Shown: positions 1-11,571 of the stretch, piece by piece
Layout of the letters: the number at the start of each line of letters is the position of its first letter
How positions within the stretch are numbered: the stretch's first letter is position 1
Made by a program: the position numbers and the translations under genes
The notes under the pieces: model-generated
The model's database searches: none
Told to the model about the DNA's origin: nothing
What the model saw: the letters and a program-made list of their open reading frames with translations, nothing else
DNA from: a virus
Length of the DNA: 11,571 nucleotides
UHGV virus genome: UHGV-0116702
Strand: one strand, 5' to 3'

Positions 1-57
1 CGAATAGCTTCACTGTGTGGACGTGCTGCATGAACCGGGCGGCTGTCTAAAATCATC

Positions 58-1720
58 AAGGTCTAAATACACTATGAGGATGATTAGGGGTTGGTAGATG
101 ATTCGGATGAAGCATCCTCATTACAAGACCAACTATAGAACTACCTGTTAATAACAGGACAATATCAGGTGAATCCCTATTCAATTTAAAGGCATTTTCC
201 CAAGTATCTAAGCAGTTTTACACAGATTCTATGCAGTATCGGTATAGTCTCTTTTTACCCTAACTTATTGAAATATATAGAGAATCTGTGAAGTCTCTTT
301 TCAGGGAACTATGCAGGGTGTTAGTCGTTCCTCTCTCGACCCTTAGAAAAGTGCTATATACAGGACTATATAACGCTATTCATGCAGTTGGTCACCATAT
401 GTTACAGTTGCAAGAGATAACAATCAGCTATGTGAAAGTTAGGAAGTGATGGTTACAGTTGATTCGGTTAGTTCTAGGAATCAACCTCATAGTTCCTTCG
501 TAGTTCCTCTTAAAAAATCACTTACAGACACCTTAATATCTATACAGATTTCATGTAGAACACGATTAGTGCGTAAAACAGCTATTATGTTAAAAACGCA
601 CTGTATACGTATCAGTACTGATTTATAAGGGTTTTGTGTATTGGATGATAAGAGGCTATGCAGCACCTTGAGAGCATGTCTTCTAAGTCATTGATACATA
701 AGGTCACAGAAGTTTGTGTCTGTTACAGAGAAAACTGGATAGGATTTCACAGAACTATAAAATGTTACAGCTATTGATAGGTTAAATCTTCTTGATAGAT
801 GCTTTGAAGTGTGGTGAAGGTTTCTTGAGGTGGAGCTAAACAGATGCTATGAAGAAAGTCAATGATATTTTAACTGCTTTTGCAAAGGGGGTGCTATATC
901 GTGAATCTGGGGTACTTAACAGCCATCAATTGAGTGTAGATATTTTTTAAGATTATCGGTGAAGGGGAATGTAGAGGGGGGTACTACGATTTTTATAAAA
1001 ATTTTCAGACTCTGAAAAGTTGCTGTACAGATTTTGCACAATCTTACCAAGCCTCATAGAAAGCTCTGTAGCGAGTTTTAACCCCATTTTTAGGGGTAAC
1101 CTGTAGGTATGTACCACCCACCTTAAAATAAAGGGGTAAAATCGCTTAGAATGCGTTACAGAGCGTCTGAGAAGCTATATTCACAGATTTTACTAAAACC
1201 TCAGACTTTCTAAGTGGTCTTTTTAACAGGAGGGGTTCCCCTATGGTCACATATCCCCTCTCTCGCTTAGTGAGCTACACAGACCTAGAGAACATGCTCT
1301 GTAACGCCTTCACAAACATTGACTAAGGTCAACTTCATAAACTCAGAGTTAAGTTACCTTGAAAGATTCTACCAAGAAACTACACAGGTATTATTTAGTC
1401 TGACTGTGAAGAGATGTTTAACGGGAGGAAGAGAACCATGAAAACCGAAGGTAGGTTCTATCTTAACAGTGACTGTAAGAGATACCTGAAAAGATACTTA
1501 ACAGAACTACCAAGAAGAGAGGGAACGATAAAACCAGAGGTAGTGACCTTGTTAAGTAGGTCGTTTCAAAGTCTCTTAAAAGTCTGTTAAGTAAGGGCTA
1601 TGTGAACAATCTTACCATTTTGTCAATGCTTTTGTCTTTGACCTAAATCAATAAAATGTATCGTTTGATGTGCTTTTAAACAAAATAGCTAAAAAATCTT
1701 TTTAGAGGGGCGCTTCGCTT
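58..1720. other. ORF-poor, motif-dense non-coding region (candidate ori / ncRNA / regulatory hub)
   Basis: The six-frame track shows only one 60-aa ORF in 1.66 kb, and it has no RBS. Region contains the conserved box copies at 1063-1075, 1145-1171 and 1296-1308, recurring CTGTGAAGAG and TTACAG/TTAACAG motifs, and a 17-bp perfect palindrome TTTTCAGACTCTGAAAA at about 1003-1019. Confidence 0.5.
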
Positions 1721-2389
1721 GTGTCACATCCAATAATCCATATCGGTCGTTATCATGGTGGTTCTGATGACTGGCGTACACCGTATCGTCTATTTCATAA
1801 CCTGCATCGTGAGTATAGCTTCAGTCTAGATGGTGCTGCAACTGAGCATGACGCATTGTTGCCACGGTTCACCGATGATATTCACAATCAATCATGGGTT
1901 GGTGAACGGGTCTTCGTTAACCCGCCGTTTAGCATGGCTGAACAGTTCCTCCTAAAAGCCCCTGAAGCTGATGTGTGTGTATGTCTGGTTCCGCACAGGT
2001 CAAAGACAACTTACTGGCTTCGGTGTGTATATACAAACCCCTTCCTGCATGAGATTCGAACGTTACACCGAGCGGTTAAATACCTTCCACCAGCAGGAAA
2101 GAGAGGTGTTGTAGCGCGTTCACCGTTTGCAAGTTGCGTTCTGATATACAGGAACACACCCCGTAAACCGAAGGTTGAAGTTACCCAGACAATCTATTGT
2201 GGCGACACAATGCTTTTACTTGCCGTGGTTAACAGGGGTGGTTTACGTGGAAGACCTCATATACACGATGCACAGACGCTTGACAGGTTGATTAAAATGC
2301 ATGACCAAGGGCAATCCATCAAGAGCATCGCAGAATCGCTAAGAATGCCTCTAAGCACCACTTACAGGATTGTTCAAAGGTTGGGCTGA
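1721..2389 (+). CDS. Phage-type N6-adenine DNA methyltransferase (Dam-like) fused to a C-terminal resolvase/invertase-type HTH domain
   Basis: 222-aa ORF with GTG start 10 nt after a GAGGGG Shine-Dalgarno. N-terminal ~155 aa carry DWRTP, LDGAA and the WVGERVFVNPPF motif with the catalytic NPPF tetrapeptide, typical of the small phage Dam family. C-terminal ~60 aa (GRPHIHDAQTLDRLIKMHDQGQSIKSIAESLRMPLSTTYRIV) match the GRP arm plus helix-turn-helix pattern of Hin/resolvase DNA-binding domains. Confidence 0.7.
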   Translation: MSHPIIHIGRYHGGSDDWRTPYRLFHNLHREYSFSLDGAATEHDALLPRFTDDIHNQSWVGERVFVNPPFSMAEQFLLKAPEADVCVCLVPHRSKTTYWLRCVYTNPFLHEIRTLHRAVKYLPPAGKRGVVARSPFASCVLIYRNTPRKPKVEVTQTIYCGDTMLLLAVVNRGGLRGRPHIHDAQTLDRLIKMHDQGQSIKSIAESLRMPLSTTYRIVQRLG

Positions 2390-2428
2390 AATTCTCATAT
2401 AGAGCACTGATTACGAGAATGTTAAAGA

Positions 2429-2462
2429 GGCGATTTCCCCTTTCTGGGGTTATTCGCTTTTT
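2429..2462 (+). terminator. Candidate intrinsic terminator downstream of the methyltransferase gene
   Basis: GGCGATTTCCCCTTTCTGGGGTTATTCGC: nested stems GCGA/TCGC and CCCC/GGGG, followed by TTTTT at 2458-2462. Confidence 0.4.
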
Positions 2463-2597
2463 ACTGGAAGGGTTATTTTACAGAGGTTTTTCAAACCCCC
2501 TCAATAATAGAAACGAGCAACAAACGAAGAGCGAGAAATAAAATATTGAGACTGGTGAACGGGGTCTGTAAAGATTGTTTAAGGGGGCAGTTAAGAA

Positions 2598-2630
2598 GGT
2601 GGCTCTCCCTTTCTGGGGTTATCGCCTTGT
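2598..2630 (+). repeat. Second, degenerate copy of the CCTTTCTGGGGTTAT hairpin motif
   Basis: GGCTCTCCCTTTCTGGGGTTATCGCC shares an ~18-nt core with the hairpin at 2429-2462 but has a weaker T-tract (CTTGTATCTT). Confidence 0.35.
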
Positions 2631-2654
2631 ATCTTAGTGAGTCCAGGAAGTTCT

Positions 2655-2835
2655 CTGTGAAGAGTCTTGTCAGTCCTTTATATTGGGTGATTACAACTCA
2701 TTGAAAAATAAGTGTTTTTAGAATTTACTGTTAAGGTTACAGAGTTAACTGTGAAGAGACTTGTCAGTTCTCTATATATGGCTAATTACAACTAATTGAA
2801 AAATAAGAACTTTTAGAAATTACTGTCAGAGAGGT
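2655..2835. repeat. Two tandem ~94-bp direct repeats (about 85% identity over ~75 bp)
   Basis: Copy 1 starts CTGTGAAGAGTCTTGTCAGTCC at 2655; copy 2 starts CTGTGAAGAGACTTGTCAGTTC at 2749. Both contain ATTACAACT, ATTGAAAAATAAG and TTTTAGAA-TTACTGT. The CTGTGAAGAG head also occurs at 1403-1412 and in variant form at 286-295 and 1468-1477. Confidence 0.6.
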
Positions 2836-2946
2836 GAATACTTGATAGATACAGCTTTCCGGTTCTGTCAAGCTATTTTTTCATAGATAGCACAAAATGC
2901 TAAAGATACCCCTATACCATCTCGTACAGGGGATTTTGGAGGGAGT

Positions 2947-3123
2947 TTAACGGGGGTCTGTGTGGTCATTATCCTTAAGGTCAAGCGTCCATGTATGACC
3001 GAACAGTTTAAAGACAACAAGCACTCTGACAAGGACGTAACGAAGTAGCAGACCTGCAATAAGTCCAATACCTCCACCAGCCCATACATCAGGTGACCCC
3101 AGTTCAGGAGGGAGATTTACCAT
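2947..3123 (-). CDS. Hypothetical small membrane protein (58 aa, one predicted TM helix)
   Basis: ATG at 3123-3121 preceded by AAGGA with 6-nt spacing on the minus strand. Product MVNLPPELGSPDVWAGGGIGLIAGLLLRYVLVRVLVVFKLF... has a glycine-rich hydrophobic stretch. The track ORF 2947-3165 is the same frame extended to a TTG. Divergent from the 3421 operon. Confidence 0.3.
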   Translation of the reverse strand: MVNLPPELGSPDVWAGGGIGLIAGLLLRYVLVRVLVVFKLFGHTWTLDLKDNDHTDPR

Positions 3124-3136
3124 TAGTTTTCCTTGT

Positions 3137-3235
3137 AAGACGCTCTCAATCGCATTCTGACACAAAAAGTACCTGACCTTATGAGTTGACCTTAAGAGGC
3201 TGTTTAACTCGTTACAGAGCGATTGAAGAGGTCTG
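3137..3235. repeat. Inverted-repeat-bracketed element, copy 1 (conserved left and right arms, divergent interior)
   Basis: Left arm AGACGCTCTCAATCGCATTCT (3138-3158); right arm CTGTTTAACTCGTTACAGAGCGATTGAAGAGGTCTG (3200-3235). Arms are imperfect reverse complements sharing GCGATTGAG and GTCTG. Interior contains a doubled TGACCTTA. Confidence 0.55.
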
Positions 3236-3341
3236 TGTGCAATGCAATAACCATGTGACCACTCTCATAGCCACGCCTTTATATTTTACTCTCCCCATAG
3301 AACCATTATACCATAGATGTTAATAAATTGTTAAAAAATGC

Positions 3342-3370
3342 TTGACATTAGTCTTTGAAACTGCTAGTAT
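3342..3370 (+). promoter_or_regulatory. Candidate sigma70-type promoter for the 3421-4658 operon
   Basis: TTGACA (3342-3347), 17-nt spacer, TAGTAT (3365-3370); A/T-rich upstream tract TTAAAAAATG; about 50 nt upstream of the ATG at 3421. Confidence 0.45.
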
Positions 3371-3420
3371 TGTACATATAAGTTAACAGAGAATTAACAA
3401 TTATAAGGACTAGCTTATGA

Positions 3421-3900
3421 ATGAACGACAGAGAATTTAGAGCGATGCTTCAGGCATCAAGAGAACGCAAAGGCATTGACGAAGTAATTCGGGCAATTAC
3501 ACCGAGGAGTCGTTATATGCCAACCAGAAAGAGCACCCAGAACACTATTAAAAATTATTTGGCTAACTTCGACAGCTACGAGCAACTACCAAGTAAGCTT
3601 GATGATATTTTCATTGGATTCTGTAGAAGTGAAGGCCACCCGAAATACAACAAAAAACTATTTTATCTTCTAAAGAATCTTGACGAAATTAACTCAGCTA
3701 CCGTGACAAATTATCTTCAGCGACAAGCAACCAGACTTAGTTATGAATTACCAAGCGATAAATATTGTGCATTGCTTGCTGTAATGTGTGCAAAGCTAAT
3801 TGGTATTGTTGAACATCATATTGCCGTTGGTAATATTGAGCCAATGGAAAACGAGCAACCAGACTTTGAGTTTGACCCGTATATTTTGGAGGAATTTTAA
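3421..3900 (+). CDS. Hypothetical protein (159 aa) with acidic C-terminal tail
   Basis: ATG with AAGGA SD about 11 nt upstream; first gene after the candidate promoter; ends ...ENEQPDFEFDPYILEEF. No family recognised by eye. Confidence 0.6.
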   Translation: MNDREFRAMLQASRERKGIDEVIRAITPRSRYMPTRKSTQNTIKNYLANFDSYEQLPSKLDDIFIGFCRSEGHPKYNKKLFYLLKNLDEINSATVTNYLQRQATRLSYELPSDKYCALLAVMCAKLIGIVEHHIAVGNIEPMENEQPDFEFDPYILEEF

Positions 3901-3901
3901 A

Positions 3902-4183
3902 ATGAAAAACAAACACACATTAACCCGCATTTCAGAGGAAGCTTTTAACGAGCTTACCAGAATTAAACGAGCTACTAACTTGCCTCATCAAACTGTAATG
4001 CAGCTTGCAATTGCTAAAGAGGTTACTGAGTCGGATTTACTGAAATATCCAGTCTCTAAAGGTCGTAAACACATCCGAATTAGTCAGGACGCTTTAGCTA
4101 CTTTGAAGGCGCTTAACGGCTTTAAGATTGATATTGCCCGTCTATTGAGTCTTAAAATTCACAAGCTGTCTCTGGAGGTCTGA
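3902..4183 (+). CDS. Hypothetical small protein (93 aa), possibly DNA-binding
   Basis: ATG at 3902 lies 1 nt after the upstream stop, with GGAGGA about 12 nt upstream. Preferred over the track's TTG start at 3800, which overlaps the upstream gene. Two internally similar segments (TLTRISEEAFNELTRIK / KHIRISQDALATLKAL) suggest a repeated motif; the DNA-binding idea is speculative. Confidence 0.55.
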   Translation: MKNKHTLTRISEEAFNELTRIKRATNLPHQTVMQLAIAKEVTESDLLKYPVSKGRKHIRISQDALATLKALNGFKIDIARLLSLKIHKLSLEV

Positions 4184-4185
4184 TT

Positions 4186-4458
4186 ATGAAGCAATGGCGA
4201 GATGATATTAAACGGTTCTTTGCAACTTACTTCATGATTAATTACGAAACAGGAATGCTTGAATGGATTGATGGTGGAGAGGTTAAGACAAGAGATGACG
4301 CTTACGGTAATCCAATGATTCGTTATGGCACTCGTGATTATTATGTGAAATATGTCATCTGGTTTTTGCATCATGAAGTTCAGGCAACTAAAAAAATTAT
4401 CTTCAGGGATGGTAATAAAAGAAATTGCCACCCAAACAATTTACTACTGGAGATTTAA
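4186..4458 (+). CDS. HNH_3-family (homing-endonuclease-like) small protein, possibly catalytically degenerate
   Basis: 90 aa; ATG 8 nt after GGAGG and 3 nt after the upstream stop. C-terminal YYVKYVIWFLHHEVQATKKIIFRDGNKRNCHPNNL matches the HNH_3 pattern (YYVHRLV...VxHIDGNKxNNxxxNL), but by my manual alignment the HID histidine is Phe (IIFRDGNK). Confidence 0.55.
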   Translation: MKQWRDDIKRFFATYFMINYETGMLEWIDGGEVKTRDDAYGNPMIRYGTRDYYVKYVIWFLHHEVQATKKIIFRDGNKRNCHPNNLLLEI

Positions 4459-4658
4459 TGCTATGTATTAAATTCGAATATTTGACAGATAAAATGATTA
4501 AGCATGTATCAGACCTGCTCATCAAAGAAGATGGTTTCGGTGATGTTTGCAATCCAAAAGATATCTTCATTCACGCCACCAGCCCAAATGAAACACTGAA
4601 AACAGCAGTTACAGCGGAATGGTTTGAACGAAATAAAGTAGAATTAGGCTATTGGTAG
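4458..4658 (+). CDS. Hypothetical protein (66 aa)
   Basis: ATG overlaps the upstream stop (TAATG) with GGAG 5 nt upstream, indicating translational coupling. Track ORF 4425-4658 is the same frame from a TTG inside the HNH gene. Confidence 0.5.
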   Translation: MLCIKFEYLTDKMIKHVSDLLIKEDGFGDVCNPKDIFIHATSPNETLKTAVTAEWFERNKVELGYW

Positions 4659-4692
4659 TCCGAGACTTTAAGAGAAATTAGAAAAACAGCTT

Positions 4693-4816
4693 CTCAGACG
4701 CTCTCAATCGCATTCTAACGCAAAAAACTATCTTATTTTAGGGTGGGTAATACCACTGTACAGGCTACCCCTGAAAAAGACTGTTTAGCTCGTTACAGAG
4801 CGATTGAGGAGGTCTG
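4693..4816. repeat. Inverted-repeat-bracketed element, copy 2
   Basis: Left arm CAGACGCTCTCAATCGCATTCT (4695-4716); right arm CTGTTTAGCTCGTTACAGAGCGATTGAGGAGGTCTG (4781-4816). Arms are nearly identical to copy 1 (right arm 35/37) while the interior differs in sequence and length. Ends 22 nt before the ATG at 4838. Confidence 0.55.
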
Positions 4817-4837
4817 GTAAAAAGGAGATTTTAGGAA

Positions 4838-5161
4838 ATGAACAATTACGAATTACAGATTTTCGTTGATAGCGACACCGCTATGATGATTCAGGCTTTC
4901 ACTGATGTAGGTGTTAGCATTGACTTTGACAGGCTGTTAAGGCTAATGGCTGATAACTCAGAAACAATTGAAGATTTTATTCAGTCGGTGGAGTTTAACG
5001 AGCCTCGAATGATGCTACCAATTAAAGACAGCAACATGAAAAGATTGGTTATCGAGCAAACGAACAAATTCAGCATTAGCCCTGAAAGATATCTCAAGGC
5101 AGCTATAGCAATTTTGTACGCTGACAATATTCTGGTGACGGATTCTGTGAGGATTCACTAA
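4838..5161 (+). CDS. Hypothetical protein (107 aa)
   Basis: ATG 9 nt after AAAAAGGAG SD; no recognisable motif. Confidence 0.6.
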   Translation: MNNYELQIFVDSDTAMMIQAFTDVGVSIDFDRLLRLMADNSETIEDFIQSVEFNEPRMMLPIKDSNMKRLVIEQTNKFSISPERYLKAAIAILYADNILVTDSVRIH

Positions 5162-5238
5162 TGGGTTTAATAATTGCTTGGGCGTTGCTTGGCTTATTTG
5201 TTGGTTGCTGGGTAGGTAACACAGTAAATAAGAATTGA
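5161..5238 (+). CDS. Candidate 25-aa hydrophobic microprotein (MGLIIAWALLGLFVGCWVGNTVNKN)
   Basis: ATG overlaps the stop of the 107-aa gene (TAATG). Sequence is almost entirely one TM-like helix with a polar C-terminus. Too short for the ORF track; support is overlap geometry and composition only. Confidence 0.3.
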   Translation: MGLIIAWALLGLFVGCWVGNTVNKN

Positions 5239-5262
5239 TGTTACCAATCTGTTAAAAAGCTG

Positions 5263-5291
5263 TTGACAAATAACCTTGAGCATGACATAAT
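5263..5291 (+). promoter_or_regulatory. Candidate sigma70-type promoter
   Basis: TTGACA (5263-5268), 17-nt spacer, CATAAT (5286-5291). The track's 67-aa ORF 5263-5466 begins inside this -35 hexamer. Confidence 0.4.
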
Positions 5292-5481
5292 TGTATATAT
5301 GAGGATAGTCTTCTATCCGAAGTCTATGAGGAGAGCAATTCTCTCTTATTTTCTTTCAATAATCCGATGGATGGATATTCTGAGTTGGAAAGGTGCAATG
5401 CTTTTCGTCATGGCCTTTCAGTTTAGTCTGAGAGGCTATCTCAAAAAGTGCTTAATCATTCATTGAACCCTTTACAGCTTT

Positions 5482-5510
5482 GCCCTAACTCATGATTAGG
5501 GCTTTCTTTA
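5482..5510 (+). terminator. Candidate intrinsic terminator
   Basis: GCCCTAA-CTCATGA-TTAGGGC perfect 7-bp stem followed by TTTCTTTA. Confidence 0.45.
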
Positions 5511-5579
5511 AGAGTTTTTAAACAGAGCTTTTAAAGAAAGTTTTTCCTGAAACTTCGTTAACGTTAAAGCAAACCTTCA

Positions 5580-5613
5580 AAGCCCTTCACAGATTATGTT
5601 TAGGGCTTTTCTT
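5580..5613 (+). terminator. Second candidate terminator hairpin (related stem)
   Basis: AAGCCCT - 15-nt loop - AGGGCTT followed by TTTCTT; shares the AGGGCTTT(T)CTT tail with the hairpin at 5482-5510. Confidence 0.4.
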
Positions 5614-5708
5614 AATAGAGCATCTTTAATAAATCGTTAAGTCATCTTCTAAGTGTATTGGCGTTGAAGGTGCTCTATTAAGAAATAACCACTTAGAGGA
5701 AAATTATA

Positions 5709-6419
5709 ATGACAAACGATTTATATATTAACGGTAAAAAGGTTGATAGCTTCGGTGACTGGTCGCCACAGACTGAACATCCAGCTATCACTATCCAGCG
5801 TAAAGAACATGATGAAAGAATTGCACTTGAGCAAGAAATCCGAATGTCACCAAAGGTAATTACCTTTGTAGCTCCTGAGCCTCAAGAGATGCCTGATATT
5901 TGCAAAACTCAAGCATTACTTGAGCTTGAGCGTGAATATTACCCACTGCTGAAAGCACAAAGAATTAAACTTGATATTGCTTACGACAATGTGAAGAACT
6001 TTGAAGAGACTGAAAAGCCAACTGATTTTGATATTGAAGTGGAAATTAGACAAAACCCATTCGTATATTACTCAGTTGAGGATAATGATGGTTTTGGTAC
6101 AGCAAGAGAGAATATCTCAAAAGTTCTTCAAAACATCCCTGAAGGATTCCGTTTAATTGATGTTAGACCAGCTTCACGCGGTACAGGTTCATATATTTTA
6201 CTGTCTGATAAAACAGATGAAGAGATTTGTCAGTTAGCTGAAAAGAATCTACTTGAGCGTCATAGCAAAAAATTAAACAGATTTAAGCAAGAACTTGCTA
6301 ACCAGCTTCAGGCTATGAAAGACCTTATTTCTGCATATGAAACGCAGAAGAAGGTTGCTATGCAGGCTGATATTGAGCAGTTAGTGAAGATTTCTCAGAA
6401 ATACGCAAAGGCACTTTGA
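5709..6419 (+). CDS. Hypothetical protein (236 aa), acidic with helical C-terminal region
   Basis: ATG about 10 nt after AGAGGA SD; long uninterrupted ORF; no family recognised by eye. Confidence 0.65.
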   Translation: MTNDLYINGKKVDSFGDWSPQTEHPAITIQRKEHDERIALEQEIRMSPKVITFVAPEPQEMPDICKTQALLELEREYYPLLKAQRIKLDIAYDNVKNFEETEKPTDFDIEVEIRQNPFVYYSVEDNDGFGTARENISKVLQNIPEGFRLIDVRPASRGTGSYILLSDKTDEEICQLAEKNLLERHSKKLNRFKQELANQLQAMKDLISAYETQKKVAMQADIEQLVKISQKYAKAL

Positions 6420-6444
6420 CTATGAATTAAAAAGGAGGTGATGA

Positions 6445-6648
6445 ATGTTTGATTTAACGGAACGCTATGAACTTATTAAAGCAATTAGCGAGAGATTGAA
6501 AGAACAACCCAACAAACCAAAACGAATCAAATCATCCACCTCTAAACAAAATAACAGAATCAGAAAAATTGCTAAATGGTGTCTGGATAGATTACCAAGT
6601 GATTGTCAGATTGTCGGTGAAGATGGCAATTATTATCTGATTAGGTAA
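6445..6648 (+). CDS. Hypothetical small basic protein (67 aa)
   Basis: ATG 5 nt after AAAAAGGAGG SD; lysine/arginine-rich centre (KPKRIKSSTSKQNNRIRKIAKW). Confidence 0.55.
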   Translation: MFDLTERYELIKAISERLKEQPNKPKRIKSSTSKQNNRIRKIAKWCLDRLPSDCQIVGEDGNYYLIR

Positions 6649-6673
6649 AGAATTGGTTGGGTGAAAATCTACG

Positions 6674-6714
6674 GGAGAGATTATCGAGTGACATCGGTAG
6701 TTTCTCCTTTTTTT
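6674..6714 (+). terminator. Candidate intrinsic terminator
   Basis: GGAGAGA (6674-6680) pairs with TTTCTCC (6701-6707) with one G-U pair, then T7 (6708-6714). The 20-nt loop is long, so confidence is moderate. Confidence 0.4.
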
Positions 6715-6736
6715 GTATGTGTGCTACATGAAATCT

Positions 6737-6787
6737 GTAAAGCTAATATCCACACTGAAAAATAGAATTTACGTAGCTCACGCTTAA
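6737..6787 (+). repeat. Direct repeat A (51 bp, 38-bp perfect core) immediately upstream of the tape-measure gene
   Basis: GTAAAGCTAATATCCACACTGAAAAATAGAATTTACGTAGCTCACGCTTAA. Core 6750-6787 is identical to 9024-9061. Contains a -10-like TAGAAT with no good -35. Confidence 0.8.
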
Positions 6788-6804
6788 AGAGGTGAAAAAT
6801 ATGA

Positions 6805-8985
6805 ATGAGCAAATTCACAGTTGATAGTTTTATCGTTGAACTAGGCTTCAATGAAAACGTTATTAAGGGCTTGCAAAGAGTTGAAAAGGCAGCTTTGCAG
6901 TCAGCACAAAGAATTGAACGTAATTTGAATAGAGCGTTTAAGGTCGATACCAAGCAACTTGACAGCAACCTGACAAGTTCTTTAGGGCAACTTGAAAGGA
7001 AGTTTAATAAGACCTTTGACAAGATTGAACAGAGAGCAAGAAATACTAAAGCTTTCCAGTTTACCACCAGATTTAATGACACTGTTAATCCTCCAAAACA
7101 ACCGAGACAGCCACGAATTAGCGGCAACAGAGCAATCACAGCAGCGCATAGCGTGAATATGTCTAAGCTTGGTGATATTAATCCGCTGATGGCTAAAATG
7201 TTTAAAGCACAGTATTACAGCTTAAGCGGTAAGGCTGGTAATATTGGAAGTGAAAAGTTTAACGCTGAACTTGCAAAATTAAATCAATCTCTTCGTGAAA
7301 CGTTGAATAAACTCAGGTCACAGACAAAGACCACCAGCATTAACAATACAAGCGACGCATTTAATAATCTTGCAAGCAATGCAATCAAGTTATCTGGTGC
7401 ATTTTACTCTGTGATGGGTGCTCTTAACGCTTACAAGGCCATTATGAATGCAGGTCTTAAACGAGATTCCGCACAGAGAGCCGCTAAGTTTGTACTTGGT
7501 GATAAAGCATCTGAAGCTGAGGTATTTATTCGAAATTTAGCAGACAAGACAGGTCTTAATATCTCTGAAGGGCTATCAAGCTACGCTAAGTTTGCAGCAG
7601 GTGCTCAGGGTTCTATGTCACAGGAACAGACACAGGAGCTATTTGGTAATGCAACGGCTATGAGTCGCTTAATGGGGCTTTCTAACGATGAGCTAAACGG
7701 CATTTTGAAAGCATTTGAGCAGATGGCGAGCAAGGGCAAGATTCAGGCTGAAGAGCTTCGTGGACAGTTAGGTGACCGTATGGCTGGTGCATTTAAGCTA
7801 TTCGCTGAAGCATTGGGTATGACTGCTACAGAGCTTGATAAAGCGATGAAAGACGGGAAGATTTTAAGTAGTGATACTCTCCCTAAAGTCGCTAAACAGA
7901 TGGGCTTGATGATTGATAAAGCGGGTGGCTGGGCTGAAGTCGCTAAGAGCACTCAGACAGCTTTAGGGAAACTGGCTAACAACTGGGATGATACGATGGT
8001 GAAAATCTTCTCAGGTTCACAGGATGAGCTAAACGGCTTCTTATCCAGCCTGAGTAACCTGCTTAGTGAAATGGGGATGAGTTCATCTATCGCTGGTGAT
8101 GCTATCGGTGGACTTATCGACATGCTTAAAGCTGGTGTGGATGACATCCGTATCTTTAACAATCACCTTGAAGGCTGGATTCTACAGACTAAGAAGTTCT
8201 ATTACAGCCTTGATGACACTAAACGAAAACTACTTGATGAAGTCGGTGATGGTTTTATCAACTTCGTCAAAGGTCTTGCTATAGCGTTATCTGCAAAGAC
8301 ACTATTCAGTGCTGCTACAGGGGTTATAAACCTGACAAGAGCAATCACAACGTTAGGTACAAGAGCTAATCAGGTTGCTGGTCAGGTAGCTACTGGTAAA
8401 GGTGGTGGAAAACTGAAAGGTGTAGCTGGTGGTGTAGGTAGTGCTCTTGCAATTGGTTATGCTGATGACGGTTATGAAACAGCGTTAGCATTAGCTTCAA
8501 TGATTCCACAAATCAGAGGCGTCACTCTTGGTTTATATGCATTGAAGAAAGCACTGGATTTTATGAATCAGGAAGTAGTCAAAAACGCTAATATGCATCC
8601 ATCTGGGGTAGGTGTGGGTAGTGACTTTAATCCCGTGTATTCTGGTGACCCTAATAAACCGAATATGATTAACGAAGGATGGGGTAGAATTTTTAGTTCA
8701 ATGGGTGAATTGTTTAACAATGCCACAATGAATATTGCAAGATTCAATCATCCAGAGTTAAACAACATTAAGCAAGATTCAGCATTAACGAGTGCAGATA
8801 TTCAGAGTCTGAGGGATGAAATCTCTGCTTTAAGTAAGCGTATTCAGGAGCCTGTGAAAGTTTCCTTGGGTGGTGAAGTTGCCATTAAACCAGATGAAAC
8901 CAGCTTTATGACCTTTAGCAGTAATATCTACGACCAATATGCAGAAGCTACGCTATTAAGTTCATCATTCCCAGAAGATGATTGA
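6805..8985 (+). CDS. Phage tail tape-measure-domain protein (726 aa)
   Basis: N-terminal coiled-coil-like segment, then LNGILKAFEQMASKGKIQAEELRGQLGDRMAGAFKLFAEALGMTATELDKAMKDGKILSSDTLPKVAKQMG, which matches the conserved tape-measure core. Downstream there are glycine-rich hydrophobic stretches (ATGKGGGKLKGVAGGVGSALAIGYA). SD AAGAGG is about 13 nt upstream. Confidence 0.7.
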   Translation: MSKFTVDSFIVELGFNENVIKGLQRVEKAALQSAQRIERNLNRAFKVDTKQLDSNLTSSLGQLERKFNKTFDKIEQRARNTKAFQFTTRFNDTVNPPKQPRQPRISGNRAITAAHSVNMSKLGDINPLMAKMFKAQYYSLSGKAGNIGSEKFNAELAKLNQSLRETLNKLRSQTKTTSINNTSDAFNNLASNAIKLSGAFYSVMGALNAYKAIMNAGLKRDSAQRAAKFVLGDKASEAEVFIRNLADKTGLNISEGLSSYAKFAAGAQGSMSQEQTQELFGNATAMSRLMGLSNDELNGILKAFEQMASKGKIQAEELRGQLGDRMAGAFKLFAEALGMTATELDKAMKDGKILSSDTLPKVAKQMGLMIDKAGGWAEVAKSTQTALGKLANNWDDTMVKIFSGSQDELNGFLSSLSNLLSEMGMSSSIAGDAIGGLIDMLKAGVDDIRIFNNHLEGWILQTKKFYYSLDDTKRKLLDEVGDGFINFVKGLAIALSAKTLFSAATGVINLTRAITTLGTRANQVAGQVATGKGGGKLKGVAGGVGSALAIGYADDGYETALALASMIPQIRGVTLGLYALKKALDFMNQEVVKNANMHPSGVGVGSDFNPVYSGDPNKPNMINEGWGRIFSSMGELFNNATMNIARFNHPELNNIKQDSALTSADIQSLRDEISALSKRIQEPVKVSLGGEVAIKPDETSFMTFSSNIYDQYAEATLLSSSFPEDD

Positions 8986-9010
8986 TTTAACGGTGTTCTA
9001 CGTGAATAAA

Positions 9011-9061
9011 GCAAAGTTAATACCCACACTGAAAAATAGAATTTACGTAGCTCACGCTTAA
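9011..9061 (+). repeat. Direct repeat B (copy of repeat A) immediately downstream of the tape-measure gene
   Basis: GCAAAGTTAATACCCACACTGAAAAATAGAATTTACGTAGCTCACGCTTAA; 48/51 identical to 6737-6787, offset 2274 bp; lies about 80 nt upstream of the ATG at 9142. Confidence 0.8.
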
Positions 9062-9141
9062 CAGAGAAAATACTTATATATCAAAGGCTTGGTTAAAAAT
9101 GATTAAAATACACTAAGCCTTTGAAATCAAAGGAGAATTTA

Positions 9142-9930
9142 ATGATTTTTAGCAATCAAATCCGCTACAGTGGCAAAGATGGCGTTTACTTCCACTTAAG
9201 AGATAATGTAGATGCCTTCTTAACCTTATCAGCAACTGAGAACATGGAATTTGATAGCCCTATGCAGGTGACTACACAGAACATGCAATCAGGGCAAACC
9301 GTCACAGATAATGTGCAAAGAGCACCCAGAACAATCACTATTAGCGGTGTCGTTGTAGTTGGCTATGAAGGGAGCTTATTATTAACTCGTCAGGGTCAAT
9401 TAGTAGAGAACTTCATCGACACTCTTGAAAACTGGCGTGACCAGAAACAAATTATTTCGGTCATCTGTAAAGACGGAATTAAAATTGATGATTCCATTAT
9501 CACAAGTTTTAAAGCCTCTAAAGATGTTGGAATTTCAAACGGATTAAGAATCCAACTAACTTTTCAGGAAATTAACTTCAGAGCTGTTGTGGGGCAGACT
9601 GATATCTCGGCTGCAACTGGAAAAGCCGCGACTACGAACGATGGTGGTGTGACCAGTAAGAAGAATGCAGGTAACGTGACCACTGAACGCAATAACGCGC
9701 CTATGCTATCGTGCAAAGAGCTAATGAGTATTAGCGATGTATCCGGTTACGCTCCAGCTATCAGAAATGATATTCTCGATGCTCAGATTAAGTGTAATAA
9801 GGCTTGGAAGCTGGACTATTCAGACTTAACAGAAGCTGAAAAAACCAACGTCACCAATGCTAATAGTAACGCTGGTCGGGTAGCTTCAAAGCTTAAAAAG
9901 TACTCAGTGAACCCTCACAAAAAATACTAA
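9142..9930 (+). CDS. Hypothetical protein (262 aa); possibly tail-associated on positional grounds only
   Basis: ATG 6 nt after AAGGAG SD; the track ORF from 9121 is the same frame from an upstream TTG. Sits directly after the tape-measure gene, where siphophages usually encode the distal tail protein, but I see no diagnostic motif. Confidence 0.55.
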
Positions 9931-11450
9931 ATCTCTACTACATCAACATCTATTAAACCCCTCTCAGTGACTTCAGAAAGCGACTGTATAGCCTCTGTAA
10001 CGTCCTCTGAGGGGTTTTCTGTTATTGATAAGGTGATTGACTTACCATTGTGAAAAGTTACTTTACAGCGACGTTTAGCAGTATTTAAAACGACCTCTTT
10101 AACAGCACTTTTGATTATCAGTTGTGCTTCAATTCTCCCCGCCTTTGTAGTCAAGTCACAATCAGACAAACACCCCACATCAATAGATTTAAGGCGTTGT
10201 GTCTCCTTCTCGATATCCGCATCAACCTGTGATAGCTCACCTTTTAACTGCTTTAGTTTGATGGTAATAGCTGACAAATCTTCAATTTCAAGTGATAGCT
10301 GTACCAGCTTTTCAATATTGCTTGAGATGTGTTCACGGTGTAGCCTCAACATATCTATGGTATTCGTCGTATCGCTATCAAATCGGTCAAGACGAGATAG
10401 CAGAGTAAGCAATGTACCATCGGTTTGCTTACGTGAAAGTCCTTTAGCACTACAACGGTTTTCATTACGAAGAGGACAACGATAAATCCCGTTTCTTGTA
10501 TCACTAAAGCCTGTGATAATCAGAGCATGACCACATTCAGAACAACGGATAACACCTTTAAAGAGATTCACACTCAATGGTTTATCTGAAACAGACCTCT
10601 TTCCATAACGAGAATGTGATAGTTGTTGAACTTTGTAGAATGTTGTTTCATCTATAATTGCAGGATAATAACCAGCTATCTCCTCACAGCCTTTAGGTGT
10701 GAAGTAACCAATTACAGAGCGATTCTTCAGAAGGTCTTGTACTGAGGTTTGACCAAACTTACCAGCTTTATATTGGTTAAGCGTCTGGTGACCTTCATCA
10801 TTAAGAGTCCTGACAATCGCCCAGATAGATTTGCCCTCTAACCGTAGCTGAAAGCACCTCTTCACAGTTTCTACCTTCTCAGGTATTACAGAGAAGCTTT
10901 TACGGTCATCATTCAGCCTTAACCATGCAGGACAACGCCTAGAAATCTTGATACCAGCTTTAGCAGCTTCTTTCTTTGCATCCCATGCAGCTTGTATACG
11001 CTCAGCCTTACGTAATGATTCCTCATGCGCCCTTTGCATTATCAGAATGCTTTTAATCAGGGATAACGGGTCTCTTAAGCTTTCCTTTGTGTAATGTTCA
11101 CCATCGGACAAGGTGACTACATCTACACCAGAGCGAAGAATGTTTCGTAATAGCTCACTTGCTCGGTCTACGGCCTGACGTGACAAACGGTCTAAACTCT
11201 CGATTAGTAGTGTATCACCAGCTTTAACAAGCCCTTTCTCGATAGCGGTTAAAAAGTCACCTAAGCCACCTTTCAAGTGCTTACCAGTGAATCCACTCAC
11301 ACCTAAATCACGGAAGGATAAATCTTGGTCAAGGTAGTACTCAGGTTGAGCCTTAAGCCAGTCATTAACCATCTTAGACTGTCTGCGTAGTGAATCACCT
11401 CGGGATTGCTTCTCAGATGAAAACCTGATGTAAGAAATGGCACGTTTCAT
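9927..11450 (-). CDS. Large serine recombinase (integrase, 507 aa)
   Basis: N-terminal resolvase-type catalytic domain with the nucleophile motif YIRFSSEKQ and arginines in DRLSR; central recombinase region; Cys-rich zinc ribbon CSECGH...[11 protein letters not shown]; C-terminal coiled-coil-like segment. GAGGTG SD 4 nt before the ATG. Confidence 0.9.
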
Positions 11451-11476
11451 TGTTCACCTCAAAACTGATGCCCTAG

Positions 11477-11505
11477 ATTGTATCGTTTTAGATGGTGTAT
11501 TTAAA
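11477..11505 (-). promoter_or_regulatory. Candidate promoter for the recombinase gene
   Basis: On the minus strand: TTTAAA, 17-nt spacer, TACAAT, about 25 nt upstream of the recombinase ATG. The -35 is weak. Confidence 0.3.
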
Positions 11506-11571
11506 CGTGTCTAATAAAAATCACCCGATTAACGCCGCGCTGATGTAAACCGCGATTAAGCGTTTGTTCCT

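Follow-up and report, generated by a model that had tools for sequence, protein, structure and literature searches.

The window (the whole stretch of viral DNA analysed here, 11,571 nucleotides) contains two direct copies of a 69-nt element, one ahead of a tape-measure protein (TMP) gene and one ahead of the neighbouring baseplate gene, which we are inclined, on sequence features, to read as copies of a regulated promoter/operator cassette specific to one family of islands. The host island (~11.4 kb) is inserted in E. coli yecE and encodes a large serine recombinase (integrase; 9927–11450, minus strand), the attachment junctions of which are unlike the element. The TMP (726 aa, PF20155; 6805–8985, plus strand) shares 33% identity over its whole length with the Felixounavirus TMP, rising to ~75% in the N-terminal 50 aa and ~70% in the core. 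The Dit-like baseplate ('hub') protein (262 aa, PF21821; 9142–9930, plus strand) is 73% identical to the product of the gene that follows the TMP gene in Felixounavirus, the N-terminal ~180 aa being nearly identical and the gene itself sharing nucleotide patches of 88–95% identity with a helper-type phage. The island has the look of an element that parasitises Felix O1-type phages.

An earlier note on this DNA had described near-identical 51-bp repeats with a perfect 38-bp core on both sides of the TMP gene, and both observations were reproduced: the 38-mers at 6750–6787 and 9024–9061 are identical (CCACACTGAAAAATAGAATTTACGTAGCTCACGCTTAA), and 6737–6787 agrees with 9011–9061 at 48/51 positions. 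The true repeat is longer than reported and extends over 69 nt (6719–6787 vs. 8993–9061, 60/69 identical), outside of which the similarity is lost (the flanking 28 nt match at just 11/28 and 8/28 positions). When a 27-nt core pattern was searched with up to 3 mismatches, it was found twice in the window and not once in 200 dinucleotide shuffles. Copy 1 (6719–6787, plus strand) precedes the TMP gene and ends 17 nt before its ATG (6805), while copy 2 (8987–9061 including its left motif, plus strand; repeat unit 8993–9061) begins 8 nt past the TMP stop codon (8983–8985) and ends, as previously noted, 80 nt ahead of the ATG of the hub gene (9142). The latter interval holds a conserved hairpin in the hub 5' leader (9073–9132, plus strand; arms AAAGGCTTGGT / ACTAAGCCTTT), the 3' arm of which (CCTTTG) could alternatively pair with the Shine-Dalgarno sequence CAAAGG (9128–9133). 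In a second hub allele, which is without the leader hairpin, the element ends 19 nt ahead of the ATG.

Both copies carry a -10-like TAGAAT on the plus strand (6763–6768 and 9037–9042), and the lack of a -35 remarked on earlier was borne out, the best candidate at a spacing of 16–18 nt matching 2/6 positions of TTGACA. The hexamer is enclosed by inverted, operator-like motifs of ~20 nt (left ...GTGnnCTACGTGAA, right TTYACGTAGCTCACGCTTAA) that contain the arm cores (CTACGT plus CACGCTTAA) and are spaced 46 bp apart, centre to centre. In copy 1, the left arm core (CTACATGAA) lies at 6724–6732 and the right arm (TTTACGTAGCTCACGCTTAA) at 6768–6787, both on the plus strand; the sequence of the right arm of the 69-nt element is also given as ACGTAGCTCACGCTTAA. 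In copy 2, the left motif M (TTAACGGTGTTCTACGTGAA) spans 8987–9006, beginning 6 nt ahead of the repeat unit, and the inverted right motif M spans 9042–9061. Of the conserved boxes, CTACGTGA lies near -50 and YACGTAGCTCACGCTTAA spans the predicted start site. A third, diverged and inverted copy, missed by the earlier note, is located at ~496–569 on the minus strand, where motif M (CTAATCGTGTTCTACATGAA, 569–550) is followed by a block A-like sequence (AATCTGTATAG). This copy is kept at its position in at least 20 islands, is nearly full-length in Citrobacter islands, and forms a perfect palindrome in some islands (ATCTACGTAGAT). The window has five occurrences of the word CTACRTRAA where 0.5 would be expected, and the fifth of them belongs to the third copy near the left end.

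Related islands yielded 176 full-length copies from ~160 loci, all of them on the coding strand and upstream of a TMP or hub gene. The element measures 69 nt in 170 of the 176 (70 nt in five, with one aberrant call of 96 nt), and its end lies 17–20 nt from the ATG, or 80 nt where the leader hairpin is present. The hub-gene copy is universal, while the TMP copy was found in 35 of 75 distinct islands, so that the bracketing of the TMP gene holds for the window but not as a family trait, about half of the islands being without the TMP copy. Island-bearing E. coli strains include YD786 (NZ_CP013112) and RM9154-C1 (NZ_CP031353), the latter with both copies. Three positions of the hexamer (T45, A46, and T50, i.e., TAnnnT) are invariant in 53 distinct variants, whereas positions 47–49 vary (TAGAAT, TATTTT, TAGATT, TAGTTT, TAATTT), and the same invariance was seen in islands that were retrieved by protein search and not by the element. 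The arms are the most conserved part of the element; in the metagenome-derived copies, the search pattern itself dictated the arm columns, and the invariance of the arms rests on smaller unbiased sets, which show single arm changes (CTAACGCTTAA, CACTCTTAA). Across the family, 21 of the 38 core positions are invariant and the remainder fall into a few shared haplotype blocks. The perfect core had been ascribed to recent conversion or strong constraint: the invariant positions speak for constraint, whereas gene conversion between copies was ruled out, as the identity of copies within an island (mean 0.80) matches that between islands (0.81 and 0.78), without concerted evolution.

The two readings first offered for the repeats were an activator-dependent, -10-only promoter and a recombination cassette, and it is the former that matches all computed features. 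In favour of a promoter are the TAnnnT pattern with its free interior, as in a -10 hexamer, the fixed length of the element, and the fixed distance to the Shine-Dalgarno sequence and the ATG; the hexamer has the A at position 2 and the T at position 6 that are expected of a sigma-70 -10. Neither a canonical sigma-70 -35 (16–18 nt upstream) nor an extended -10 (TGn) is present, and a consensus scan calls no promoter there. Taken alone, a single -10 hexamer with an A-tract would carry little weight. An intrinsic terminator (6673–6716, plus strand; 15-pair stem followed by a T-run), kept in related islands, ends the upstream operon (5709–6648) and adjoins copy 1, so that copy 1 needs an independent start and each helper-derived tail gene would obtain its own switchable transcription unit. 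The roughly half of islands without a TMP copy still retain this terminator, and their TMP may therefore be expressed, or remain unexpressed, without the element. From this arrangement we infer promoter activity: the promoter would consist of the -10 hexamer alone (TAnnnT, here TAGAAT), without a -35, between the two inverted operator-like motifs, and transcription would begin ~7 nt past the hexamer, within the right arm (predicted at ~6775–6776 in copy 1 and ~9049–9050 in copy 2, plus strand). The predicted leaders would be ~30 nt long for the TMP gene and ~90 nt long and structured for the hub gene.

Conservation of the arms is at the level of sequence, without RNA covariation, and they consequently look like protein operators. 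A DNA-binding protein could occupy them at about -50 and +1, where it would either silence the tail genes until a Felix O1-type helper infects, or bring RNA polymerase to the -35-less promoter; a site that overlaps the transcription start is more usual for a repressor operator. A candidate is the island's own 93-aa ORF at 3902–4183 (plus strand), modelled as a tandem ribbon-helix-helix (RHH) DNA-binding protein. Structure prediction gave a pLDDT of 43 from the single sequence and of 90.8 from an alignment, and the latter AF2 model contains the beta-alpha-alpha unit twice (strands at residues 5–11 and 55–61, each followed by two helices), with beta-strand residues that are invariant across homologues. 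The best Foldseek matches were DndE, F-plasmid relaxosome chains (which we take to be TraY), and AvtR, with probabilities of 0.9–0.99 but modest scores (E ~0.05, TM 0.5–0.6), and sequence searches with this ORF gave weak hints of an RHH fold; searches of the small island proteins against Pfam, PHROGs, NCBIfam, and PADLOC returned nothing above threshold. That this protein acts at the arms is a guess.

The element was also sought in phages. Sensitive blastn against 50,697 phage records gave no match, the exact core was not found among IMG/VR phage contigs, and the element was not found in the whole SapYZU01 genome or in ~25 Felixounavirus loci, nor did the helper-type phage genomes that were checked contain the arm motif. 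That the element was copied from a helper promoter was thereby ruled out, since no Felix O1-type genome examined carries the element, and with both element and arm motif missing from the helper-type genomes checked, nothing ties the element to a helper-encoded factor.

Several known promoter classes share parts of this design. The late promoters of P2 and P4 (Psid, PLL, PF, and others) are activated by Ogr/Delta and combine a usable -10 with a poor or absent -35 and a conserved dyad element near -55. The likeness lies in the late morphogenetic genes of a satellite, the -10 without a good -35, and the conserved upstream element; however, the TGT-N12-ACA dyad that defines the P2/P4 class is absent from the island element (a regular-expression search of 6690–6810 and 8965–9085 gave no hit), and the late promoters of P2 and P4 share their motif, whereas the motif of the island element is not present in the helper. 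RHH proteins control operator-enclosed promoters in several systems (Arc/Mnt of P22, CopG, TraY at F oriT/PtraY, AvtR), which resemble the cassette in the short repeated boxes that flank or overlap the promoter and in the fold of the island ORF, but the arm spacing of 46 bp is far above that of a classical RHH operator. Promoters of the T4 type without a -35, either middle (with a MotA box at -30) or late (TATAAATA), set the timing of gene expression while a virulent phage infects the cell. The -10-only architecture is common to both, but the late TATAAATA is absent from the island element and a MotA box consensus was not visible by eye in the element alignment. The element thus has no extended -10, no TATAAATA, and no TGT-N12-ACA, and was assigned to none of these known classes.

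Among the other explanations, an unlikely one holds that proteins bind the arms for a purpose other than promoter function (in replication or packaging, as a roadblock, or to build a nucleoprotein scaffold) and that the conservation of TAnnnT is incidental. It would agree with the conservation peak in the arms, with a third copy distant from the tail genes, and with island non-coding DNA that is rich in short repeated words similar to a gene-free region of the helper-type phage. The strict orientation and position near start codons in 176/176 copies is nonetheless hard to explain without a role in downstream expression, and the absence of the element from the helper phage argues against a mimic of packaging or replication signals.

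We consider it quite improbable that the element acts as RNA in read-through transcripts, with the arms forming a 10-bp stem around a loop of ~35 nt and the stem or the conserved leader (GCUCACGCUUAA) serving in RNA processing or stability, or as the target of a small RNA, to coordinate TMP and hub expression. The intergenic RNA does fold better than its shuffles (z = -3.7), its minimum-energy structure includes the arm stem, and copy 2 is probably transcribed, as no terminator lies between the TMP and hub genes. The island also has a candidate small RNA downstream of a promoter at 5263–5291, and in PLE the small RNA SviR binds the helper's own tail-gene transcripts (PMC12987554). Against this, covariation was at the level of shuffles (paired cells 83.3% vs. 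82.9%; score 0.082 vs. 0.080, each of five measures being reached by 166–449 of 500 shuffles), changes at the stem base are uncompensated, the conservation of TAnnnT has no RNA explanation, copy 1 comes after a terminator, and no Rfam family matched the element. The sole candidate antisense partner (1583–1606), which could form 22/24 pairs (including G.U) with the right arm, was rejected, as a 1-nt indel in most islands breaks the register.

Recombination sites, acted on by a serine recombinase or used for frequent homologous exchange, would make the TMP gene deletable, invertible, or swappable, and were the other suggestion of the earlier note. Direct repeats around a single gene invite such a view, as do the large serine recombinase of the island (some relatives also have a small one), the dyad symmetry of each element, which is similar to that of att and res sites, the very divergent TMP alleles among islands, and, in one comparison (window vs. 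locus L003), a near-identical segment that begins a little ahead of element 1 and reaches element 2. A synthetic deletion junction, however, matched 0 of 476 island-bearing E. coli genomes, and in the related islands that were checked for a different gene between the repeats the TMP gene preceded the hub gene in 96/96 loci, with no other gene ever between the copies. Half of the islands have one copy only, the two copies of one island show no excess identity, and most mosaic breakpoints of the islands fall inside the TMP gene, with others at the element. The element is also dissimilar to the island ends, local alignment scores of 7–10 being at the level of shuffles (mean 9.5, maximum 15), by which a pseudo-att site of the island integrase was ruled out as well. 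A deletable or exchangeable cassette is hence very improbable.

Barely credible is the insertion at these positions of a MITE-like miniature selfish repeat (~75 bp, inverted ends of ~20 bp starting with TTAA): its small size and terminal inverted repeats would fit, and the site before the TMP gene occurs filled, empty, or internally deleted among related islands, but filled and empty sites show no target-site duplication, and the copies are confined to the island family at two or three fixed positions. No copy was found at another chromosomal site in E. coli, and none on a plasmid (505 matches in 408 genomes, island context checked for sampled loci). When one genome per species was scanned, the only match was a degraded copy in Shigella.

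Taken by itself, the regulated promoter/operator cassette would be of an ordinary kind, a conserved regulatory unit duplicated ahead of two neighbouring genes, and its importance would come from its location, as the island, whose tail genes come from a Felix O1-type phage, seems to be for E. coli what the PLE satellites are for V. cholerae. The late tail operon of PLE encodes its own TMP, a tail chaperone, and the baseplate hub BhuB and is switched on by ICP1 infection, and its tail proteins, expressed late and only upon infection, replace those of the helper in chimeric tails (PMC12987554, PMC13060381, PMC9410903). Both PLE and the island are chromosomal, carry a large serine recombinase, large ORF-less stretches, and a small HNH nuclease gene, and have their own TMP and hub genes related to those of a virulent myovirus, a likeness that is organisational. 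The island was classed as PLE-like because it is integrated, encodes a recombinase, and has tail genes of its own (TMP and baseplate hub) with relatives in a virulent myovirus. The two differ in host lineage (E. coli, Citrobacter, and Salmonella vs. V. cholerae), in helper lineage (Felix O1-type phages vs. ICP1), and in the identity of their tail proteins to those of the helper (73% for the island hub vs. 20–41% for PLE tail proteins); moreover, no tail chaperone was recognised in the island, whereas PLE has one. A literature search for a description of a PLE promoter comparable to the cassette found none, and a search for a tail-gene satellite of Felix O1-type phages or of E. coli found no description.

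A wider reading, which we advance only tentatively, takes the islands to be an apparently undescribed, widespread group of satellites, PLE-like in kind, that exploit virulent phages of the Felix O1 type, and takes the cassette to be their dedicated, RHH-controlled switch for chimeric tails, with which the third copy is coupled. The tandem RHH regulator of the satellite would silence the TMP and hub genes via operators at -50 and +1, both genes would be released or activated upon helper infection, and in the excised circle the third copy would let this signal also govern expression that crosses the attachment junction toward the integrase gene. Felix O1-type phages are in use for typing, biocontrol, and therapy of Salmonella and E. 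coli, and if their tails are indeed hijacked or sabotaged by a chromosomal element this common, that would be of practical relevance. The 69-nt cassette would offer an experimental handle on the timing and the trigger of tail-gene expression, and its invariant arms could serve as bait for the regulator. Among complete E. coli genomes, ~8–9% carry an island of this family, which has further members in Salmonella, Citrobacter, and E. albertii.

A repeat search of the window returned the element as a family of two copies, each 69 nt long (6719–6787 and 8993–9061, 87% identity), which match at 60/69 positions by direct comparison and lose their likeness outside both ends. The repeats that the earlier note had given as 51 bp long (48/51 matches over the 51-mers) belong to this longer unit, and their perfect 38-bp core was confirmed, with complete identity over 6750–6787 and 9024–9061. 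Exactly two sites in the window match a 27-nt core pattern at ≤ 3 mismatches, and 200 dinucleotide shuffles gave none. Copy 1 lies directly downstream of an intrinsic terminator (6673–6708 plus a T-run) and ends 17 nt before the ATG (6805) of the gene encoding a tape-measure protein (TMP; 726 aa, PF20155). Copy 2 starts 8 nt past the TMP stop, with no terminator found between the two in the window scan, and ends 80 nt before the ATG (9142) of the hub gene, which encodes a Dit-like baseplate protein (PF21821). As noted earlier, the hexamer TAGAAT (6763 and 9037) has no -35, the candidates at 16–18 nt spacing reaching ≤ 2/6; a motif check of both copies found no TGn, no TATAAATA, and no TGT-N12-ACA, and a consensus promoter scan of the window did not call the element site.

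The window holds a complete island (~11.4 kb) whose insertion site is the DUF72 gene yecE of E. coli, with yecN/cmoA and yecD/aspS on either side and a large serine recombinase (507 aa) at the island's right end. Related islands occupy the attachment sites yciI/tonB and wrbA, with other recombinases, and are also held by Citrobacter and Salmonella; among 5,426 complete E. coli genomes, 408–476 carry the element or island. The TMP and hub genes have relatives in Felixounavirus (Felix O1-type virulent myophages, the presumed helpers), namely its TMP gene and the adjacent gene downstream, with nucleotide patches of 87–95% identity to the phages. The hub protein is 73% identical to its Felixounavirus relative overall and nearly identical over the first ~180 residues, and for the TMP the overall identity is 33%, its N-terminal and core segments being conserved. 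In Felixounavirus the two genes are 18 nt apart, and nothing in this gap resembles the element. Among islands, TMP has at least two alleles with central and C-terminal parts that cannot be aligned, and the hub gene combines an N-terminal domain like the helper's with a C-terminus that varies; the patches of 88–95% identity suggest that exchange between islands and Felix O1-type phages is still going on.

A profile built from eight copies was run over all fetched loci, i.e., E. coli genomes, IMG/VR contigs (via the hub protein), metagenome contigs (via the arm pattern), and Citrobacter and Salmonella loci reached through an unrelated island protein. This gave 176 full-length copies, all on the coding strand (58 upstream of TMP and 118 upstream of the hub gene); 170 of them measure 69 nt and five 70 nt, and one aberrant call is 96 nt long. 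Both copies were present in 35 of the 75 distinct islands with enough upstream sequence and the hub copy alone in the other 40, so that the bracketing of TMP holds for the window but not as a family trait, the hub copy being universal. At the TMP position of related islands, the terminator and the Shine-Dalgarno sequence are always the same, and what lies between them is the full element, a 12-nt remnant (ATGAACACTTAA), or nothing. No match to the element was found by sensitive blastn against 50,697 phage records, by exact search in IMG/VR phage contigs, or in the complete SapYZU01 genome and ~25 Felixounavirus loci.

The 53 distinct 69-mers align without gaps, with no or almost no variation at CTACGTGA (6–13), ATA (28–30), CA (35–36), AAAA (40–43), T45, A46, T50, T51, ACGTA (53–57), and CACGCTTAA (61–69). 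In the metagenome copies the arm columns were fixed by the search pattern while the hexamer columns were free; unbiased sets, whose arms show a single change here and there, gave the same conservation picture. The interior is mosaic, with three types of block A (14–30) and few types of block B (31–52) that combine freely between the TMP and hub positions. Within the hexamer, positions 45, 46, and 50 are unchanging in the 53 distinct variants and 47–49 read GAA, TTT, GAT, GTT, or ATT; as far as sequence can tell, this TAnnnT pattern is the manner in which a -10 hexamer evolves. The arms, the two conserved outer parts of the element, share a ~20-nt motif in opposite orientations (for copy 2, TTAACGGTGTTCTACGTGAA and, read from the opposite strand, TTAAGCGTGAGCTACGTAAA).

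We lean towards reading the element as a regulated promoter cassette, in which a -10-only promoter would be enclosed by two operator-like arms, providing each helper-derived tail gene with its own switchable transcription unit. Given a hexamer at 45–50, the start would be expected at about position 57–58; the left arm would then cover about -53 to -44, and the right arm would extend from the hexamer end to about +13. Repression is suggested by the site that overlaps the predicted start, and a requirement for activation by the lack of a -35. It is unlikely that the arms are a protein-binding site without promoter function, and somewhat less likely still that the element acts at the RNA level. 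An RNA hairpin formed by the arms is indeed predicted (the whole intergenic region has z = -3.7), but the arm stem shows no covariation among the 53 variants (83.3% of cells paired vs. 82.9% in shuffles), changes at its base are uncompensated, and the element has no match in Rfam. It is thus the sequence of the arms that is conserved, which suggests that a protein recognises them.

The earlier note had also proposed that the repeats are recombination sites making TMP a deletable or exchangeable cassette, which we now regard as very improbable. A synthetic deletion junction (upstream of copy 1, one element, and downstream of copy 2; threshold, a place covering ≥ 80% of the query) was found in 0/476 matching E. 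coli genomes, TMP preceded the hub gene in 96/96 loci with never another gene between the copies, and the element does not resemble the island ends. The islands are highly mosaic and their TMP alleles very divergent, and breakpoints are as frequent within TMP as at the element; the comparison of the window with locus L003 is the only one in which a block is bounded by two elements. The window's 60/69 matches are unremarkable among two-copy islands, as 34 of the 35 have 45–67 of 69 positions identical (the remaining value of 30 stems from a length offset). Mean identity is 0.80 within an island and, between islands, 0.81 at the same position and 0.78 at the other. The perfect 38-mer, previously ascribed to recent conversion or strong constraint, is accordingly explained by constraint (21/38 positions invariant) together with a shared block B haplotype, rather than by recent conversion. 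Least probable of all is a MITE-like repeat; none of the 176 full-length copies in all fetched loci lies elsewhere than upstream of TMP or the hub gene.

The arm motif CTACRTRAA occurs five times in the window (0.5 expected), and the fifth (550–569, minus strand) is inside a third element copy (496–569, minus), where a sequence resembling block A and a right half that has diverged come after it. This copy is kept at the same position in at least 20 islands, is a perfect palindrome in some (ATCTACGTAGAT), and is a nearly full-length element in Citrobacter islands. It is oriented leftwards, facing out of the island; once the island was excised as a circle, reading from this copy would cross the attachment junction and head for the integrase gene (start 11450, minus; 11450–11571 in the window), and the copy could, purely hypothetically, serve circle-specific integrase control. 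An additional small serine recombinase (189–190 aa), absent from the window, is present in the left arm of many related islands (loci L006, 932–1501; L010, 1867–2436; L166, 7106–7675) and immediately adjoins the third copy in those of Citrobacter.

Family and domain searches with the small island proteins gave no significant matches. By appearance, the product of ORF 3902–4183 (93 aa) has two beta-alpha-alpha repeats; its model reached a pLDDT of 43 from the single sequence and 90.8 with an alignment of 20 homologues, the latter predicting strands at 5–11 and 55–61 with two helices after each. A Foldseek search of the PDB gave as best matches DndE, chains of F-plasmid relaxosome entries, and the archaeal virus regulator AvtR, with modest scores (E ~0.05, probability 0.9–0.99, TM 0.5–0.6). 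DndE and AvtR are tandem ribbon-helix-helix proteins, an architecture shared by TraY, which we take the unnamed relaxosome chains to be. Since its strand residues are invariant among homologues, as are the arm cores, the modelled protein is a reasonable candidate binder of the arms.

The closest published biology to this island is that of the PLE satellites of Vibrio cholerae, which carry a large serine recombinase and ORF-less regions, build chimeric tails from their own TMP and baseplate hub, and express both late and on ICP1 infection only (PMC12987554, PMC13060381). Reports of PLE-like elements have so far come from vibrios only (PMC9410903), and no description of a Felix O1-type or E. coli tail-gene island was found in the literature searched. 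The island, apparently a counterpart of PLE in E. coli for Felix O1-type phages, is a more interesting lead than the element.

Its ~3 kb of ORF-less DNA (60–1720, 2400–3420, and 4658–4837) is packed with short words, among them TTACAGAG (10 occurrences vs. ~0.35 expected by a uniform-base estimate) and the likewise enriched GTTACAG, TGTTAAG, and CTATATA. Weak blastn patches link it to a 1.66-kb gene-free region of Felixounavirus MT409176.1 (81272–82933) with related words (TGTTAAG 14×, CTTGTTA 11×, TTGTTAG 7×, plus CTGTAAAG), and the island may mimic a helper cis-acting region (origin, packaging signal, or regulator array). Two tandem ~94-nt units (2649–2826; repeat families D3 and D10), each with TTGAAAAATAAG...TTTTTAGAATTTAC followed by TTACAGAG-like words, have the 10-mer TAGAATTTAC in common with the element (TAGAAATTAC in the second unit) and might represent paralogous promoters of the -10-only kind or, alternatively, iterons of an origin. 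Another repeated module, likewise non-coding (3132–3235, 4690–4816, and also 1146–1207; families D4 and D7, inverted partner I1; core CGTTACAGAGCGATTGAGGAGGTCTG), with partly complementary halves, lies upstream of the operons starting at 3421 and 4838.

Within 5263–5355, the window's strongest sigma-70 promoter (TTGACA-17-CATAAT with TG, 5263–5291) precedes a hairpin module (TATGAGGATAGTCTTCTATCCGAAGTCTATGAGG) and then a terminator (5329–5347), an arrangement that yields a small-RNA candidate of ~55 nt; other islands also have copies of the module, in the stretch from the terminator to TMP and ahead of that terminator as well. The hub leader (9073–9141) contains a conserved 11-bp hairpin, in which between-island differences are G.U-compatible on the plus strand and the 3′ arm CCTTTG might alternatively pair with the Shine-Dalgarno CAAAGG, which could act as a translational switch of the hub gene; the hairpin is entirely absent from a second hub allele (~33 loci). 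In the gene at 1721–2389, a phage-type N6-adenine DNA methyltransferase (PF05869) is fused to a C-terminal resolvase-type helix-turn-helix (PF02796), an unusual pairing; PADLOC classes the gene as an orphan methyltransferase. Finally, a strongly hydrophobic 73-aa ORF (2868–3089, minus), preceded by a good promoter on the minus strand (TTAACA-18-TATAAT with TG, 3334–3305) that is divergent from the 3342 promoter, could encode a small membrane or toxin-like peptide.

Follow-up and report, generated by a model that had tools for sequence, protein, structure and literature searches.

The closest described counterparts of this locus are the Vibrio PLEs, satellites of the lytic myophage ICP1 whose own tape measure protein (TMP), chaperone and baseplate hub protein replace those of the phage (PMC12987554). 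The PLE proteins are present in chimeric tails, and the PLE TMP is needed for 96-99.9% of transduction (PMC12987554). A TMP among otherwise partial tail genes is also reported for PLE-like elements and for some cfPICIs (PMC12987554, Extended Data Fig. 10), and the EPIPs of Mycolicibacterium are satellites or putative satellites that, like the island described here, have a TMP, an incomplete tail set and a serine integrase (PMC12822802). P4-like elements and PICIs are common in E. coli, where they are integrated, small and helper-dependent for structural proteins. To our knowledge, the helpers of P4-like elements and PICIs are temperate and neither group encodes tail parts.

The window analysed here is the whole stretch of 11,571 nucleotides recorded as UHGV virus genome UHGV-0116702, and it contains a TMP gene at 6805-8985. 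The evidence tips modestly toward the island around this gene being a satellite-like element of Felix O1-like myophages (Ounavirinae) that would put its own TMP and tube initiator (TI) into helper tails. A literature search found no description of the element.

Boundaries, distribution and gene content of the island

Alignment to the empty site shows that an 11,468-bp insertion in yecE fills the window and is a complete island. The left chromosomal flank (1..48) is a fragment of the DUF72 gene yecE that is identical to uninterrupted yecE in essentially all E. coli genomes, and the right yecE flank (11524..11571) is defined by its match to the empty site. The 7-bp core AAAATCA is duplicated at the two island ends as attL (49..55) and attR (11517..11523), and the left and right empty-site matches overlap by these 7 bp. 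The island integrase is a 507-aa large serine recombinase encoded on the minus strand (9927..11450) with Resolvase, Recombinase and Zn_ribbon_recom domains and a match to the phrog_95 integrase family (4e-77). Like phage satellites, the locus is integrative, brings its own integrase and has precise att junctions, and the description of it as a small island in the earlier note is borne out. At the DNA level, no phage integrase in the collection searched resembles the integrase gene of the island. A common integrase with the Stx phages that use yecE was considered and rejected, the Stx-phage matches being only the 55-bp yecE flank.

The predicted attP junction, 35 nt in which the right end is joined to the left end, is present in a metagenome contig of 11,473 bp, which contains an island variant, distinct from the present copy, in complete and circularly permuted form. 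Judged by its sequence, this contig is the excised circular form of a family member, or possibly a tandem integrated dimer, and it does not imply packaging. The excised or episomal form expected of a satellite is in this way found for a family member and not for the present copy. The attP junction was not found in the viral contig collection.

Relatives of the island are found in several hundred of the 5,426 complete E. coli genomes, up to 464 of which have a match. The architecture is shared by islands at three or more att sites (yecE, yciI-tonB and a Salmonella site), each with a different recombinase. The family extends to Shigella, Salmonella, Citrobacter, E. albertii and E. marmotae, which are Ounavirinae host genera, and TI is co-conserved with TMP in every member.

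Only TMP and TI are phage-like when every stop-to-stop ORF of at least 40 aa is compared by tblastn with a complete Felixounavirus genome. Pfam and PHROGs searches detect no capsid, terminase, tube, sheath or lysis gene in the island, and none of its ORFs matches a PICI, cfPICI or P4-like hallmark gene in Pfam, PHROGs or NCBIfam. An incomplete virion gene set combined with genes related to a specific helper, here TMP and TI, is the gene content of a satellite. A search for packaging determinants revealed neither a small terminase nor any resemblance to phage termini or pac sites, and neither a capsid-size remodelling gene in the island nor a replication gene in the present copy was recognised. 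These negative results count against a satellite, and so does genome size: with an 86-kb headful capsid, a genome of 11.5 kb could be packaged only as a concatemer or in small capsids, neither of which is evidenced.

A 1.6-kb region at the left end (143..1720, plus strand) contains no ORF longer than 60 aa. It is conserved across islands, being 82-88% identical in those with different recombinases and att sites, and is a candidate origin, packaging signal or regulatory region. Motif copies lie at 550-563, 1154-1165 and 1295-1306. Rfam gave no match in this region, and relatives have no annotated genes there. The genes that follow are all on the plus strand as far as TI. A Dam-like N6-adenine methyltransferase is fused to a C-terminal HTH (1721..2389; PF05869 2.7e-13, HTH_7 1.7e-5, phrog_111 2e-24), and its 'orphan methyltransferase' assignment is the only PADLOC-DB match among the island ORFs, with none for TMP, TI or the others. 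A 159-aa ORF without a Pfam or PHROGs family match (3421..3900) occupies the slot that in a Salmonella island holds a 321-aa replication-initiator-like protein (HTH_36 9e-7; phrog_8102/270 'replication initiation protein', ~1e-10). Next come a 93-aa ORF that is a CDS in relatives and has a weak DndE-like match below the cut-off (3902..4183; 0.0018), a putative small HNH endonuclease of 90 aa (4186..4458; HNH_3 4.4e-5, just below the cut-off; phrog_959 4.7e-5; PGAP 'HNH endonuclease' in relatives) and a 107-aa ORF that is a conserved CDS in relatives and has no family match (4838..5161).

A 236-aa island-specific coiled-coil protein (5709..6419) is always encoded just upstream of TMP. At 90% identity it falls into 3,101 clusters, which come from Escherichia, Shigella, Salmonella and Citrobacter. 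Its AF2 model has a mean pLDDT of 71 and consists mostly of long helices. The protein has no Pfam domain and no PDB sequence match, and Foldseek against BFVD and PDB returned nothing below E = 0.09, so the NCBI label 'transposase' has neither a domain nor a fold match to support it. IMG/VR matches to this protein are longer contigs (13.7-50 kb) with the same 236-aa/TMP/TI module and have no bearing on packaging. Directly upstream of TMP lies a 67-aa ORF (6445..6648) that is conserved in all family members and has no family match. Both ORFs were considered as tail chaperones and rejected, because neither is similar to the Felixounavirus chaperone genes and the PDB sequence search returned no match. 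The context of the TMP gene is a downstream TI gene, as in the phage, and no upstream chaperone homologue. No tail chaperone was found on the island, unlike in the PLEs, and this also counts against a satellite.

The tape measure protein and its tube initiator partner

The gene at 6805..8985 is an ATG-started ORF for 726 aa whose product scores above curated cut-offs with tape-measure profiles, exactly as the earlier note had placed it. Pfam TMP_3 (PF20155) gives 81 bits against a cut-off of 41, and TIGR02675 gives 58.6 bits against 21.35. The second profile proposed as a check, PF10145, does not match. The protein matches 13 PHROG families, 11 of them tape-measure families, with phrog_4036 'tail length tape measure protein' the best (5e-95), and it matches the TMP gp017 of phage Bas63 (PDB 9ndy_F) at 4e-75 over residues 1-553. 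Alignment shows that it is collinear end to end with Felixounavirus TMPs, including the C-terminal LLSSS[FY]PE tip. The positions that are invariant between island and phage TMPs cluster in aa 1-45, aa 301-360 and this C-terminal tip. In Bas63, the TMP touches the spike and the hub with its last 25 residues (PMC12609058).

Outside these clusters the island protein is strongly diverged. It is 29-33% identical to three Felixounavirus TMPs, and the phage TMPs are 90-97% identical to one another; with dS saturated across the whole gene, the island TMP does not belong to the high-identity Felixounavirus orthologue group. DNA identity to the phage reaches 76-79% in patches of the gene. Island TMPs form their own clade, with 41-86% identity among themselves and 41-50% between lineages. 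The TMP gene is intact in all nine islands examined, and dN/dS values of 0.11-0.34 show purifying selection along its whole length. The intact genes, the selection on them and the conserved contact positions indicate that the 726-aa ORF is a functional tape measure protein.

These data bear on the suggestion that the gene is a relic of a degraded prophage or passively captured, inert phage DNA. TMP and TI are indeed phage-derived, and for most of the island no function can be recognised. Felix O1-like phages have a strictly virulent life cycle and lack an integration module, and nothing else in the island is Felixounavirus-like, so a prophage remnant of such a phage is not expected; the two have just two adjacent genes in common. 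The nine intact TMP genes under selection, the identical architecture and gene order kept at three att sites and across genera, the precise att junctions and the excised circle are likewise not those of a decaying element. We reject the prophage origin and hold an inert remnant of either kind to be extremely improbable.

The length of the protein had been compared with the siphophage range; the 726 aa are confirmed, but the comparison was off target, the relatives being myophage TMPs of 735-742 aa. Island TMPs span 688-726 aa, and relative to the phage protein the N-terminal coiled region is shorter and the hydrophobic C-terminal part is longer. Both features would fit an island TMP that changes the length or the ejection properties of the tail. 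The length of the tail is set by that of its TMP, and PLE11, whose TMP is 95 aa shorter, has tails shorter by 10 nm (PMC12987554). In the Bas63 tail, 742 aa serve 26 discs of 38.1 Å, which is about 1.3 Å per residue (PMC12609058). At this value the 9-16 aa by which the present copy is shorter amount to ~1-2 nm, less than one 3.8-nm tube disc, so no visible change in length is expected. A change of tail length, one of the roles put forward in the earlier note, is not favoured for this copy, and reprogramming of tail properties in general appears improbable.

The earlier note described a TMP gene without tail tube, chaperone or baseplate genes. Pfam and PHROGs scans of the other ORFs, together with tblastn against the complete Felixounavirus genome, agree that tube, sheath and chaperone genes are absent. 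The premise of a lone TMP with no baseplate partner is wrong, because the adjacent gene encodes a TI homologue. The TI gene (9142..9930, plus strand; ATG start, with the mechanical ORF beginning at TTG 9121) encodes a Dit-like baseplate protein of 262 aa that matches the Dit_like family PF21821 (2.5e-20), phrog_3721 (4e-129) and Bas63 gp018 (PDB 9ndy_A, 1.8e-113) and is 73% identical to gp119 of Felixounavirus garuso. TI forms a hexamer on the baseplate hub, and the tube polymerises from it around TMP. The order TMP then TI is the same in the island and in Felixounavirus phages. On the island the two genes are 156 nt apart, each with its own upstream element, and in the phage they overlap.

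TI is a mosaic. Its core (aa 46-165, numbered from TTG 9121) is 97-100% identical to phage, with a dS of 0.08-0.21 against phage vB_EcoM_Shy, and the flanks are saturated. The core tract is polymorphic among island copies; among phages, identity is 98-99% over the N-terminal part of TI, in which the tract lies. The low dS of the core, its saturated flanks and a tract that varies in islands and is uniform in phages point to recent gene conversion of the TI core from phage to island. The C-terminal arm shows 43-46% identity to each of the phages and at most 46.5% to any of 50,697 phage records, and it is 96% identical among E. coli islands. It is a candidate island-specific partner surface.

The combination of a phage-identical tube core with a foreign, baseplate-spanning arm is also the architecture expected of a poison subunit. 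The island would then be an unpackaged integrative element whose TMP and TI act as dominant-negative mimics; these would enter the baseplate and tube-initiation complex of the Felixounavirus by way of the conserved contact surfaces and stall tails or mis-build them, lowering phage yield and protecting neighbouring cells. Contact regions that are kept while the remainder has diverged fit such mimics, as does an identity of 41-50% between island TMP lineages against 90-97% among phage TMPs, a pattern like that of an arms race. No packaging or capsid genes were found, and there are known defences that act on tail assembly, such as Rta in PLE11 (PMC12987554). The conservation of the TI arm at 96% and full-length TMPs under purifying selection suggest instead a constructive structural role, and a conversion that restores a phage-identical TI core favours compatibility over sabotage. 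Excision as a circle and spread to several att sites and genera imply that the element transfers somehow. Defence by poison subunits as the sole function is rather unlikely on this evidence; it is compatible with the satellite reading, and PLEs do both.

The sequences between the genes would fit separate expression of TMP and TI. A terminator-like hairpin with a 15-bp stem and a T run (6673..6708, plus strand) separates the TMP unit from the upstream genes; the sigma-70 and terminator scans of the island were otherwise at chance level. One copy of a 69-nt direct repeat (6719..6787, plus strand) lies directly upstream of the TMP ribosome-binding site, and a second copy, 87% identical to the first (8993..9061, plus strand), lies upstream of the TI gene, where it is conserved in five other islands. 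The motif GTGTKCTACRTGAA occurs three times against an expectation of zero. Mimicry of phage promoters was considered and rejected, since nothing in the phage genome corresponds to the 69-nt repeat or to the CGTTACAGAGCG motif. With these upstream motifs absent from the phage genome, nothing ties island expression to the transcription programme of the phage.

An upstream element of its own and a terminator before it would also allow TMP to act outside tail assembly, as a membrane-associated superinfection exclusion protein in the uninfected cell or as an injected effector, interfering with the TMP channel of an incoming phage. Ejected TMPs make up or line the conduit through which the DNA passes, and a stretch of the island protein at about aa 485-580 is hydrophobic and rich in glycine. 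Either function would leave the co-conservation of TI in every family member unexplained, and the conserved N-terminus and hub-contacting C-terminal tip point to assembly contacts. The injected effector, an option raised before, finds neither support nor contradiction in these data, and taken together the two functions are very improbable.

Proposed role in helper tails

Among the roles suggested for a TMP on a small island, substitution for the helper's tape measure or sabotage of assembly is favoured, because the protein is collinear with phage TMPs, retains their contact regions and is paired with a TI, and because the PLEs provide a precedent (PMC12987554). In the satellite model that we prefer, Felixounavirus infection would trigger excision and replication of the island. 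TMP and TI would be expressed from separate units, each preceded by the same 69-nt element, and would dock on the hub, spike, wedges, tube, sheath and chaperones of the helper through surfaces that they have in common with the phage proteins. TMP would dock with its N-terminal 45 aa, with its central block (about aa 300-360) and with the LLSSSFPEDD tip at its C-terminus, and TI would dock with its tube-like core and its terminal SVNPxKK motif. The outcome would be chimeric tails of essentially helper length. These tails may serve particles in which the island is packaged and transferred, may divert assembly from the phage at a cost to it, or both.

We give even weight to the broader proposition that the islands make up a large, undescribed Enterobacteriaceae satellite family, carried by several percent of E. 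coli genomes and found also in Salmonella and Citrobacter, that parasitises strictly virulent Felix O1-like myophages by swapping TMP and TI into the baseplate and tube-initiation complex of the helper and recombines recurrently with phage. If correct, it would mark the first time that a satellite system is found to exploit a virulent phage in E. coli or Salmonella. Manipulation of tail assembly by satellites, demonstrated only in Vibrio PLEs (2026), would extend to the best-studied hosts, which offer genetics and a solved helper virion (Bas63).

Felix O1-like phages, the classical phages of Salmonella typing, are in wide use in cocktails for biocontrol and therapy of E. coli and Salmonella. 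A common chromosomal element that matches two of their central tail parts with copies of its own would bear, unnoticed so far, on whether they succeed or fail, and would be an unrecognised determinant of how therapy and biocontrol phages of this type perform. The choice of TMP during assembly is an open question left by the PLE work, and the N-terminal 45 aa, aa 300-360 and C-terminal tip of TMP, together with the TI arm, are candidate interaction surfaces that could explain it. The recent conversion from phage to island would be a natural record of an arms race.

Comparison with known systems

The island differs from P4-like elements and PICIs in having no tyrosine integrase, alpA, primase-replicase, sid/psu/delta, small terminase or capsid genes. 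EPIPs and cfPICIs carry a small terminase, adaptors, a scaffold and a major capsid protein, which the island does not have, and their helpers are temperate. EPIP tails are much longer than those of the helper.

The genes themselves are closest to those of the Felixounavirus Bas63, where TMP gp017 and TI gp018 (PDB 9ndy; PMC12609058) follow in the same order and measure 742 and 265 aa against 726 and 262 aa on the island. The TMP N-terminus, the central TMP_3/TIGR02675 block, the hub-contacting C-terminal tip and the tube-like core of TI are common to both. The Bas63 genes belong to a phage, whereas the island genes are chromosomal in a mobile island, with a diverged TMP and an island-specific TI arm.

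The functional parallel is with the PLEs, and the likeness is one of function only. The hosts and helpers differ, with Vibrio and ICP1 on one side and Enterobacteriaceae and a proposed Ounavirinae helper on the other. The PLE partner protein is the hub protein BhuB and that of the island is the tube initiator; PLEs have a tail assembly chaperone gene, and none was found on the island. The island is also smaller (11.5 kb), no Rta-like function was identified in it, and its TMP is near helper length, so that no tail shortening is predicted. Both are small chromosomal elements with a large serine recombinase that are paired with a strictly lytic myophage, proposed in the case of the island, and both lack tube, sheath, fibre and capsid genes. 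In both, a strongly diverged TMP (20% identical to that of the phage in the PLE and 29-33% in the island) is accompanied by a less diverged baseplate protein, BhuB at 41% in the PLE and TI at 73% in the island.

A tape measure gene and its tube initiator partner

The ORF at 6805-8985 begins with ATG and encodes 726 residues exactly as the earlier note described, and its identity as a tape measure protein (TMP) was borne out by every test available. It scored 81 bits against Pfam TMP_3 (gathering cut-off 41) and 58.6 bits against TIGR02675 (cut-off 21.35), and it matched 11 tape-measure PHROG families with a best value of 5e-95. The closest relative of solved structure is 9ndy_F, the 'Tape measure protein (gp017)' of the Felixounavirus Bas63 (4e-75). 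PF10145, the other tape-measure domain named in the note, did not match.

The premise that this TMP stands alone, without baseplate genes, was wrong. The gene that follows, an ORF that opens at TTG 9121, has its probable start at ATG 9142 and ends at 9930, is a baseplate gene. Its product matches Pfam Dit_like (2.5e-20), phrog_3721 (4e-129) and 9ndy_A, the 'Tube initiator protein (gp018)' of Bas63 (1.8e-113). The absence of tail tube and chaperone genes from the window was upheld; Pfam, PHROGs and comparison with the complete Felixounavirus genome garuso detected no tube, sheath, chaperone, capsid, terminase or lysis gene. In Bas63, gp17 is the TMP and gp18 the tube initiator (TI), a hexamer with a tube-like fold and a C-terminal extension of about 100 residues that spans the baseplate beside the spacer proteins, and the final 25 residues of the TMP touch the spike and hub (PMC12609058). 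An alternative role for the TMP as an exclusion factor or effector does not explain its invariable TI partner.

Phage matches to the TMP-TI region (6783-9675) were all to Ounavirinae, comprising Felixounavirus and its relatives, with Escherichia, Salmonella, Shigella, Citrobacter and Erwinia as hosts. The TI gene lies immediately 3' of the TMP gene in these phages. TMP and TI are all that the island and garuso (85,798 bp) have in common at either the DNA or the protein level, and the sole other phage matches to the window were Stx-phage records covering only the 55-bp yecE flank. All these phages are strictly virulent, as is well established for Felix O1. A TMP and tube initiator of Felixounavirus type also lie at 75000-77752 in GU169904.1 ('Staphylococcus phage SA1'), with 88% DNA identity in matched patches; this record looks mislabelled or chimeric.

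Selection on TMP and probable gene conversion in TI

The island TMP and the phage TMPs (735-742 residues) can be aligned over their full length, and the identity is concentrated at three places: residues 1-45 (about 75-80%), a central block at about residues 283-365 (60-65% overall with a near-identical core), and the C-terminal tip, which reads LLSSSFPEDD in the island and LLSSSYPEEE in the phage. Positions invariant across five deep island lineages and three phages fall mainly in residues 1-45, residues 301-360 and the tip. Overall identity is 41-50% between deep island lineages and 29-33% between island and phage, compared to 90-97% among the phages. Synonymous divergence between island and phage is saturated over the whole gene, including the conserved blocks, so selection rather than recency maintains these blocks. 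The TMP gene is intact in nine of nine islands examined, with dN/dS values of 0.11-0.34. Bas63 uses 742 residues for 26 discs of 38.1 Å, and the island TMP is 9-16 residues shorter than its phage counterparts, which corresponds to 1-2 nm, or less than one disc. A change in tail length, one of the options raised in the earlier note, is therefore not expected for the window's copy.

The TI protein shows a different pattern. Over its tube-like core (residues 46-165) it shares 97-100% identity with the phage protein at a synonymous divergence of 0.08-0.21, whereas the flanks of this tract are saturated. The tract is polymorphic among islands, some of which carry a non-phage version; in the N-terminal stretch of TI that includes it, the phages share 98-99% identity. 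The simplest reading of these sequences is a recent gene conversion from phage to island. Such an event would require island and phage DNA to have been present in the same cell, and the recombinant island to have outlived a virulent infection through survival of the cell or departure in a particle. The C-terminal arm, approximately 100 residues long, is 96% conserved among E. coli islands and 43-46% identical to that of every phage (best 46.5% among 50,697 records), and the arms of the phages share 92-96% identity with one another. A pair of cysteines is kept, as is the terminal SVNPxKK motif.

TMP and TI could instead be poison subunits with a role in defence only. A chimeric TI and highly diverse island TMPs fit this reading, which does not preclude satellite behavior. 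Against it, the island-specific parts are strongly conserved and a TI core identical to that of the phage has been restored, which argues for compatibility rather than mere disruption.

Island architecture, distribution and excised form

The first and last 55 bases of the window are contiguous in uninterrupted yecE and overlap by the 7-bp core AAAATCA; the window is thus one complete 11,468-bp insertion. The island begins with 1.6 kb without long ORFs, followed by a Dam-like methyltransferase, small genes of unknown function including a 90-residue HNH nuclease, a 236-residue coiled-coil protein, a 67-71-residue protein, TMP, TI and, on the opposite strand at the right end, a 507-residue large serine recombinase. 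The 236-residue protein (5709-6419) is predicted to fold as a long coiled coil; the name 'transposase' given to it by NCBI in hundreds of genomes appears unfounded, as it has no Pfam, NCBIfam or PHROG match. Neither a packaging signal nor a gene for a small terminase, capsid remodelling or a chaperone was found in the island, and the window's copy has no recognizable replication gene. The left region (143-1720) has no ORF above 60 residues, no annotated gene in relatives and no Rfam match, and it is 82-88% conserved over islands with differing recombinases and integration (att) sites. Some variants carry an extra 191-residue resolvase/invertase there (Resolvase 1.5e-37; 2000-2575 in the metagenome contig L019), and the E. 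coli matches H55, H56 and H62 are annotated 'recombinase family protein x2'; this region is gene-free in the window's island.

The TMP and TI genes overlap without a spacer in the phage, and in the island each has its own 69-nt element directly upstream (6719-6787 and 8993-9061; 87% identical), with a terminator-like hairpin ahead of the TMP unit. The element is conserved 5' of TI in other islands and is probably a shared operator or promoter of the tail genes. Its 5' motif, GTGTKCTACRTGAA (three matches versus none expected), has a third, inverted copy in the gene-poor left region (550-563, minus strand); neither the 69-nt repeat nor this motif is present in the Felixounavirus genome. There are four copies of the 12-mer CGTTACAGAGCG (1154-1165; 1295-1306, minus strand; 3210-3221; 4791-4802) compared to 0.01 expected; it sits within repeats of roughly 100 nt (3132-3235 and 4690-4816) located ahead of the gene blocks that start at 3421 and 4838. 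The 12-mer and surrounding repeats resemble a second group of shared regulatory sites or iterons. The methyltransferase gene is separated from the gene block after it by a region with two tandem copies of an approximately 94-nt unit (2649-2826; 85-86% identical), which may be an origin or iteron region.

Other E. coli strains share this gene order at yecE. It is also found with a different recombinase in the yciI-tonB interval, with a 547-residue recombinase in Salmonella, where it adjoins a flavodoxin-like FMN-reductase gene and yccJ, and in Citrobacter. Megablast matches to 5709-9930 were found in 464 of 5,426 complete E. coli genomes, mostly mosaic at 80-95% identity, at up to five places per genome and never on plasmids. 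Three PLSDB entries of 4.8-4.9 Mb with an intact yecE site (NZ_OL790696.1, NZ_CP141089.1 and NZ_CP134663.1) are evidently chromosomes filed as plasmids. At 90% identity, the 236-residue marker protein falls into 3,101 clusters from Escherichia, Shigella, Salmonella and Citrobacter, and it also occurs in E. albertii. In the Salmonella island L010, a 321-residue replication-initiator-like protein (6653-7618; HTH_36; phrog_8102/270, ~1e-10) occupies the slot of window ORF 3421-3900, an unknown 159/185-residue ORF in E. coli islands, which suggests that the replication module is exchangeable. In the stretch 3272-5713 of L003, the island of E. coli O145 RM9154-C1, the Dam-HTH gene is broken into two short CDSs and an IS3-family element is inserted a few hundred bp downstream of them, and the copies H89, H93 and H109 are also broken by IS elements. 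The earlier suggestion of a degraded prophage relic is contradicted by the virulent donors, the architecture conserved at three att sites, the intact genes under selection and the precise junctions.

The predicted attP junction, in which the right end is joined to the left, occurred once in the metagenome collection, within L019 (ERZ1090866 NODE-760, 1-11473). This 11,473-bp contig holds a complete island variant in circularly permuted order, with recombinase, TI, a 711-residue TMP, the 67- and 236-residue genes and methyltransferase; its last ~40 nt are Nextera sequencing adapter (CTGTCTCTTATACACATCT...). Its ends abut on the related island map inside the replication-initiator-like gene. The abutting ends and the attP junction establish that one family member exists in excised form, either circular or head-to-tail; the circular contig does not prove encapsidation.

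Proposed chimeric tails in a satellite-like family

By analogy with the PLEs of Vibrio cholerae and from the sequence comparisons described here, we propose that phage infection would induce the island, and that its TMP and TI would combine with hub, spike, wedges, tube, sheath and chaperones supplied by the helper to form chimeric tails of essentially helper length. The island-specific TI arm and TMP stretches are a candidate matched pair that would distinguish island-primed from phage-primed tails. The island may also be packaged and transferred, with some cost to the phage. The best description of the element is that of a new and widespread island family in Enterobacteriaceae, satellite-like and linked to the virulent Felix O1-like phages by its TMP-TI module; a search of a literature collection found no paper describing it.

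The closest known system to this module is PLE, the Vibrio cholerae satellite of the lytic myophage ICP1, which is likewise integrated by a serine recombinase. The PLE tail module consists of its own TMP, chaperone and baseplate hub protein (20%, 20% and 41% identical to those of ICP1), which replace the phage proteins in chimeric tails, and deletion of PLE tmp cuts transduction by 96-99.9% (PMC12987554). The principle of a satellite-encoded TMP and chimeric tails has been known since 2026; the novelty here lies in the host, helper group, partner protein and element family.

Follow-up and report, generated by a model that had tools for sequence, protein, structure and literature searches.

The DNA analysed here, a stretch of 11,571 nucleotides (the window), encodes a serine recombinase close to its right end, and a reading made from the letters alone had marked positions 11451-11571, between this gene and the edge, as a candidate attachment region. 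The locus thus raises the question of whether this region is the site at which the recombinase joins mobile DNA to its host and, if so, at which base the two meet. From comparison of the sequence with that of E. coli strains and of related elements, 11451-11571 is very probably the attR of an 11,468-bp island that was inserted into yecE, an E. coli core gene, by the large serine recombinase that it encodes. The island spans window 51-11518, the crossover dinucleotide AA being counted once. An entire metagenome contig (ENA ERZ1755996 NODE_2718_length_11571_cov_40.3) is identical to the window when read on the opposite strand, and the identical 11,571 bases were found inside two longer gut-metagenome contigs, where their neighbours are the E. 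coli genes yecN and cmoA at one end, yecD and aspS at the other.

Borders of the island and the interrupted host gene

Each end of the window was compared by BLAST with 5,426 complete E. coli genomes. Window 1-55 was found in 5,424 of them, with 100% identity in more than 5,400, and window 11517-11571 in 5,419, mostly at 100% identity; both are annotated as yecE (DUF72). Island sequence lay next to the left flank in 148 of the 5,426 genomes, and the recombinase end together with attR was present in 251 (about 5%), from many hosts and countries. The features of the two junctions are as follows.

1-48, minus strand: host flank, 3' part of the interrupted yecE (DUF72), by identity in more than 5,400 E. 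coli genomes
27-48: putative B arm of attB, TGCATGAACCGGGCGGCTGTCT, within the left host flank
49-55: AAAATCA, common to attL, attR, attB and attP of the type-1 element and its apparent 'core', from the length of the empty site
49-50: crossover dinucleotide AA in attL, from the type-2 relatives L010, L011 and L012 and as the centre of the attP dyad
51-72, plus strand: P' arm of attP, AATCATCAAGGTCTAAATACAC, identical in the type-1 attL copies examined (window, L001, L003-L008) and in L009
11495-11516, plus strand: P arm of attP, GTGTATTTAAACGTGTCTAATA, the same in each of the 16 type-1 attR copies and part of the dyad
11517-11518: crossover dinucleotide AA in attR, from the empty site, the dyad and the type-2 relatives
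11519-11540: putative B' arm of attB, AATCACCCGATTAACGCCGCGC, within the right host flank
11519-11571, minus strand: host flank, 5' part of yecE, by identity of 11517-11571 in most of 5,419 E. coli genomes

The empty yecE site consists of window 1-55 followed directly by 11524-11571, with a single copy of AAAATCA (49-55 = 11517-11523), and its length is 103 bp (55 + 55 - 7). In strain EC571, which has an empty site, window 1-55 aligned with 274589-274643 and window 11517-11571 with 274637-274691; the two flanks are likewise contiguous in the empty site L002. The insertion lies about 477 nt into the 819-nt yecE reading frame (codon ~160), and in carrier strains RefSeq annotates yecE as two pseudogene halves, consistent with this insertion point.

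These results agree with much of what the sequence-only reading had proposed. All of the strings that it quoted are present in the window (CGATTAACGCC...AAGCGTT at 11526-11564, GTCTAATAAAAATCA at 11509-11523 and GTCTAAAATCATC at 45-57). The likeness that it saw between 11509-11523 and 45-57 is far above chance and corresponds to the recombination core, the overlap AAAATCA being found in the empty site. The empty-site comparison, which it had itself named as a way to refute the proposal, placed the junctions within the flagged sequences, at 49-55 on the left and 11517-11523 on the right. Its suggestion that a rise in GC content at both extremes marks host DNA was also borne out: GC content is 58% in window 1-48 and 52% in 11524-11571, compared with 39.5% in the interior (56-11516), and both flanks are yecE.

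Position of the crossover

The sequences of attL and/or attR were read in the window, in 10 RefSeq loci and in 9 IMG/VR loci. The island was joined to yecE at the identical base in all 19 attR copies, which came from independent strains and IMG/VR contigs. Type 1 comprises 16 of these copies, including that of the window, and reads ...GTCTAATA-AAAATCA-CCCG. Type 2 was represented by three attR copies (L010, L012 and L031), which read ...GTCTGATG-AA-AATCACCCG and in which the AA is followed by AATCACCC, and by two attL copies (L011 and L012), which read GGCTGTCT-AA-GATTAGCAAGG. Since attB is GGCTGTCT-AA-AATCACCCG, the only bases common to the host attB and to both the type-2 attL and attR are AA, indicating that the exchange takes place at window 49-50 and 11517-11518. 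In the element of the window the shared core is 7 bp long because the P' arm chances to start with AATCA, as the B' arm does. Insertion is therefore precise, with no duplication beyond the crossover dinucleotide (7 bp shared in type 1, AA in type 2). A non-palindromic crossover of 2 bp is a signature of serine integrases.

A crossover inside the TGTCTAA similarity, taken from the alignment of the sequence-only reading, was also considered. It predicts an attL of the form ...GTCTAATAAAAATCATC, which is not observed.

Structure of attP and attB

Joining the right end of the island to its left end gave a reconstructed attP of about 46 bp, GTGTATTTAAACGTGTCTAATA-AA-AATCATCAAGGTCTAAATACAC. Conservation, together with the known properties of other large serine recombinases, leads us to infer arms of 22 bp. 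The attP block of about 46-51 bp is unchanged among the type-1 relatives while the neighbouring sequence diverges, and in L011 the similarity on the P' side stops exactly after GTCTAAATACAC (base 72), 22 bp from the centre. The P arm of the three type-2 attR copies differs from that of type 1 at two inner positions, and the P' arm of the type-2 copies at three. The recombinases are 91-95% identical among all loci, across both att types, so that the inner six positions of each arm can evidently vary.

The outer part of attP is an inverted repeat, GTGTATTTAAAC at 11495-11506 and GTCTAAATACAC at 61-72, which is split across the ends of the window and was absent from the sequence-only reading. The best dyad axis of attP is the crossover AA itself, with 15 of 22 matches in type 1 and 16 of 22 in type 2; the type-1 score was matched anywhere by 4 in 1000 shuffles of a 168-bp region. 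The best axis of attB lies 2 bp to the left of the AA (14 of 22 matches, reached by 12 in 1000 shuffles), and about the AA itself its half-sites have only A..CA.CCG in common.

The symmetry that had been put forward as a feature of the element was another one, AACGC...GCGTT. This proposal did not hold, as the segment concerned (11526-11564) is yecE coding sequence in 5,419 of the 5,426 E. coli genomes; the B' arm of attB takes in no more than about the first 15 nt of it. The AACGC/GCGTT hairpin has arms of 5 bp, and the folding energies of the sequence as single-stranded DNA are -6.8 kcal/mol (z = -1.6) and -8.3 kcal/mol (z = -2.1), values equalled by 16 of 200 and 6 of 200 shuffles, respectively.

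By analogy with the known chemistry of large serine recombinases, on which the following scheme is modelled, one integrase dimer would bind the imperfectly symmetric attP (~46 bp) of the circular island and another dimer would bind attB in yecE. All four strands would then be cut with a 2-nt stagger at the AA, the subunits would rotate, and religation would give the hybrid sites attL and attR, the orientation being fixed because AA is not palindromic. Excision should need a directionality factor and would yield an intact yecE and a circular island with attP. The general properties of serine integrases are summarised in PMC9638900.

The integrase gene and its leader

Two features lie between the cargo genes and the P arm.

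9927-11450, minus strand: large serine recombinase (integrase) of 507 aa, from Pfam, PHROG and N-terminal motifs
11451-11494, minus strand: leader of the integrase gene, from reading of the sequence and a promoter scan

The protein matched Pfam families PF00239 Resolvase (74.5 bits), PF07508 Recombinase (58.2 bits) and PF13408 Zn_ribbon_recom (30.5 bits), all above the cut-offs, with the Resolvase alignment spanning profile positions 1-144, and it matched PHROG 95 'integrase' at 4e-77. Its translation contains Y7-I-R-F-S11-S-E-K-Q and, at residues 85-90, L-D-R-L-S-R, which we take to be the YxRxS(T/S)xxQ and LDRLxR catalytic motifs of resolvases. The 507-aa ORF is intact in all 11 loci in which it was read. 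The crossover lies 67-68 nt upstream of the start codon, in agreement with the earlier proposal that the attachment junction would be found just 5' of the serine recombinase gene.

Within the leader, a Shine-Dalgarno sequence GAGGTG (minus strand, 11456-11461) is located 5 nt ahead of the integrase ATG. The promoter scan gave one sigma-70-like site on the minus strand, with a -35 element TTTAAA at 11505-11500 and a -10 element TACAAT at 11482-11477. This candidate promoter agrees with the consensus at 9 of 12 positions, and 0.5 such sites are expected by chance in the region; it is also present in L009. From 11477 rightwards the sequence is conserved even among relatives that differ further left. 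Since the -35-like TTTAAA falls within the P arm, binding of the integrase could repress its own promoter, a suggestion drawn from this overlap.

A relative at the ymdF locus (L023, E. coli O177:H21, near ymdF/rutG) has cargo equivalent to window ~141-9930 and a different recombinase. Homology between this relative and the island breaks at about window 141 and 9930, indicating that the integrase gene and the att site form one exchangeable module. The recombinase gene of L023 is interrupted by an IS21-family element.

Free form and coexistence of occupied and unoccupied sites

The sequence-only reading had proposed inverse PCR for the circular attP junction. In the computational equivalent of this assay the junction was found on the metagenome contig L009 (ERZ1090866 NODE_760, 11,473 bp, 6x), an 80-91% relative of the island that carries attP uninterrupted in mid-contig and contains no yecE sequence. 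Once a 43-nt adapter is set aside, the ends of L009 align with an integrated relative at its positions 3129 and 3124, 4 bp apart, so that the contig represents a complete circular permutation. The adapter, at 1-43 of the reverse complement of L009, is an untrimmed Nextera sequence. The attP junction was seen once, in this single metagenome contig at 6x. A tandem integrated array could give the same attP sequence, but no branch from the contig into host DNA is seen.

Exact and degenerate searches with the attP junctions of both types gave no match in IMG/VR, and there was no match to the attP junction in the GTDB species-representative genomes. The nine recombinase loci of IMG/VR were all integrated, with attR at the identical base, and none was a free form. 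When the GTDB species-representative genomes were searched for the recombinase, the one match was a 548-bp contig (L016) from the assembly 'Mycobacterium sp. NAZ190054', which carries the start of the island's integrase gene and the P arm and is probably E. coli contamination.

The ends of contigs also carried information on the junction. At its two ends the contig of the window stops exactly 55 nt after attL and attR, respectively, depart from attB, a length that would correspond to the usual largest k of metaSPAdes, and a Logan contig (L022) ends exactly 30 nt (k-1) beyond 11517. Ends at fixed offsets from the junction indicate that the assembly graphs branch there, and thus that occupied and unoccupied yecE coexist in the gut samples concerned. 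A mixture of strains and excision are equally compatible with this branching.

Alternative explanations

The island is bordered by a direct repeat of 7 bp and has inverted repeats near both its ends, as in a transposon for which AAAATCA would be the target-site duplication and GTGTATTTAAAC / GTCTAAATACAC the terminal inverted repeats recognised by a transposase; moreover, RefSeq labels homologues of the 236-aa ORF at 5709-6419 'transposase' in several relatives. We regard this explanation as extremely unlikely. The same base of yecE was used in 19 of 19 attR copies, the type-2 repeat is only 2 bp long, so that there is no 7-bp duplication of host DNA, and the inverted repeats sit 9-10 bp inside the ends, not at them. 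In addition, a swapped recombinase goes with a changed insertion locus, and the 'transposase' label looks unsupported, as the 236-aa ORF has no family match in Pfam, PHROG, NCBIfam or PADLOC. The junction could also be real and yet belong to a decayed prophage remnant, fixed in yecE, whose att site is no longer used. The lack of capsid, terminase and recognisable replication genes and the IS insertions in some relatives would fit such a fossil, but the intact recombinase ORF at every locus read, the constancy of the attP arms within type 1 despite divergence of the neighbouring DNA, and the assembly of a full-length free or circular form from a metagenome all argue against it. So do the two assembly graphs that branch exactly at the junction, with occupied and non-occupied yecE side by side in gut samples, and the presence of the island, with mosaic cargo, in only 251 of 5,426 genomes from many hosts and countries. 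A fossil site is thus highly unlikely.

The right edge had further been likened, with low confidence, to an integron-type attC site (reverse strand AACAAACGC...GCGGCGTTA), which would be recognised by the tyrosine recombinase IntI. Sites of the attC type are imperfect palindromes of 55-140 nt with the consensus RYYYAAC for R'' and GTTRRRY for R'. On the minus strand AACAAAC and GTTAATC loosely resemble these motifs, and the bottom strand folds weakly (the value of -8.3 kcal/mol given above). The resemblance did not withstand closer comparison: by eye, the R'' candidate has two mismatches to the consensus and the R' candidate one, the unit of about 40 nt is shorter than known attC sites, and the window has no gene for IntI or any other tyrosine recombinase and no gene cassette array. 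Moreover, the sequence lies outside the island and is the yecE coding DNA of 5,419 of 5,426 E. coli genomes, with or without the island. A scan of the whole window at E <= 1 with Rfam, a collection that has no attC model, gave no match of any kind. The probability that this edge is an attC site is negligible.

Cargo and relationship to Felixounavirus phages

The island that the large serine recombinase would have brought into yecE carries the following features, the genes being taken from the ORF listing with Pfam and PHROG matches.

77-135, plus strand: 59-bp island similar to a gene-free region of Felixounavirus, just inside attL and outside the att site
86-131, 853-896, 991-1042, 1486-1514, 1517-1571 and 1565-1601: six short islands similar to Felixounavirus EC106
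1721-2389: Dam-type methyltransferase with a helix-turn-helix domain
4186-4458: small HNH protein
6719-6787 and 8993-9061: 69-nt direct repeat, 87% identical, upstream of the tape-measure and Dit-like genes
6805-8985: tape measure protein
9121-9930: Dit-like tail protein

Several other ORFs of the window had no family match in Pfam or PHROG. No capsid, portal or terminase match was found in the island with Pfam, PHROGs and NCBIfam, and PADLOC detected no defence system in the window, its sole match being an orphan methyltransferase.

Window 7711-9675, which covers parts of the tape-measure and Dit-like genes, showed 88-95% DNA identity to virulent Felixounavirus (Felix O1-like) phages. The first ~150 aa of the Dit-like protein are nearly identical to the protein of phage garuso and the similarity declines toward the C-terminus, and the tape measure is a mosaic, with about 33% identity overall and islands of 70-80%. 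The two genes abut in the phage; in the island each is preceded by the 69-nt repeat, of which a 30-nt inverted partial copy is found at 534-563. The repeat was not found in the phage database and is a candidate island-specific regulatory element. The left end of the island (56-1720, 1.66 kb) is poor in ORFs, and its six short islands resemble parts of a gene-free region of about 1.7 kb in EC106. Segment 77-135, the extent of the first of these islands in a second comparison, has 88-91% identity to NBEco004, where it occurs in two copies 628 bp apart, and to EC106. These short segments may mimic cis-acting sequences of the phage.

No description of the island or of its att site was found in the literature searched. 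In PMC11069274 a 544-bp locus was reported to be common to the virulent phage vB_EcoM_DE7 and to E. coli chromosomes in which PHASTER saw no prophage; this locus is probably the Dit-like gene of the island. The island is apparently undescribed, appears to borrow tail genes of Felix O1-like phages and may be a phage satellite. A PLE-like satellite or a tail-interference island is a reasonable hypothesis. Taken together, the observations would fit, and we put this forward tentatively as one possible reading, a new family of E. coli satellites or interfering islands that parasitises Felixounavirus and is the counterpart of PLE. Such an island would reside in yecE by means of its large serine recombinase and would excise on infection with a directionality factor supplied by the phage. 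Its mimics of non-coding cis elements of the phage would serve replication or packaging, and its chimeric tape-measure and Dit proteins would be inserted into the tail assembly line of the helper.

Other repeats were noted in the island. A unit of about 100-165 bp with CGTTACAGAGCG occurs in three copies (1044-1207, 3132-3235 and 4657-4820), two of them direct and upstream of the gene blocks that start at 3421 and 4838 and one inverted, and the integrase gene contains a fourth, short one (10705-10724); this unit is probably a promoter/operator module. A non-coding cluster of direct repeats follows the methyltransferase gene (2421-2826) and includes a tandem duplication of about 94 bp (2649-2731 / 2743-2826) and a 33-nt repeat at 2421 and 2590, which could be iterons or an origin. 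Some relatives (L006 at 732-1301, and others) have near the attL end a second, small gene of the recombinase family (~190 aa), which is not present in the island of the window.

Significance and comparison with known systems

The att site itself is routine and of a known kind, and the interest lies mainly in the island that it delimits. Natural variants fix the crossover, so that a precise attP/attB pair is now available for an uncharacterised large serine recombinase of E. coli, and such pairs are raw material for genome-engineering tools. The exact borders delimit an 11.5-kb island that about 5% of complete E. coli genomes contain and that is seemingly built to interact with virulent Felix O1-like phages. 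With known borders the question of a PLE-like satellite in E. coli becomes testable, and Felix O1-like phages are widely proposed for biocontrol and therapy.

Listeria phage A118 inserts in comK. The system described here resembles those of A118 (integrase structure PDB 4KIS), phiC31 and Bxb1 in its three-domain enzyme, in an attP of about 46-50 bp that lies beside int and is an imperfect palindrome, in an attB of different sequence, in a non-palindromic 2-bp crossover and in insertion inside a gene. It differs from them in that the carrier is a small island and not a complete phage, and the A118 integrase shows only remote similarity to that of the island (E = 5e-4 over 74 residues). Neither yecE as a target of this system nor the attP sequence was found in the literature searched. 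The likeness to integron attC sites, by comparison, is limited to the two short minus-strand motifs.

The best NCBIfam matches of the recombinase were the large serine recombinases that excise the gene-interrupting fdxN element (XisF) and SCCmec (CcrA/CcrB). Like these elements, the island splits a host gene, which would become whole again on precise excision. The scores of 44.6, 43.2 and 23.5 bits, against cut-offs of 700, 375 and 900, place the recombinase outside these families.

Stx-converting and related lambdoid prophages also target yecE, and in 16 such records the match to the right flank of the window falls on the first ~90 bases. Unlike the island, these phages use a tyrosine integrase and an excisionase, and their 21-bp duplicated site is located about 380 bp further into yecE (403-423 of the record L018, compared with 22-76 for the window flank). 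In strain W444 a tyrosine-integrase element occupies yecE together with this island (L012, 11994-12164).

Like the present element, the PLE of Vibrio cholerae is an integrated island of small size that has a large serine recombinase, an attP and clear ties to a virulent myovirus; the likeness is one of organisation. Integration of PLE needs only Int and the att sites, whereas its excision needs a directionality factor, which for PLE1 is the phage-supplied PexA (PMC9638900). In the case described here the host is E. coli, the putative helper is a Felixounavirus, and the island itself carries homologues of the tape-measure and Dit genes.
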